Shown: positions 1 through 64,000, numbered from the stretch's first letter. The stretch: DNA of 64,000 bases from an uncultured Candidatus Saccharibacteria bacterium (GCA_964607805.1 CAZSLF010000001.1:78613-142612); one strand, 5' to 3'. Notes: generated by a model not told the origin, from the sequence alone. Numbers and translations: made by a program.

Positions 1-369
1 ATTAGAAAATACATTAATAGTAAAAGTGGGAGGACCTTCACCTCGAGACATGTCTTCAAGCTCTTTTTTATTTCCTGCTGTAATACTGTCGTAGACTAAG
101 CCTTTATCAAATGCCTTATTAAAAGATTCAATAACTTTATAATCAGAAGGGTACTCAAAACTGAATTCATATTTCTCATTTACATATTTTTTTAGATCAA
201 CCCCTATATTTTTAATAGGTACACTAACATAAGAAGAAATTGATGTATTGGCAACTTTCGCTTGTTCATATTTAACTCCAATATAAAAACTTAGTGCTGG
301 AAGAACAGCGATAAAGAAAATAATTGCTCCAAGCTTTGAATACCATGTAACTTTGTTCCATTCAATCAT
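1..369 (-). CDS. hypothetical membrane-anchored protein, C-terminal end beyond window edge
   Basis: Minus-strand frame from ATG (rc of 367-369) runs without a stop to position 1 (123 codons). N-terminal hydrophobic segment KLGAIIFFIAVLPALSFYIG. Absent from the ORF track because no stop lies in the window. Confidence 0.5.
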   Translation of the reverse strand, partial: MIEWNKVTWYSKLGAIIFFIAVLPALSFYIGVKYEQAKVANTSISSYVSVPIKNIGVDLKKYVNEKYEFSFEYPSDYKVIESFNKAFDKGLVYDSITAGNKKELEDMSRGEGPPTFTINVFSN

Positions 370-474
370 ATAGATTTATGATAGCCTATTTTTATAGTAT
401 TTAACAGAAGCTAATTGGCCATAAATTATTGCAATTATCACAACCCAAACTCAAACATGCTAATATAAAAACAC

Positions 475-1698
475 ATGAAAAAAATTATATTCCTTATCGT
501 CGTACTAGCAATTGCGGGTTATATGTATAAGTATCAGCCGGATAAGACAACAGAGATCATTTCCAAAATTAAACAATTCAAACTTTCGGATCTTAAATTG
601 ATTCCCTCTTCACCTTCTCAAACATCAGCGCAAAATACTGTGGAAGGGCAAAATCCTCAAGACTCCGTAGCCGACACAAAACAGGCCGAAGAAAAAATTC
701 GAGAAAAAAGAATTAAAGACAAGATTGCGAGCATGACTTTGGACCAGAAAATTGGCCAACTAATGATTATCGGCTTCGAGCATACTTACGCCGACGATCA
801 TATTAAAAATATGATTGAAAACTATGGTGTTGGTGGAGTGAATCTTCTCGCAAGAAATATTAAAGATGAGGAGCAAATGATTAAACTTTCTGCGGATTTG
901 CAGACTCTCGCTTCTACATCTTCAGGTATTCCTTTTATGATTGCAGCTGATCAAGAAGGTGGCACAGTTTTGAGATTTAAATTTTTAGAGCATAAATCAA
1001 AACAGCTAACACTAGATTCGACAGATAAGGCATATGAAGAAGCATATAAGCGTGGTGAGGAATTAAAAAGAATTGGTGTTACTTTAAATTTTGCGCCTGT
1101 TGCGGACTATGTGACTGATAAAAAGTCATATTTATACGATAGAACTTTTGGTACAACCAGTGATGCAATCGCACCTCTTGCTCAGTCTATGTTAAAGGGA
1201 TATGAGGACGCGGGTATAAAGGGTTCAATTAAGCACTTCCCTGGTTATGGAAATATTACAAACGATCCGCATAAGAGCACGGCAGAAGTGGATCCTGAAA
1301 CTAATATATATTTGGAGAGTTTAGTTCCATTTCGTAAAATTCTTTTGAACAATGACCAAACGGCTGTCATGACCGCCCATATAATAATTCCAGAAATCGA
1401 TACAAAGCCTGCTACCCTTTCTAAAAAGTTTTTAAAGGATATGTTGCGAGCACAGTGGAATTTTGACGGTGTAATAATTACAGATGATTTGGAAATGGCT
1501 TCCGCTGGCAAGATTCCAGTTGAAGAGCTTGCTGTTGAGTCTATTAAGGCTGGTAATGACATGATAATTAGCACATATACTTCTAATTCTCATCCTAAAA
1601 TTCATGCTGCGATTAAGAAAGCAGTTGAAGATGGGGATATTTCAATTGCTAGTATAAATAATAGTGTCGAGAGGGTGCTGAGGTTGAAGGGGTTTTAG
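475..1698 (+). CDS. glycoside hydrolase family 3 N-terminal domain protein (beta-N-acetylhexosaminidase, NagZ-like), membrane anchored
   Basis: 407 aa. GH3 motifs KIGQLMIIGF, AADQEGGTVLRF, KHFPGYG, ITDDLEM. N-terminal hydrophobic anchor. Confidence 0.8.
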   Translation: MKKIIFLIVVLAIAGYMYKYQPDKTTEIISKIKQFKLSDLKLIPSSPSQTSAQNTVEGQNPQDSVADTKQAEEKIREKRIKDKIASMTLDQKIGQLMIIGFEHTYADDHIKNMIENYGVGGVNLLARNIKDEEQMIKLSADLQTLASTSSGIPFMIAADQEGGTVLRFKFLEHKSKQLTLDSTDKAYEEAYKRGEELKRIGVTLNFAPVADYVTDKKSYLYDRTFGTTSDAIAPLAQSMLKGYEDAGIKGSIKHFPGYGNITNDPHKSTAEVDPETNIYLESLVPFRKILLNNDQTAVMTAHIIIPEIDTKPATLSKKFLKDMLRAQWNFDGVIITDDLEMASAGKIPVEELAVESIKAGNDMIISTYTSNSHPKIHAAIKKAVEDGDISIASINNSVERVLRLKGF

Positions 1699-1782
1699 TT
1701 TTTTGGTCACAATATAAAAAGACCTGGCCACGGATTGAACGTAGCACAGGTCTCGGAAAGACTACCGAAGTAGCCTCCCCCG

Positions 1783-2097
1783 TCAGAACATTGGACCGAC
1801 ATAAAACGGCTTTCCGTCTTTGCGAGTTACCACAGTCACGGTAGGCGGCTTCTCGGTAGGATGTCCTGTAGGCAAGAAGGGCCCCTCTGCCGTATGCATA
1901 ACGGCATCAGGTCCGAATTCGTGAATGACAGCTCCGGCACCATTGGTGACGTAGAAATCTCCAGCGAACTGCTCCTTGAGGAAAGAGTCCAGTTCACCTT
2001 TACTCACCAGGCGGCATTCTGGGCCAGGTTCTGACAAATTATTACCCTGACCCCACGGACCACTGATCATAACTCTCATAGTACTGATTGATTTCAT
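1783..2097 (-). CDS. hypothetical protein (G+C-rich islet A)
   Basis: ORF 1783..2133 in the track begins with TTG inside a hairpin arm; the first ATG is at 2097. No recognisable motif. Composition differs from flanking genes. Confidence 0.4.
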   Translation of the reverse strand: MKSISTMRVMISGPWGQGNNLSEPGPECRLVSKGELDSFLKEQFAGDFYVTNGAGAVIHEFGPDAVMHTAEGPFLPTGHPTEKPPTVTVVTRKDGKPFYVGPMF

Positions 2098-2119
2098 AGG
2101 TAGGTTGCGTGGGTGTTTT

Positions 2120-2160
2120 GCCACGACTTTCAAGGCTCAAAAAGCTCTGAAAGTCGTGGC
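2120..2160 (-). promoter_or_regulatory. 13-bp perfect inverted repeat in the 5' leader of the islet A ORF
   Basis: gccacgactttca (2120-2132) pairs with tgaaagtcgtggc (2148-2160), 15-nt loop. It lies downstream of a predicted minus-strand promoter: TTGACA (rc of 2210-2215), 17-nt spacer, TAAGAT (rc of 2187-2192). Confidence 0.4.
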
Positions 2161-2372
2161 AAAATATGTGAAGAAATCCGGAAACTATCTTACCATGCTT
2201 TATGTAATATGTCAAATTACTGGTCACCAATTCTACACTGAATTATAGGCCTCCGTAAGGAATGATTTTGCTAACAAAAGATGTGCCCACAGATAATTTC
2301 CTCGCCGTCGCTCGGAAATTTTCGTTGGGCTCGGCTCGCGGTCGTCTCTGCTGAGCCGACATCGCTCCGCCC

Positions 2373-2424
2373 GGCACACACAAGAAAAAACCTGCAGCAG
2401 TGCAGGTTTTTTCTTGTGTGTGCC
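2373..2424. terminator. 24-bp perfect hairpin, bidirectional terminator-like, abutting the tRNA 3' end
   Basis: ggcacacacaagaaaaaacctgca / gcag / tgcaggttttttcttgtgtgtgcc. The stem contains a core GC hairpin flanked by complementary A and T tracts. The right arm overlaps the last 4 nt of the tRNA. Confidence 0.6.
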
Positions 2425-2493
2425 CCCGGCAGGAATTGAACCTGCATTAAGGAATTAGGAACTCCTCGTTCTATCCATTTGAACTACGGCGGC
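2421..2493 (-). tRNA. tRNA-Arg (anticodon CCT)
   Basis: Hand-folded cloverleaf, 73 nt: acceptor GCCGCCG/CGGGGGC (one G4-G69 mismatch), D stem GTTC/GAAC, anticodon stem AGGAG/TTCCT with loop TTCCTAA, T arm GCAGG-TTCAATT-CCTGC, discriminator A. CCA is not encoded. Confidence 0.85.
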
Positions 2494-2603
2494 ATTGCAA
2501 TACCCAGCAATACTACCAAAATTAGATGGAAAAACAAAAAGCGCCCTCTCGGCCGCTTTTCATTTTCAAAAATTCGCTTCGTTTGAATATCTCTCCGCGT
2601 AAA

Positions 2604-3092
2604 CTACCTCTTAATATCAACCAATTCAACATCAAATACTAGAGTGGCATTTGCAGGGATAATTACTTCGCCTGTTGCAGGGTTTGATACACCTTGTGCA
2701 CCATATCCGTCTTCAGGAGCGATTGTTAGAGTTTTCTTTTCACCAACTTTCATTCCCATAATACCCTTCTCCCAACCTGGAATTACCATGCCTGCTCCTA
2801 GAACAAAACCGAAAGGTTCGCCACGGCCGATTGAACTATCGAATACAGTTCCGTTTGTAAGTTTTCCAGTATAGTGAACCATAACCATGTCACCCTTTAC
2901 TGCTTCTGTTCCTTTTTCCATAGATGTTTGTGTTTGATTATTATTAACTTCACCTGCAACCTCTCCGTTTGTTTCTGTAAGTCCGGCTACACTTGCAGCC
3001 TGATCACTTGTATCTGGCTTTGCCATAAAATATAGTGCTGTTCCACCGATAAGTAAGACTGCAATGATAATGATTAGTGTTTTATTACTCAT
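2604..3092 (-). CDS. FKBP-type peptidyl-prolyl cis-trans isomerase, membrane anchored
   Basis: 162 aa. FKBP core VMVHYTGKLTNGTVFDSS...FVLGAGMVIPGWEKGIMGMKVGEKKTLTI...LVFDVELVDI. N-terminal TM helix. Confidence 0.9.
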   Translation of the reverse strand: MSNKTLIIIIAVLLIGGTALYFMAKPDTSDQAASVAGLTETNGEVAGEVNNNQTQTSMEKGTEAVKGDMVMVHYTGKLTNGTVFDSSIGRGEPFGFVLGAGMVIPGWEKGIMGMKVGEKKTLTIAPEDGYGAQGVSNPATGEVIIPANATLVFDVELVDIKR

Positions 3093-3107
3093 ATTTTTCT
3101 ATTTTTT

Positions 3108-3344
3108 CTATTTAGCTTCTGGTAAAAGTTGTGCAAATGATTCTTCGTCGAAACCAACCATAATCTGGCCGTCCACGTCGATCACAGGTACTCCGAGCTG
3201 GCCGCTTTTTTCAACCATCTCTTTTCGCTTATCAGCGTCGCTAGCAACGTCGATCTCCGTATAAGCGATATTATGTTCTTTAAAATATTCTTTGGCCATC
3301 TTGCAATATGTGCAAGATGGTGTGCTATAAATTATTACTGTCAT
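3108..3344 (-). CDS. glutaredoxin-like protein (NrdH/YruB type)
   Basis: 78 aa. CTYC redox motif near the N-terminus; GVPVIDVDG thioredoxin-fold signature. Confidence 0.85.
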   Translation of the reverse strand: MTVIIYSTPSCTYCKMAKEYFKEHNIAYTEIDVASDADKRKEMVEKSGQLGVPVIDVDGQIMVGFDEESFAQLLPEAK

Positions 3345-3399
3345 ATTTGAAGAGTATAACCCATTTACATGAAATATTCATGAAGAAAACCTCAATTTC

Positions 3400-4179
3400 C
3401 TATTCAAGCAACAATAATAGCGCCATGGCAATAATACCGCCTAAAATAACCATAATATGCTTGATAAAATCCTTACTATGATTTCGTTTTAGCTCAGGAA
3501 TCAAATCGGCGCAGGCAATATATATAAATCCTCCAGCAGCTGTCGCCAAGAAGTATGGTAAATATTGCTCAAATATATCTGAATAATTTTGAAAATACGC
3601 TACCAATAGAAAACCTCCAATCGCAGCACAAGATGAAATAAAATTAAAGAAAAGAGCTTTTTTCTTACTCCATCCTCCATATATAAGAAGACCAATATCC
3701 CCAATTTCTTGCGGAATTTCATGCAAAATCACAGCAATAGTTGTTGCAATCCCAACTTCAATCCCAAGACTGAATCCAATTGCGATAATAATACCGTCAA
3801 TAAAATTGTGAATTCCGTCCGCAATCGTCACAAGCGTCCCAATATGATTTCCATGATCATGACTTTCTTCCTCACCGTCATGACTATGGTGCCAGTGCAG
3901 TCCGTATTCAAGAGCTAGAAACATAAAAAATCCAACTAAAACAAAAATTCCAACATAACCGCCAGCGAAACCTCCTGTTAGGCCACCCGAACCTTCAAAA
4001 GCCTCCGGCAAGAGGTGAATTGTAGCATCGCCAATCAAAGCACCCGCTGAAAGACTAACAAGATATGGCAAAACTTTCTTTAACTTTTCTTTTGAAATGA
4101 TAAAAAGCAAACCACCAATAAAAGAGACCAGACTCGTTACAATAATACTTATTAATCCGTATACAAATGAAATTTCCAT
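3400..4179 (-). CDS. ZIP family metal (zinc) transporter
   Basis: 259 aa polytopic protein. ZIP signatures HNFIDGIIIA and HEIPQEIGD. His-rich loop HWHHSHDGEEESHDHGNH. Confidence 0.85.
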   Translation of the reverse strand: MEISFVYGLISIIVTSLVSFIGGLLFIISKEKLKKVLPYLVSLSAGALIGDATIHLLPEAFEGSGGLTGGFAGGYVGIFVLVGFFMFLALEYGLHWHHSHDGEEESHDHGNHIGTLVTIADGIHNFIDGIIIAIGFSLGIEVGIATTIAVILHEIPQEIGDIGLLIYGGWSKKKALFFNFISSCAAIGGFLLVAYFQNYSDIFEQYLPYFLATAAGGFIYIACADLIPELKRNHSKDFIKHIMVILGGIIAMALLLLLE

Positions 4180-4182
4180 AAA

Positions 4183-4863
4183 TTATTTATGCTTATTAGC
4201 AGCGGGGACTAGAGTCATAGCCTCAGATGGCGGGCAATTCGCACAAAAACCAAAGAAATCGAGCGAATGACTATCTATACTGGTAAATCCATTAATATCT
4301 TGTGATAATTTTAGCAACCCCTCCTCGACCGAAGAAGTATCCACATGATCGACTTTACCACAACTCTTACAAATCACATGGTGACAATGATTTCCTTCAG
4401 AAACTGTTAATTTCTCAGGATCTATAGTCGATTCAAAGTATATAACTCCACCTTTATAATGAATTTCTCGCGCTATCCCAACCTCTACCGCCTGCTTTAA
4501 AATTCTGTAAACAGTAGCTCGACCCGGCGACAAGGCTGACAAATTTTTTCTCAGCCCCTCAGCTGTCATTGGAATATTTTTCTCAACAAATCTATTTAAG
4601 ACAAGCATTCTTGGAGTTGTAATCTTTAGTTTGTGCTCATTTAAAATTTTTATCAGTACTTTTTCGATTGTAGACAACTCATTGGATACATATTTATTTG
4701 GGTCTCGATAAAGCTCCATACGTTTTAGGTCTGAATAGTCATTGTCCGCTTTATCATAATAAGCAGCCAGCTCGTCGTAAGCAATTTTATCATCACTTCT
4801 ATATACATTCTTATTATTAGCGTTATTATTAGCCATATTATTGAGTTTACTGCTATCTTTCAT
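4183..4863 (-). CDS. Fur family transcriptional regulator (Zur-like) with N/D/Y-rich N-terminal extension
   Basis: 226 aa. Winged-helix region TPRMLVLNRF...GRATVYRILK. Metal sites HCHHVICKSCGK and FCANC. Directly upstream of the ZIP transporter in the same orientation. Confidence 0.8.
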   Translation of the reverse strand: MKDSSKLNNMANNNANNKNVYRSDDKIAYDELAAYYDKADNDYSDLKRMELYRDPNKYVSNELSTIEKVLIKILNEHKLKITTPRMLVLNRFVEKNIPMTAEGLRKNLSALSPGRATVYRILKQAVEVGIAREIHYKGGVIYFESTIDPEKLTVSEGNHCHHVICKSCGKVDHVDTSSVEEGLLKLSQDINGFTSIDSHSLDFFGFCANCPPSEAMTLVPAANKHK

Positions 4864-4899
4864 TGATATTTGTATATTATCCCCTTTTCTCCATTTTGT

Positions 4900-4920
4900 A
4901 AATGAGACTCAGTCTCATTT
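4900..4920. promoter_or_regulatory. Fur-family operator candidate, perfect 10-1-10 palindrome
   Basis: aaatgagact c agtctcattt, 37 nt upstream of the regulator start. On the minus strand it follows TTGACG, so it covers the spacer and -10 region of a putative promoter. Confidence 0.65.
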
Positions 4921-4964
4921 AGCGTCAATTTTAACCCTTATTTATAGCCATAAGATAAAAGCGT

Positions 4965-4985
4965 AAATGAGATTGAGTCTCATTT
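4965..4985. promoter_or_regulatory. second copy of the palindromic operator (1 mismatch)
   Basis: aaatgagatt g agtctcattt, in the divergent intergenic region between the Fur-family gene and the DsbB-like gene. Confidence 0.55.
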
Positions 4986-5097
4986 AGAAACTTGCACCAA
5001 GAGACATATTTATCTCCTATTCCAAAAAGAAATATATTTTCAGTTTTTCAGTAAAATAAAATAGATGCTATAATTTCAATACCTTTAATTCAATACC

Positions 5098-5646
5098 ATG
5101 TCTAACCACTACAACCCAAAAAATCAGAAGCAATCAAAACCCGGCCACGCTAACCAACCCAACCAGCCTAGCCAATCTACACAAATCGCAGTAGCCGAAG
5201 CCGGATTACTTATAAATATCAGAAATTGGATCGGTAAAAACGCTCTCTACTTAGCTTTTATTCAAGCCTTAGTTGCCTTCTCGGGAAGTATGTATTTTAG
5301 CAATATTGCAGGATATCCTCCTTGCACACTTTGCTGGTGGCAGCGAATTTTCTTCTTCCCACTCGGAATCACTCTAATTGTAGGAATATTGCGTCGTGAT
5401 AAAAATGTTTATCACTATATCCTACCGCCAGCATTTATCGGTTGGGCGATCGCCATTTATCACAATCTTCTTTACTATAAAATAATTCCTGACACACTAG
5501 CTCCTTGCACAACAGGAGTCTCATGCACGACAAAATTTATTGAGTTCTTTGGATTCGTGACTATTCCTTTCTTGTCATTTATGGCATTTTCGGTCATTAT
5601 CATACTTATGTTCGAATACAAGAGATTTACTAAGCTCTATAAGTAA
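5098..5646 (+). CDS. disulfide bond formation protein B family (DsbB/BdbC-like)
   Basis: 182 aa. YPPCTLCWWQRIFFFPL (CxxC followed by QR, as in BdbC), a second Cys pair in APCTTGVSCTT, four hydrophobic helices. Confidence 0.8.
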   Translation: MSNHYNPKNQKQSKPGHANQPNQPSQSTQIAVAEAGLLINIRNWIGKNALYLAFIQALVAFSGSMYFSNIAGYPPCTLCWWQRIFFFPLGITLIVGILRRDKNVYHYILPPAFIGWAIAIYHNLLYYKIIPDTLAPCTTGVSCTTKFIEFFGFVTIPFLSFMAFSVIIILMFEYKRFTKLYK

Positions 5647-5715
5647 CCCTAATTGCTAATCCTAATTAATATTAAAATTGGCAAAACCACATTAAACCAT
5701 TAAACAAAAAACCAA

Positions 5716-6447
5716 ATGACAACAGAAATTAAAGCAATCTTAATAATCGTCCTAATAACAGCAGTCGTAATTGTTGGAGGTCTTTCTTTGACGAAAAATG
5801 GCCCCCAGTCGCCCACAATAACCATAAACGAAGATTCTCTAATAACTGCAGATAACCCTCGTCAAACAGGCTCTGAAGCTAAAATCAAAGTAGTAGAATT
5901 TGCAGATTTCGCTTGTCCAGCTTGCGCTATGCTTGCTCCAAATCTTGAAGCTGCACTAGCTACAAACGCTAATTCAATTGATTTTGCTGTAAGACTTCTT
6001 CCAATTCACGGTGAGGAATCATATACATCTGCAACAGCAGCATTCGCAGCTGGTGAACAAGGAAAATTCTTCGAATATGGAAAAATTCTTTTTGATAAAC
6101 AAACAGAATGGGCCAATAAAAACAATAAGCGTGAACTTTTCTTAACATATGCAACAACTCTAGGACTTGATATTGCAAAGTTCACAGCATCAATAGATTC
6201 AAAAGATTTCCAATCAAAAGTTAAAGGTATCCTAGATAAAGACAATGCTGATGCTTCTGCAATGAAAATCGCATCTACTCCAACTCTTGTTATCGGTGGA
6301 ACTCCTGTGGTTGGTGTTCAAACAACTGCTACTCTAGACGCTATGCTTAAAGCCGAAATTGAAAAGGCAACAGGTACAGGAGTAGATACTGACGGTGCAG
6401 GCGCAGCGAATTCTTCAACTACACCTACACTTAATATCAATCAATAA
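5716..6447 (+). CDS. DsbA-family thiol:disulfide oxidoreductase, membrane anchored
   Basis: 243 aa. FADFACPACA active site, thioredoxin-like fold features, N-terminal TM. Confidence 0.8.
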   Translation: MTTEIKAILIIVLITAVVIVGGLSLTKNGPQSPTITINEDSLITADNPRQTGSEAKIKVVEFADFACPACAMLAPNLEAALATNANSIDFAVRLLPIHGEESYTSATAAFAAGEQGKFFEYGKILFDKQTEWANKNNKRELFLTYATTLGLDIAKFTASIDSKDFQSKVKGILDKDNADASAMKIASTPTLVIGGTPVVGVQTTATLDAMLKAEIEKATGTGVDTDGAGAANSSTTPTLNINQ

Positions 6448-6453
6448 TATAAT

Positions 6454-6876
6454 ATGGATAATACTTCTAATTTGAGTCCTGATCATCAACCTTCTCATAG
6501 TTCTAGCACAAAAACATCACCCGCTTTTATTGCCGCACATATAGCACAAGATAAGTTTGGAAAAGTAAAAGGTTTCGCTAGTGAATTTCAAACTTTTATT
6601 GTTAAAGGAAATGCAATTGAACTCGCAATCGGTGTTGTTATCGGTACAGCTTTCAACGAAGTTGTTAATTCCCTAGTGAAAGATATTATCCTTGGTGCCA
6701 TTGCTACTTTTGCTGGAAAGCCAGATTTTACTGACTTTGCATTTGGCGCTATCAAGTGGGGATCTTTCTTAAACACACTTATAAATCTTTTGATTGTTGG
6801 GCTGTCAGTGTTTGTTGCGATTAAGGCAGTTAATAAATTGACGAGAAGAGAGTTGATAAAGAGTAAGGTTGAGTAA
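6454..6876 (+). CDS. mscL: large-conductance mechanosensitive channel
   Basis: 140 aa. FIVKGNAIELAIGVVIGTAFNEVVNSLVKDII matches the MscL TM1 signature. About 40 aa N-terminal extension. Confidence 0.9.
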   Translation: MDNTSNLSPDHQPSHSSSTKTSPAFIAAHIAQDKFGKVKGFASEFQTFIVKGNAIELAIGVVIGTAFNEVVNSLVKDIILGAIATFAGKPDFTDFAFGAIKWGSFLNTLINLLIVGLSVFVAIKAVNKLTRRELIKSKVE

Positions 6877-6908
6877 ACACTAAAAATTATTTTTGGGAAT
6901 GGAAAAAC

Positions 6909-6933
6909 AAAAGCACCTTTCAGGGGTGCTTTT
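6909..6933. terminator. intrinsic terminator hairpin between convergent genes
   Basis: aaaagcacc / tttcagg / ggtgctttt, with A and T tracts on both sides. Confidence 0.6.
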
Positions 6934-6954
6934 TCGTTAGGGATATGAGAGAGA

Positions 6955-7473
6955 TTATCTACTCTCAACAGTTTTAGATTTTAACCTTTTACTGTTAAGT
7001 TTCTCCCGTTCGATCCTGATCCACTTACATGCTATAGAAGACACAGGAAGTCCCAATTCCCCTTCAATGAATGCTGACTCAAGTCTTTGAACCTCAATTT
7101 CTTCCATAAAAGGTACTCCATCTATAGTGATGAGTGGGAGTTCAAATAAATCCGTATATGAAGCCCAAACACGAATTATTCTATATCTTGCTTCATCTTC
7201 TTTAACACCAGCCTCCTCAAGATCACGAATCATGGCATTTTTAGCAGCAGCATGTACACCACCTCTTTTAGCTGTTCTAATACTTAGCTTCTCTTTATCG
7301 ATTGCCCATCCAGCAGTCATAAACCCTGCTCCAATCCCCTTTTTTGTGACAGTTCCATCTTTGTTATCAACATAATTTTGAGCCTTTAACATAGCCTTCT
7401 CCAAAACATGATAACCTTCCTCAGTCTCGGCCATCTTGAGCAATCTCGCATATTCTTCCTGTATAGTCGGCAT
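6955..7473 (-). CDS. hypothetical protein
   Basis: The track ORF 6955..7695 overlaps the murJ 3' end in another frame, so it was trimmed to the first ATG clear of murJ (7473). A TTG at 7560 is an alternative start. No recognisable motif. Confidence 0.45.
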   Translation of the reverse strand: MPTIQEEYARLLKMAETEEGYHVLEKAMLKAQNYVDNKDGTVTKKGIGAGFMTAGWAIDKEKLSIRTAKRGGVHAAAKNAMIRDLEEAGVKEDEARYRIIRVWASYTDLFELPLITIDGVPFMEEIEVQRLESAFIEGELGLPVSSIACKWIRIEREKLNSKRLKSKTVESR

Positions 7474-7607
7474 ATAAAAATCGGGTTGTAAGTTTACTGT
7501 TGTACCAGTTCTCTGGTCGTATGTTACGAAATGTTCTGTTTCCCAGACATTTAACCACAATTCAAATAATCCGCAAGATATGCCTGAACCCCTCCTCTCG
7601 CATCCCT

Positions 7608-9404
7608 TTAGTGCTCCAACCTCTCCGGATCCACAACCAATATTTCCCCACTCTTTACAATATCCACTGGCGCAGCTCTTTTGCCGCCGAACCATCCACC
7701 GAATACCGCAACAATCGGAATTCTCTTTTGAAGTGTCACTAGAACTTCTTCAAGCTCTTCACTCTTTAATAATTTCAATACCAAAACACTAGCAGTAATT
7801 CCAATTATTCCAGCAACAAATCCATGTAGGAATACTCCTCGCAAAGTTTCCAAATCGAAAACTGAATCGAACATATTCAGTCCAATATATGCAAAGAATC
7901 CTCCTATAACGCCGGCACCAATACTTCCAAGCCAAGCTCTCCATGTGGCACGAATAAGTTCACCGTGACTGAATTCATTTTCAAATTTAACCCAAAAAGC
8001 GAAAGCGTTTATAATCGTACCCAAACTATATCCAAGAGGAAGCATGAGAATTTCAATTCCTCCTAAGCCTTCTACACGGAAAAGTCTTGCGAAAAATTCT
8101 CCAAAGGTTGGATCTTGTCGGTATAGCCAGATAAATCCAAGTGGAGCGATAATTGTAATTAAAGAAGAGATTAAGTTTATGATCAATGGCTTCTTCGTCT
8201 GCCCAGCCGCATAATATGCTCGAATAAATAGGAGTTCCAAGCCTTGCGCAACAAGTGATACAACAAACAAAGCTAAACATGCAGCAACCAATCTTGTATT
8301 ATCCCAATTGAAATTTCCAGATCCCAAAACAGTTCGAACAATTTGCGCCCGCAACACAATAAACATAGCAGCGATTGGCACGGACCAGAAAATAACATGA
8401 CGAACCGCTGAAATAATTTGGCTTAGGAATTTGTCCTTTTCTCCATTTGCAAAATGAGCTGAAAGAGTTGGAAAAGCAGCCAAAGCATAGCTCACACCCA
8501 CAATTCCAAAAGGCACTGACTGAATATTAAAAGATAAACTCAAAATTGAAATTGATCCGACACTTAAAGTCGCCGCGAGTGCTGTCAAAACAATTAACTC
8601 AATCATAGAGGCCGACAAAGTCAGAGTTCTCGGAATAGAAATCATGAAAATATTTCGGACCAATTTCCAATCAATTTTCCAAGGTAAAACAAAGCGAGGT
8701 AAAAGTCTTTCTTTTATGATAAATGGAATCTGAATCAAAAAATGAAGCAATCCTCCAATAACAACTCCCCAAACAACTCCAGCAATTCCAAAAGTAGGTC
8801 TCAAACAAAATACACCAAAAATAATCGCAATATTATAAATAATTGGTGAGAGCGCATAGAGCACGAATCTTTTTCTAAGCTGTGTCAGCGACCCTAAAAT
8901 ATTTGAAATTCCCAAACAAATTGGCTGTAGAAGTAGAATCTGAGACAAAATTATAATTTGCCCAATCGCAGTCGGATCACTAATTCCTTTGAAAATATAT
9001 TTTGACAAGAAAGGCATGAGGAAAAATGCAATTGTCGAAATAACAATCATCAAAAGTCCAAAAGAACTGAAAAGCGAATCCATAATATTTCGCACGTCGT
9101 TGTTCGCGGCTTTGCTTTTTGTTCCGTCTTTATTTAATTCATATTTACTTTCAGCTTTATTGATAAATGGAATAATCACAGAAATAGAAACAAGCGAAGC
9201 TGCTGTAGCAAAAATCAAATCAGGCACACGAAAAGCGGCATAATATATATCAAGTGTTAATCCTGCACCAAAAAAGTGAGCCAGGGCTCGGTCACGAACA
9301 AGTCCTAAAATCTGTGCAAACAATGTGAAAAAACCAAGCAAAAAAGCCGCTTGGTGAACTCCTCCAATCTCACTATTAAAGAGTTTTATTATCTTCGAAA
9401 CCAC
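7608..9404 (-). CDS. murJ: lipid II flippase MurJ
   Basis: 598 aa polytopic protein. N-terminal signature FLLGFFTLFAQILGLVRDRALAHFFGAG...YYAAFRVPD. GTG start. Confidence 0.85.
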   Translation of the reverse strand: MVSKIIKLFNSEIGGVHQAAFLLGFFTLFAQILGLVRDRALAHFFGAGLTLDIYYAAFRVPDLIFATAASLVSISVIIPFINKAESKYELNKDGTKSKAANNDVRNIMDSLFSSFGLLMIVISTIAFFLMPFLSKYIFKGISDPTAIGQIIILSQILLLQPICLGISNILGSLTQLRKRFVLYALSPIIYNIAIIFGVFCLRPTFGIAGVVWGVVIGGLLHFLIQIPFIIKERLLPRFVLPWKIDWKLVRNIFMISIPRTLTLSASMIELIVLTALAATLSVGSISILSLSFNIQSVPFGIVGVSYALAAFPTLSAHFANGEKDKFLSQIISAVRHVIFWSVPIAAMFIVLRAQIVRTVLGSGNFNWDNTRLVAACLALFVVSLVAQGLELLFIRAYYAAGQTKKPLIINLISSLITIIAPLGFIWLYRQDPTFGEFFARLFRVEGLGGIEILMLPLGYSLGTIINAFAFWVKFENEFSHGELIRATWRAWLGSIGAGVIGGFFAYIGLNMFDSVFDLETLRGVFLHGFVAGIIGITASVLVLKLLKSEELEEVLVTLQKRIPIVAVFGGWFGGKRAAPVDIVKSGEILVVDPERLEH

Positions 9405-9478
9405 GTTCCAGTCATCTTAGCATATTGAGGCTAAAAACAAGTGTTTTCTGTGGTTTTCTTTTAGTAAATTCAGTAGAA

Positions 9479-9507
9479 TTGACATAACATTGAACTTATG
9501 ACATAGT
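9479..9507 (+). promoter_or_regulatory. predicted sigma70-type promoter of islet B
   Basis: TTGACA (9479-9484), 17-nt spacer, TGaCATAGT. About 125 nt upstream of the ORF, leaving a leader with long-range pairing (gacatagt ... actatgtc). Confidence 0.4.
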
Positions 9508-9637
9508 TCTGCGGTAATAAGTACCTCACAACTTAATACGTCTGATCAAAAGCATGTGGCTGAAACCACTATGTCGCCTGAAAGCACCGATTAGAAAACT
9601 GACGTGAGAACCCGAAAACACTGAAATCAATACCGCT

Positions 9638-10336
9638 ATGAACATTCCGAATCAACTGGTTGAATACTGGGCAAAGGCCAATGAGTTTGATCCAAGCCAC
9701 ATGTCGCACCTCTGGAAAAAATACAGGAGAAATAAATTGTTCGATGGAACGTTATTCATCTGCTTGTCCTTGATTTTGACTTTCTTTTTAACTCCGCACA
9801 TATGGTCTTCTGAGACCCTATCCGAGTATCATAAAATAGTCATCTTCCTTGCACTGGTTCCAGCGCAATTACTCGGATATAAATTGGTTGGGCCTAAAGC
9901 CCCATTCGGCATGAATCTGAACGAGACGATGACCATCAAGGAGCTTATTACAGATGTAAAGCGTCTGAAGAAAGTTGCTGGGGTGTGGAGGTTCAAAAGT
10001 CATCACTTCGAACCTAGTCTCTATATGGAAAAGATGGACGGCGCTAATCTCCCTGGACCATCGATGTCTGTTCTGGCCACATTGTGCTGGACAAACTTAA
10101 GGCACCGGGCAAGGGATCTGGGCTCACAGCAAGCCTTCATGAGGGAGTGTCGTAATAGGTTCATCGAGGATAAAAAAGACGAAAACAGGCTATTCGACAC
10201 CAGAATGAAACTGCAAGGAGATTTCGACCATATGGTCAAGTTTGGTCTCAGGCCACAAAATACTTTGTTCGGTAACTTGTTCCACCCCCGAGGTCCTGTT
10301 ATCAGCGCAGATGTTTACGGAGTTTGGCACTCTTAA
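9638..10336 (+). CDS. hypothetical membrane protein (G+C-rich islet B)
   Basis: 232 aa uninterrupted ORF in a G+C-richer stretch. Two predicted TM helices near the N-terminus. No recognisable motif. Confidence 0.6.
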   Translation: MNIPNQLVEYWAKANEFDPSHMSHLWKKYRRNKLFDGTLFICLSLILTFFLTPHIWSSETLSEYHKIVIFLALVPAQLLGYKLVGPKAPFGMNLNETMTIKELITDVKRLKKVAGVWRFKSHHFEPSLYMEKMDGANLPGPSMSVLATLCWTNLRHRARDLGSQQAFMRECRNRFIEDKKDENRLFDTRMKLQGDFDHMVKFGLRPQNTLFGNLFHPRGPVISADVYGVWHS

Positions 10337-10359
10337 CAATGACCTACTAAGTCAACACG

Positions 10360-10392
10360 CCCCACGAGCATCGCTCGTGGGGTTTTCATTTT
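10360..10392 (+). terminator. intrinsic terminator of islet B
   Basis: ccccacgagc / atc / gctcgtgggg followed by ttttcatttt. Confidence 0.75.
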
Positions 10393-10619
10393 GAAAAATC
10401 TATATTACAAAGAAACTAAAAACTCGGCGGAAGATTACTTAGCCTTAACTTTTTTTGGTTTCTTTTTTTCTTTTCCTTTTTGCATTCCTTTTGGCATATA
10501 CGTAAATTGTATCACAAAAAATTTTGCCAATTCACTTTTTCAACAGTTTAAATTTAAATTTCTAGCCGCTCAATTTTTTCAACACAACATTTATTATAAT
10601 AATTTCGAATTTTATCAAG

Positions 10620-10647
10620 TTGCATTTTCCCTATTTTATGATATAAT
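10620..10647 (+). promoter_or_regulatory. promoter of the RNase P RNA gene
   Basis: TTGCAT (10620-10625), 16-nt spacer, extended -10 TGaTATAAT (10639-10647). Confidence 0.6.
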
Positions 10648-10653
10648 ATTACC

Positions 10654-11166
10654 CGTACCAGATAATCGCCCGGCCCAAGATTTGCAATATCTTTTGGGAG
10701 GGAGGAAAGTCCGAACACAGCCATTTTTATGATCTTTATTCTAGTATGCAAACTAAGAATAATTTGAAAAATGGAGCAAGGTAGCGGGTAACACCCGCCT
10801 GACATATGCACTTAGCTTAACGAGCAATCGCAAAGTCGAGAATATATGCAACAAGAGGTGCGAGCAGTGACGCCAAAAGCGAAAGCCTATGGCATCCCGC
10901 AAAATCGAAGCCGTCAAAAGCCAAAATTTTGCAGGATGAATCGCCTAAGTAATTAAGCGAATGAAACGGCAAAATCCTTACCCCTGTGCAAGTCCGTGCT
11001 TTTCGGGCAACCACGTGTATGTCCGAATTGAGAGACGCAAAGAATTTATTGGCAACAATAAATCAAGATGAATGATTGTCATCTTTAGATTGTCAGCTCG
11101 CGCAAGCAAGCAGAAGCGAAAGCTTTGACGACTTAAAGAAACAGAATTCGGCTTATAGGTACACGC
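10654..11166 (+). ncRNA. rnpB: RNase P RNA (bacterial type), ends approximate
   Basis: Universal P4 elements GAGGAAAGTCCG (10702-10713) and ACAGAATTCGGCTTAT (11141-11156), with the bulged U implied. P3-like hairpin cccaagat...atcttttggg. P1 candidate gtacc (10655) / ggtac (11159). Promoter upstream and terminator downstream. Confidence 0.85.
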
Positions 11167-11174
11167 AGAATACT

Positions 11175-11198
11175 CATCATGAAAATGGTGGGTTTTTT
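11175..11198 (+). terminator. terminator after rnpB
   Basis: catcat / gaaa / atggtg (one G-U pair) followed by ggtttttt. Confidence 0.5.
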
Positions 11199-11219
11199 GT
11201 TTTCCTCCCCACAATTTTG

Positions 11220-11248
11220 TTGACAAATCCCCTATTTTGATGCACAAT
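11220..11248 (+). promoter_or_regulatory. predicted promoter of the islet C leader / MarR transcript
   Basis: TTGACA (11220-11225), 17-nt spacer, CACAAT (11243-11248). The implied 5' leader is about 360 nt. Confidence 0.45.
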
Positions 11249-11296
11249 ACAACTCTGTCCGATTTTCAGTTAGTTCTTTGAGTTTAATACTTCTTT

Positions 11297-11388
11297 AGGA
11301 GAGCAATATGCGCGCGATTTGTGATTAAGCCGGCCAAACCAAACTTACATGGCCAAACATCCACCAATCGTTCATATATTGCTCTCCT
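11297..11388 (+). promoter_or_regulatory. structured leader element closed by a 13-bp perfect stem, with an SD-preceded 6-codon mini-ORF
   Basis: aggagagcaatat (11297-11309) pairs with atattgctctcct (11376-11388). Mini-ORF ATG CGC GCG ATT TGT GAT TAA at 11308-11328; its AGGAG and ATG sit in the left arm. Further hairpins follow up to 11610. Confidence 0.45.
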
Positions 11389-11614
11389 CAAGACAATGTC
11401 GTTTGAAAGGAGAAAAGCAAGGTAGCCCTATTCATTTACTTCACATACTTACTGCCATAAACAGTGTATATGCCAAGTACTTGAACTCAGCGCGATAGCT
11501 CGCACTGAGGCTGGTCACTACCCCGTTAGTGAGAACGGAAAAGAGATGCATTGACTCACAAAATCAATGTTGAACAAACAAAAAAGTCCTCGGCAAAACT
11601 GAGGCGCTCCAAAC

Positions 11615-12106
11615 ATGAAATCCAGATCAAAGCAACAAGATTCACACGCACTCGCGGTATTCATCTCGACACTCCTCTCGGGTCCAATCTACGATCTGTG
11701 CGGAATTCTCTCCCGTGAAAAGTTGAGTATGCAGGACGCCTGTCTACTCGCTTACCTCATGCGAGGACTCACTCCTACCATGACCGATATCAGTCGTAAC
11801 CTCCGTTTTTCAACGGCAGCCGCGACAGGTTTGGTCGATAAGTTGGAGAGAATGGAACTCCTCGAGAGGATCCACCCCGCTGACGATCGTCGGAAAGTAC
11901 GTGTCAGAATAACGAACGAAGGGCGTATTTTCTTCTTGGACAGAATCCAGAAAGCTCTTGAGGAAGTGCTCTACGAGGCTTCTGTCAACGCAGCTCGCAT
12001 CAGGACTCCGTCCGATCAACCAGACGTAATCTATCTTCGACCCACTTTCAATCTATCGTGGGAAGAACTGATTCACGGTTTGCCGGATCAACAAGCCGCT
12101 GCCTGA
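11615..12106 (+). CDS. MarR family transcriptional regulator (G+C-rich islet C)
   Basis: 163 aa. Winged-helix pattern TPTMTDISRNLRFSTAAATGLVDKLERMELLERIHPADDRRKVRVRITNEGR. Confidence 0.7.
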   Translation: MKSRSKQQDSHALAVFISTLLSGPIYDLCGILSREKLSMQDACLLAYLMRGLTPTMTDISRNLRFSTAAATGLVDKLERMELLERIHPADDRRKVRVRITNEGRIFFLDRIQKALEEVLYEASVNAARIRTPSDQPDVIYLRPTFNLSWEELIHGLPDQQAAA

Positions 12107-12140
12107 TCGCGTCAAGTCGTCTTCACAATTTTCAAACGAC

Positions 12141-12166
12141 AAACCCCCGCTTTCGAGCGGGGTTTT
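12141..12166 (+). terminator. intrinsic terminator of islet C
   Basis: aaacccccgc / tttcga / gcggggtttt. Confidence 0.75.
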
Positions 12167-12190
12167 GTATTACCTCAGAAGTCATTTTCT

Positions 12191-12211
12191 AAATGAGACT
12201 TAATCTCAATT
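12191..12211. promoter_or_regulatory. degenerate third copy of the palindromic Fur-family box
   Basis: aaatgagact t aatctcaatt. It overlaps the stop codon of the DUF192 gene and sits between convergent genes. Confidence 0.3.
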
Positions 12212-12893
12212 AAAAACTCACACTATCACCAACTTTAATTCCTCTTTTCTTCACCGCGCCTGCTTGAACTTCAAGTACATATTTCGCAAGAGTTGATGAT
12301 TGAAAAGTTTTTGGATATGAATCTGGACTAACATTTTTTTCTATGTGGACAATTTGCTTTGATTCATTTATCCAAATCATATCGATAGAAAAGTTCATAT
12401 CCTTCATCCAGAAAGAATGATAATTATTTTCCTTAAATACAAAAAGCATAGCCTGATTTTCACCTATACTATTTCGCCCACTTAGACCTTGCCTCTGTAG
12501 CGCAGGAGTATCAGAAATTTCAGTCTTGAAAATGGCCCCTCTATCGCCTCCAGAATTTCCTGAACCTCCAGCGCTCCCAGCAGCGGAAATTTTAAGATCA
12601 ACCACTTCATATTTGCTTTCAGTCGCTGACTTTTCTTCTGCGGGTTTTTCCGGAGCCGACTTTGCCCCTAAATCAGCAATATCAACAGCTTTAATTTCGC
12701 CCGTCTGCTCATCGTCAGAATTTTCAAAAGAAAAAACCTCATCACCATTTTGTGAGTTGAGGTTATTTCCTGAATTTGCGTCGCTCGCGGCCTTATCCGC
12801 ACTTTGCGAAGAATACATCGCACCGACAACTAACCCTAAAAAAATAATTACCACAACTATGATACCCGGTGTGACAATTCTTTTCTTATCCAT
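12210..12893 (-). CDS. DUF192 domain protein, membrane anchored
   Basis: 227 aa. C-terminal AMLFVF...FWMKDMNFSIDMIWI...VLEVQAG pattern typical of DUF192 (COG1430). N-terminal TM. Confidence 0.65.
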   Translation of the reverse strand: MDKKRIVTPGIIVVVIIFLGLVVGAMYSSQSADKAASDANSGNNLNSQNGDEVFSFENSDDEQTGEIKAVDIADLGAKSAPEKPAEEKSATESKYEVVDLKISAAGSAGGSGNSGGDRGAIFKTEISDTPALQRQGLSGRNSIGENQAMLFVFKENNYHSFWMKDMNFSIDMIWINESKQIVHIEKNVSPDSYPKTFQSSTLAKYVLEVQAGAVKKRGIKVGDSVSF

Positions 12894-12896
12894 AGG

Positions 12897-13583
12897 CTAG
12901 TTATTCGCTGAAGGATTTGAAGGATTAGCAGCAGCACTTAGTGGCTTGAAAGATCGCTTTACACCATGCCATACCTGCTTAACATCTTCACTAAGATATA
13001 CATATACCCACATACCGATAATTGCTCCGAGTATTGGACCAAGAATAGATGCTAGGTTAAGTGCCTTAAGACCGAAAGAAATAGCTGGGTTTAGCGAGGC
13101 TGAAACGGTTGTGCCATTTAAAAATAGAGAAGAAATAATAATACCTGCAAATAGCGAGATACCTACTACAAATCCTGTAGCAGCTCTATGAGTTCTTCCA
13201 AAAGCAACAGTTGCAACACCGTATGCAAACAAAGCTGTTCCTAATAGCTCTGCAGAAAATAGCTGCCAACTAAATGCACTTTCCATCCCAGCAGGAGTAG
13301 CAATACCTGCATATTTGATAACTAAAACTGCAAGTGCCGCTCCAGCAACTTCAGCGATGATAAAATACAAAGCTTTCAGTGGAGAAATTTTATTTACAAA
13401 CATCGCTCCGATAACAAGAGCAGGGTTTACATATGCTCCACTAACATGTCCTAGACCGTAGGCCAAAAACATAAGTGTGAACACTGCGAAAATTGTTGCA
13501 ACCCAAGGGTTAGCAGCAGTCGCTAAGATTAAAACTAAAGTGAAAATACATGTTCCGAGTACTTCTGCAATATATGGTTTCAT
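12897..13583 (-). CDS. MIP/aquaporin family channel
   Basis: 228 aa. Two NPA boxes (GAYVNPALV and ASLNPAISF), six hydrophobic helices. Confidence 0.9.
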   Translation of the reverse strand: MKPYIAEVLGTCIFTLVLILATAANPWVATIFAVFTLMFLAYGLGHVSGAYVNPALVIGAMFVNKISPLKALYFIIAEVAGAALAVLVIKYAGIATPAGMESAFSWQLFSAELLGTALFAYGVATVAFGRTHRAATGFVVGISLFAGIIISSLFLNGTTVSASLNPAISFGLKALNLASILGPILGAIIGMWVYVYLSEDVKQVWHGVKRSFKPLSAAANPSNPSANN

Positions 13584-13874
13584 ATTTATTTTATGATTTA
13601 GTGAGTTTTATTTGATAATGAATAATAATGAATCAATTACTCTCTATGCCGGTATTATATCACCCCTCCTAGCCGGCTGGCTATCTACTCGCGGACGCAC
13701 CACAATAAGCTATGCAGTCATGTATTTGAACTCGCCCGCTATCCACTAGGACATATGGGCAATTTCTAGTAAAATAGTCGAACATGTGCGATATGGGCTG
13801 GGAGAGCCTGAGAAAGCCATTTTTAAGATTAAACAACCCTAATTATCCAATTAAACTAAATAACCAAATAAATT

Positions 13875-14408
13875 ATGGAACCAACAAATACACAAACAAC
13901 AGGCGGACAGCAAGGCGGAAACGGAGCGGCAAATAACAAGCCTCTATATATAGCAGCTGCAATTATCATCCCAGTAGTAGCGGCTGGATATTTCCTTTTT
14001 GGAAAGAGCAATGAAGCCGTAGCTCCAACAACAGACGATACAAATACTGCTAACGGCAATACTAACGGAACTAGCGAAGAAGCAGGTCCAACTGGTGACA
14101 CTATCGCTTCTGTTTACAAAGACGGAACATACGAAGTAAAAGGAAATTATGTCTCTCCTGCTGGACCTGAAGAATTCCCTATTTCATTTACAATTGCTAG
14201 CGGTGTAATCGTAGATACTTCTATGACAGTAAATTCTGAAAACCCTGGATCTGTAAATTTCCAAACTCAATTTATGAATGGCTACAAGGATCAAGTAATT
14301 GGAAAAAATATTGATGAAGTTAGTATTACAAAAGTTTCTGGCTCATCTCTTACTCCAAAAGGTTTCAATGATGCAATTGCTGATTTGAAAGTTCAGGCTA
14401 AGTCTTAA
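13875..14408 (+). CDS. FMN-binding domain protein, membrane anchored, extracytosolic
   Basis: 177 aa. N-terminal TM. C-terminal ITKVSGSSLTPKGFNDAIADL resembles the FMN_bind flavinylation motif (SGAT-type). Confidence 0.65.
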   Translation: MEPTNTQTTGGQQGGNGAANNKPLYIAAAIIIPVVAAGYFLFGKSNEAVAPTTDDTNTANGNTNGTSEEAGPTGDTIASVYKDGTYEVKGNYVSPAGPEEFPISFTIASGVIVDTSMTVNSENPGSVNFQTQFMNGYKDQVIGKNIDEVSITKVSGSSLTPKGFNDAIADLKVQAKS

Positions 14409-14482
14409 TCTATTGAAAAGCGCGACAGCTTGTGCGGTTCTTGCCGCTTAACTTGCCGCGCTTTTCTGTTACCATATTAAAT

Positions 14483-15454
14483 ATGTCACAATCATTGAAG
14501 TTTGATGCTATTGGTACAAGTTGGCAGATAGATATATATGATTCAGTTGGTGTAGACGCGGGAGCTGAAAATTCCGACGCGCTGTCTGAGGCCGACCTAA
14601 AAAGCATCCATGAAAAAATCATGGCGCGTATTGCCATATTTGATAAAGACTATTCGCGTTTTCGCGATGATTCTATGGTTGCTGACATGTCACGCAAAAC
14701 TGGCATATATCAGTTGCCCGACGATGCCCCAGAGATGATGAATCTATATTATAAGCTCTATGCTCTAACTGGCGCACTATTCACGCCACTAATTGGTCAA
14801 ACCCTTGTGGACGCTGGCTACGATGCTAAATATACGCTTGAGGCCAAGGAGGTTGGGGCAATTACGAAGCCTGTGACCTGGACGGAGGCACTTAATTACG
14901 ATGCTAAGAAAAACACTCTCGAGATGAAGCGCCCCGAGCTCCTCGATTTTGGAGGAATTGGTAAAGGATATTTGATTGATATTGTCGGAGATATTTTATT
15001 GGAAAATAGCATCCGCAACTTCTGCATTGATGCTGGTGGTGATATTTTGCATGTTTGTGATGATGAAAATAGTGGCGGAAGCGATGACGTGCAGAATTCG
15101 GCACCGGAAATTCCACCTCTTCGCGTCGGTCTCGAAAATCCTGAAAACACAAAACAAGTTATTGGGGTTGTTGAAATTAGAAATAAAAGTATTTGTGGAT
15201 CATCTGGCAATCGCCGTGCTTGGAAAAATTTTCATCATATTATTAATCCACATACTGGTGAGTCGTCTAGAAAAATTTTAGCTTCTTGGGTAATTGCCAA
15301 AAAAACTATTGTTGCTGACGCCCTCGCTACCTGCCTCTTCTTTGTTCCGCCCAGTGTTTTAATTACAGGGGGTTTTGATTTTGAATATTTAATTTTGAAT
15401 AATGACTTTTCTATTGAGAAGTCGGAAGGTTTTGATGCGGAGTTGTTTTCTTAG
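14483..15454 (+). CDS. apbE: FAD:protein FMN transferase (ApbE family)
   Basis: GGIGKGYLIDIV and ADALATCLF motifs. Start moved to the ATG at 14483 because 14416-14462 forms a GC-rich hairpin (aaagcgcg...cgcgcttt). Confidence 0.8.
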   Translation: MSQSLKFDAIGTSWQIDIYDSVGVDAGAENSDALSEADLKSIHEKIMARIAIFDKDYSRFRDDSMVADMSRKTGIYQLPDDAPEMMNLYYKLYALTGALFTPLIGQTLVDAGYDAKYTLEAKEVGAITKPVTWTEALNYDAKKNTLEMKRPELLDFGGIGKGYLIDIVGDILLENSIRNFCIDAGGDILHVCDDENSGGSDDVQNSAPEIPPLRVGLENPENTKQVIGVVEIRNKSICGSSGNRRAWKNFHHIINPHTGESSRKILASWVIAKKTIVADALATCLFFVPPSVLITGGFDFEYLILNNDFSIEKSEGFDAELFS

Positions 15455-15603
15455 TAAGAAATAATAATAAAGTAGTACAAATTAAAATCGTCCCGCACAG
15501 CCGAAGCTTGTGCAGGACGCGACTCAACCGAGACCGATATTAGAGTTTGGAGCGACTGTGTGGGAGCCTTAGCCGAGGCAAGTGATAACTTATAGAGCCC
15601 TAA

Positions 15604-16050
15604 CTATGACCTCCAAGACCTCCAATTATTATGGCACTCATTGAAATGCTTCAAATTGGACCATCTGCCTATCTCATTTCCAGTTTGCCTAATATACTCC
15701 CTAACTCCAGCATCATCTTTTAAAAATACACGTATTCTGGTGTAATCAAGTGCACGTGCGTGGTAATTTAGAGGATGTTCCCATCTGCATACTTGTGTAA
15801 GTATACAAATTCTTTCGCCATTGGATCCGTAATAACACAACTCATCATCTTCAACCCTCATTGTCAACTTCGGTTTTACATTCGTATCAACAATTTTGGT
15901 ATGTTTGGTATGAATGGATGATGTAAGCAAGTGTGAATACCTTGACTGCTTTCCGGGGTAACACCTGATAAGCGCAAATACAAATACAGTAATTATGATC
16001 GTAAAGATTATAGTTTCCACTTGAATCATTCGGTGAATTGCTTGGCACAC
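15604..16050 (-). CDS. hypothetical single-TM protein (G+C-rich islet E)
   Basis: 148 aa. GTG start with AGGAGG (rc of 16058-16063) 7 nt upstream. One TM helix, Cys/His/Trp-rich. Terminator-like hairpin at 15516-15546. Confidence 0.55.
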   Translation of the reverse strand: MCQAIHRMIQVETIIFTIIITVFVFALIRCYPGKQSRYSHLLTSSIHTKHTKIVDTNVKPKLTMRVEDDELCYYGSNGERICILTQVCRWEHPLNYHARALDYTRIRVFLKDDAGVREYIRQTGNEIGRWSNLKHFNECHNNWRSWRS

Positions 16051-16295
16051 CAGGGTTCCTCCTGAAACCTCTGACCAACGTTAAAGAACGTTTTTATACG
16101 TTAACATATTATTCAAATTTGTCAACCTCTTTATGTTTTTCATAAAATGTTTACTCTTGCAATTAAAGTGACCATTCCATTAAGTATCTTCTTTGAAAAA
16201 GAATATCTTTTCACTTAAAATTTCCTAGCAAATTATAACTATACACTCACCGCTTAGGCATCCCCCTTCTACCTCACTAACCAAAAGGCTATAAT

Positions 16296-18101
16296 ATGAT
16301 TATGTTTAATTCATTGCTTGTAAAACCATATATTAAAATTTTAGCTAAGATAGATCGCTTCATAAATAACATAACCATGTACAAATTGGTGCAGTTCGGC
16401 CTGATCGCAATTGCACTTTATGCACTCGGACTAAGTATCGCGACTAAGATAGGCTTTGGTGACTTCGCTTTCACACCTGTATCACTTATTTCAAGTCTAG
16501 TTGTTTTATTTATAGTTTGTTACGGTACAAATATTCTTTTTGGAAAAATATTTCGCGCACCACTCAACTCAGAATCCTCTGTAATTACGGCACTTATTTT
16601 ATTTTTCATAATGCCTCCTGCTGGTGTATTCGCACCATTGCCAGAAAGTCTAACTATTCTTGCGATTGCAGGATTGATTGCAATGGCTTCTAAGTACGTT
16701 TTAGCCATTCACAAAAAACATATTTTCAATCCTGCTGCGATTTCTGCTTTTCTAACTGGTCTCATGTTTTCTGCTGGTCATGCTTCTTGGTGGATTGGCA
16801 GCTTCGCACTTCTTGTTCCGACGGCGATTCTTGGTTTTCTAATTGTGCGAAAGATTCATCGGGCGCGACTTTTCTTTGCATTTATTTTAGCGAGTGTTAT
16901 TACTTTGATAATTTCTAGTATTGTAAATGGCACTCTCCTCCAAACCGTTTCGACTGGTGTCGCTGGAGAAAGCATGAGCTATGCGCAAGCGATTCCTCTT
17001 TTCCTTAAACAACTTCTTTTTTCTTGGCCCCTTGTTTTCTTTGCCACAGTTATGTTGACTGAACCACTCACTACTCCGCCTACAAAAAAAGAGCAAGCAA
17101 TTTATGGCGTAATTGTCGGTGTGATTTTTGGTTTTCCATTGCATATGGGTTCGATTTACATGAGTCCAGAGTTGGCACTAATTATTGGAAATATTTATGT
17201 GTATTTTGTTAGTCCAAAACAGAGACTTGTACTTATGCTTACGAAGAAAGTTGAGGTAGCTTCGAATATTTTTCATTTTTATTTTAGTCCGATTTCATCT
17301 GGCCGGCATGCGATAGCTCACACTACATCTCCTCTTAAATTTTCTCCTGGTCAATATATAGAATGGACTCTCCCCCACGAACACCCTGACATGCGAGGAA
17401 ATCGTCGATATTTCACTATCGCCTCTTCTCCAACGGAAACCGAAGTTGCTATTGGTGTGAAGATTATTCCTGAGCATGTTGCAGGGGGCTCTACTGCGCC
17501 CGCTGCCACGAACTCGACGTCCACTACAACTTCGAATACTACCGCTCCAGCCACAAAACCAATGCACTCAAGTTCTTTCAAACACGAACTCCTGCACTTG
17601 CGAGAACGAGATCCTAAAAGTGTAATTGTCGCGAGCCAAGTAGCTGGTGATTTTACACTTCCAGCCAATCAAAATACCCCACTTGTATTCATAGCAGGAG
17701 GAATTGGAGTTACCCCTTTTCGAAGCATGATTAAATTTTTATTAGATACAAATCAAAAAAGAGATATCGTACTTTTCTATGCTTGCTTAAGCGATAGAGA
17801 GTTCGCATATACAGATATTTTTACTGAGGCTGCGAAAGTGGGTGTGAAGTTTGTGCCCATTATCACAATTAAAGAAAATATCCCAACTAACTGGACTCAT
17901 GGACCACTTCAAGGAAAACCTTGGGAAGGATATGCAGGATATTTGAATAAAGAAGCAATTGAAAAATATGTACCGAACTATGCCGGCCGAACATATTATC
18001 TATCAGGACCAAGTGCTATGGTTGATTCATACACTGCACTCCTTAAAACTATTGGCATAGACAAGAAAAGTATCAAGACAGATTACTTCCCTGGGTTTTA
18101 G
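16296..18101 (+). CDS. fusion protein: RnfD/NqrB-like membrane domain plus ferredoxin-NADP reductase-like FAD/NAD(P)H domain
   Basis: 601 aa. N-terminal FNPAAISAF and MLTEPLTTPPTKKEQAIYGVIVGV (RnfD/NqrB pattern). C-terminal RRYFTIASSP (RxY[ST] FAD site), FIAGGIGVTPFRSM (NAD(P)H site) and YLSGPSAM. Alternative ATG at 16302. Confidence 0.7.
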   Translation: MIMFNSLLVKPYIKILAKIDRFINNITMYKLVQFGLIAIALYALGLSIATKIGFGDFAFTPVSLISSLVVLFIVCYGTNILFGKIFRAPLNSESSVITALILFFIMPPAGVFAPLPESLTILAIAGLIAMASKYVLAIHKKHIFNPAAISAFLTGLMFSAGHASWWIGSFALLVPTAILGFLIVRKIHRARLFFAFILASVITLIISSIVNGTLLQTVSTGVAGESMSYAQAIPLFLKQLLFSWPLVFFATVMLTEPLTTPPTKKEQAIYGVIVGVIFGFPLHMGSIYMSPELALIIGNIYVYFVSPKQRLVLMLTKKVEVASNIFHFYFSPISSGRHAIAHTTSPLKFSPGQYIEWTLPHEHPDMRGNRRYFTIASSPTETEVAIGVKIIPEHVAGGSTAPAATNSTSTTTSNTTAPATKPMHSSSFKHELLHLRERDPKSVIVASQVAGDFTLPANQNTPLVFIAGGIGVTPFRSMIKFLLDTNQKRDIVLFYACLSDREFAYTDIFTEAAKVGVKFVPIITIKENIPTNWTHGPLQGKPWEGYAGYLNKEAIEKYVPNYAGRTYYLSGPSAMVDSYTALLKTIGIDKKSIKTDYFPGF

Positions 18102-18144
18102 AGCCCGACTTAGAAACAAACGATTTAGCTCCGAACAACAAAAA

Positions 18145-19707
18145 CTAATTTAATCTCAAATATTCAGAAACTTTATTGATAACATCTGATTTAATTACAG
18201 ATGCTGATTCAGTATTACTTTCAGATTTTATTGGAAAACGATATTTTGAGAATTTAATTGTTTCCAACATGTTTTTAAGAGCATTTTGTGAAGAGGCTTC
18301 GTTACCCTCAACAGCTTGAGCTAAAAAGGCATATACCGCACTATCACTTTTTACAACAACCCATCTACCAATTACTGTTTGTCCTTCAACTGTATCAGCA
18401 TAATCAAGAATTCCTACTTCAATACCATTTATAGTTTCTTTGCTAAATGTATACTCTTCAACGCTGCCTTCTGCTTTAAATTCCTCCATAACAGGTGTAA
18501 ATGATTCTTCAGCAATTTCATATGCACTCATTTTTTTAGTTTCCCTACCAGGATTAAACATTTTAGCATCAATTATTGCGTGATAGGGTACATCTTCTGC
18601 ACCAGCATTTACAACCTTTGTATTTTCGTCAACAAAATGGGCAAATGATAATGGATCGGTCCCCGCGTTGACGTACTTCCACCCTGAACTTTCGGGATAT
18701 GAAAAGTTAATTCCATACCCTGAATACGTGCCATCTTTTATAATGACAGATTCACTTCCACTTGGTGCATCCGCGCTTTCTACACCTTCTTTTATTTCAT
18801 CAATAACATACTTAATTTCAGCCCTAGCTTCCGGATTTACCCAAATTACTCCTGCCAAAATAATTGGTGAGAAAATAATAATTAATCCTCCAATCCAAGT
18901 CATAACTTTTAGCCATGCAGGCGTGGCTACTACTGGCGATGAAGCTAGTGTGAGGGTAAGCTCTTTATATAATTTATAGAAATAGATCATTATTACTACA
19001 CTTAGTGCAATCATTCCTAAAAATACAACAATAACGAAAGGAATCATGAGTAGAATCCCTAGAATTACAATTTTCTTGAAAAGCAGCGCAATTATAAGGC
19101 CTACTAAAACCGCGGCCAAGATATAGCCTAATATCGCAACTAGAGGGAATAGTAGTTTACCAATTACTCTCCACGCCCGCCCGCTCACAAGCTGCTTTGA
19201 GAACACAAGGGCCTGAAGCCCTTTCTTATCATCAATAAGATTTGAAAATGTTGCGAAGATAAACCAAACACAAAAGAAAATTCCTGGAATAATTCCTAGA
19301 ACTAGACCTGCAATCACTACAACCATTACCAAAATAGATACCCAAATATATGAAAGAACCTTTTTAAAAGTTTCCTTCCACATATTCATAAAATCGACTT
19401 CTAGCCCTTGATCATATTTATGTGAGGACAATGGGATGATCATCCTCCCTGCAAACCCAAAAGCAATCATCGCAAGGAAAGCTGCAAAAGCTATTATCAC
19501 ACCGAGCCCAACCATAATCATGGTTACAATTTTAGACCCACCCAATATGGCAATAATAAGCGCTCCAATAGCTATAATTGATGGCAAAACAATATATTGT
19601 GCTGCTAAATTTACAAAAGTAGGAGTCATTAAAAAAAGCACATACATACCCCAGTGTGCCCTGAAAAGGATCAAAGAATCCTTAAATATTTGAATTGATG
19701 ATTTCAT
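18145..19707 (-). CDS. hypothetical polytopic membrane protein with extracytosolic C-terminal domain
   Basis: Track ORF 18145..19749 has a GTG start. The ATG at 19707 has an extended -10 (TGcTAGTAT) 7 nt upstream. Multiple TM helices. Confidence 0.6.
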   Translation of the reverse strand: MKSSIQIFKDSLILFRAHWGMYVLFLMTPTFVNLAAQYIVLPSIIAIGALIIAILGGSKIVTMIMVGLGVIIAFAAFLAMIAFGFAGRMIIPLSSHKYDQGLEVDFMNMWKETFKKVLSYIWVSILVMVVVIAGLVLGIIPGIFFCVWFIFATFSNLIDDKKGLQALVFSKQLVSGRAWRVIGKLLFPLVAILGYILAAVLVGLIIALLFKKIVILGILLMIPFVIVVFLGMIALSVVIMIYFYKLYKELTLTLASSPVVATPAWLKVMTWIGGLIIIFSPIILAGVIWVNPEARAEIKYVIDEIKEGVESADAPSGSESVIIKDGTYSGYGINFSYPESSGWKYVNAGTDPLSFAHFVDENTKVVNAGAEDVPYHAIIDAKMFNPGRETKKMSAYEIAEESFTPVMEEFKAEGSVEEYTFSKETINGIEVGILDYADTVEGQTVIGRWVVVKSDSAVYAFLAQAVEGNEASSQNALKNMLETIKFSKYRFPIKSESNTESASVIKSDVINKVSEYLRLN

Positions 19708-19776
19708 GCCAATAATACTAGCACAAAGGATTATTCTTGCCTCTCGCACATATAGGCATCCTTTTTTGGTCGTATA

Positions 19777-20262
19777 CTAAGCAATAGTGCGCAAAGAATA
19801 CTTCTTCAGATGCTCTCTCAACTTTTCATGATTAGGTAATTCCAAACCCACCAGATCCCAAAACTTTGGACCATGATTAAATTCTTTTAGGTGACATAAT
19901 TCATGAACAATAATATAGTCGGATAATTCTTGAGGCAGCAAAGACAATCTATAACTAAAATTCAGATTTCCCTTAGTTGAGCAACTCCCCCATCTTGATA
20001 CTGTATTTCGAATTGCTATTCTTCCAGACGGTTTGAGCTCAATCTTATGTTTTTCTTTATATAAATTTATATAAAAATTGATCTTTTCTTGAACTAGTGC
20101 ACGGGTAGCTGCTTTATATTTTAGATAATGCGCATTGGATTTTGCAGAAACCTTCCTTCTTCGGACCCTTCTTACTCGCACAGAACGACGAAGACGCAAT
20201 CGCAAGCCAGAGCTTTTTCTCGGTTTAACCAATTTTAAATTAAATAATTTGAAAATACGCAT
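19777..20262 (-). CDS. DUF45 / M48-like zinc metallopeptidase (YgjP-like)
   Basis: 161 aa. IIVHELCHLKEFNHGPKFW (HExxH). Its start overlaps the upstream stop (TAATG), suggesting translational coupling. Confidence 0.7.
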   Translation of the reverse strand: MRIFKLFNLKLVKPRKSSGLRLRLRRSVRVRRVRRRKVSAKSNAHYLKYKAATRALVQEKINFYINLYKEKHKIELKPSGRIAIRNTVSRWGSCSTKGNLNFSYRLSLLPQELSDYIIVHELCHLKEFNHGPKFWDLVGLELPNHEKLREHLKKYSLRTIA

Positions 20263-21140
20263 TATAAAAGTTTTGCCAATGCAATATTTCCATCCGAAGT
20301 ATATTTACCAATTTTATACGCACCCGACGCATATACTTGATAATTATTAATCGCCTGTGCTTGCTCGAGACTTTTCAAAATATAATCGCGCTCTTCGTCT
20401 ACATGTGTATCAATTGCATGGCTAATTTGATATGTTAATTTTGCAAAGCCAAAACCAATATCTTTTGTTCCAGCACCAACCCAAACTATAGGTTTCGTAT
20501 AATCAACTTCATGTTTTTTGTTCCAAAACCTAAAATCTAAGAACTCTGGCTCCTGTTTAATTTTTTCAGGATTATTATGCCATTCTTCAATATCATGCTC
20601 GTCAATATTCACGGCCCACAATCTAATATGATGACGCCGGCGAGGACTTGCTTGAATATTTGGCTGACCCGAAATATCAATTGCTTGCTCAAAACCAATA
20701 TCCTGTTTTCTTCCAAATAAATATAGTGCGCTAAAAGGTGCTGTGGGATATTTTTTGTTAGTAGTAAATGCAATCCCCATTTTTATACTAGACAAAACGC
20801 TTCTCTTATCTGCAATATGCCATCCTGCTTTTAGAAAAGCTTGCTCAAGTTGTTCTTTTGATCCAGCTAAAACAATATTTACAGGATCCGCCAATAAACC
20901 ATCGGCAGCTCGTGTAAATTTTGGAATTCTAGCTCCACGAATCGCAAATATAGTGACATGAATTATTCTAGGCAAAATTATATATGCCACTAGGATATAA
21001 GTTATGAAAATGGCCGCAAACATCGACCAAGAGTTTTCATACTCACGCCATACATGCGTGATTAAAAACCATACTGAGCCCAGAACTAATACCGCTACCA
21101 ATATACGCTGAATTATTCGGAAGGTTATATGCATATACAC
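20262..21140 (-). CDS. LssY C-terminal domain-like membrane protein
   Basis: 292 aa. Two N-terminal TM helices. DPVNIVLAGSKEQLEQAFLKAGWHIADK and HHIRLW patterns recalled from the LssY_C family. Confidence 0.5.
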   Translation of the reverse strand: MYMHITFRIIQRILVAVLVLGSVWFLITHVWREYENSWSMFAAIFITYILVAYIILPRIIHVTIFAIRGARIPKFTRAADGLLADPVNIVLAGSKEQLEQAFLKAGWHIADKRSVLSSIKMGIAFTTNKKYPTAPFSALYLFGRKQDIGFEQAIDISGQPNIQASPRRRHHIRLWAVNIDEHDIEEWHNNPEKIKQEPEFLDFRFWNKKHEVDYTKPIVWVGAGTKDIGFGFAKLTYQISHAIDTHVDEERDYILKSLEQAQAINNYQVYASGAYKIGKYTSDGNIALAKLL

Positions 21141-21154
21141 ATATAATACCCTAT

Positions 21155-21952
21155 TTATTGTTCAAATGAAGTCTGGAAAATACGAAGTCTGTCTATACTT
21201 ACGATCGTAGGATCAACAAATCCTCCTGTATAACCCACATCAAATTGGTTTTGACTTGTAAAAGCAGAGGCAGTAGCTGTGCCTTTGTTTACCTTTATAC
21301 CGTCTATATACAAACCTTGACCAGCACCGCCTACACTATGCAATACATAGTGCCATTTATCATTGTTATACATATTTGAAGAACAAATTCTTTCTGTAAC
21401 TACCGGCGCAGCACTTACCATAACACTTGCACATACTCGACCACCACTTAGCGATATATCTCTATCATATGTTGAAGGAGCGCCATTTAGAGATGCTTGA
21501 AATAATCCTCCTGAAGCCGCTGTAGTCTTAAACCAAAAACCGACAGCATAACTAGTTTCGCTCAAATTCGCCACTCCACTTAGATAAGTATCCCCTGGTA
21601 GACTAACATAATTACCATTTGTTTTTCCTACGGGGCTGTTAGATACAAAAGCTGCATTGTTTCCATTCATTGATAAACCACTATAGCCACCACCTGACTG
21701 CGCTAGGTCATTTTCAAGAAAATTTTCAAAATCATATTCATGTGTAGCTTGATCTCCTCGAGTATTATAAGTACTACTTTCAAACTTTTTACCAGCCGCC
21801 ATAACCGCTTTATCAGTTGATTGGTTCATGCTTGCAAAAAGTATACTAGCCAAAAAAGAGAGAATGGATATTACGACGAGAAGCTCAATCATCGTGAAAG
21901 CCTCTATGTAATGGGCTCTTTTATACCTATAAATCATAGTATTTCTATGCAT
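21155..21952 (-). CDS. prepilin-type N-terminal domain protein with LamG/concanavalin-like domain
   Basis: 265 aa. AFTMIELLVVISILSFLASI class III signal. Later ETSYAVGFWFK...DKWHYVLHSVGG...LYIDGIKV...IDRLRIF (LamG-like). Confidence 0.75.
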   Translation of the reverse strand: MHRNTMIYRYKRAHYIEAFTMIELLVVISILSFLASILFASMNQSTDKAVMAAGKKFESSTYNTRGDQATHEYDFENFLENDLAQSGGGYSGLSMNGNNAAFVSNSPVGKTNGNYVSLPGDTYLSGVANLSETSYAVGFWFKTTAASGGLFQASLNGAPSTYDRDISLSGGRVCASVMVSAAPVVTERICSSNMYNNDKWHYVLHSVGGAGQGLYIDGIKVNKGTATASAFTSQNQFDVGYTGGFVDPTIVSIDRLRIFQTSFEQ

Positions 21953-22057
21953 GTTTATATTATATCAAATAATTTTAAATTTATCTTTATTTTAACTTTA
22001 TCAAATTTTTACCCAAAATTGATGAGAATTTAACCTATCAAAATACATACTCTAAAT

Positions 22058-23980
22058 GTGAACATAAACACATATCTTGTTGACGGTTTGCATACTCTAA
22101 ATAAATTTAAGGAACAACCTGTATTCCTCACTATTATTGAGTTGAATATTCTTATGCGAATAAGTCAACTGGGGCAAGTCAAAAATATTCATTTACAAAA
22201 CCATATACTATCGAGAATCGCCTTTATTTTATCACAATTGTCTTCGAATTTTACACTGAACTATATCCCAAGGCATAAGGACTACTTATCTGAGGCCCAA
22301 TCATATCCCGACGATATAGATGATACTTTTTCCTTTCTCTATACATTACAAATACTGAATCCAACCCTCATAACCGCAGAACATATTGCAAATTTACTTA
22401 TTTCTCTTGAATCTATACGTTCCGCGGAAAAACCTTATTTATTCAATACTTGGTATGCCGATATATCCAAACCTAGCTGGCAATCAATAGATCCTGTTGT
22501 ATTAAGTTCAATCGCAGCCTTCTTTAAAAATCAAAATATATTGAGTAGCGAATTATCTGATTATGTATTTAGGTCAATAATTGATTTTAATGAGATAGAT
22601 ATGTGTAAGTGTATAGATGAGAATATGCACTTAGGCTTTACATGCTCTTGTCAGTCGAGTTCGGAATTTTATCACTCTTATCCCCTAGCGCTTTATCTTG
22701 TTACTCGTTTAATTTTCGATGAGTCAAAATCTGAAATTTTAGTGAAGCAAGTATTCAATAAAATACTACTTTTGCATAAAAATAAAGACATAGCTGGACC
22801 AAATATACATATTCATTTCTTATTTGCTTCCCTATTTCATATTTATAAAGCATATCCTCACCTCCCAATTTTTACCTCCATAAGTAAACATATTATTTTC
22901 AAGCAGGTTTTTGACATTAATTTTTTCAATACAGAAATCTTAGAATTCGATACTCCAGCTATTCCGACAAACCTATACATAGAATCTGTACAAAGTAATA
23001 CTTATACTTTTCAAACTTCTTCCTATATTGATTCTTTGATTAAATATGAAAGTCAGCTTGGTTATGAATATTTTAGAAATGATCTAAACACAAAACCTAT
23101 TTCAAGTGAGCTCGAACTAAGCAAAGACTCAATATATCAAGAATATATGGAGAATATTTGTTCGCTTATACCAGGTGGAAAGATTGTTTCTCAAACACTA
23201 ATTGCAGAGTTGATATCAAGTAAAGATTTTCAGATCTGCAAGGATATTGCTATTTCTAGTCTAGACCAAAACTTGAATCCCGCACAAACTGAGCATATTA
23301 AGAAATTATTAAATATGCATATTCTCGGGTTAGTGACCTACTATATTTATGACAAAGTAATAGACGAGGAATATGCTGCGGACTATATATCCGTATTTGA
23401 ACATCTCCAAATACTATTCCGAAGAAGATTGAGGCGAATTACAAAGAAGAAAAAGTTTGTCTATGAAAAAATACTCATGCAGACTGATATATTCTATGTA
23501 TTCCAGGGAGATAAAATAAACATAAACTTAACAAGGGCTGATGAGTACAAGTATCACTATAATAAATCTTTTGGGTCTTGTATTGTGCCGTTATTTATAT
23601 ATCCAGAGTTTGAAGCAGAACTAAAGCGATTTTATAAACACTATTTATTGGCCAGACAATTATTAGACGATTTCAAAGACTATACGTACGATAAAAAATT
23701 AAATAAATACACGACTATGAAATCATTTGAATTGCGAAGTGAAAATAATCTTCTGACTGACAAAAACAGTAATCTTAATATCCAAGCAATATTTAACGCC
23801 ATAGACGAAGAGTTAAATGAAGCCAAAATCAGTGCCGAAACAATATCCAGTGACTTAAAACACATATTACTCCAGTACACTGAAGAATTAATATCCCGAG
23901 TTTACAATTGTAGATTCGAACTGTCCGTTCTACGCGAAATCAAAAAACGGCAAATTACTAAAGAAATTATTTTGAACTAA
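22058..23980 (+). CDS. hypothetical cytoplasmic protein with terpenoid cyclase / isoprenoid synthase-like motifs
   Basis: 640 aa. GTG start. DDIDDTF (DxDDT-like) near residue 85 and LLDDFKD (DDxxD) near residue 535. No TM or signal sequence. Motif-level evidence only. Confidence 0.55.
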   Translation: MNINTYLVDGLHTLNKFKEQPVFLTIIELNILMRISQLGQVKNIHLQNHILSRIAFILSQLSSNFTLNYIPRHKDYLSEAQSYPDDIDDTFSFLYTLQILNPTLITAEHIANLLISLESIRSAEKPYLFNTWYADISKPSWQSIDPVVLSSIAAFFKNQNILSSELSDYVFRSIIDFNEIDMCKCIDENMHLGFTCSCQSSSEFYHSYPLALYLVTRLIFDESKSEILVKQVFNKILLLHKNKDIAGPNIHIHFLFASLFHIYKAYPHLPIFTSISKHIIFKQVFDINFFNTEILEFDTPAIPTNLYIESVQSNTYTFQTSSYIDSLIKYESQLGYEYFRNDLNTKPISSELELSKDSIYQEYMENICSLIPGGKIVSQTLIAELISSKDFQICKDIAISSLDQNLNPAQTEHIKKLLNMHILGLVTYYIYDKVIDEEYAADYISVFEHLQILFRRRLRRITKKKKFVYEKILMQTDIFYVFQGDKININLTRADEYKYHYNKSFGSCIVPLFIYPEFEAELKRFYKHYLLARQLLDDFKDYTYDKKLNKYTTMKSFELRSENNLLTDKNSNLNIQAIFNAIDEELNEAKISAETISSDLKHILLQYTEELISRVYNCRFELSVLREIKKRQITKEIILN

Positions 23981-24605
23981 AATGCTCTGCAAGTGGTTTA
24001 TCGTTTAAATAAATATCTACTGAAGCAGGCAGGAAAAATTGTTCAATAGTATTTTCAATCATAGCTTGTGCTCGGGGACCGTCACATACACCACCAAGCG
24101 GAAGCTTACCAACTATTTTTACTTCATATTCTCCTGGAACATCTTTAATACTTTCAAGAGTTAGCTTAGATGCGGCAAGAGAATTATTTGGGTCTTTTCC
24201 AAAGGATCCAGGTGTTGAGCTAGCAGCTGATTTAATTCCTTCAAAAAAACTATTTTTAAATAATCTTTCAAGTGTATATGTTGTAGCGTCTGATTTTGTA
24301 GCGCCATATTCTTCTCCAATTTCAATTTCATGTGGCAATAAACCGTCTCCACAGCCAATATTATTTTTATTATCTAAATCATCAACATATTTTCCTAAGT
24401 CGATATAGTATAGGTAGCCTTTTGTAAATGGCGCATCAAATACCTTCGATGGATCTGGGTGTAGAGCCATAACATCGCTATTCTCACCCATAGCACCGTA
24501 CTTTGCTTGGTATTTTGTAAAACCTACAAAGCCAAAGAGTGCAATTACTGCAACAATAAAGGATATTGCGAATACTTTTCGATTTGATTCTGGGATATTT
24601 GTCAT
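23967..24605 (-). CDS. hypothetical membrane-anchored protein
   Basis: Trimmed to the ATG at 24605, which has TAAAAT 7 nt upstream. N-terminal TM. Possible GerMN-like C-terminus (weak). Confidence 0.55.
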   Translation of the reverse strand: MTNIPESNRKVFAISFIVAVIALFGFVGFTKYQAKYGAMGENSDVMALHPDPSKVFDAPFTKGYLYYIDLGKYVDDLDNKNNIGCGDGLLPHEIEIGEEYGATKSDATTYTLERLFKNSFFEGIKSAASSTPGSFGKDPNNSLAASKLTLESIKDVPGEYEVKIVGKLPLGGVCDGPRAQAMIENTIEQFFLPASVDIYLNDKPLAEHFSSK

Positions 24606-24660
24606 AGTGACTATTTTACTATATATACACAAAAACGCTATTTAAAATACTATTTAGAGG

Positions 24661-25542
24661 CTATTTACCCATTCCTCTTAAAATTTCAATTCTTTTCTCA
24701 ATTGGTGGGTGCGTCATGAATAATCCATGCATACCCTTCATAGCTTTCGCTCCAAATGGGTTGGAAATATATAAGTGCGCTGTTGAGTCATTTGCATGCT
24801 GAAGTGGTGTCTTATATTGAGATATTTTTTCTAGCGCACTTGCCAAGCCTTCTGGATATCTTGTAAGAAGTGCTCCGCTGGCATCTGCCAAGTATTCTCT
24901 TTTTCTAGATATTGCCAGTCTAATCATTGCTCCAGCTAGAGGTGACAAAACAACCAATACAATTCCAATAATAACTAAAGGATTATTTCCTTCTCTTTTT
25001 CCACCTGTTAGTTGAGATCTTAAAAACATATCTGCAACTATAGATAAAAATCCAGCAAGGACTACAGCAATAGTTGAAATCAAAATATCTTTATTTCCAA
25101 TATGTGATAACTCATGCGCAAGCACACCTTCGAGCTCATTCTTATCAAGAGTTGCAAGAAGTCCAGTTGTCACAGCAATTGCAGCATGCTCTTTATTTCT
25201 TCCAGTCGCAAAAGCGTTCGGAACCGAATCGTCTATTATATAGAGCCTTGGTTTTGGTAGCCCTGCCGTGATAGCTAAATTTTCGACACTTCTATGATAA
25301 TCGACATAATCAGAAGGCGCTGCTTCGCGCGCCTTCGCCATCGCAAGTGCCACCTTATCCGAAAACCAATAACTAAATAGATTTAATCCAATACTAAAAA
25401 ACACTCCGACATAAAGAATTATCGGACTTTGATAGTAATAACTCAAAAACCATCCCACCATAATTATGAGGGCACATAAAAAGATCATGAGAAACCATGT
25501 CTTTGCATTATTTGAATCTTGATGTGTATAGAGTGTAGACAT
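24661..25542 (-). CDS. htpX: M48 family zinc metalloprotease HtpX
   Basis: 293 aa. HELSHIGNKD motif, four TM helices. Confidence 0.9.
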   Translation of the reverse strand: MSTLYTHQDSNNAKTWFLMIFLCALIIMVGWFLSYYYQSPIILYVGVFFSIGLNLFSYWFSDKVALAMAKAREAAPSDYVDYHRSVENLAITAGLPKPRLYIIDDSVPNAFATGRNKEHAAIAVTTGLLATLDKNELEGVLAHELSHIGNKDILISTIAVVLAGFLSIVADMFLRSQLTGGKREGNNPLVIIGIVLVVLSPLAGAMIRLAISRKREYLADASGALLTRYPEGLASALEKISQYKTPLQHANDSTAHLYISNPFGAKAMKGMHGLFMTHPPIEKRIEILRGMGK

Positions 25543-25544
25543 AG

Positions 25545-26120
25545 TTAAAACTTAACCTCCACAGGCTTTGAAGCCGCTTCTTTTTCATCTCCTAGTTCGA
25601 AGAAGACCATTTTGGCGAAATTGAACATCTTAGAAATAATATTTGAAGGAAATGTATCAACTAGAATATTTAGATCTCGCACATTGCCATTGTAAAAACG
25701 ACGTGCTGCCTGAATCTTATTTTCAGTATCAGACAATTCTCTCTGCAATTCCAAGAAATTCTGATTTGCTTTTAAATCAGGATAATTTTCACTAAGTGCA
25801 AAAATAGATTTAAGAGTACTGCTTAACATATTTTCCTTTTCCGCACGCTGCTCAACTGTTGCATGATCCTCTATCGCATTAATTGCTGAGTTTCTGGCTG
25901 AAACTACAGCTTCTAGAGTTCCACTTTCATGGGCCGCATATCCTCGAACCGTGCTAACTAGATTAGGGATCAAATCGTATCGGCGTTTTAATTGAACATC
26001 TATATCTGCCCAAGCTTCCTTGGCACGAGTCATGAACTTGATAAATTTATTATAAAGAGCGATAAAATATACTACCGCTAAAATCACTATAGCCGTAACT
26101 ATTATAAATGGTATTGTCAT
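25545..26120 (-). CDS. lemA: LemA family protein
   Basis: 191 aa. N-terminal TM, then AWADIDVQLKRRYDLIPNLV and ARRFYNGNVRDLN. Confidence 0.9.
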   Translation of the reverse strand: MTIPFIIVTAIVILAVVYFIALYNKFIKFMTRAKEAWADIDVQLKRRYDLIPNLVSTVRGYAAHESGTLEAVVSARNSAINAIEDHATVEQRAEKENMLSSTLKSIFALSENYPDLKANQNFLELQRELSDTENKIQAARRFYNGNVRDLNILVDTFPSNIISKMFNFAKMVFFELGDEKEAASKPVEVKF

Positions 26121-26133
26121 GCCATCAATTATA

Positions 26134-26991
26134 CTACTTATTCACATGAGGTACAGCACTTTTGCCGCCCGCCTGTCCAGTATTCCCTGTTCTTTTCGGA
26201 AGTGTTTGTCTAAGCATAGAATATATAAAGAAGATATTTAGAGGAATGGATAGTATCGCAATATTTAAAACTGGCACAATAAGCATGAACAAAGATACAA
26301 CTAAACCAAAAGTTCGAGAATACAATCCAATTGAATATGCAATTTTAAATGGTTTTTGCAAGCCATGCATTCTCAAAATAATATAAGCCAGTAGTCCATA
26401 TATAAGTGCCCAGAAAAGTGCGATAAGGTAAAAACTAACTAAAATTGGAAAGAATAATAAGAACGGCACATATTTTGCATGCTCTCGAATCCAAGTCGCC
26501 CTTTCAATAAACCATTCTTGATCAAGTGAAATATCCAGACCAGGAATTTCTGAGAACTTTGTTACGTCAGTGCTTACGCCATCTGTTCTTGAAATCACCC
26601 CTTCACTATTTACCAAAATAAAAGTATCTTTCTTATTTATATCTTCTTTTGTTAATTCAGTTGTTGTATCGAGAACAAATAAATTTGCATGCTGCTTTGC
26701 CTCACCAACAACACCGTTTGGCATAGGAATAATTACAGGATTTATATTTGAAAGTAGCGCTCCGTCCTTGATAATAATTTCAGCTCCAGCTGGCAAAAGT
26801 GTTCTAGCTTTTTTATCAAGAGTCGGAAGTATGCCTGAAATATTTATAGAAACAATAATAACGATAAATAAAGTAGCTACAACTTCAAGCTTGGCTACAT
26901 AGGTAAAACCCATTTTCTCCTTACCGTCTAAGACACTTTTATAAAAACTCTTTCTATTGAGGGAAGCAATAAACAAAGATAGGAATTTCAT
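26134..26991 (-). CDS. DUF1189-like polytopic membrane protein
   Basis: Track ORF 26134..27096 trimmed to the ATG at 26991, which has TGcTAAAAT 8 nt upstream. N-terminus FLSLFIASLNRKSFYKSV resembles DUF1189. Confidence 0.5.
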   Translation of the reverse strand: MKFLSLFIASLNRKSFYKSVLDGKEKMGFTYVAKLEVVATLFIVIIVSINISGILPTLDKKARTLLPAGAEIIIKDGALLSNINPVIIPMPNGVVGEAKQHANLFVLDTTTELTKEDINKKDTFILVNSEGVISRTDGVSTDVTKFSEIPGLDISLDQEWFIERATWIREHAKYVPFLLFFPILVSFYLIALFWALIYGLLAYIILRMHGLQKPFKIAYSIGLYSRTFGLVVSLFMLIVPVLNIAILSIPLNIFFIYSMLRQTLPKRTGNTGQAGGKSAVPHVNK

Positions 26992-27022
26992 ATTTTTTGA
27001 TTTTAGCATACTATTATTGGTA

Positions 27023-28189
27023 ATGGAAAAACGTTCAAACAACACAACCCACTTTAAGCCAGACCAAAATCTGCAAGACTTACAAAATTCTAGCACTCAT
27101 AGAAAATACTCTTTCACTATATTTAAAATAATATGCATACTCGCAATTGGAATTCTAATCGCATTTATTTGGAATATTGGAAATGCTAAAAATTTTCTTC
27201 TATCTGAAATTAACCTTATGAGCACTATCGATAAAGATTATGCGAACCTCACTCAACCAACAACAAGCACAGATCCTCAAGAAATATCTCTTCTCTTTCT
27301 TGGAGATATTATGCTCGATCGAGGAATCCGAGCTCAAATATCAAAACTGGGCTCAGACGAAGTATTTGTTCTATCTACAAAAAAGTTAAGCGATAACTAT
27401 GATCTAACAATTGCAAATCTAGAAGGACCAATCACAACTCACCCCTCTAAAACAATTGGGCCAGATGGTTTAGGCATACCTGGATTTTCATTTACCTTTC
27501 CAACATCGTCTGCAACTGCACTTAAAAAAAGTGGTATAGATATTGTAAGCCTGGCAAATAATCATACAGATAATTTTGGTCAAGAAGGATTGGCTCAAAC
27601 TGTAAAATGGCTCTCGCAGTCAAATCTAAAACACTTCGGAAATCCAACTAATTCTCCCAAATCTGAATCCCCGGTTAGTGCCATTTCCCAAATAATTTGC
27701 GAAAAAGAAATATGCATAGCTCTAATTGGCTACAACGAATTCACATACCAAAACGAAACAAATATTTTAGACGAGATTAAAGACGCACAAGAAAAAAATG
27801 TTGATTTTATAATTATCATGCCTCACTGGGGTGTCGAGTATGAAAATTTTCCAAGTACAAAACAAAAGACACTTGCTCATGCTTGGATAGATGCTGGTGC
27901 CGACCTAATTGTTGGTGCCCACCCCCACGTTATTCAATCTATCGAGACTTATAAAGACAAGAAAATTTATTATTCTATAGGCAATTATTTATTCGATCAA
28001 TATTTTTCATACGATACAACACATGGTCTGGCTCTAGGGATACATCTTGAAAAAACTACCGCTCCCGACTCCACGGTAATAAAATCAGTGGATCTACTAC
28101 CAATAGATAATACTAAAAGTATAACTCGACCTGCAGGCGAAGTTGATTCAAAAAAGATTCTAGATAAGTTGGCAGAAATTTCTATTTAA
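27023..28189 (+). CDS. CapA family (poly-gamma-glutamate synthesis / metallophosphatase-like) protein
   Basis: LLFLGDIMLDRGI, ANLEGPIT, VSLANNHTDNFGQEG, HWGVEY, GAHPHVIQ. Start trimmed from 26957 to avoid overlapping the divergent gene. Confidence 0.8.
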   Translation: MEKRSNNTTHFKPDQNLQDLQNSSTHRKYSFTIFKIICILAIGILIAFIWNIGNAKNFLLSEINLMSTIDKDYANLTQPTTSTDPQEISLLFLGDIMLDRGIRAQISKLGSDEVFVLSTKKLSDNYDLTIANLEGPITTHPSKTIGPDGLGIPGFSFTFPTSSATALKKSGIDIVSLANNHTDNFGQEGLAQTVKWLSQSNLKHFGNPTNSPKSESPVSAISQIICEKEICIALIGYNEFTYQNETNILDEIKDAQEKNVDFIIIMPHWGVEYENFPSTKQKTLAHAWIDAGADLIVGAHPHVIQSIETYKDKKIYYSIGNYLFDQYFSYDTTHGLALGIHLEKTTAPDSTVIKSVDLLPIDNTKSITRPAGEVDSKKILDKLAEISI

Positions 28190-28872
28190 TAACGGACGAC
28201 GTTTACTAAAGATTCTTGTGATTGATTCAAAAATAATTGTGCAGGAGTTTGAGTTGTCGTATTTTCATCGTTTCCTAAATCACCCCCAGCATCTTCAGCA
28301 CCATCACTGACCTCAACAATTGGCTCTATAAATGTAGAAAAGGCAAACTCAATTCCATCTAATGTATAGTAAAAAAATACTTTACCTTGGACTTTAGCAA
28401 GTTCATTCTCACCCTGGTAGCCAACAGTAAATCCTGATAAACCACTTTTATATGTAACTCTTTTTACTTCACCTGGCACAATTTTAACCTCTTTACCAAC
28501 AAGTGAGGCCAGTGCGCTACCGATTGGTAATTCATATGAATATAATTCTATATCCTCAGCAATAGTATTTGTCTTTGGTAGACTTTCAATACCGAAAGCT
28601 ATAAATCCTCTATTCTGATCTCTTGCTGCATCTCGAGAGTTTTTAAATATTGGAGCATATCCTGAAACCAAGGCTGGATCATACATAACCCAACCTTTCG
28701 GATATTCAAAAGACGAGTTTCTGTTTATATCTATATATAGATCTTTCCCTTTTGCTTCTGTTACAGATACTTTAGTTACATTTGAAAATCCAGTATTTTT
28801 TACAAATTGAAAAACAAAAAATAAAACACTAATAACCACAATTCCAAAGATACCTATAAAGAGCGATTTCAT
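28186..28872 (-). CDS. hypothetical secreted/membrane-anchored protein
   Basis: 228 aa. N-terminal hydrophobic anchor. No recognisable motif. Confidence 0.55.
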   Translation of the reverse strand: MKSLFIGIFGIVVISVLFFVFQFVKNTGFSNVTKVSVTEAKGKDLYIDINRNSSFEYPKGWVMYDPALVSGYAPIFKNSRDAARDQNRGFIAFGIESLPKTNTIAEDIELYSYELPIGSALASLVGKEVKIVPGEVKRVTYKSGLSGFTVGYQGENELAKVQGKVFFYYTLDGIEFAFSTFIEPIVEVSDGAEDAGGDLGNDENTTTQTPAQLFLNQSQESLVNVVRY

Positions 28873-28998
28873 ATTGTAAGTATACTATAAACACTAAATC
28901 CCCTGTGTATTTCTTTTCAAATTTAAGCCAGATTCCTTGCTAAACCATACACTTTTTGTGAATTTGCAAACATATTAAAATATGCTAATATCTTATCG

Positions 28999-29229
28999 AT
29001 GGATATCACCTCAATACTCCCTATCATTCAGATCGTCCTTGCTGTACTCCTCACAGTAAGCGTACTACTCCAGCAGTCAGAAGCTGGGGCTGGTGGCGCG
29101 TTCGGCGGTGGAGACTCTGTATCTACATGGAGAACAAGACGAGGGTTTGAAAAGTTTCTATTCTTCTTCACTATTATCATAGCGATAATTTTTGTTGCCT
29201 CTGCTATTGTTGCACTAAGAATTGCTTAG
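28999..29229 (+). CDS. secG: preprotein translocase subunit SecG
   Basis: 76 aa. Two TM helices with the loop LLQQSEAGAGGAFGGG. Confidence 0.85.
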   Translation: MDITSILPIIQIVLAVLLTVSVLLQQSEAGAGGAFGGGDSVSTWRTRRGFEKFLFFFTIIIAIIFVASAIVALRIA

Positions 29230-29337
29230 CTTTTCGCTAAACCCTAAACTGTCCTTCATTCGGATCATTCAGAATATTTCCCAGAGTTATTGAAGTAATG
29301 ATTCCTCATCTATTACGAGTTACCGAAATTTTATATC

Positions 29338-31056
29338 GTGAACATTTTTTCATCTATGCGACCTAGTGAAAAACTAGCCGCCATCATAGCTTTGCTTGTG
29401 TTTATCATAAGTTTTACAAGCCTTTATATTACAGCTCAACATAAATTTGGTACTGAAGTACCAGTTAGTGGAGGCTCTATACATGAAGGCCTTATTGGAT
29501 ATGCACGATTTATTAACCCTGTATTAGCCTTTACAGATACAGATAAGGATATTACTGCTCTTGTATATTCTGGTCTTTTGAAAGCAACACCAGAAGGTAA
29601 ACTTATTCCAGACATAGCAGAATCAATAACAGTATCTGAAGACGGTCTTGTATATGATGTAAAAATTAAACAAGGTCTCGTTTTTCATGACAATACCCCT
29701 CTTACAACTGATGATATTGAATTTACAATATTAAAAGCAACTGATCCTCTTACAAAAAGCGTAAAAGCAGCAAATTGGGCTGGAGTAACAATTGAAAAAG
29801 TTAATCCCTTCGAAATCAAGTTCACACTTAAAAAGCCTTATGCACCTTTTGAAGAAAATTTAACGCTTGGTATTTTACCTAAGCATATTTGGGAAAAAAT
29901 TCCTTCAGATTCTTTTGATGTAAATGTTTTTTATAAGGACCCAATTGGATCTGGACCATATAGAATCAAATCTACAAAACAAAATATTGAAGGATTGTAT
30001 ACATATTATGAACTACAGGCTTTTGATAAATATGCGCTTGGTAAACCTTTGATTGATAAAATTGTCTTTAGTTTTTTTACAAATGAAATTGATGCTGTAA
30101 ACGCCTTTAAACGAAATGATATAGATTCTCTAGGGGGTATTTCACCAGAATATGTAGAAAATATTATAAATGAAAATGACGCTGAGCAAATTACAAAAAA
30201 TTCTCTTCCCCGTGTCTTTGGTCTATTTTTTAATCAAACCGCAGAACCCGTTTTTATAAACAAAGAGGTTCGAAAGGCTTTGAACGAAAGTATTAATCGT
30301 AAGGCGATGATTTCTGAAATATTAAAAGGTTATGGTACCGAAGCTTACTCCCCAATCCCTACAAGCTTGTCTGCGTCAAATTCACCTTCGACAACTTCTC
30401 AAATTCCATTATCAGAAAATGAATACATAGAACTTGGAAGAAAAACTCTTGAAACTGCAGGCTGGGTTATGAGTACATCTACGAATATTTATGAGAAAAA
30501 GACTAAGGAAAAGACTGAAAGATTAGCTTTTACTATTACTACTTCAAATTCACCTGAACTAAAACTTGCAGCTGAGATTTTACAAAAACAATGGACAAAA
30601 CTCGGCGCAGAGGTTAAGATCGAAGTATTCGAAAGCTCAGATCTCACGCAGAAGGTGATTCGCCCAAGAAAGTATGGATCTCTCCTCTTTGGACAAGTTT
30701 TAGGTAGAGACCTTGATTTATATCCATTTTGGCATTCATCACAACGTGTTGATCCAGGACTAAATATCGCCCTCTATGCGAATATAAAGGCGGATAAAGC
30801 ACTGGAAACAGCTCGTGGCACAAGTAATCCATCAACAAGACTAGCTGCGCGTGCAGAATTTGAGACCGAAATCGCAAACGATATTCCTGCAATATTTCTT
30901 TTTTCACCGGAATTTGTATACCTCTCAAACGAACATATTAATAATATGAGTATAGAAAGTATTACCGAACCGTCCGAAAGATTTATGAATATTCATAACT
31001 GGTACAAAGAAACAGATTATGTTTGGAAAAAGCCAGAGAATAGTGAAAACAAGTAG
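29338..31056 (+). CDS. ABC transporter substrate-binding protein, family 5 (peptide/nickel type)
   Basis: 572 aa. GTG start (alternative ATG at 29356). SBP_bac_5-like features incl. GSGPYRIKS. N-terminal anchor. Confidence 0.75.
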   Translation: MNIFSSMRPSEKLAAIIALLVFIISFTSLYITAQHKFGTEVPVSGGSIHEGLIGYARFINPVLAFTDTDKDITALVYSGLLKATPEGKLIPDIAESITVSEDGLVYDVKIKQGLVFHDNTPLTTDDIEFTILKATDPLTKSVKAANWAGVTIEKVNPFEIKFTLKKPYAPFEENLTLGILPKHIWEKIPSDSFDVNVFYKDPIGSGPYRIKSTKQNIEGLYTYYELQAFDKYALGKPLIDKIVFSFFTNEIDAVNAFKRNDIDSLGGISPEYVENIINENDAEQITKNSLPRVFGLFFNQTAEPVFINKEVRKALNESINRKAMISEILKGYGTEAYSPIPTSLSASNSPSTTSQIPLSENEYIELGRKTLETAGWVMSTSTNIYEKKTKEKTERLAFTITTSNSPELKLAAEILQKQWTKLGAEVKIEVFESSDLTQKVIRPRKYGSLLFGQVLGRDLDLYPFWHSSQRVDPGLNIALYANIKADKALETARGTSNPSTRLAARAEFETEIANDIPAIFLFSPEFVYLSNEHINNMSIESITEPSERFMNIHNWYKETDYVWKKPENSENK

Positions 31057-31129
31057 AGAGAATAAATACGAAAGCCATTCACAAATACAAAAAAAATTAT
31101 TAAAAAATTATTAAAATTAAATAAATAAA

Positions 31130-33292
31130 ATGAATTACAGAAATCCAAGTCCGTCTAGTAAACCAAATCAGAAAGCTGATGTTGTTTCAGAGTTCAAAGA
31201 ACTTGTAGACAAAGCGCTCGAAGCTGAAGGTAAAGATGCTTCTTTTGCAGATAATAGACCCCCTGCTTCAAGCGAAGACGAAAGTTTAGCTGAAAGATTT
31301 GATCATGACGATGTCTTCATCGACGATCAAGCAGATCCAACATCTGCCGAAGGAAGAGTGCTTCCACAGCAAGGTGGTCCTAGAGACCCAAGAGGTGGAC
31401 AAGGTCAAGGTCAGAGTCAGGGCGATTCTTTTGATGGCTACAATAATCAAAGAAGAGGTGGTGGGAACGGCGATGGTAGTCGTGGTGGTAATGGTGGTGG
31501 CGGAGGTGGTGGCAAAAGTTCAAAGAACCGTATGCGCCCTCGCCCACTTGGTGTTCCAAAAAAGCATAGTCTAATTGTTCAAAGTAATCCAAATATTCCA
31601 ATTCCTCCAGTAGCTCCAGGAAATATTCGTATTATTCCACTTGGAGGTGTAGAAGAAATCGGTATGAACATGACGGTTGTTGAAATTGGTGACGATATTA
31701 TCGTTATCGATGCAGGCTTTAAGTTCAAAGATAGTGATACTCCAGGAGTAGATTATATTCTTCCGAACACGAAATATCTTGAAGAAAGAAAGCATAGAAT
31801 TAAAGCTATGATTGTTACTCACGGTCACTTGGACCATATCGGCGCCCTTCCCTTTATCATGGATAGAATTGGTAATCCGCCAATTTATACAAGAAACCTT
31901 ACGTCTCTTATGCTTAAGAAGCGTCAGGCGGAGTTTCCTCATGTTACGCCGTTTAAATATATTATTATTGAAGGAAATGAAAAGCTAAAGATTGGCAATC
32001 AATCAGTTCAATTCTATGGAGTAAGTCATAGTATTCCTGATTCACTTGGTATTGCTATTGAAACTCCGTACGGATATATCACAACTCCCGGAGACTTCAA
32101 ACTTGATCACCGAGAAACAGTTGTTACTGAACAAGAATTGAATAACTATTCTATCTTTGATGGAAAAAATGTTCTTCTCTTTATTGGTGAATCTACAAAC
32201 ATTGAAAATCCCGGATTCTCTACTCCTGATCATATTGTTCATGAAAACCTTGAGGAAATTGTAAAAAATTCTACAGGCAGACTTATTCTAGGTATGTTCT
32301 CATCTCACGTAAATCGTATTGCTCATGTAATTCATGCTTGTGAAAAGATGGGTAAGAAAGTAATTATCGAAGGACGAAGTATGAAAAATAACGTGGATAT
32401 TACTATTCAAGCAGGAATTTTGAAGGTTAATAAATCTACATTCATTAACCCGACTGAAATCGATCAATATCCACCTGATAAGATTGTAATTATTGCTACA
32501 GGTGCTCAAGGTGAAGAATTCGCCTTCCTTATGCGTGTATCAAATAATCAATACAAGCACTTCAAATTAACTCCGCGAGATACTGTTGTGCTTTCATCTT
32601 CAATTGTTCCTGGAAACGAAAAAGCTGTACAGAAACTAAAAGATAGTATTGCAAGACAAGGTGCAAAAATTATGCACTACCGAAGTTCAGACGTATATAT
32701 TCACTCAACAGGTCACGGTAACCGAGGTGAAATCGAGTGGCTACACCGTAAACTTCGAGCTAAGTATTTTATTCCTGTTCACGGACACCACTACATGTTG
32801 AAGCTTCATGCGGAGCTTGCAGAACAATTAGGTATTCCTAAAGAAAATATCACTGTTCCTGACGACGGTACTATTATTGAAATTCAGGAGAACGGTACAA
32901 AGATGGTTCGTCTTTCAGTTAAGGCGCCTGACAATACTGTTATGGTTGATGGATTCACGATTGGAGATATCCAAGACGTAGTTATTCGAGACAGACAGAT
33001 TTTGGCACAGGACGGTATATATGTTGTCGTTGCTATTATCAACTCTAACACTGGCCGACTTAAAAAATCTCCAGATATTATTTCTAGAGGATCAGTATAT
33101 CTTCGTGAATCACAAGAATTATTGCGAGAAATTCGTTTCTTAGTAAAAAATACTGTAGAACAAGTAACTCACGATATGCGACCAGTAAATATTGATTATG
33201 TAAAAGATGTTGTATCAGATGTATTGGGTAGATTTATCTTCCAAGAAACTGCCAAGCGTCCGATTATCATCCCTGTAATGATTTGTGTATAA
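31130..33292 (+). CDS. rnj: ribonuclease J with about 170-aa Gly/Arg-rich N-terminal extension
   Basis: 720 aa. Metallo-beta-lactamase HGHLDHIG, beta-CASP and C-terminal domains. N-terminus contains RGGQGQGQSQGD...RRGGGNGDGSRGGNGGGGGGG. Confidence 0.9.
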   Translation: MNYRNPSPSSKPNQKADVVSEFKELVDKALEAEGKDASFADNRPPASSEDESLAERFDHDDVFIDDQADPTSAEGRVLPQQGGPRDPRGGQGQGQSQGDSFDGYNNQRRGGGNGDGSRGGNGGGGGGGKSSKNRMRPRPLGVPKKHSLIVQSNPNIPIPPVAPGNIRIIPLGGVEEIGMNMTVVEIGDDIIVIDAGFKFKDSDTPGVDYILPNTKYLEERKHRIKAMIVTHGHLDHIGALPFIMDRIGNPPIYTRNLTSLMLKKRQAEFPHVTPFKYIIIEGNEKLKIGNQSVQFYGVSHSIPDSLGIAIETPYGYITTPGDFKLDHRETVVTEQELNNYSIFDGKNVLLFIGESTNIENPGFSTPDHIVHENLEEIVKNSTGRLILGMFSSHVNRIAHVIHACEKMGKKVIIEGRSMKNNVDITIQAGILKVNKSTFINPTEIDQYPPDKIVIIATGAQGEEFAFLMRVSNNQYKHFKLTPRDTVVLSSSIVPGNEKAVQKLKDSIARQGAKIMHYRSSDVYIHSTGHGNRGEIEWLHRKLRAKYFIPVHGHHYMLKLHAELAEQLGIPKENITVPDDGTIIEIQENGTKMVRLSVKAPDNTVMVDGFTIGDIQDVVIRDRQILAQDGIYVVVAIINSNTGRLKKSPDIISRGSVYLRESQELLREIRFLVKNTVEQVTHDMRPVNIDYVKDVVSDVLGRFIFQETAKRPIIIPVMICV

Positions 33293-33300
33293 TAATCTGA

Positions 33301-34524
33301 ATGGATAGATTATTTTCAAAGAACTCTAAACTGAATTCAGTTTTGATGATTTTTGTTTCCGTACTTTTACTGTCTTTTCACTTTTATTTTATATATTTCG
33401 TAAACTCGACATATATATCTGCTTTTGTAGGTGAGAAATTAGTAAGTATTGTTTATGGTGTAGGTGCTTTATTGAGTATTATTTTATTTATTCAGGCGCC
33501 TAGATTACTTAGAAAATTTGGTGTTGTGCAGCTAACTATTGGTTTGGCACTTATTGAGGCCTTATCTGTAATACTTTTGGCTTTCCCTCTTCACCCTGCT
33601 ATTGCAGTAGCTTCTTTTCTACTGCATATGCTCGTAGCTTCTGTTTTGCTCTATTGTATAGACATGCTTTTAGAGGCTTATAGTAAGGCAAATGAAGCCG
33701 GTTCTATACGAGGAACCTTCCTTACTGTATGGAATATTCCCCCTATTATCACTCCTTTTATTGCAGGTATGATAATTGCAGACAGAGACTTAAATCTTTC
33801 TAATTTGGGTAGCGGTGCAATCAACGCTCTTCATATTGCAGGTTTTTGGAAAATTTATTTAATATCGGCGTTATTTTTAATTCCGTTTATAGTTATTATT
33901 AAATCTAATTTTTCTAAATTCAAAGACCCTGATTACCCTATCGTATCAATAAGACCAGCACTTGCTTCTTTCTATAAAAATCATAATATCTTTGATATTT
34001 TTGCAGATCGATTATTGCTTAATTTATATTTTGCATGGACTGTAGTTTATCTTCCGATTTATTTGCATGAATATGTAGGCTTTTCTTGGAATGAAATAGG
34101 AATCCTTTTCAGTGTCATGCTATTGCCGTATATATTCTTTGAACGCGCAATTGGAAAGATTCAAGATAAATTGCACGATGAAAAACATTTGCTTATTTGG
34201 GGATTCTTTTTGCTTGCGCTTGGATCAATAATTCAACCATTCTTGAATACACCTCACCTTTTTGCTTGGATTATACTTTTGTTTATGTCTCATGTCGGAG
34301 CAGCGTTTATTGAAGTATCAACAGAAAGCTATTTCTTCCGTCATGTGAAGCCAACAAATTCTACTTTTATCAGTTTGTTTAGAATGACCCGAACTCTACC
34401 CTACTTAATCCTTCCTGTAATTGCCAGTATCTCTCTGTACTTCCTACCTTTTGGACATATGTTTTTCATCCTTGGATTGATTATGTTTGTAGGAATGAGA
34501 TATGCTTTCTTGATCAAAAACTAG
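33301..34524 (+). CDS. MFS transporter
   Basis: 407 aa. About 12 hydrophobic helices with a central loop. Confidence 0.7.
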   Translation: MDRLFSKNSKLNSVLMIFVSVLLLSFHFYFIYFVNSTYISAFVGEKLVSIVYGVGALLSIILFIQAPRLLRKFGVVQLTIGLALIEALSVILLAFPLHPAIAVASFLLHMLVASVLLYCIDMLLEAYSKANEAGSIRGTFLTVWNIPPIITPFIAGMIIADRDLNLSNLGSGAINALHIAGFWKIYLISALFLIPFIVIIKSNFSKFKDPDYPIVSIRPALASFYKNHNIFDIFADRLLLNLYFAWTVVYLPIYLHEYVGFSWNEIGILFSVMLLPYIFFERAIGKIQDKLHDEKHLLIWGFFLLALGSIIQPFLNTPHLFAWIILLFMSHVGAAFIEVSTESYFFRHVKPTNSTFISLFRMTRTLPYLILPVIASISLYFLPFGHMFFILGLIMFVGMRYAFLIKN

Positions 34525-34552
34525 TATCTAGTCTGAAGTTAGATGCGGAATT

Positions 34553-35605
34553 TTACTTAAGTCCGGCACATGTATTGAAAGTTCTAACTTGAGCATTGTA
34601 AGTTGTGATTTCATCTTTCAATCCTTCGAGTCGGTTATTGTAACTCACAACAAGATTGTTATATTTATTTATTCTTGATTCCTGATCAGGACCCCTATCC
34701 ACCGATCCTTCAATTTCCTTTTTTAGAGCAGTCAGCTCGAGCTCAAGAACAGCAAGCTCATTTGTATGTATAGCTATCTTATCTTTGAGAATGTCGTTTG
34801 GTCCCTCACATGAAGAAAGTGGTTTACCGAAGTGTTGGACGGCTATCCATTGCTCACGGCCATTGTACATACCTTTACCCACTGCAATTCCGATTTCTTG
34901 ATACCTTGAATCTAAAATATTGGCACGATGACCTGGTGAATTCATCCATGCTGTTACAACCTGAATATCTCCGCCGAAATTTCCTAGCGCCAAATTTTCT
35001 CCAACTACGATATATTCATATCCGGCTTTTCTAACTAAATCTGATACACCTACTCCTCCAGGAGATACATGCTGGAAATATTGATTAGTGAACATGTCTA
35101 GCAACTTTAGTTCTGCAGCTTTATTTAATTTTGTATTTAATTTAAGAGCGGGAAATTGTTTCAAAACGCGTTCTTTGTTCGTTGCTACCAAAACTCCGTT
35201 TATTGAAAGGTTCGATGAATCTGCTTCGAGAGTATTTCTCGAAACAATTACACCTTTTGCCCCACCGTTATTTTCAGTTCCTTGTTGGTTATTTGTCGAT
35301 CCTGTATTTGTTGTGCCTGAACCTGTTGAATTGTTATCACCGTTATTTGGGTTGTTTACGTCAGGATTATTGTTTGGCAATGGCTCAATCTTATTCCCTT
35401 CGCCGTCATATATTTCTTGATACTTTGAATCCTTGGCCGAACCAGTTTCAGAATCACCTTTTACATATGCAATAACAGGATTTATATAATGAAATTTAAG
35501 AAGAGCAAAATTCGAGCCTATATTACGTAAAGGTTCCCGTAATACATAAAGACCCATGAAAAAAACGAGTATTAAAATTAAAGGGCGTACTAAAGCCTTG
35601 TTCAT
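34553..35605 (-). CDS. CAP/SCP (YkwD-like) domain protein with C-terminal coiled coil
   Basis: 350 aa. GENLALGNFGG...WMNSPGHRANILDSRYQEIGIAV. Confidence 0.8.
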   Translation of the reverse strand: MNKALVRPLILILVFFMGLYVLREPLRNIGSNFALLKFHYINPVIAYVKGDSETGSAKDSKYQEIYDGEGNKIEPLPNNNPDVNNPNNGDNNSTGSGTTNTGSTNNQQGTENNGGAKGVIVSRNTLEADSSNLSINGVLVATNKERVLKQFPALKLNTKLNKAAELKLLDMFTNQYFQHVSPGGVGVSDLVRKAGYEYIVVGENLALGNFGGDIQVVTAWMNSPGHRANILDSRYQEIGIAVGKGMYNGREQWIAVQHFGKPLSSCEGPNDILKDKIAIHTNELAVLELELTALKKEIEGSVDRGPDQESRINKYNNLVVSYNNRLEGLKDEITTYNAQVRTFNTCAGLK

Positions 35606-35651
35606 ATGAGAATTGTATCAAGAATTAGGAATTCCTGCTTAGACACAAAAC

Positions 35652-36455
35652 TTAACCTAAAACCGCTTCAATTGCGATAAACATAGGAATTTCTTTGCGA
35701 GCATTGTCTTCGGCGGCTTTACGAGGCCCGGCTTCAGTTTTCTTGTGAGAACACCATTCTTCTAATCTTGAAATCATAAAGCCATTCTTCGATAAAAACT
35801 TCACAAATAACTGCAAAGGTCGATGAAAAGATGTCGTATAAATTTTTTGTCTTGGGTTCTTGATCCCTGGATTCATATCAATCTTGATACTAGTTTCTTG
35901 CATATATTTTGATACGAGACGAGATTGAATTCCTTTTTTAGAATCGAAATACCAATCAGAGTTTTGAGGCACTCGGAAGCTCGGATGATTAAGTACAAAT
36001 ATAAATCTTCCACCCTTTTTAAGGACTCGAGAAACCTCTTTGAAAGTAAGATCTAGCTCCTTTATATTTTGAAGGGCCAATATACAAATAGCTATATCTT
36101 GTGAATTATCAGGTACTTTTGGCATGTCATGAGACGGTGCAATATGGAAGGCTGGCTGTGGCACTTCTTTGCCTGATTTTATGGCCTTTTCAGCCTCTAC
36201 GCGCCTGTTTGCGACCTGAATTAGCTCACCTGCTATATCCGCCGCAGTCACACTAAAACCCTGCTTATTTGCCAAAAATGAGAAATATCCCTGCCCGCAG
36301 GCAATATCTAGCAAACTAGGTGATCCAGAAGTAGCAGAGCCTAAAAGACGCTCCAAATTAGGCCAGATTACCTTGGCTTGATAGTTATCTTCTGCATCCA
36401 AATACGTGTCATACCAATTAGCTACTTTCCCCCAAGATGTATCTTTATTATTCAT
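35652..36455 (-). CDS. class I SAM-dependent methyltransferase
   Basis: 267 aa. LLDIACGQGYFS (motif I); DIAICILALQNI. Confidence 0.8.
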   Translation of the reverse strand: MNNKDTSWGKVANWYDTYLDAEDNYQAKVIWPNLERLLGSATSGSPSLLDIACGQGYFSFLANKQGFSVTAADIAGELIQVANRRVEAEKAIKSGKEVPQPAFHIAPSHDMPKVPDNSQDIAICILALQNIKELDLTFKEVSRVLKKGGRFIFVLNHPSFRVPQNSDWYFDSKKGIQSRLVSKYMQETSIKIDMNPGIKNPRQKIYTTSFHRPLQLFVKFLSKNGFMISRLEEWCSHKKTEAGPRKAAEDNARKEIPMFIAIEAVLG

Positions 36456-36483
36456 ATATATCTAGATAGTACATTATTACAAA

Positions 36484-36514
36484 ACAAAAAACACCCCTAA
36501 AGGGTGTTTTTTGT
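36484..36514. terminator. intrinsic terminator hairpin
   Basis: acaaaaaacaccc / ctaaa / gggtgttttttgt. Confidence 0.7.
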
Positions 36515-36542
36515 AAACTTACAATTTAAGCTTAATCTTTTA

Positions 36543-36992
36543 TTACTTCTTTGAAACTTTCTTTGGAGCTGGTCCTTTGTCTTTGATTCCAGCGTCTACA
36601 ACTTTCTTTACTACACTAGAAACTTTTTTTGATCCAGCAGACAAATCCTTCTGAATTGATTTCCAGTGAGACTTTAATTCCTTAGAAATTTGGATAAGTT
36701 CAGAACCGTCGATATTTGAAACTTTCTGGTATCGAGAAAGCACAGCGTCAATTACTTGATTGTATGCAGTTTCATTTACCTCTTTCAATTTTTCAATCTT
36801 TTCTAGAACTTCGCCCTTTGCTTTCAAAGCCCATCCTTTTACTTTTTTAACTTTTTTCTGAGCATCTTTATTGTTGTAGAGGAAATATCCTCCAACTGCA
36901 GCTGCTGCTGCAAGACCACCAATAATAGTTGCTGCGCCTACATGAGAAGCTTTTTTAGGAGCTGGTTTTGAGGCTGATGTTTTTTTAGCCAT
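36543..36992 (-). CDS. hypothetical membrane-anchored Lys-rich protein
   Basis: 149 aa. One TM (IIGGLAAAAAVGGYFLY), helical C-terminus. Confidence 0.55.
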   Translation of the reverse strand: MAKKTSASKPAPKKASHVGAATIIGGLAAAAAVGGYFLYNNKDAQKKVKKVKGWALKAKGEVLEKIEKLKEVNETAYNQVIDAVLSRYQKVSNIDGSELIQISKELKSHWKSIQKDLSAGSKKVSSVVKKVVDAGIKDKGPAPKKVSKK

Positions 36993-37092
36993 AATATTTT
37001 GAATATAAACTGATAACTGTATTGCTTATAACCTACCCCGATTAATATTCTTGGTTAGTAGGACCGGTTATTGCCGATAGATATATTATACC

Positions 37093-37512
37093 CTATCCCT
37101 CATCTTCCGTCTCAGATGAATCATTGTCGAATTCAGCATCTCTAGATTTTGATTTTTTATCGTTTTTATCGTTTTTCGATGCGCGAGAACTTTTTGATTT
37201 TGTACTTCTTGAAGAATTATCTGATCGCGATTTACTCTTACCTAAGAAGCCAGTTAAGAATCCGACTACTGTGCCGATTGTGCTTCCGAATCTCATTCCT
37301 CCACTTCTTACTTTTTCTCTTATATCTGCAATATCGCCTGAAATATTATCGCTTTCTTCTCTAATTTTTTCAGTAATATAATCGATTCTTCTAGATACTC
37401 TAAGGCCATAAAATACGACGAGGGCTAGAATTATGAGTAGAATAAGAACAAGTACGACGAGGGCGATTGAAGCAATGAAAAAGAAAATATCAGCTTTGAC
37501 GAGTGTTTCCAT
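37093..37512 (-). CDS. hypothetical membrane protein (DUF948-like) with Ser/Lys-rich tail
   Basis: 139 aa. N-terminal TM. Extended -10 (TGaTATACT) 6 nt upstream of the ATG. Confidence 0.55.
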   Translation of the reverse strand: METLVKADIFFFIASIALVVLVLILLIILALVVFYGLRVSRRIDYITEKIREESDNISGDIADIREKVRSGGMRFGSTIGTVVGFLTGFLGKSKSRSDNSSRSTKSKSSRASKNDKNDKKSKSRDAEFDNDSSETEDEG

Positions 37513-37555
37513 ATATTTAGTATATCACTTCAATTTAGATCTGCTAATGCAATTA

Positions 37556-38416
37556 TTAATGATGTCCTAAAATTTTAGCGAAAATTGATCCATGACTTCC
37601 CGGAAGAGCTCCATGTTTATTCGGTGCAGGGTGTCCCTTTTTAGTGAGAAGCACTATGAATAGTATGAGTAGAGCTAGATCCATTGCCATAAATACATAT
37701 CCAATTAAGCCTGTTGGAGGAGTGATAAAAATAAGTAAATAAAACCATGCGATAAATCCCGGCAACTCTAAATTATGCAGACGGCGTGTAATTAGCGAAG
37801 CCATGATTATTGTAATTGGCGCAAATATAAATGGCATAAAAATATACCAAACACCTTTTGAGTCCCACTCAACAAAATCTGCAATATCCTTCCAAACTGC
37901 AGGAGACATAATTTGCAAAAGATATACAACCGCTGTGAAGAAAAGAAAACCTAAACCAAAGAAGAATAGAAAACCAATAATAAATTCTTTCCGGCGTAGT
38001 CGTCCTTTGAAAAGTCCTCGATGACGAATTTCCTCAGAAATGACTTCTTCTACTTGAAGTTCAATTGGCTCGATAGGTTTGTTTAATGTCTGATACACCT
38101 TGCTAGCGTGACCGTTTGGATCTTTAATATAAATTTCAGGTGAACCGTATAAATCAGTTTCAGTATTTTGTGCCAGATTATTATTATGTTTCTTTTTCAA
38201 AGGAGGCAAGAAATCATTATTATCAATTTCTCTTTGATAATGGTTTGCTCTATTTGCACTGGATGATCGGGGGTGCACCCTCAAAAGCGCACGTTCAATT
38301 TGGTTTTTAGAAATACCTGCACGATAAAGCATCTCTCTAGTCTCATCTAAAGTGCTTCCAGAATCCAATTTTTGATTAATGAGCTTAATTAAACCTTTAT
38401 CATTCTCATGATCCAT
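37556..38416 (-). CDS. DUF805 domain membrane protein
   Basis: 286 aa. GRLRRKEFIIGFLFFF pattern and following TM helices. Confidence 0.65.
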   Translation of the reverse strand: MDHENDKGLIKLINQKLDSGSTLDETREMLYRAGISKNQIERALLRVHPRSSSANRANHYQREIDNNDFLPPLKKKHNNNLAQNTETDLYGSPEIYIKDPNGHASKVYQTLNKPIEPIELQVEEVISEEIRHRGLFKGRLRRKEFIIGFLFFFGLGFLFFTAVVYLLQIMSPAVWKDIADFVEWDSKGVWYIFMPFIFAPITIIMASLITRRLHNLELPGFIAWFYLLIFITPPTGLIGYVFMAMDLALLILFIVLLTKKGHPAPNKHGALPGSHGSIFAKILGHH

Positions 38417-38621
38417 ATACCGATAAGTATACAGCAGAGATGTTTGCTAAGGTAGGGAAAAATATGTAGACTTTATTTAAGTTCTTTCTAACAGCGTGAG
38501 AATACGCTTGCCCGAATACGTACCCTACTGCTCGCATCAACAAACCGCACAGTATGTGCACAGCCAAACCGAAACCATGACAGCATTACTGAGAGATGAA
38601 AATTTTTGGAGGTTTATCTTC

Positions 38622-38705
38622 ATGATTGGAATGACAGTGCTAATTCTACGGCGACATCCAAAAACGGAGCTGACCAATATCGGCTATCGATACGGTGGAC
38701 AATAA
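38622..38705 (+). CDS. candidate 27-aa small ORF in G+C-rich islet F
   Basis: GGAGG (38608-38612) lies 9 nt before the ATG. Peptide MIGMTVLILRRHPKTELTNIGYRYGGQ. A strong plus-strand terminator follows. The track ORF starts earlier (38496, GTG). Confidence 0.3.
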   Translation: MIGMTVLILRRHPKTELTNIGYRYGGQ

Positions 38706-38717
38706 TCCACTGCCAAT

Positions 38718-39230
38718 TCAACCCTTGAGAGGGGCGCCTTCGGCGCCCCTTTTTTCAATATACAAAAAATCTTTTTCACTAACTGGCTGAATAGAAAGTC
38801 GCATGCCTTTTTTAGCAACTAGAATTCCTGCAAGCTTCGGATCATTTTTAATTTCCGAAAGTGGCACTAGGCGCGGAAACTTTTTTACAAATTTAATATC
38901 AACCAAATCCCAGATAATTTTAGGGTTCTTCTCAAAATAATCACTTTTCTTATCGCGGGCTGTAGGATCAGGATATGGCTTACTAGCGACCTTCGCAATT
39001 CCTGCCGCACCAATATCTTTAGCCTCCTTCGCACTTGAGTGATAAAACAAACATAAATCCCCGACTTTCATACTATCTCGCATATAGTTTCGGGCCTGAT
39101 AGTTTCTAATTCCAGTCCAAGGTGTGCTGCCGTCGGTCTTGAGGTGATCGATAGAATATGTAGTAGGTTCTGATTTAATTAACCAATACTTTTTTTCACC
39201 AGTTTGTTTTTTGTTTGCAGGACTTTCCAT
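38718..39230 (-). CDS. EVE (PUA-like) domain protein
   Basis: 170 aa. YWLIKSEPTTYSIDHL...WTGIRNYQARNYMRDSMKVGDLCLFYHS. Confidence 0.8.
   Translation of the reverse strand: MESPANKKQTGEKKYWLIKSEPTTYSIDHLKTDGSTPWTGIRNYQARNYMRDSMKVGDLCLFYHSSAKEAKDIGAAGIAKVASKPYPDPTARDKKSDYFEKNPKIIWDLVDIKFVKKFPRLVPLSEIKNDPKLAGILVAKKGMRLSIQPVSEKDFLYIEKRGAEGAPLKG
38730..38755 (+). terminator. plus-strand intrinsic terminator of islet F, embedded in the 3' end of the EVE gene
   Basis: aggggcgcc / ttc / ggcgcccct followed by ttttt. The T tract is present only on the plus strand. Confidence 0.7.
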
Positions 39231-39246
39231 TATCCAAAAATTAATA

Positions 39247-39837
39247 TTAAAACTTCCTAATCACAGCCCTCACAACCGCACGAATATCTAACTCATATTC
39301 AGGATATATATTCTTATAATTTTCGTTTGCAGGTTCTAGGTATGTTTTGCCACTTTTATCCTGTCTATAATATTTCATAGTCCAACCGCCGTCGACCAAA
39401 GCAACAACTATCTCACCTAACTTTGGCTTATCTGTTCGCTCAACCAAAACCATATCACCTTCTGTTATATGCGCTTCAATCATAGAATCACCCTTAACCT
39501 CTAGCATAAAAGTTTCGCCCTTAACGTCACCCAATAAGAACTCCTCAACACTTGTATTGTCCAAAAAATCTGTACCTGTACTAGCCTCAGCTGCAGTTGG
39601 AATACCCGCTTCAACTACACCGAGCATTGGTACATCACCAAAAAAAGACCTCATGGATAATTTTCCACGACTGTCTTTTTCAAAAATGCCCTCATCTACT
39701 AATTTAGTTATTAATTTAAAGACGGCATTTTTAGATTTGAAACCTGTAAGAGTCTGAAATTCCTTATAACCTGGGACACGGCGCGTCTCTCTACAGAATT
39801 CCATTATTTTCTTTTTATACGATTCAAAGTCTGTCAT
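39247..39837 (-). CDS. lexA: LexA repressor
   Basis: 196 aa. N-terminal winged helix, cleavage site VEAG, S24 peptidase motifs VKGDSM and TMKYY. Confidence 0.9.
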   Translation of the reverse strand: MTDFESYKKKIMEFCRETRRVPGYKEFQTLTGFKSKNAVFKLITKLVDEGIFEKDSRGKLSMRSFFGDVPMLGVVEAGIPTAAEASTGTDFLDNTSVEEFLLGDVKGETFMLEVKGDSMIEAHITEGDMVLVERTDKPKLGEIVVALVDGGWTMKYYRQDKSGKTYLEPANENYKNIYPEYELDIRAVVRAVIRKF

Positions 39838-39887
39838 AAATTTGTTCTAGTTTGAAGCACTTAGCGCGCTCACAATCTGATTATATC

Positions 39888-40079
39888 CTAGAACAGTGCA
39901 TATGTAAGTGTTCGCGCAATTGAGGCATCGCTTTCAAGTCTTCGAAGCTTGTGCACCAATTCTCGATGATGTCGCGCTTCTCTTTCATATCTCTGGCCTT
40001 TCATAATCTTCTTATCAATTTTGCTATTTAGCTTACTAATTTCTTTGCCGATCATAAACATAAGTGTAATCTTTGTCAT
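39888..40079 (-). CDS. hypothetical 63-aa protein, first gene of the SOS-box-controlled transcript
   Basis: ORF between the SOS promoter and lexA. Short hydrophobic N-terminus, basic helical remainder. Confidence 0.45.
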   Translation of the reverse strand: MTKITLMFMIGKEISKLNSKIDKKIMKGQRYEREARHHRELVHKLRRLESDASIARTLTYALF

Positions 40080-40195
40080 ATTATTTTTTGGGTTTTATTT
40101 AAGTTTTATTAATTCTTAATCTAAATTTTATTTTAATTTTAGATAATGGTTTTGGGTTGGATACTCAAGCGTTTTTACTATTTCTGGATGTTTTT

Positions 40196-40224
40196 ATTAT
40201 AGGTGAACCATGGTTCACCGTCAA
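40196..40224 (-). promoter_or_regulatory. sigma70-type promoter with a perfect LexA (GAAC-N4-GTTC) box in the spacer
   Basis: Minus strand reads TTGACG gtGAACcatgGTTCacc TATAAT (-35 rc of 40219-40224, -10 rc of 40196-40201). The box is part of the 18-bp palindrome at 40202-40219. Confidence 0.8.
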
Positions 40225-40247
40225 CACTTAGTCTGTGGATAAGTAGA

Positions 40248-40306
40248 AAATTATAGTATCTTCCTCTGCTACGCTTCGCTATTCGCATAGGAAGATACTA
40301 TAATTT
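40248..40306. other. 18-bp perfect hairpin with a 23-nt loop (hairpin 1)
   Basis: aaattatagtatcttcct / ctgctacgcttcgctattcgcat / aggaagatactataattt, 24 nt upstream of the SOS promoter -35. Confidence 0.8.
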
Positions 40307-40424
40307 CCCACTCATTCACTTCCTAGTCACAACTAAATTGCATTTAAAAATTTACAATTAATGCACCTCAAATTAAAGAATCCATATCGATAACTTCACC
40401 CTACTCACACTCACCACCCCAAGT

Positions 40425-40499
40425 CTGAATAACAAATATAAATACCCTCTATGCGCATAGCGAAGCGTAGCAGAGAGGGTATTTATATTTGTTATTCAG
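40425..40499. terminator. 26-bp perfect hairpin with a 23-nt loop (hairpin 2), directly after the stop of the 916-aa gene
   Basis: ctgaataacaaatataaataccctct / atgcgcatagcgaagcgtagcag / agagggtatttatatttgttattcag. The loop is the reverse complement of the hairpin 1 loop (22 of 23). Confidence 0.7.
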
Positions 40500-40500
40500 T

Positions 40501-43251
40501 TTACCAGTTCCCCGCACCCTTTGGATTTGTTCCCGCACGGAGCTCCTCGTAATCTGATTTTTTGTCACCATCTGTATCACTCTTATTCGGATCTGTTCCT
40601 ATATAAATTTCTAGATCATTTGAAAGTCTGTCTTTATCAGTGTCGATTTTTTTATTTGCTCCGGCTTGTATTGATTCATCTTTTTCTGTGGCGGTGTTTA
40701 CTCCATTTACAAAAGGTAAACCAAAAATAGTAACTTTATCACCGTAATAATCACCCATACCGTACTCATACATAAGCGTATAACTACTTTTAGGCACAGA
40801 TGGTAATTTCATATCATAAACTAATTCATAACTAGAATTACTTATACGTTTATATACAATATTTTGTCCTGGTTGTGAAGAAAATGCGTTTTTCAAACTA
40901 CCTCCATAAATTGGACGTGTGGATGTAGAGAATTGATATCGATAAAAGTAATCATCATCTCCGCTTCCTTTAAATATATCTTTAAATGTGCTGCTAGCTA
41001 TCACCAAATCAGCAGTAGATCTTTCCAAATCTTCAAGAGTCAAAGGAAGTGTTCCTGAATATCGCGTATATTCCCTAATTCCACTTTGAATATTTAAAAT
41101 ACGTGAACGTTGTTGTTCATACAAAATATCATCCTTACTCTTACCTGTAACTTGAGAATATGCATCAATATATGGCAATGGATTCTCTGGAGCCACCACA
41201 TCATTATTTCCATTTACATTACTTAAAGAAATTCTAAAATTTGTTTCAAGTTGTTTTTTGAGAGTATTTCCCTTTGGTGCAGTCTTATTAAACACATCAA
41301 TATATGCCGGCAAACCCTTTGTATCCACACCAACTAATGTTTTTGTATGGTCACGGAAATAGTTGAAATAATATGCGAACTTTTCACTTTTAAGTTCCTT
41401 AAGATCTTCAGCATTTTGAACTGCATTTCCTTGTAATATTGCTTCATCTCCAAATTGAGATTTGAGATGAGCTGGAAGACCTTCAACAAATGCAATAAGA
41501 TTATTCAAATTTGGCTTTACTTCATATTCATATATCACTCGCTTATCTGCACCAACTATTTTTACTGGCTCGCCAATAACTTCAAGAACCTGCTTTTGAT
41601 TTGCAAATTCTAAAATAGCTACATATTGCTTTTTTAAGTCTTTCTTATCAGTATCACCAGTTCCACCTATGTCATCACTTCCGATATCAAATATTGAAAA
41701 ATAATCTCCCAAAGAATCCTGTACATCTTCTTCGGTTATAGAAATCCATTTGTCCTTAATTGTTGATAAGTCCATGAAAAAAGCTGGGAATGTATTCACT
41801 CGCACATAAAAATTATCAGCTAATTTTATAGACTCAATATCGACAGCGATACTTACACCATCACCTGTATAATCTGCTTTCACTCCAAACTTTCCGTCAT
41901 TTGAATTTCCTTTTTTATTATAAATTCCTGAAATAGATGAACTAAACTTAGCATCCGATGGAATCATAGACATGATATCTTCACTCGAATCATATAGTGA
42001 ACTTGAATAGCCTGGGCTGAAATTGTCGTCTAACCCTGAACCCGAATCAATATCTGGGAATTTATCAAAATCTACTTCGACAACACCTGCTTCCATAGGT
42101 GCAGTTTTGAAAGACATCGAAGCTTCATATGCAGCAGTATCAACAGAAGCTATACTTTTGGCAAAACCTTCTATGAAGTTTTCTTTTGAAAATGGCGCCT
42201 GCACGAATAAATAAACTCCATGAACATATTTAATATATGCAAATCCTAATCCGCCAATACATCCCAAGATAACTATGAGCCAAATTATCATCTTAACTGC
42301 CCCACCACTATTTTGTGCCTTTACGCTTTGCGTCGGTGCCGCAACAGGCGTCACAATTGGTGCAGGAGATCCGTATGCTGAATTAGTTGGCGGTATTTGA
42401 TTCTGAGTCTGTGTTGTACCAGAACTTTGTGGCAAAGGAGACTCAGAGATACCAGCCATTTTTGCACCTCTTAACCTTGCAACAGCTTCAGCCTGCGCAG
42501 GTGTCATAGTGGGTATTGCAGTACTAGCTATCTGACCCACGCTCATATTATTTGCTTCAATACTGGCTTTATTTGCAGATTTCGTTGCATTTCCAATTTC
42601 TTCTGCCCATCCGACAGGAATACGAGATTCTTTAACTGCTGAAGACGCAGAAACAGACGCAGCCGCAGGTCCAACTGCAGGTGTAGTCGAAGGCGGATTA
42701 TCTCCCATAATATCTTTATATGAAAAATTAGGTTTAAGAGAAGGGACCGGAGCGCCGAAGTTATCCGCGGGGATACTAATAGAAATTGGCGATTGTGCCG
42801 CTGATGGCCCCAATGTAGGCACAGAAGCCGGCGTAACCACAGACACTGGTGCAGGTGCCGCTGTATAAGTCGGCACCGAAATCGCAGGAGAAGGAGGTGT
42901 GGGAGGATTCGAAGATATAGATTGTACTTTCTGTTGTACTTGCTCGAAAGTTGGATACGGAATTGTATTAGTGATCAACTCCTCTGGCTGTTTTTCAATA
43001 ACCCTTGTCGCAGCGGGCGAACTTGAAGATGTTGAAGAACTAATCGGCGCGGACTGTGTTAAAGGTGCAGAAGCAATTGGCGAAGTAGCAGAGATTTCAG
43101 GTGTTGGTGTGACGCCATTTATTTCTCTAAATGTTTTTTCTATTTCGTCTATATTCCATCCATCTTTTAGAAGATAAATTTTAATAGACTTATCCGTTAT
43201 TCCCGGATTATAACTTTTTAAAGAGCGAATATACTCACTGAGACTTGGCAT
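40501..43251 (-). CDS. hypothetical large single-pass membrane protein with Pro/Ser/Ala-rich region and C-terminal Ca-binding-type Asp repeats
   Basis: 916 aa. TM at VKMIIWLIVILGCIGGLGFAYI. C-terminus DTDKDRLSNDLE...DPNKSDTDGDKKSDYEE (thrombospondin type 3-like). Confidence 0.7.
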   Translation of the reverse strand: MPSLSEYIRSLKSYNPGITDKSIKIYLLKDGWNIDEIEKTFREINGVTPTPEISATSPIASAPLTQSAPISSSTSSSSPAATRVIEKQPEELITNTIPYPTFEQVQQKVQSISSNPPTPPSPAISVPTYTAAPAPVSVVTPASVPTLGPSAAQSPISISIPADNFGAPVPSLKPNFSYKDIMGDNPPSTTPAVGPAAASVSASSAVKESRIPVGWAEEIGNATKSANKASIEANNMSVGQIASTAIPTMTPAQAEAVARLRGAKMAGISESPLPQSSGTTQTQNQIPPTNSAYGSPAPIVTPVAAPTQSVKAQNSGGAVKMIIWLIVILGCIGGLGFAYIKYVHGVYLFVQAPFSKENFIEGFAKSIASVDTAAYEASMSFKTAPMEAGVVEVDFDKFPDIDSGSGLDDNFSPGYSSSLYDSSEDIMSMIPSDAKFSSSISGIYNKKGNSNDGKFGVKADYTGDGVSIAVDIESIKLADNFYVRVNTFPAFFMDLSTIKDKWISITEEDVQDSLGDYFSIFDIGSDDIGGTGDTDKKDLKKQYVAILEFANQKQVLEVIGEPVKIVGADKRVIYEYEVKPNLNNLIAFVEGLPAHLKSQFGDEAILQGNAVQNAEDLKELKSEKFAYYFNYFRDHTKTLVGVDTKGLPAYIDVFNKTAPKGNTLKKQLETNFRISLSNVNGNNDVVAPENPLPYIDAYSQVTGKSKDDILYEQQRSRILNIQSGIREYTRYSGTLPLTLEDLERSTADLVIASSTFKDIFKGSGDDDYFYRYQFSTSTRPIYGGSLKNAFSSQPGQNIVYKRISNSSYELVYDMKLPSVPKSSYTLMYEYGMGDYYGDKVTIFGLPFVNGVNTATEKDESIQAGANKKIDTDKDRLSNDLEIYIGTDPNKSDTDGDKKSDYEELRAGTNPKGAGNW

Positions 43252-43346
43252 ATACGATCTATTCTAACAGATAAACTTTTTACATTCCAATTATTTATGC
43301 ACCTTCTATTTTTTTGCACATGATTCGCAAACAATTCGCGCCAATT

Positions 43347-44777
43347 TTAGAAAATGGCCAAAAGAGTTGCAATCGCAACCACAGACATAACAATAACAAC
43401 GAACCATCCAATAGTTTTTTGAAGTGTGGAGCTTGCATGGTTACCCATTATCTCCTTTTTACTACTCAACAAAACAATAAACACTAAAACAACTGGTGCC
43501 ACAATACAATTTAATATTGCTGAATATATCAAAGCTTTAATTGGATCTAGTCCGATAAAATTAAGTAGGAGCCCAACAACCATAGAAACAATAATCACCC
43601 CATAAAAAGCATATGCTTCACGAAACTTATGATGCAAGCCCGAAACCCAATGAAAACTTTCAGCAATTGCATATGAAGTTGACCCTGCAAGAATTGGCAC
43701 AGCCAGTAGCCCTGTTCCTATAATCCCAACCGCAAATAGTAAGTATGCGAAGCGACCAGCCAAAGGTTCAAGTGCTCGTGCAGCATCTGCGGCTGTGTTT
43801 ATATCCGTAATACCGTTTGCATGCAAAGTAGCAGAACAAACAATAATTATGAAAAACATTACAAGATTCGATATAAACATACCAGTCCATACATCGAGTC
43901 GCATATCTTTGATCTCAGATTTCGATACTGTATTTATCTCGTCGCGATCAGAACTGTCGACAGTTCTGTAACCGACAGAATTTATATTTATACCTCCACC
44001 AACACTCTCACCTACACTATTATGTAAAAATTTTTCCTCAACTTCTTGTGAGGTTTGCCAAAAGAAAAGATATGGGGAAATGGTTGTTCCCAGAATCGCC
44101 GCAATTATCAAAAGGCTTTCGCGATTAAATTCAAATCTTGGTACAAAAGTACTCTTCAAAATTTCTGGCCAATCAAGATTGATTGTAAAAGCAGTAATAA
44201 TATAAGCGAATAGGATAAGTGCTAGCCATTTTAAATATCCTGCATATGTTTTATAACTTGTAAAAATTTGCAGAACTAAACTAAAAACAGTAAAAAATAT
44301 TACCAGCGCTATGAAAGGAAAATTTGGAAACAATAATCTAGTTGCTTCGGCCATTGCACCGAGGTCGGCACCGATATTAAAAGTATTTGCAGCAAACAGG
44401 AGAAAAGTGAGTGATACTAAAAGCCATTTTGGATAATGAATCCTAATATTCGCCGCCAACCCTTTATTTGTCACCAACCCAATTCGCGCGCACATCTCCT
44501 GAACAACTGCCATAAGCGGATATGTGACGATTGCCATAAAGCTCATATGCAAACCAAATTTTGCACCTGTTTGAGAGTATGTAGCAATTCCAGAAGGATC
44601 GTCGTCTGCTGCACCAGTTGTAAGTCCAGGACCCAATTTTTTCCAATATTCCTGTGTTGCCTTTTCTGCTGATTTCTCAGCTCTTCTGATTCTCCGTATA
44701 GCAAAAACTGGAGCCCTAGAAAGATTGTGTACTCTAGACGAAATAATCTTATAATGAATCTTTTTCCAGAAAGCCAT
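43347..44777 (-). CDS. NRAMP family divalent metal transporter
   Basis: 476 aa. GPGLTTGAADDDPSGIATYSQTGAKFG signature, polytopic. Confidence 0.85.
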   Translation of the reverse strand: MAFWKKIHYKIISSRVHNLSRAPVFAIRRIRRAEKSAEKATQEYWKKLGPGLTTGAADDDPSGIATYSQTGAKFGLHMSFMAIVTYPLMAVVQEMCARIGLVTNKGLAANIRIHYPKWLLVSLTFLLFAANTFNIGADLGAMAEATRLLFPNFPFIALVIFFTVFSLVLQIFTSYKTYAGYLKWLALILFAYIITAFTINLDWPEILKSTFVPRFEFNRESLLIIAAILGTTISPYLFFWQTSQEVEEKFLHNSVGESVGGGININSVGYRTVDSSDRDEINTVSKSEIKDMRLDVWTGMFISNLVMFFIIIVCSATLHANGITDINTAADAARALEPLAGRFAYLLFAVGIIGTGLLAVPILAGSTSYAIAESFHWVSGLHHKFREAYAFYGVIIVSMVVGLLLNFIGLDPIKALIYSAILNCIVAPVVLVFIVLLSSKKEIMGNHASSTLQKTIGWFVVIVMSVVAIATLLAIF

Positions 44778-44834
44778 AATATTGCACTAAGTATACCAGA
44801 ACCTTATTTGCTACAAAGTATACAGCTGTAACTT

Positions 44835-47800
44835 CTATTGATTTATTCTAGCTCTAGTGACTGGTCCGAAATATCCTTGAGCAGGTGAAATATTATTTGC
44901 CTGTTGATATTTAGCTAGTGCAGCACGTGTAGCAGAACCAAAATATGTAGACTCGTTTCCTGGTGATCCAGCACCAGAAGTGCTGACAGGAAAACCTTTT
45001 AAGTTCAAAATTTTCTGTAGCTGACGGACCTCTTCGCCCTCTGATCCGATTGTAAGATCATTTACAAATATTGAAGGATGCATTGTCGGAGACCCGGAAT
45101 TTAAATCTGCGTTTGATTGAGTATTTAAAGGTTGGACTGAAAAGATTTCTAATATTCTAGCTCTAGTGACTGGTCCGAAATATCCTTGAGCCGGACTGAC
45201 ACCGTTTTGAGCTTGCCACTTAGCTAAAGCTGCTCTTGTTGCGGGACCAAAATATGTGGACTCGTTTCCTGGTGATCCAGCACCAGAAGTGCTGACAGGA
45301 AAACCTTGTGAATTAAGGAATTTTTGAAGTTCTAGAACGTCATTGCCTGCAACTCCTAGTGTAATATTTCTTGTGAACACTGTACCCAGGGCTTGCAAAG
45401 TCTGAGTGGAAGTAATTGGCGTAGTAGCACCAATACTTGAACCACTTGTCCCTGTACATCTCTGACCAGTCCTTGAGCTGAATATCTCACCAGGTGAGCA
45501 AACAACTTGTTGAGGGGCCGCCACAGAAGTAACGACACCTGAATATCCTCCTCCACCACCACCTCCACCGCCACTACTACTTCCTGATGCTTCTGCAAAT
45601 ACCCAATTTGTATTACCACCTCCGTTTATGCATGATATACAAGTTACCGAAGAAACTGAATTAGAATTTTTTACATTTAAGTAAGAAAGAGTCTCTGTTC
45701 CTTGCGGGTCAACATACCAAGTTGTTGGTATTGAAAACTTTTTAATTTTGAATCCGGCTGAATCAGCTACTAATAAATTTTGACTTACAGTATCAAATAC
45801 TAACCCTTTCGGTTGGTTAAATTCATTGTCTAGAGAACCAAAACTTCCAAACTGAGACAAATAATTTCCATCTGAATCAAATCTTTGGATATTATTATTA
45901 CCATAATCTACAACAATTACATTTCCTAAAGTATCGATAACTAAACTTGCAGGTCCATTTAATTGACCTTCTCCTGAACCAGCATTTCCACCTCGACAAT
46001 TTGATAAACATACCTCAGACTGGTTAGTTCCTGTTCTAACACCCCAACCCCAAGTTCTCATGAAATTTTTATCTGAGTCAAATTTCTGAATTCGTACACC
46101 AGAAATATCAGCTACATAAATATTCCCTTCAGAATCAAAATCAATACCATAAGCTCCGTAGTAAAATTGACCATCTTCAGTACCTTCAGCACCCCAACGA
46201 CTTACGAAATTACCGTTAGTATCAAATTCAATAATTGAATCAAAAGGATCAGTTGATTCAGCATTTTGAGTGACATATAGATTACCGTTTGGTCCAATTT
46301 TGATTACTGCAGGACCCCACATCATACCATCAACATCTCGGGAATCGTCAGATATACCTATCTGACATGAGGATGTACAAGTCTCGAATTCATCACCTCC
46401 TGTTGCAACTCCCCATCCCCACATCTTTATAAAATTATGGCTTGAATCAAATTTTTGAATACGCTCATTTCTATTGTCAGCAATATATATATTTCCAGAA
46501 GAATCAATAGCAATACCGATAGGGGTGTCGAACTGATTTTCTGCTGTACCAAAACTTCCAAACTGAGACAAATAATTTCCGCTTGAATCAAATTTTTGAA
46601 CTCGATTATTTGCAGTATCAACTACATAAATATTTCCAGATGCGTCATAGCCTACGCCTTGAGCTCCATCAAATTGACCATTACCAGTTCCATTTTCTCC
46701 AAAAGATTGAGAAAAATTTGGATTATTATCGGTAGAATAATTTACAGTTAGTAGTCCGCCTGATACACCAGACAAATTTAGATTATTTATTACTGTTGTA
46801 GTAGAAGCCAAATACAATGTATCAGCTGCACTTACATTTTTAACTAAATTATAAAAAGTATTTACACCAGTTATGCGTTGACCTGAACCAGTCAAGGTTA
46901 CGGTTCCAGTATTTGCATCCAGCGAGCCATAGTTTTTAAAATTTCCAGCAACAGATAGCGTATATGCACCAAGTGCAACAGTGCCTCCGGATTTAATTAA
47001 TACATCCTTAGCAGATGAGTCTGAATTTAAAGTAACTGTGTGGAAAATATTTACATCAAAAGAAGAATTAGGATAGTCAATCCCTGCTACACCAGGCGAA
47101 TCATTACCCCAAGTACTTCCATCATTCCAATTACCAGATCGGACAGAAGTAAAATCTTCAGGTGTAGTAAATTGAGCATCATCGCCAGATCCAGTACCTA
47201 GAGAGTTGATTGAATAAGCCATATAGTGATAGGTTGTTCCTGGTGTAAGTGAGCTCAGGTTCGCACTAAAACTACCTGCTGCAAAATCACCTAATTCTTC
47301 TGTTGTAGCGCCATAGCTATCCGTTTCTCCCCAATAAAAACCACGAGAAGTGGCCGGCAATCCGCCTAGCGAACTAATAGTACCGTAGAGAGTTGACTTA
47401 TGCGGACTAGACGTTGAGGCTGTGCCTGTGGTTATTGTTGGAACTGCGAGTGGGAGTGTTGTAAATGAAGCAATATTTCCATATCCAGTCCCTTCTGAAT
47501 TAGTGGCGTAGGATTTAAAATAATAAGTCGTGTCAGCGGTTAAACCCGTTAGATTACTTAAAAAAGTTGTTGTGGTGCTGATTGCACCAATTGTAGTTGT
47601 CGCTATTGTAATTGATAGGTCAGACGAAGTACCATAAACAAAACCATGTTGAGTCACTGTTGTGGTTCCCAGGTCTAATAAATTTGCATTTAGTGTTGCT
47701 GTATCCTGAGTCAAAGATGAGGCTGCGGAAGTTGTAGATATTGGATACGGTACGTATATAAATCTTTGTATTCTATAATTATTTCTATCAGATATGTACA

Positions 47801-48677
47801 TGTACTGAGAGGTTGTACTAATTGCAACCCCTGAAGGTGTATCGAATTGACCGTCAGCACTACCCAAAATACCAAAACCAAGCTTAGAAACAAAGTTCCC
47901 ACTTGAGTTGAACTTTTGGACCCTGTGGTTGACTCTATCCGCAACATATATATTACCGTAAGAATCGAAAGTTATTCCTCTAGGATTATTGAATTGTCCA
48001 TCTCCAGTACCCGCCGACCCAAAACTAGAAATAAATGTTCCTGTGGAATTAAATTTCTGTACCCTGTCACCCTCTTCTGTAACATAAACATTTCCAGATG
48101 AATCACGTGCTAGACCAACAGGTGTATCAAATTGTCCATTGCTTGTCCCTGCACTACCCCACTTAGTAGTATATACACCGCTTGATGTGAATTTTTGGAC
48201 ACGGAAATTTTCGGCATCTGCAACATATACATTGTCTGAAGCATCAACCATAACACCTTCAGGAGATGTAAATTGTCCATTTCCTGATCCTGCGGTACCC
48301 CACTTAGTAACATAAGCAGTTGTTGAAGAAAACTTTTGTATTCGATTATTATTAGTATCTGCTACATATATATTCCCTAGTGAATCTATTGCAATTCCAA
48401 TAGGTGCACTGAACTGACCGTTAGCAGAACCTGAGGATCCCCACTTTGTAATATAAACTCCACTTGAATCAAATTTTTGAATACGATGATTGTTTGTATC
48501 TACAACATATATATTCCCAGAACTATCGATTGCAACACCGTTTGGGAAGTTAAACTGTCCATTTCCTGTTCCGCTTGATCCCCATTTTGAATCATAAATA
48601 TAACCCGCTTCTACATCAGAGTAAGCAAGTAGTGACACTGACAGAAAAAGAACTATATATATGAATATTTTTTTCAT
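44835..48677 (-). CDS. giant surface protein: NHL-repeat beta-propellers, Ig/fibronectin-like modules, two C-terminal peptidoglycan-binding domains
   Basis: Track ORF extends to 48737; the ATG at 48677 gives signal peptide MKKIFIYIVLFLSVSLLAYS. Repeated GxGxGQFxxPxGIAxDSxGNIYVxDxxNxRIQKF (NHL). Two C-terminal copies of LQKxLNxxGFPVSTSGAGSPGNESTYFGxATRAALAKxQ. Confidence 0.85.
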   Translation of the reverse strand: MKKIFIYIVLFLSVSLLAYSDVEAGYIYDSKWGSSGTGNGQFNFPNGVAIDSSGNIYVVDTNNHRIQKFDSSGVYITKWGSSGSANGQFSAPIGIAIDSLGNIYVADTNNNRIQKFSSTTAYVTKWGTAGSGNGQFTSPEGVMVDASDNVYVADAENFRVQKFTSSGVYTTKWGSAGTSNGQFDTPVGLARDSSGNVYVTEEGDRVQKFNSTGTFISSFGSAGTGDGQFNNPRGITFDSYGNIYVADRVNHRVQKFNSSGNFVSKLGFGILGSADGQFDTPSGVAISTTSQYMYISDRNNYRIQRFIYVPYPISTTSAASSLTQDTATLNANLLDLGTTTVTQHGFVYGTSSDLSITIATTTIGAISTTTTFLSNLTGLTADTTYYFKSYATNSEGTGYGNIASFTTLPLAVPTITTGTASTSSPHKSTLYGTISSLGGLPATSRGFYWGETDSYGATTEELGDFAAGSFSANLSSLTPGTTYHYMAYSINSLGTGSGDDAQFTTPEDFTSVRSGNWNDGSTWGNDSPGVAGIDYPNSSFDVNIFHTVTLNSDSSAKDVLIKSGGTVALGAYTLSVAGNFKNYGSLDANTGTVTLTGSGQRITGVNTFYNLVKNVSAADTLYLASTTTVINNLNLSGVSGGLLTVNYSTDNNPNFSQSFGENGTGNGQFDGAQGVGYDASGNIYVVDTANNRVQKFDSSGNYLSQFGSFGTAENQFDTPIGIAIDSSGNIYIADNRNERIQKFDSSHNFIKMWGWGVATGGDEFETCTSSCQIGISDDSRDVDGMMWGPAVIKIGPNGNLYVTQNAESTDPFDSIIEFDTNGNFVSRWGAEGTEDGQFYYGAYGIDFDSEGNIYVADISGVRIQKFDSDKNFMRTWGWGVRTGTNQSEVCLSNCRGGNAGSGEGQLNGPASLVIDTLGNVIVVDYGNNNIQRFDSDGNYLSQFGSFGSLDNEFNQPKGLVFDTVSQNLLVADSAGFKIKKFSIPTTWYVDPQGTETLSYLNVKNSNSVSSVTCISCINGGGNTNWVFAEASGSSSGGGGGGGGGYSGVVTSVAAPQQVVCSPGEIFSSRTGQRCTGTSGSSIGATTPITSTQTLQALGTVFTRNITLGVAGNDVLELQKFLNSQGFPVSTSGAGSPGNESTYFGPATRAALAKWQAQNGVSPAQGYFGPVTRARILEIFSVQPLNTQSNADLNSGSPTMHPSIFVNDLTIGSEGEEVRQLQKILNLKGFPVSTSGAGSPGNESTYFGSATRAALAKYQQANNISPAQGYFGPVTRARINQ

Positions 48678-48786
48678 TTTAAAAATTGACGAGGTGAAAA
48701 AAGTAAAACTATGAACTATAAGTGCATAACACATCAATACTATTGATTACTCACATTATAAATCAATTTCAAGGTATAATCTATAC

Positions 48787-49257
48787 ATGAATTACTTGAG
48801 AAAATTTGGAAAAACTGGAATTGCAGTTGTTTTGATAGTCTTATCGCTAATTGTATATATTTACATTTACAACACCTCGAATAGACGCGATGTGAGACAA
48901 GTATCAGCTACATATGATATGGGATATTTTAAAGATATCACTTTGGAAAATGGCCTTCAGGCAGAAATCACATCTACAAAAATAATTCCTCAGTCTATTG
49001 CAGGATCACCCGATTTCGATCCACTAAGTGTTATGGATAATTTATTTACAATAAAAGTAACAGGTAATCAGGAGGATGTAGACAATATTAATATTCATAA
49101 CGCAGATCGTATATTGAAAATAACTAAAAAAGAAAAAGATAAATTTTGTCTATTTTGTAAAAAATCAGAAGTTCGAATTGAAATAAATTATATAGATAAC
49201 CTAGATTTAGAAAGATTAGTTACAACCGGAACCACTAGTCAGACTATTACCCCATAG
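48787..49257 (+). CDS. hypothetical membrane-anchored protein
   Basis: 156 aa. N-terminal TM. TATAAT 6 nt upstream of the ATG. The 3' end overlaps the convergent nuclease gene by 42 nt. Confidence 0.5.
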   Translation: MNYLRKFGKTGIAVVLIVLSLIVYIYIYNTSNRRDVRQVSATYDMGYFKDITLENGLQAEITSTKIIPQSIAGSPDFDPLSVMDNLFTIKVTGNQEDVDNINIHNADRILKITKKEKDKFCLFCKKSEVRIEINYIDNLDLERLVTTGTTSQTITP

Positions 49258-49983
49258 TCCGCGCCCCGCATCACGAGCAGCTTGTTCCGCGGACTTAAAT
49301 TCTTTTTGAAATACATATGGCGTTCCATATGTATATTCGTAAGCGAAACCATTTTCAATCATATACTTATTGAAGAAAAGATTTGGCGTGGCTGTCGTGC
49401 CAGTTGCAGTTGCGTCAGCTGAAATAGTTGCAACAATTCCTCCAACCGATTGAACTACATAAACATATGCAAGCAATCGATTATATCTATCGAACTTTTG
49501 CTGACTTGGATCTAAATCTAACCTGACAATTTTACCAGTCAGTATCTCCTTAGCTTTTGCACTCGCCTCGCGACCAAAACACTCGACTTCCTTTCTAGGA
49601 TCAACAGTTTCGGGTGTATTTATTCCAATCATACGCACTTTATATTCTGTAGCCCTAACAGTTCCTGAACCCTTTGTGCCAAGTAGACTATCGCCGCTTG
49701 AAAAGCTGTCACCGGTCAATATTGTTGAGACAGTGATTGTATCCCCGTCTGTGACTTTGATAACTTTTGCAAATGGGAATTGTATCGATTCATCAATAGA
49801 GACAGTAACATCCTTATCACCCTGCAAATCCTTAACATCTTTTAGTTCTTCCAAAACTTCTGGGACGGAAGCCCTAGAGCCATTATCCAAAAAAATACTT
49901 CCACCAAAAGCAGCTACTGTAATTATCCCAAGAAATAATATGGCGATAAGTATATTCTCGACAGTATTTCGAAACGCTCGCAT
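49216..49983 (-). CDS. thermonuclease (staphylococcal nuclease family), membrane anchored / secreted
   Basis: 255 aa. VTDGDTITV, VRMIGINTPE, DRYNRLLAYVYV, NKYMIENGFA. Confidence 0.85.
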   Translation of the reverse strand: MRAFRNTVENILIAILFLGIITVAAFGGSIFLDNGSRASVPEVLEELKDVKDLQGDKDVTVSIDESIQFPFAKVIKVTDGDTITVSTILTGDSFSSGDSLLGTKGSGTVRATEYKVRMIGINTPETVDPRKEVECFGREASAKAKEILTGKIVRLDLDPSQQKFDRYNRLLAYVYVVQSVGGIVATISADATATGTTATPNLFFNKYMIENGFAYEYTYGTPYVFQKEFKSAEQAARDAGRGLWGNSLTSGSGCN

Positions 49984-49993
49984 GAATATTTTT

Positions 49994-50527
49994 CTATTCT
50001 GCTAATTTTTGAGTACAGTTTTTGAAAAGAGATTTGGCATTTTCGATAATTTTTGCTTCATAGTTATTTGTAGTAAAGACAATACTATCACCATCCGTTG
50101 CATGTCTGGTACCGTATTTTGTTGTTCTTTCTTTCAATATAATTCTACGATTTTCAACCTGAACACCGTCATTGCTTGGAGTACTATCAACTAGCTTAAC
50201 ATCTGCTCGTGGATCCTTTCCACCTAAATACACATGTGCAATAATTTTCTTTGAGTTATCACATGAGTAAACAACTTCGGCCACTTGTTCAATATCTGTT
50301 GCTGTTGTTGAAGCCATGATACGAGTTAGTGACCATGAACTAGGTCTATTTACTGAGTTAGCGTTTACAGATGCACCAATAATATTTGGTAATATATCCG
50401 TAGTTGTAGTTGCGTTTGCATTTGAATCTGCTGGATTATCCGAACCACCTCTATTCATATAATAAATAGTACCAGCTACAATGATAAGTATAAGGGCAAC
50501 TAGGCCGAAAATCTGTGTTTTTTTCAT
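49994..50527 (-). CDS. hypothetical membrane-anchored protein (possible MliC-like domain)
   Basis: 177 aa. N-terminal TM. The Cys-flanked C-terminal beta-rich domain is only weakly reminiscent of MliC. Confidence 0.5.
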   Translation of the reverse strand: MKKTQIFGLVALILIIVAGTIYYMNRGGSDNPADSNANATTTTDILPNIIGASVNANSVNRPSSWSLTRIMASTTATDIEQVAEVVYSCDNSKKIIAHVYLGGKDPRADVKLVDSTPSNDGVQVENRRIILKERTTKYGTRHATDGDSIVFTTNNYEAKIIENAKSLFKNCTQKLAE

Positions 50528-50718
50528 ATTGGAGTATTATATCAGAAAAACAAAAACCACCCTGCTGGGAGGCCCTTGCTATGCTTCTGTGGGGAGCCTA
50601 AGTTCATAACGCTTAGCACAGTTGCATATGTAGATTTAAATGTTTTTATATCTAATAATTGATGGACTTAATATCAATGAGGAAACTAAATATAGGTTTG
50701 ATTGGTTGGGAACAAAAT

Positions 50719-51732
50719 CTATTTCGCTTCAGCTCTTAGACGTTGCATGAGCTGGTAAGGACGCACGCCCTTACACTCATTACTACGCAGGTCATCAAGA
50801 TTTCTTTCACTATTTATTACAGAATTATTCATCAGAACATTATTATTTTGTAAATCAATATCTGGCGCTATCGGAGCATTATTTAAAGCCATTTTTGGAG
50901 CATAAGCCATCTCCCACGGAAGGATAAAACAAGCATACATAGAGTGAGGCGCATTTACATCTTTATGTAACTCTGTTGGTAGTCCAATTACGCGCACCAT
51001 CTTTTCTTCTCTTAAAATATCTATATCCATTTCCAAAAGATCAGTAGATTCAATTAACCAAGATCGGCCTGATAGATCCTTGAGCACAAAAGAAGAATTA
51101 TCATGTTCTATAAAAATAACTTCACCAGCAATTACACCTCTTTCAACTTTTTGCCAAATTTGCTCTCTGTCTATAAAGGCACTTTTATGAAATGGAATAT
51201 TGTTTCCGACCGCTTTCTCCAAAAGCGCACCGAATCCATATGCATGCAGCACGCTCCCCCCTGCAATACTTAAGGCGAACGTACTTCCTACTATAATTAT
51301 AAGCGAATACTTATACCCTCTCTTGGTATGCCGAATTTGGACATATCCAAGCACCATGAATGCTATTAAACAAGCCACCCACATAAGGGGCAGCGTATCA
51401 AGAAGGAAACTAATTAGTGAGTCATGCGTCACACTGTAGTAATCGAATTCCATATATGAGACTGCAAATAGTCCTGCGGCCACAGATATAGATCCGATGA
51501 TAATACAGAGAAGTCCGGTCCCCCAGAAGAGTTCATTTTTAAATACAAAATACCACTTAGAGCGTGGTTTTACACACTCAGTCTCTATACGATCGAATAC
51601 ACTAGCGACTAAGGATTCACTCGATTCGCCATTTGCACCGTCTGCGGGTACATCAAAAACCCTAACCTTACGGATATCCGCTGGTTCGCAATCTGGTTCA
51701 TTATTCATTTTTTGTTTATCTTTTTCTAACAT
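50719..51732 (-). CDS. hypothetical membrane protein, putative anti-sigma factor
   Basis: 337 aa. Cytoplasmic N-terminus then 4 TM helices. Lies 5 nt downstream of the sigma factor gene. Assignment is by position only. Confidence 0.45.
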   Translation of the reverse strand: MLEKDKQKMNNEPDCEPADIRKVRVFDVPADGANGESSESLVASVFDRIETECVKPRSKWYFVFKNELFWGTGLLCIIIGSISVAAGLFAVSYMEFDYYSVTHDSLISFLLDTLPLMWVACLIAFMVLGYVQIRHTKRGYKYSLIIIVGSTFALSIAGGSVLHAYGFGALLEKAVGNNIPFHKSAFIDREQIWQKVERGVIAGEVIFIEHDNSSFVLKDLSGRSWLIESTDLLEMDIDILREEKMVRVIGLPTELHKDVNAPHSMYACFILPWEMAYAPKMALNNAPIAPDIDLQNNNVLMNNSVINSERNLDDLRSNECKGVRPYQLMQRLRAEAK

Positions 51733-51737
51733 TTTAT

Positions 51738-52583
51738 TTATTTTGTATTTATTTTTTCTTCATATTCGACCTTTATTTCTTCTTCGTTGTCCGCAGCCAT
51801 CACCTCTTCTGGCACCCCTCCTGGGCTTTCCGAGGTTTCAGGGCTTTCCGGACTTTGAGGACTTTTTTTCCTTATAAATGGCAATTGGGACAAATCCGCC
51901 AAACTTGGAATACGTAGGAAAGATTTACCTTCACCTTTTTTATCCTTGGATTCGGCATCATTACTATTTTTCACTTTATTTTCATCTGTATGCAAGTGCT
52001 CCACATATGTAGCCAATTGTTTTTTGGCACGATGAATAAGTGTAGCAACTGACCCAGAAGGAATCTCAAGAATATCTGAAATTTCAGCATAATCTCTATC
52101 TTCAAAATAACGTAAAATTAAAATATTTCTATATTTTTCATCAATTTTTGATAAAGCAGCATTTACGTGGAGAGCATTAATTTTTTTATTGATATTCTCC
52201 GCTATATCTGCCCTATCTCCATCGTCATATATTTTATCAAGAAATTCTTCAGCATTGTCTACTGAATTACCTTCTGGCCTAACTTTTTTGGATCTAAAAA
52301 AACTAATTGTCTCGTTATGAGCAATACGATACAACCAAGTAGAAAAAGTTAAGCTGGTATCAAAATTTACGATATTTCGATATGCCTTTATAAATGTATT
52401 CTGGACAACATCCACTCTGTCCTCCTCACCTGCTAGCCCTAATCTGGCTACATATCGAAGGAGAGCTCGCTCATAGCGCCGGATAAGCACCGCAAAAGCC
52501 TCTTTGTCGCTAAGGACAAGTACAGCAATTTCCTGATCTGTTTTTTTGTCCAGATCCTCAAGTGTGGCAGGAGAAGTGTCCAT
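51738..52583 (-). CDS. RNA polymerase sigma-70 family factor (ECF-like) with acidic/Ser-Pro-rich C-terminal tail
   Basis: Region 2 DVVQNTFIKAYRNIVNFD...FSTWLYRIAHNETISFFR. Region 4 ILILRYFEDRDYAEISDILEIPSGSVATLIHRAKKQL. The ATG at 52583 is preferred because TATAAT overlaps the 52616 start. Confidence 0.8.
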   Translation of the reverse strand: MDTSPATLEDLDKKTDQEIAVLVLSDKEAFAVLIRRYERALLRYVARLGLAGEEDRVDVVQNTFIKAYRNIVNFDTSLTFSTWLYRIAHNETISFFRSKKVRPEGNSVDNAEEFLDKIYDDGDRADIAENINKKINALHVNAALSKIDEKYRNILILRYFEDRDYAEISDILEIPSGSVATLIHRAKKQLATYVEHLHTDENKVKNSNDAESKDKKGEGKSFLRIPSLADLSQLPFIRKKSPQSPESPETSESPGGVPEEVMAADNEEEIKVEYEEKINTK

Positions 52584-52725
52584 TTTATGGTATGAGCGTC
52601 TTATTATTATACGCATGGCAGTGAATTTTCTTTCACTTTATTCTCTCCTTTTAGGTCTGCCCTATGCGTATTTATGTCTATAAGATGCTTAGTTCAATTA
52701 TACCGTGTATACTCAAAGTATATAA

Positions 52726-53379
52726 ATGAAAAGAAAACCACAGAAAATTTGGTTAAAACTTGTTGGTGCCGCTTTGGTACTCATGGCTATTTTCATTTCC
52801 ATAAAAACTTTCTCAAATAAATATGAAATTATCAATGAAAGTAAGCTGAGCGAAAAAGATGGACAAATTAAAACTGTTGTTGCTTTTGGTGATAGCCTAA
52901 TTTCAGGTACAGGTTCAACAAAGGGCAATGATTTTGTTTCTCTACTTTCAAAAGAAATTGGCCAACCAATTCTAAACCTCGGTAAAAGTGGTGACACCAC
53001 TACTTCAGCCCTAACTCGAATTGATTCTGTTGTGCGTACTAAGCCAGATATTGTAATTGTACTTCTCGGCGGAAACGACTATCTAAGAAAAATCGAACAA
53101 GATACAACTTTTAGTAATTTAGATAAAATTGTAAAAACTCTTCAGGATAATGGCGCAGTCGTAATTCTCCTCGGCGTTCGTGGTGGACTTCTAAAAGATT
53201 CATATGAATCGAAGTTTAGCGCTTTCGCAAAAACTCATGGCACAGCATATGTTCCAAATGTTTTAGATAATCTACTTGGTGATAAAGAACTTATGTCAGA
53301 TGCCATTCATCCAAACGATAAAGGTTATCAAAAAATCGCAGATAAAGTCCTCCCAACACTTGTCAGGTTTGTTAAATAG
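52726..53379 (+). CDS. SGNH/GDSL hydrolase (arylesterase-like)
   Basis: 217 aa. VVAFGDSLISG, GGNDY, DAIHPNDKGY blocks. Confidence 0.85.
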   Translation: MKRKPQKIWLKLVGAALVLMAIFISIKTFSNKYEIINESKLSEKDGQIKTVVAFGDSLISGTGSTKGNDFVSLLSKEIGQPILNLGKSGDTTTSALTRIDSVVRTKPDIVIVLLGGNDYLRKIEQDTTFSNLDKIVKTLQDNGAVVILLGVRGGLLKDSYESKFSAFAKTHGTAYVPNVLDNLLGDKELMSDAIHPNDKGYQKIADKVLPTLVRFVK

Positions 53380-53529
53380 TGGTATTAAATATATAGATCT
53401 TATCTCTCTACAAACACCAGTTTGTATACTAACCGTTTGTCTATAAACGCCCGTTTGCGTTTTTGAGATTTGAGATACCGCAAATTCAGTTTGTTCTTCT
53501 TCTGCAACACAACCTACCACAATACACCG

Positions 53530-54072
53530 ATGTCCCAATCACTCTCTAATGCTCAGCTCACCGGAAAACTCGAACGTCAGATGCAGCGCGCACTTGAGCG
53601 CATCATGCATGTAATCAGGATTAAAGAAGGTGAATTTCTTGAATCCTCTGCACGGGCAGCCATAAGTGAGTCTGACTCAGAAACAAACAGTGAACGCACA
53701 TTTTTGCACCAACTTTCTCACTTCGAAGATCCTTTATTGCATATGCAAATGCATTTTTGGAAGTGTATGTTCGATGCAGCCATGGTACATGCAATAAAAT
53801 TTCCTGCAGATCCCCATTGTGATCTTGAGGCATGGTTCAATGAAATAATAATACCTTCGATAACAAAAGATTTTGGCTGCTCTTGTCGCGAGGAACAAGC
53901 CCAGCTATTGACTCGTTTAGGAGTAGAGTGTCTAGAATCACTCCAACAACTTCTACCTCTCAACTTAGTGACGTCAGCACTCATGCTTGAAAGAAGTGAG
54001 CTTCCTGCCAGTCTTCATTCAAAAGTTATGAAGCGAGTTATTGCTCGTGACAGAGTTCTGGCGAACTCTTGA
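53530..54072 (+). CDS. hypothetical protein (G+C-rich islet G)
   Basis: Track ORF begins at 53470; the ATG at 53530 is preferred. Helical, Cys/His-containing, no recognisable motif. Predicted promoter TTGTCA (53360-53365), 17-nt spacer, TATTAA (53383-53388). Confidence 0.5.
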   Translation: MSQSLSNAQLTGKLERQMQRALERIMHVIRIKEGEFLESSARAAISESDSETNSERTFLHQLSHFEDPLLHMQMHFWKCMFDAAMVHAIKFPADPHCDLEAWFNEIIIPSITKDFGCSCREEQAQLLTRLGVECLESLQQLLPLNLVTSALMLERSELPASLHSKVMKRVIARDRVLANS

Positions 54073-54093
54073 ACTCATTTCGCAGCACAACGC

Positions 54094-54130
54094 AATTGGC
54101 CGCCCCTCTGGGGCGGCCAATTTTCTTTTC
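54094..54130. terminator. strong GC-rich terminator between islet G and the MerR gene
   Basis: aattggccgcccc / tct / ggggcggccaatt followed by ttttcttttc. Confidence 0.8.
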
Positions 54131-54142
54131 TCACTTTAATTT

Positions 54143-54997
54143 TTACTTACCAATTGTCTTAGCATACTCAACCATCGCATCGCGCATATATACAGCAAGT
54201 CCTTCACGATACTTTTCATAGTACGCAGTAAAACGTGGATCAGCCACATACATTTCTCCTAAACCAGAATACATCTCAGGATTCGGTTCGTAGAAAACAC
54301 GAAGACCGGCATAGTGCCTTGCAATTGCTTTTTGCATACGCGGACTTTTAGCATCGAGCTTTGCATCAAAACAAGCAACAATTTCATTCATTAGATCTTC
54401 ACCCGCAATTTTAATTTCATCCCAATCAGCTTTTGTAAATTTCTTTACATGCTTCGCAGATTCTTTATACATGTCAGTGTCGCCCCATCGATCTTTCGCC
54501 TCGATATTCCATTCTTCAATTTGCTCTTTTTCTTCTTTCGAAAAACCAGCATATAGTTCATCGTCAGTCATTGTGTCAATTTTAGTCATATTGTTTTTCG
54601 CACTTTTTTTAGCGCTATTAATTTTGATAATGGTTTTATCGATTGTACCAACCAATTCATCAAATCTTTTCTTTTTAAGGAGAATAAATTTCTTATGCTC
54701 ATGCAGTGCAGCAAGAATATCAAAATCCTTTGATTTCATTATCCTGATAATTTCTTCAATTGGAAATTCTAATTCCTTGAAGAAAAGAATTTGTTGCAAT
54801 CGCAATAATTCAGGCTCACCATACTCACGATAATTATTTGAAGCTTTACGAACCGGCACAAGCAAACCAACTTCATCATAATAATGAAGTGTACGGACGC
54901 TAACACCAGCCAATTTAGCCAATTTGTTTACGCTATATGTCTGATGGCTTCCTTGGTTATTCTGACTATTTTGATTCCTTTCCTTTTGTTTGGTCAT
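54143..54997 (-). CDS. MerR family transcriptional regulator with TipAS-like C-terminal domain
   Basis: 284 aa. YSVNKLAKLAGVSVRTLHYYDEVGLLVP HTH, coiled-coil linker, TipAS-type C-terminus. Confidence 0.8.
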   Translation of the reverse strand: MTKQKERNQNSQNNQGSHQTYSVNKLAKLAGVSVRTLHYYDEVGLLVPVRKASNNYREYGEPELLRLQQILFFKELEFPIEEIIRIMKSKDFDILAALHEHKKFILLKKKRFDELVGTIDKTIIKINSAKKSAKNNMTKIDTMTDDELYAGFSKEEKEQIEEWNIEAKDRWGDTDMYKESAKHVKKFTKADWDEIKIAGEDLMNEIVACFDAKLDAKSPRMQKAIARHYAGLRVFYEPNPEMYSGLGEMYVADPRFTAYYEKYREGLAVYMRDAMVEYAKTIGK

Positions 54998-55100
54998 GTT
55001 TGTTTAATCAATACGATAAAACTATCATATCCTAAACTATGACGCAACGTGAGAGTCAAGTGTCTAAACCATCATTTAAAACTGATCAGATTCTCCTATC

Positions 55101-55607
55101 CTAACTATGCATATAATATACATTTGTAGTCCAGTTTTCTTCATTTGGATCTTGCATTGGTCCAACTAGATATTCTTCAAGAGCCATAACTGGTAAACCC
55201 CCTTGCGAGTTCCCTTGTGCTTCTGCATACTCAATCAAAGCCATATGTGTATCCTTTAATGCATCATATGACCCTTTCATAACACCTAAACTTGCCTTTG
55301 ATTCTGGGACTTCAACAATTGAAAGTTCTGGGTCAGTAATTACAGTATTGTCTACGCCACCCTCTCCATTTCCAAAATTACTAATTGGGAAAGCAATAGC
55401 TAATTCACTCTGCATATTTTCCATATCCCAGTTGAAATACATAACTGTCCAAGGGCCTGAAATTTGCAAATTATTTTGAGCAATATATGCGCCTAATTTC
55501 TTTCCGGCCTCATCGTACATATCTTTATTTGTCACCTCACTAATTAGCACAATTTTTCGAAGTGCTAAATATCGATTCGCTTTGAAAGTTGTTTCAGTTA
55601 TTGTCAT
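55101..55607 (-). CDS. GyrI-like small-molecule-binding domain protein
   Basis: 168 aa. Pattern of two beta-alpha-beta-beta repeats; located next to the MerR/TipAS regulator. Confidence 0.6.
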   Translation of the reverse strand: MTITETTFKANRYLALRKIVLISEVTNKDMYDEAGKKLGAYIAQNNLQISGPWTVMYFNWDMENMQSELAIAFPISNFGNGEGGVDNTVITDPELSIVEVPESKASLGVMKGSYDALKDTHMALIEYAEAQGNSQGGLPVMALEEYLVGPMQDPNEENWTTNVYYMHS

Positions 55608-55634
55608 ATTGTTTTTTAATTTATTTGTAAATGA

Positions 55635-56051
55635 TTAATCGGATAAAACTCCATCAAAATGCTCGCTACTCGCTTCGGCATCTGCTTTTGTCACATGTAT
55701 TGTTTTATCCTTATGATGTGCAGGCGAATATATTGTATAAATTTTCATTGGTTCAGATCCTGTATTTACAATATTATGTTCAACTCCTTCTGGGACTGTA
55801 ACGGAATATCCGTCTGAAATATCAGTTTCTTGACCGTTTAAAATTGCCTTGCCTGTTCCACTTTCAATACGCAAAAATTGATCCGTGTCATTGTGAGTTT
55901 CAAGTCCAATTTCTTCGCCAGGCAAAAGATTCATAAGCACTAACTGACTATGCTTTGATGTATAAATTACCTTGCGAAAATTTTCATTTTCTACAGTCTC
56001 TTTCTCTATGTTTGTTATATGTCCTTTCATGTTTGATTTAATTTGTATCAT
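55635..56051 (-). CDS. cupin domain protein
   Basis: 138 aa. GEEIGLETHNDTDQFLRIESGTGKAILNG...VPEGVEHNIVNTG. Confidence 0.75.
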   Translation of the reverse strand: MIQIKSNMKGHITNIEKETVENENFRKVIYTSKHSQLVLMNLLPGEEIGLETHNDTDQFLRIESGTGKAILNGQETDISDGYSVTVPEGVEHNIVNTGSEPMKIYTIYSPAHHKDKTIHVTKADAEASSEHFDGVLSD

Positions 56052-56088
56052 CTCCCATATTAGACCTATTATACACTACACCTTAAAC

Positions 56089-57930
56089 TTATTTACCACC
56101 CGACACCTTCACAAACTCCGTAAAAATAGGATGAGGATCAAGTGGACGAGCTAAAAATTCTGGATGGAATTGCACACCTAGGAAAAAAGGATGCTCACCC
56201 TTCCCTAATCCCTTACCATCTTTTCCTCTTGGCAACTCTGCAATTTCCATAAGCCGGCCATCTGGAGAAGTTCCTGAAAAAACCAAACCAGCTTGTTCAA
56301 TTTGATCAACATATCTAGGATTTACTTCATATCTATGTCTGTGTCGCTCGACAATAATATCAGCACCAGCTCTAGACAAGATTTTTCTGTCAACACCAGT
56401 GCCATAATTTTCTGGTGCAATATCGTCTAATCTTTTTCCAATTCTTCCCGCTTTTTTATACGCAGCATGTGCAATAGTTTTTGGAACCAAGATACATGGA
56501 AATCCTCCGAGACGCATTGAGGCACCGTACTTTCCTTCATTTAATAACTTTTTCTGATGATCCATAATATCTACAACCAAGTGAGGCGCAGTAGCGTCAA
56601 TTTCACTTGTCTGTGCCCCCTTAAGACCTACCATGTGACGAGCATACTCGATAACCATAAGCTGCATACCGTAACAAATACCAAAATATGGAATCTTATG
56701 CTCACGCGCATACTTGATTACTGAAATCTTTCCTTCAATTCCCGTCTCTCCAAATCCACCAGGGACAAGAATTCCATGAATCTTTGCAAACTTTTCTTTT
56801 AATTTCTTTTCAGTTGCTGCAGGTGACAATCCTTCAAACTGTTTTGAACTTTCCCAGTGCAATTTCAAATTTATTCCAAGTGAAAATGCTGAGAACTTAA
56901 GAGCTTCAATTACAGATACATATGCATCGGACAAAACAAAATCTCCTGTATCAAAATATTTTCCAACAACAGCAATATTTACAATTTTGCGTGCAGATTT
57001 TGCTTGCTTTGCTTTTGAAACAAAATTTTTCCATCCACTTAAATCAACTTTTTGTTGTTTGAGTCCCAAACTTTTTTCAACCATATCTCCGAACTTATCT
57101 CTTTCAAAATTAATTGGCACATCGTAAATACTATCTATATCTGGGGCCGAAATTACATTCTCCATTGGGACATTACAGGCAATTGCAATCTTTTCTTTCC
57201 TTCGCTGATCGATTGCTACGTCACTTCGGCCGATAATAAAATCTGGTTGAATACCATATGATTGAAGTTCACGAACAGCGTTTTGTGTTGGCTTCGATTT
57301 CATTTCTCCAATTTTGCTTGGAATTGGAAGATACGTAACCATAACAAAAAGAACGTTTCCTGGATTAGTAATTTTTAAATATCTCGCAGCTTCATAGAAC
57401 ATTACACTTTGATAATCACCAACTGTGCCTCCAATTTCCACAATTGTAATATCTGATTTCGCAACTTCACCTGAAGCTTTTATTCTCGAAGCGATTTCAT
57501 CTCGAATATGTGGAATTGCGTCCACACACTTGCCGCGATATTTTAGTGCGCGCTCTTTTTGAATTACATCAAGATATACCATGCCTCCAGTCATGTAATC
57601 AGCGTTAGTTAAATCACGATTTAAAAATCTCTCATAGTTCCCCATATCTTGATCAGTTTCAAGTCCGCTATTCATAACAAAAACCTCACCATGTTCGGTG
57701 GGGTTCATTGTTCCTGCATCAACATTTAAATAAGGGTCAGCCTTAGCGATATTTACTTGATATCCTTTTGATTGAAGAATGGTTCCAAGCGATGAAGTTG
57801 TAATTCCTTTTCCAACACCTGACATAACTCCTCCGACTACAAAAATATATTTATGTGCTGAGGACTCCTTCTTTTTTCCAACCTTTGTCTGTGCGACAGT
57901 TTTTGGAGAGTCATTTTTCTGAATTTTCAT
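56089..57930 (-). CDS. pyrG: CTP synthase
   Basis: 613 aa. KYIFVVGGVMSGVGKGITTSSLG, glutamine amidotransferase GICYGMQ and HRHRYEVN. Confidence 0.95.
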   Translation of the reverse strand: MKIQKNDSPKTVAQTKVGKKKESSAHKYIFVVGGVMSGVGKGITTSSLGTILQSKGYQVNIAKADPYLNVDAGTMNPTEHGEVFVMNSGLETDQDMGNYERFLNRDLTNADYMTGGMVYLDVIQKERALKYRGKCVDAIPHIRDEIASRIKASGEVAKSDITIVEIGGTVGDYQSVMFYEAARYLKITNPGNVLFVMVTYLPIPSKIGEMKSKPTQNAVRELQSYGIQPDFIIGRSDVAIDQRRKEKIAIACNVPMENVISAPDIDSIYDVPINFERDKFGDMVEKSLGLKQQKVDLSGWKNFVSKAKQAKSARKIVNIAVVGKYFDTGDFVLSDAYVSVIEALKFSAFSLGINLKLHWESSKQFEGLSPAATEKKLKEKFAKIHGILVPGGFGETGIEGKISVIKYAREHKIPYFGICYGMQLMVIEYARHMVGLKGAQTSEIDATAPHLVVDIMDHQKKLLNEGKYGASMRLGGFPCILVPKTIAHAAYKKAGRIGKRLDDIAPENYGTGVDRKILSRAGADIIVERHRHRYEVNPRYVDQIEQAGLVFSGTSPDGRLMEIAELPRGKDGKGLGKGEHPFFLGVQFHPEFLARPLDPHPIFTEFVKVSGGK

Positions 57931-58046
57931 GTTATCTAATTATAAATGATTTCCCACATTTTCAACTAGATGACAAAGGATAACTTTTATGGCGTTTTGG
58001 GTCCTCCAGAAATCCAGAACTCTACCAAAGTAAGTGAGTTTACATA

Positions 58047-58077
58047 GCAAAAACCCACCAATTGGTGGGTTTTTGCT
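58047..58077. terminator. intrinsic terminator after the giant gene
   Basis: agcaaaaacccacc aatt ggtgggtttttgct, a perfect palindrome. Confidence 0.8.
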
Positions 58078-58096
58078 AATTTCAATTTACTAGTCC

Positions 58097-61000
58097 TTAG
58101 TTTCCAATTCTAGCTCTTGAAATAGCTCCGAAGTAGCCTTGAGCTGGTGAGATACCAACTGCTGCTTGCCATCGTGATAGCGCTGACTGAGTAGCTGTTC
58201 CGAAGTATCCAGTATTGTTGTCAGCTGACAAGTAACCTCCTTCAATTAGGATAGCTTGCAGAGCTGAAACATCTGATCCACGAGAACCTATTGTGAGGTT
58301 TCGAGTGAATTTAGAGGCTGTCAGAGGGTCAATTACAGTGTTTGTAGGCGGCAAATATGGAGTTGGCACACTTGATCCTGTACCCTGCAATCTAGCTCTA
58401 GTAAGAGCTCCGAAGTAACCCTGAGCAGGTGATATTCCTACTGCTGCTTGCCATCGTGATAGCGCAGATTGAGTGGCAGGTCCGAAGTATGTTGTTTCGT
58501 TACCCACTGAACCGTTTCCACTTTGAGCAATTGTATATCCTTGTGAGTTTAGGAAGATTTGTAGTTGTCGTACATCTTCTCCTGTTGCTCCGATTGTTAG
58601 ATTTCTTGTGAATGTATAGTTTGTTAATACTGGCTGATTTGTTGATCCGCCTGCATTACTTCCTACATACACTGTACATCGCTGGCCATTTACTGAGCTG
58701 AAGATTTCTCCTGCTGCACATGTTACTGGTTGATTAGGATAAATAATCGTTGTACCTCCGCCTCCAGAAGAACTTCCTCCGCCGCCGCCGCCGCCACTTG
58801 TAACAGGTGGAGTTTCAGGAACTATTACTGGCGGAACTGTACCTTCAACTACTTCGTAGATAGAGAATCCAGTCACAGTGAACACAAGTGTTCCGTTTGT
58901 GAATGAATTAATTACACAAGCAGGCGCGCCACAAATCACTCCATCTTTCTTGATTGTAGGATTTGTCTCTGTAATACCGTATAGAGTAATAGTTGCTGGC
59001 TTATTTAATTCTGGTACAGAAGCAGAGATAAGTGTTACTTTATTTCTCTCAATCTTAAGGTTATTATCGATATCCATTTCAGTTGTCGATCTTGTAATAT
59101 CAACTGTTGTATTCCATCTAATTTTACCTATATTTGCTTTACCAAGTTCCAATAGAGGAACTGCATCTAGATCAATTTTAGCTGTATCAGGCTTGATATC
59201 GAAAGTAGAAACTAGAGGTTTAGGGCAACCGAATTCATTTACAACTGATTTAAGTGACAAAGGTGTTGCAGCACATCGATCCTTTGAATCTATTACACCA
59301 TCGCCATCAGTATCAACATTTGAAGGTGGAGTAACTATTATCAAGTTTGAGATATTGACAGTAAGACCGGTTGTTGCCTGTGTATTCCCAGCCGCATCTC
59401 GAGCTACCGCTGTTAATACATGCGATCCGTTTGTAGCGCTCGCAGAGTTCCATGAGATTGAATATGGAGATGACGTATCTTCTGATCCGATATTAACTCC
59501 ATCTAGTTTGAATTGAACTCCAGCAACTCCTACGTTGTCAGATGCTGTTGCTGAGAGTGTTACTGTGCCTGTTAGAGTTGACCCGACCGTAAATCCTGCT
59601 AGTGATACTGTTGGTTTTGTTGTATCACCTGGAATTACAACCGGTGGCACACCTCCTCCTGCAGCATTCATAATACCCTGAATTTCTGACTGAGTCAGAA
59701 CCTTATTGTATACTCGCAATTCATCAATATTTCCGTTGAAAGTATCAACAACATTTAGACACTTGATACCGATACATGTTCCTCTATTTCCATCGATAAC
59801 ATCTAGGAAAGGTGACGCGAACTGATTTGCAGGACCAGACTGAACACCATTTACATAGAATGTAACTTGACCTGCAGAGTTTCTTGTAACTGATACGAAG
59901 TTCCACTGATTAAGTTTAATTGAATCCTGAGCACTTCCTACAATTGGTGTTGCAAAGAAGTTATTTGTGAACTCTAGGTTATTAGTTCCAGATCTTACTC
60001 TGAAGGCACTAGCTCCACTGTAGATTATATCTCCTCGTCCATTTCCATAACTTGACCAATCTCTTGGATAGATCCAAGCAGTAATAGTTGTTGGATTCTT
60101 GCCGATTAGATCAAGCATGCCAGATGTCTTTTGCTCTGTATCTCTAACGTGAGCAAGATGAGTAGGTGCCCCGAATAGAAGTGATGATCCAGTTTTGCCC
60201 GGTGCCCATCCTAGACCGTTCTTAAGATGCGCATTGTTACCACTTCCACTTAGATCAGCGGCTACAGAACCTGCACCTTCGTCAAATGACCAGTGTGCAA
60301 TCAATCCTGATGCTGATGGAGGCGGTGGAACTGTTGTAGTTTTATCCAAGAAGTTTTCTGCTACCCATCCGTCAACACCTGATGCGAAGTTAATATTCCA
60401 CCAGATAAATCCACCAGTATTTGTTGGTCCTCCAATCACAGTACCTATTGCATTTAACGCCTGTGTTCCAGCAAGTGTTCCGTTTGCAGTTGATCGAACA
60501 TTTAGAGTTGTTGCATTTACTTTAACAGTGTCATTAATTGAGAATTTATTTGATGGTGTTACAACTGTATTGTTCGTAGTGATTGTTACATTTGCAGAAG
60601 TATTTGTATTCCCTGCTGCATCTCTTGCAACCGCTGTTAATACATGCGATCCGTTTGTAGCGCTCGCAGAGTTCCATGAGATTGAATATGGAGATGACGT
60701 ATCTTCTGATCCGATATTAACTCCATCTAGTTTGAATTGAACTCCAGCAACTCCTACGTTGTCAGATGCTGTTGCTGATAGTGTTACTGTGCCTGTTAGA
60801 GTTTGACCGTTTGTCGTACCTGATATTGCAACTGTCGGCTTAACAGTATCTGTTGATGCTGTACCACTACATGCATATGCACCTACGTGTCCACCTCCAG
60901 GTCCGCCTGTACAAAGTGGTGACCCTACTGCTGGAATAAATCCATCGTCAGATGTAAACAATTGCCCGTCTGACCCTGCTGCATTCAAGACATTTTTAAA

Positions 61001-64000
61001 CAATGGATTTCCTCCGTTAAGAGTACCGCTTGTTGCTTCTTTTCCGACGAAATCAGATTTTGCAGGGAAACCAGTTGCTGAAGGTCCTGATACGAAGTTA
61101 TGGTTTGGAGCTTCGGCCATAACCACACTTTGAGTAGAGTAAAATCCTCCAGTTGTTCTTGTCGGATCCCCAGTACTATTACCTACAAAGGCATTTGCTT
61201 TGATAATACTTCCGTCTGCAGAACCTTCCCCTGTACCACTAACAATTATTACTGGTCCCGCTGTTGCGTCAAACGCAGCATTGTAGAATGTATTATTTTG
61301 GAATACAGATTCAGGTCGGTGAATTGCACCTTGTCCTTCAATTCCTGAGAATACGTTATTTCTGAATATTGTTTTACTTGATGGCTGAGGAGGAGTTGTT
61401 AGTCCTGGAGCATATGCACCTATTGTCATGAATTGATTATCTACATTTTCAACGATATTGTATTCGAATACGTTATTAACTGATCCAATAGATGGGCTGC
61501 CGAAACTTCGGAATATTGAAGAGTAGAAGTCCCAAGATCCCGTACTATCACTATGCACAGCCCCGTCTCCTGGTGCACCAAATCCAGCATATCGAGGAGA
61601 ATTTCTTACATGGTTATATCTGAAAACATTGTTATTTCCTCCGAAAGTAAAGATCCACCATCCTGACATTCTTTCAATTATATTTCTTTCGAATACATGA
61701 TTTGATCCACTAATATTTACCGCAGCCCCTGTTATATTTGAGAACAAGTTTCCGCTAATTGTACAGTTATTTGCTGAGCCTGCACTTGATGTCAAGTTAA
61801 AGTCAATTCCCTTTACTCCCGATTTATCAATTCTTGTTACATATATAAGTGAGAATACTGGACCTTCTGTAACAAGAGTATCTGTGTCGATAAGAGTTAT
61901 AACTGTGTCTGTAACAGACTTAATAGTCTTAACTTTATCGTGATTCTGAATCCAGTTATTTATATCAGACGCAAGATAGATACTTGCCCCAGCTTCGAAT
62001 CCTGCCGCCAAAAAACCTCCTGCTGGGTTTCTAATAGTTCTAGTTGCTGCGTCAAAGTAATAATTAGTTGAACTTAGATAAATACCATCTCTAATTTTAT
62101 TATTCTTAACTTCACAGAAACTACCAGATGTTTCAACACTTACATGGGCAGGACTAAGACCTGCACCATATTTAGTCATGTCAAAGCCTTCAACTGTAAT
62201 GTACTGATTTTTGATTCTAATACCTTCAATAATCGCCATACCGTTAGCCTTAAACGTAATTCTATTACTTGCAGTTCCGCTATTCACAGTCTGAATAAAT
62301 TCAGGATAATTTCCTGGATAGACTAGACAAGTATCTCCTGCTACAGCTGCGTTTGCACAAGCTTGAATTGTTGCATACTCTTGTGTTGCTCCGGCAGTAT
62401 CATCTACACACTTAATATTTGCAGTTGAACAAGTTGCATCTGCAACAGCCCCAGTAGTTGTCAGAGTTACTCCTGCAGATGTATTCGTATTCCCAGCAGC
62501 ATCACGAGCGACTGCTGTGATTATATGAGAACCATTTGATACTGTTTTACTATCCCATGAGATTGAGTATGGAGAAGTTGTATCTTCTGATCCAATACTT
62601 GAACCATCAACCATAAATTGAACTCCAGTTACTGCAATATTGTCGGAAGCAGTTGCAGAAAGTGTGACAGTACTAGACACAGACTGACCTGAAGTAGGTG
62701 CTGTCATAGAAACTATCGGCTTTGTAGTGTCTGTTGTAGGTGTGGTGCCACCAACTTTTTCTATATAGGTTTCAGAAACCCATCCGTCCGCACCAGAATC
62801 AAAGTTTATATTCCACCAAGAATATCCGTCAGCAGAAACCGGGCCTGCAATTACTGATCCTTGATCACCAATATTATGCTGACCTGCAAGAGAACCTGAA
62901 ACTGAAGCTGTATTTCTAGTGTTTACACCTGTACCGTTTACCTTAACACGATCACCTGTCGTGAATTTAGTTGAAGGACCTGTTGATGGTGGATTAAATG
63001 TAGCTGTAATATTCTTTGCACCATCTACAGTGACCGTACAAGTTGTAGTTGTTCCTGAACAATTACCTCCCCATCCACCAAAAGCAGAACCACTTGTAGG
63101 TACAGCAGTAAGAACAACAGTAGTAGGAGATCCAAATGTTTCTGAACAATCTCCTCCACATAATAGACCTGTTCCTTTGACTTCCCCGGATCCAGTTCCT
63201 AATCTATTTATAGTAATAACATATGTAGTAACATTTGATGTTACTACATTTACACTTGCAGCTGTTGTAAGATTACCAGAAGGATCTTTAGCCGTTGCAG
63301 TAATCACGTGAGGACCGTTTGGAACTGTTGCACTATTCCATAGAGATCCATAAGGAGCAACTCTATCTTCATTTCCGACATTTATTCCATCCACCATAAA
63401 TCTAACGGCTGATATACCAATGTTATCAAGCGCGTTGGCTGTGAAATTGAAATTTCCAGTTAAAGTTTGACCGTTTACAGGTGAAGTAATATTAATAGTT
63501 GGAAAAACTGTGTCTACTGTAGGAGTAATAGGTGTACCAGGATCGGTTCCTACCGTTCCAGAATCACCTGTTGAAAATACTCGACTAGGATCACAACTAT
63601 ATGCTCCAATATCAGATCCTCCTACACCTTTACCACAAAGCGGGTGTAACGGGTCTGACGATGGCAATGGTTTTAGACCGTCATCAAGAGTAAATATTCT
63701 TCCATCTGGACCAAGTAAATCTGTAATACTTCTAAGCTTTGGGTCTCCACCGTTTTTACCGTTGGCTTCACAAAAAGCAAAAGATGTAAATATACCTTTG
63801 GCACATTTTGAAGGGGTACTAGGAAGACCAGGCTTAGCAGAATACCCAAGAGCAGCCGTGTTCGAAACATAGTTATAGTCTGCACGAGATGTTGCCAACA
63901 TACTTGCACTTAATACCTGAATTTTTTGAAGATTTTCAAATGCTAAGGCTTGGTAAGGCATATATGCTGGACTTAAAACTAATTGGGATACACTAGATAT
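58097..64000 (-). CDS. giant surface protein (over 1960 aa, N-terminus beyond window): Ig-like, SH3b-like, right-handed beta-helix, LamG and two peptidoglycan-binding domains
   Basis: The frame stays open upstream of the track ATG (63961) to the window edge. At least four Ig-like modules (TVTLSATASDN.GV.GVQF..DG..IGSEDTSSPYSISW...NGSH..TAVARDAAGNT). Beta-helix repeats in mid-protein. LamG (ITAWIYP...WNFVSVTR...IDELRVYN). C-terminal PG_binding_1-like pair. Confidence 0.85.
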   Translation of the reverse strand: MSSVSQLVLSPAYMPYQALAFENLQKIQVLSASMLATSRADYNYVSNTAALGYSAKPGLPSTPSKCAKGIFTSFAFCEANGKNGGDPKLRSITDLLGPDGRIFTLDDGLKPLPSSDPLHPLCGKGVGGSDIGAYSCDPSRVFSTGDSGTVGTDPGTPITPTVDTVFPTINITSPVNGQTLTGNFNFTANALDNIGISAVRFMVDGINVGNEDRVAPYGSLWNSATVPNGPHVITATAKDPSGNLTTAASVNVVTSNVTTYVITINRLGTGSGEVKGTGLLCGGDCSETFGSPTTVVLTAVPTSGSAFGGWGGNCSGTTTTCTVTVDGAKNITATFNPPSTGPSTKFTTGDRVKVNGTGVNTRNTASVSGSLAGQHNIGDQGSVIAGPVSADGYSWWNINFDSGADGWVSETYIEKVGGTTPTTDTTKPIVSMTAPTSGQSVSSTVTLSATASDNIAVTGVQFMVDGSSIGSEDTTSPYSISWDSKTVSNGSHIITAVARDAAGNTNTSAGVTLTTTGAVADATCSTANIKCVDDTAGATQEYATIQACANAAVAGDTCLVYPGNYPEFIQTVNSGTASNRITFKANGMAIIEGIRIKNQYITVEGFDMTKYGAGLSPAHVSVETSGSFCEVKNNKIRDGIYLSSTNYYFDAATRTIRNPAGGFLAAGFEAGASIYLASDINNWIQNHDKVKTIKSVTDTVITLIDTDTLVTEGPVFSLIYVTRIDKSGVKGIDFNLTSSAGSANNCTISGNLFSNITGAAVNISGSNHVFERNIIERMSGWWIFTFGGNNNVFRYNHVRNSPRYAGFGAPGDGAVHSDSTGSWDFYSSIFRSFGSPSIGSVNNVFEYNIVENVDNQFMTIGAYAPGLTTPPQPSSKTIFRNNVFSGIEGQGAIHRPESVFQNNTFYNAAFDATAGPVIIVSGTGEGSADGSIIKANAFVGNSTGDPTRTTGGFYSTQSVVMAEAPNHNFVSGPSATGFPAKSDFVGKEATSGTLNGGNPLFKNVLNAAGSDGQLFTSDDGFIPAVGSPLCTGGPGGGHVGAYACSGTASTDTVKPTVAISGTTNGQTLTGTVTLSATASDNVGVAGVQFKLDGVNIGSEDTSSPYSISWNSASATNGSHVLTAVARDAAGNTNTSANVTITTNNTVVTPSNKFSINDTVKVNATTLNVRSTANGTLAGTQALNAIGTVIGGPTNTGGFIWWNINFASGVDGWVAENFLDKTTTVPPPPSASGLIAHWSFDEGAGSVAADLSGSGNNAHLKNGLGWAPGKTGSSLLFGAPTHLAHVRDTEQKTSGMLDLIGKNPTTITAWIYPRDWSSYGNGRGDIIYSGASAFRVRSGTNNLEFTNNFFATPIVGSAQDSIKLNQWNFVSVTRNSAGQVTFYVNGVQSGPANQFASPFLDVIDGNRGTCIGIKCLNVVDTFNGNIDELRVYNKVLTQSEIQGIMNAAGGGVPPVVIPGDTTKPTVSLAGFTVGSTLTGTVTLSATASDNVGVAGVQFKLDGVNIGSEDTSSPYSISWNSASATNGSHVLTAVARDAAGNTQATTGLTVNISNLIIVTPPSNVDTDGDGVIDSKDRCAATPLSLKSVVNEFGCPKPLVSTFDIKPDTAKIDLDAVPLLELGKANIGKIRWNTTVDITRSTTEMDIDNNLKIERNKVTLISASVPELNKPATITLYGITETNPTIKKDGVICGAPACVINSFTNGTLVFTVTGFSIYEVVEGTVPPVIVPETPPVTSGGGGGGGSSSGGGGTTIIYPNQPVTCAAGEIFSSVNGQRCTVYVGSNAGGSTNQPVLTNYTFTRNLTIGATGEDVRQLQIFLNSQGYTIAQSGNGSVGNETTYFGPATQSALSRWQAAVGISPAQGYFGALTRARLQGTGSSVPTPYLPPTNTVIDPLTASKFTRNLTIGSRGSDVSALQAILIEGGYLSADNNTGYFGTATQSALSRWQAAVGISPAQGYFGAISRARIGN
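59407..59579. repeat. 173-bp in-frame repeat, copy 1 (Ig-like module)
   Basis: Identical to 60631-60803 except for one base (g/t at 59554 vs 60778). Offset 1224 bp. Confidence 0.9.
60631..60803. repeat. 173-bp in-frame repeat, copy 2
   Basis: See copy 1. Flanking sequence of both modules is homologous but diverged. Confidence 0.9.

Follow-up and report, generated by a model that had tools for sequence, protein, structure and literature searches.

Why should two long hairpins whose stems share no sequence carry the same tip, in opposite orientations, between the end of a large gene and an SOS-controlled promoter? The locus that raises this question lies in a Patescibacteria (CPR) chromosome of a tiny, groundwater-type bacterium, of which we analyzed a 64-kb stretch with ~37% GC, referred to below as the window. 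On the minus strand, a 916-aa gene is followed by hairpin 2, 118 nt, hairpin 1, a DnaA box, a LexA-box promoter, a 63-aa ORF, lexA and an EVE-domain gene (Table 1). The 916-aa TSP3-repeat gene is called the surface-protein gene here, and its transcript would enter hairpin 2, which begins 1 nt past the stop codon, exactly as an earlier sequence-only reading of the locus had stated. The same reading placed hairpin 1 upstream of the −35 hexamer of the LexA-controlled promoter; the placement holds, but the distance is 23 nt rather than 24. The closest database relatives of the 196-aa product are LexA proteins in Paceibacteria and Parcubacteria records. A phage or prophage context was rejected, with no match among phage records and with chromosomal housekeeping genes as neighbors, and an origin of replication (oriC) was rejected on account of the single perfect DnaA box, which is the sole copy in the window and not part of a box cluster, together with the lack of a GC-skew switch in the window.

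Table 1. Window coordinates of the hairpins, their shared tips and the neighboring genes and signals.
Feature	Position	Strand	Description
lexA, 196 aa, Peptidase_S24	39247-39837	-	domain scan and database relatives
Conserved 63-aa ORF	39888-40079	-	first gene of downstream operon (39247..40079)
lexA-operon promoter TTGACG-17-TATAAT	40196..40224	-	11/12 consensus matches (promoter scan)
LexA-box palindrome GGTGAACCATGGTTCACC	40202-40219	-	GAAC-N4-GTTC within promoter spacer
DnaA box TTATCCACA, perfect consensus	40234..40242	-	upstream of −35 hexamer
Hairpin 1	40235..40319		18-bp perfect stem 40248-40265 / 40289-40306 plus imperfect outer stem
Hairpin 1 core copy CTGCTACGCTTCGCTATTCGCAT	40266..40288	+	antisense to genes; 19-nt core 40268-40286
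Spacer between perfect stems	40307..40424		118 nt; 40307-40319 is the imperfect outer arm of hairpin 1
Hairpin 2	40425..40499		26-bp perfect stem, 1 mismatch, 3 bp; 15-nt tip
Hairpin 2 core copy CTGCTACGCTTCGCTATGCGCAT	40451..40473	-	mRNA sense; 19-nt family core 40453-40471
916-aa gene, C-terminal bacterial TSP3 repeat	40501..43251	-	stop codon 40501-40503; ORF and Pfam scan

The basic geometry described in the sequence-only reading, namely 2 hairpins with unrelated stems, perfect over 18 and 26 bp, and the same 23-mer in inverted orientation at their tips, was borne out both by direct reading of the sequence and by a repeat finder. The latter delimits arms of 30 nt for hairpin 2 (40425-40454 / 40470-40499, 97% complementary) and extended arms of 35 nt for hairpin 1 (40235-40269 / 40285-40319, 86% complementary), the promoter-proximal arm of which (40235-40265) takes in the ancestral DnaA box. 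Within the window, the arms of the 2 hairpins display no significant similarity to each other (p about 0.6). The claim of 23-nt loops stands as far as the shared 23-mer is concerned but not for a fully unpaired loop: pairing continues over 6 positions of the 23 nt in each hairpin (CTCTGC/GCATAG, with one mismatch), leaving an unpaired tip of ~15 nt. The element common to both hairpins is a 27-nt inverted repeat, CTCTGCTACGCTTCGCTAT[T/G]CGCATAG, at 40264-40290 and 40449-40475, with 96% complementarity and the 2 copies separated by 158 nt. As had been noted, the 23-mer is absent elsewhere in the window; it occurs exactly twice when up to 3 mismatches are allowed, and not at all in shuffled sequences. 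Consistently, a covariance model run on the 64 kb recovered the 2 known copies only (72.5 and 68 bits), the next candidate being a generic gene-end hairpin at 18 bits, and no complementarity of the core to the rest of the window reaches 11 nt. The tip contains 63% GC, compared to 33-37% in the surrounding region, and the region as a whole folds far better than its shuffled versions (z-scores of −8.5 for RNA and −10.8 for DNA). Also in line with the sequence-only reading, the architecture is not that of a standard terminator: a scan of 39700-40800 for canonical intrinsic terminators (G+C-rich stem, loop of 3-8 nt, T/U tract) returned no site, and the tips of both hairpins, at 15-23 nt, are too long for that class. 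Hairpin 2 is followed by ACTTGGGG, which has no T-tract, and hairpin 1 by TTTTCTACTT, a partial tract.

Comparison of all copies, including those described below, reduces the family core to ~19 nt, GCTACGCTTCGCTAT[G/T]CGC, within which the minimal conserved stretch is ATAGCG[A/C]AGCGT. This stretch contains the GCGNAGC mini-hairpin motif, and the A/C variation coincides with its free N position. The window copies have the sequence that defines the motif (G-C / C-G clamp around a GNA triloop); GCGAAGC is found in both of them, on the plus strand in the case of hairpin 2, and in all exact family copies.

An exact scan with the pattern GCTACGCTTCGCTATNCGC of one genome per species, 185,579 species altogether, yielded 49 loci, including 33 in a single Peregrinibacteria MAG (JACPHH01) and 3 in Perlucidibaca/Paraperlucidibaca. 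At all 33 Peregrinibacteria loci and all 3 from the Perlucidibaca group, the core caps a long hairpin. Since copies outside the window were retrieved by exact core match, their apparent core conservation is inflated, a bias from which the comparison between the window and its sister species (see below) is free. The remaining genome matches, like all 16 loci found in a metagenome scan, either lie in the coding sequence of EF-Tu (tuf) or are chance-like, and none is associated with a hairpin. At least 15 exact core matches fall on the LRFAIR codons of EF-Tu; similarity is confined to the core, and the link to tuf was dismissed as a coincidence. Overall, the number of non-hairpin matches is near the ~17 which we estimate to be expected by chance for an 18-base pattern in 596 Gb. 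Viral, plasmid, phage and E. coli collections contained no significant matches to the core, and a literature search with the core sequence retrieved unrelated primer matches only.

In the Peregrinibacteria genome, the element is a MITE-like palindrome of ~135 nt with terminal inverted repeats (TIRs; GTAYYTGCCCACCGC), an inner stem (GGGGCGGGGACTCCATTT / AAATGGNAGTCCCCGCCCC) that forms covarying subfamilies, and asymmetric spacers. When diverged copies are counted, this genome harbors ~40 copies, all intergenic and single rather than paired; several carry a nested second palindromic element or MITE, and no recurring ORF was found near them. Co-directional genes flank 23 copies, divergent genes 7 and convergent genes 1; the copies favor neither gene 3′ ends nor one orientation, and they do not fold better on the sense strand (p = 0.56). 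In 4 of the 40 copies, the tip is inverted relative to the asymmetric outer spacers. The Perlucidibaca-group loci (Gammaproteobacteria) are orthologous to one another; one belongs to the cultured isolate Paraperlucidibaca wandonensis and the others to 2 further genomes of the group. Here, a first hairpin with a 29-bp stem and an exact core tip lies past the stop of an old-yellow-enzyme-type oxidoreductase gene and is followed, ~40-55 nt further, by a second hairpin with an unrelated stem of 23-24 bp, whose tip is a diverged version of the core, inverted relative to the first. Both hairpins are intact in 2 species, whereas the pair is degraded in the third, and no mobile genes were found nearby. 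This architecture is the same as that of the window: a gene stop, a hairpin with the core in sense and a hairpin with the core in antisense on an unrelated stem. The second Perlucidibaca hairpin carries GCGCAGC, which still conforms to GCGNAGC; in one diverged copy, the motif reads ACGAAGT, a compensatory change. The repeat family is real, and its core is common to three deeply separated lineages. Among the possibilities put forward in the sequence-only reading, the one supported is that the hairpins are members of a small family of repeats whose loop is conserved, given that the 19-nt core caps ~40 Peregrinibacteria hairpins and the orthologous pairs in three Perlucidibaca species. Membership of the 23-mer in a more general repeat family, an outcome which that reading had itself named as a refutation, also speaks against a device specific to this locus.

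What is conserved across the family was assessed by aligning 12 hairpins of the three lineages without gaps and scoring a 20-pair stem. Invariant columns are confined to the tip. By contrast, the stems retain pairing rather than sequence: 78% of stem cells are paired, versus 56% in shuffles, and 18 of the 20 stem pairs change on both sides, a number reached in none of 500 shuffles. Stem GC tracks that of the host, being AT-rich in the window and GC-rich in Perlucidibaca. The stems are outside the conserved unit; the apex, rather than the stems or the ends, defines the repeat.

The history of the locus could be followed in 6 syntenic species obtained through LexA homologues. The promoter/LexA-box module is kept in all relatives compared, and the DnaA box is ancestral, being present, or nearly so, in the window and in all 6 related species. 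Five of these (LexA 79-87% identical) have the DnaA box, ~20 nt and the LexA-box promoter and lack both the core and the hairpins, so that the hairpin element is specific to the clade formed by the window and the remaining relative, L066. LexA of the latter is 99% identical to that of the window, yet the flanking genes share 76-80% nucleotide identity, and L066 is therefore a different, sister species. In its orthologue of hairpin 2, the arms are ~74% identical to those of the window, with mirrored substitutions on both arms, whereas the tip is unchanged at all 22 positions. The lineage-specific presence of the hairpins, the mirrored arm changes between species and the conservation of the tip are established by these comparisons. 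Hairpin 1 had a different fate in the sister species: the core is kept with 2 changes and the promoter-side arm is identical, but the other arm is absent, 27 nt standing in place of the spacer and the distal arm (40289-40319), which shows that the spacer is not conserved. Similarity between the window and the sister species stops exactly at the hairpin 1 core. The two species are collinear along the arm beside the sense core, and the sister species displays a single orientation, collinear with the window, in the 4 contigs read, which derive from four sequencing runs (3 more contigs, reported to be similar, were left out of this count). The distal outer arm of hairpin 1 (CCCACTCATTCAC, 40307-40319) is a decayed inverted copy of the ancestral DnaA-box flank: 9 of its 13 positions agree, and the 4 differences are all transitions. 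In the sister species, the hairpin 2 arm and its flank duplicate the segment from the DnaA box to the −35 hexamer (p about 0.001). Both findings show local DNA to be a source of the arms. The sister-species comparison further suggests that hairpins 1 and 2 could be old paralogues.

We consider it somewhat better than an even bet that the element is an apex-conserved palindromic repeat, the arms of which are kept complementary by template switching, and that it probably acts as a transcript-end insulator at this locus. The 2 hairpins would represent 2 copies of one small palindromic intergenic repeat with the tip in ‘flip’ and ‘flop’ orientations, and their stems would be made from, and adapted to, the local DNA. 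The element would have originated in the common ancestor of the window species and its one sister species, between the surface-protein gene and the DnaA-box/LexA-box promoter. Homogenized arms, an inverted spacer and expanded repeats are known results of template switching between the arms of inverted repeats (PMC8604942, PMC8794818, PMC13100816). From the sequence patterns, we infer that intrastrand template switching at replication is most likely what keeps the arms complementary, lengthens them and occasionally inverts the tip. The opposite orientations of the window tips, which match documented products of template switching, are most simply explained as the flip and flop of 2 old paralogous hairpins, and recombination sites are not needed. 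Template switching leaves the recurrence of one 19-nt spacer in three distant lineages unexplained. The tip is under purifying selection, and we infer that it is a recognition or structure-nucleating module, putatively the recognition site for a trans-acting factor. Locally, with hairpin 2 starting immediately past a stop codon and hairpin 1 ending shortly before a tightly regulated promoter, the most economical function would be that of an insulator or transcript end: the hairpins would most probably form a strong structure that shields the SOS-controlled promoter from upstream read-through. A terminator role is not the general function of the family, because the Peregrinibacteria copies show no 3′-end preference, orientation bias or sense-strand folding bias.

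A bolder version, which we regard as rather unlikely, would make the 19-nt tip a horizontally spread recognition module on hairpin apices. The ultra-stable GCGNAGC would nucleate the hairpins by fold-back template switching, a putative conserved protein would bind the tip on single-stranded DNA (ssDNA) or RNA, and inverted pairs would provide one active tip per strand; the element would then represent a new ‘apex-conserved, stem-free’ class in CPR bacteria and Proteobacteria.

Two other readings assign the pair a local switch-like or RNA-level role. As was also proposed from the sequence alone, the hairpins could form a tandem terminator or processing module, in which the complementary tips kiss, or form a long-range duplex, in a read-through transcript and thereby set the 3′ end or the stability of the upstream mRNA. 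The start of hairpin 2 next to the stop codon is as such a module would have it, both hairpins are highly stable as RNA (−41.7 kcal/mol for hairpin 2 and −44.2 kcal/mol for hairpin 1), their free loops, taken as oligonucleotides, have a computed pairing energy of −37.9 kcal/mol, and the Perlucidibaca pair repeats the order of a sense tip followed by an antisense tip. Of the 4 positions at which the outer stem of hairpin 1 is mismatched, 3 moreover form G-U pairs in the mRNA sense, although this proportion is not significant. However, hairpin 1 of the sister species is missing an arm although its core is retained, hairpin 2 is not followed by a U-tract, no canonical terminator was called, and permissive Rfam scans of the window (E up to 10) gave only generic miRNA-precursor-like matches far below the threshold and no matching family. 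An obligatory loop-loop mechanism is further disfavored because the Peregrinibacteria element is single, occurs in either orientation and is found also between divergent genes; nor does the sense strand fold better there. We hold such an RNA module to be unlikely, although the insulator part of this reading is plausible. In the second reading, raised already from the sequence alone, a site-specific recombinase flips the 158-nt segment between the 27-nt cores, which would break both stems and open read-through into the lexA operon. A 27-nt inverted repeat flanking 158 nt corresponds to the known geometry of invertons, the break in similarity between the window and the sister species falls exactly at the hairpin 1 core, as it would at a recombination joint, and inversion of the tip relative to its flanks does occur in the family, in Peregrinibacteria. 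Nevertheless, Pfam scans of the ~56 ORFs across the 64 kb revealed no recombinase, the enzyme whose presence had been suggested as a check, and no integrase or transposase. The contigs of the sister species display one orientation, collinearity between the two species holds for the arm at the sense core, and the loss of a hairpin 1 arm in one of them indicates that the two-stem logic is not conserved. In addition, a promoter scan detected no promoter-like site between the cores (40291 to 40448), the identical core occurs as single copies in the Peregrinibacteria genome, and recombinase-independent template switching accounts equally well for tip inversion (PMC8604942). Of all the readings considered, the invertible switch is the one to which we attach the least weight.

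The remaining explanations place the meaning of the tip at the level of DNA or deny it any. By analogy with known priming sites, a GCGNAGC-tipped hairpin on exposed single strands may recruit or exclude a replication protein (primase, RNA polymerase or SSB), with inverted pairs supplying one active tip per strand. Mini-hairpins of this type have been reported at the G4 complementary-strand origin, at ssiA of RSF1010 and at the hairpin promoters of N4, that is, at single-strand priming sites, and bind SSB poorly (PMC13037366). The presence of GCGAAGC in the minimal tip, with GCGCAGC and the compensatory ACGAAGT in diverged copies, agrees with such a signal, as does the lack of orientation bias with respect to transcription, which fits a DNA-level role, and ssoA, with CS-6 in its loop, likewise combines a conserved tip with stems that vary (PMC4598088). 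Against it, no exact CS-6 (TAGCGT) and no RSB were found, plasmid and phage collections contain nothing similar, and a 7-nt motif leaves the other 12 nt of the 19-nt core unaccounted for; an ssDNA signal seems to us a shade more doubtful than the RNA module. Finally, the window copies might be selfish or neutral debris, decayed remnants of a MITE or mobile element without function here, the tip being kept by recent spread or by gene conversion between inverted copies. The Peregrinibacteria core does reside in a typical MITE-like element, with TIRs, ~40 intergenic copies and in some cases a nested second MITE, and function has been demonstrated nowhere for the tip family. Yet all 22 positions of the hairpin 2 tip agree between the two species, for which we estimate a neutral expectation of ~0.4% at a background identity of ~78%, the arms are still complementary at ~26% divergence, three deeply separated lineages share an identical core, and reading of the locus sequence revealed no terminal repeats or target duplications around the window copies. 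Debris strikes us as decidedly improbable, albeit less so than the invertible switch.

Several known systems resemble the apex-conserved repeat in part. REP, REPIN and BIME elements, which are mobilized by RAYT, are likewise short intergenic hairpin palindromes, often in inverted pairs after gene ends and multi-copy in some genomes, with proposed roles in termination and mRNA stabilization. REPs are characterized by a conserved stem, a GTAG or CGTC tag at the foot of the hairpin and a variable loop (PMC3733652, PMC3337134). By contrast, the window element has a conserved loop on unrelated stems, with GTAG occurring only inside the tip; the conserved stem with a foot tag is thus lacking, and Pfam scans of the window ORFs found no Y1/RAYT gene. 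The Peregrinibacteria version, with its ~135 nt, TIRs, ~40 intergenic copies and nested insertions, resembles MITEs (Correia/NEMIS, ERIC), but the window copies share only the central 19 nt with it, have neither shared ends nor a duplication and number 2 in 64 kb, whereas MITE families conserve ends, not centers. Arms that remain perfect as they diverge, multi-nucleotide changes mirrored between them, arms growing outward into local flanking DNA and spacer inversion are features of quasipalindrome correction and template-switch repeats (PMC8794818, PMC8604942, PMC13100816), which, however, reflect a mutational process and not an element. The single-strand origins ssoA/ssi combine a long hairpin, variable stems and a short conserved apical motif with a GCGNAGC-type mini-hairpin tip. 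In ssoA, which is defined by CS-6 (TAGCGT) in the terminal loop and RSB in the stem (PMC4598088), the motif differs from the TAGCGA and AAGCGT of the window tip, where no RSB-like sequence is found; moreover, the window element is chromosomal and intergenic, with no rolling-circle replicon nearby. Invertons share the arrangement of a 27-nt inverted repeat around a segment of 158 nt that immediately precedes a regulated operon, and differ in that each window repeat is embedded in its own hairpin, that the assemblies compared contain one orientation and that the 64 kb include no recombinase and the segment no internal promoter.

Other candidates were tried and rejected. A guanidine-II (mini-ykkC) riboswitch is contradicted by the lack of an Rfam match at E up to 10, by the 15-nt tips as opposed to ACGR tetraloops and by the position of the element upstream of the promoter rather than in a 5′ UTR. 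By inspection, the stem bases do not fit the R″/L″ and L′/R′ boxes of integron attC sites (RYYYAAC ... GTTRRRY), and conservation is at the tip; analogies to K-turns, T-arms and dif/Xer sites likewise found no fit to the sequence by eye.

Known bacterial palindromic repeats, such as REP, REPIN, MITE and attC, conserve stems or ends, and what sets the present family apart is a conserved tip on stems that have been remade out of local DNA. Should the tip serve as a recognition site, this would suggest a nucleic-acid-binding activity common to ultra-small CPR bacteria and free-living Gammaproteobacteria, and the element would be a convenient model for studying how long perfect hairpins arise and persist through template switching; if it is merely selfish debris, the element is an ordinary repeat. 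Given their place between the large surface-protein gene and lexA, the promoter of which is autoregulated, the hairpins may shield SOS control from read-through. In keeping with a terminator-like context, long-stem hairpins, in those cases with short loops, are also found at other gene ends in the window, namely at 2373-2424 (after a tRNA), 14415-14466 and 58045-58078 (after a 1954-aa gene), and the sole Rfam match in the window at the gathering threshold is a tRNA at 2421-2493.

The promoter of lexA carries, upstream of the −35 element of its LexA-box promoter, a sequence matching the DnaA-box consensus TTATCCACA, which is the only perfect DnaA box in the whole 64 kb. Perfect or near-perfect matches to this consensus are found upstream of lexA in all 6 related species (the syntenic loci L066, from the sister species, and L070-L074, from more distant relatives), and in the window and the 6 relatives alike the box lies 10-20 nt from the −35 element. 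This conserved placement suggests that expression of the lexA operon in these CPR bacteria may receive input from DnaA.

Comparison of the window (38751-40287) with the sister-species locus showed that the LexA proteins are 99% identical and the promoter-side arm of hairpin 1, the hairpin next to the DnaA box, is 100% identical, against 76-80% identity in the surrounding DNA. Judging from these values, the lexA control region either is far better conserved than its neighbourhood or was recently exchanged. Between the LexA-box promoter and lexA lies an ORF of 63 aa without a Pfam match, preceded in the window by an extremely AT-rich leader of 116 nt with direct repeats at 40093-40141; ORFs of 63-65 aa were called at the same position in each of the 6 relatives.

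The 19-nt core shared by the apices of hairpins 1 and 2 is identical to the codons for LRFAIR in the EF-Tu gene (tuf) of scattered unrelated genomes, including 1 from the Berkelbacteria, also a CPR lineage (loci L006, L009, L010, L028, L032, L041, L044, L045, L048, L051-L053, L055, L056, L061, and L065). The likeness between tuf and the hairpins is confined to the core and ends at its borders, and we judge the identity to be probably coincidental. In the Peregrinibacteria genome with multiple copies of a core-tipped, MITE-like element, several copies (L008, L004, L015, L027, L031, and L039) contain, within their right arm, a second, nested palindromic element of approximately 170 nt with terminal repeats CAGGAACTCACACAAA (3600-3775 in L008), in every case inserted just past TCAAATGG, adjoining the tip.

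Palindromes and hairpins also occur elsewhere in the window. The two TAAATGAGAYTSAGTCTCATTTA palindromes look like paired operator sites, and the long, imperfect inverted repeat, which has no Rfam match, is located in non-coding DNA that extends over 900 nt upstream of a MarR-family gene. The perfect hairpins at the gene ends listed below are very long, and it seems that genes in this genome are usually followed by terminator-like hairpins with long stems.

Positions of the DnaA box, the short ORF, and the additional palindromes and hairpins in the window
Feature	Position	Strand	Description
DnaA box TTATCCACA	40234-40242	minus	consensus match, upstream of −35 of LexA-box promoter
63-aa ORF	39888-40079	minus	starts MTKITLM; between LexA-box promoter and lexA
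23-bp palindrome TAAATGAGAYTSAGTCTCATTTA	4895-4990		two copies, 69 nt apart; between Fur-family regulator and DsbB genes
Imperfect inverted repeat	11292-11393		32-nt arms, 81% complementary; 38-nt spacer
Perfect gene-end hairpin	2373-2424		24-bp stem; directly after tRNA at 2421-2493
Second hairpin	2116-2164		beyond the 24-bp-stem hairpin of the tRNA
Loopless palindrome	58045-58078		17 bp; after 1954-aa gene
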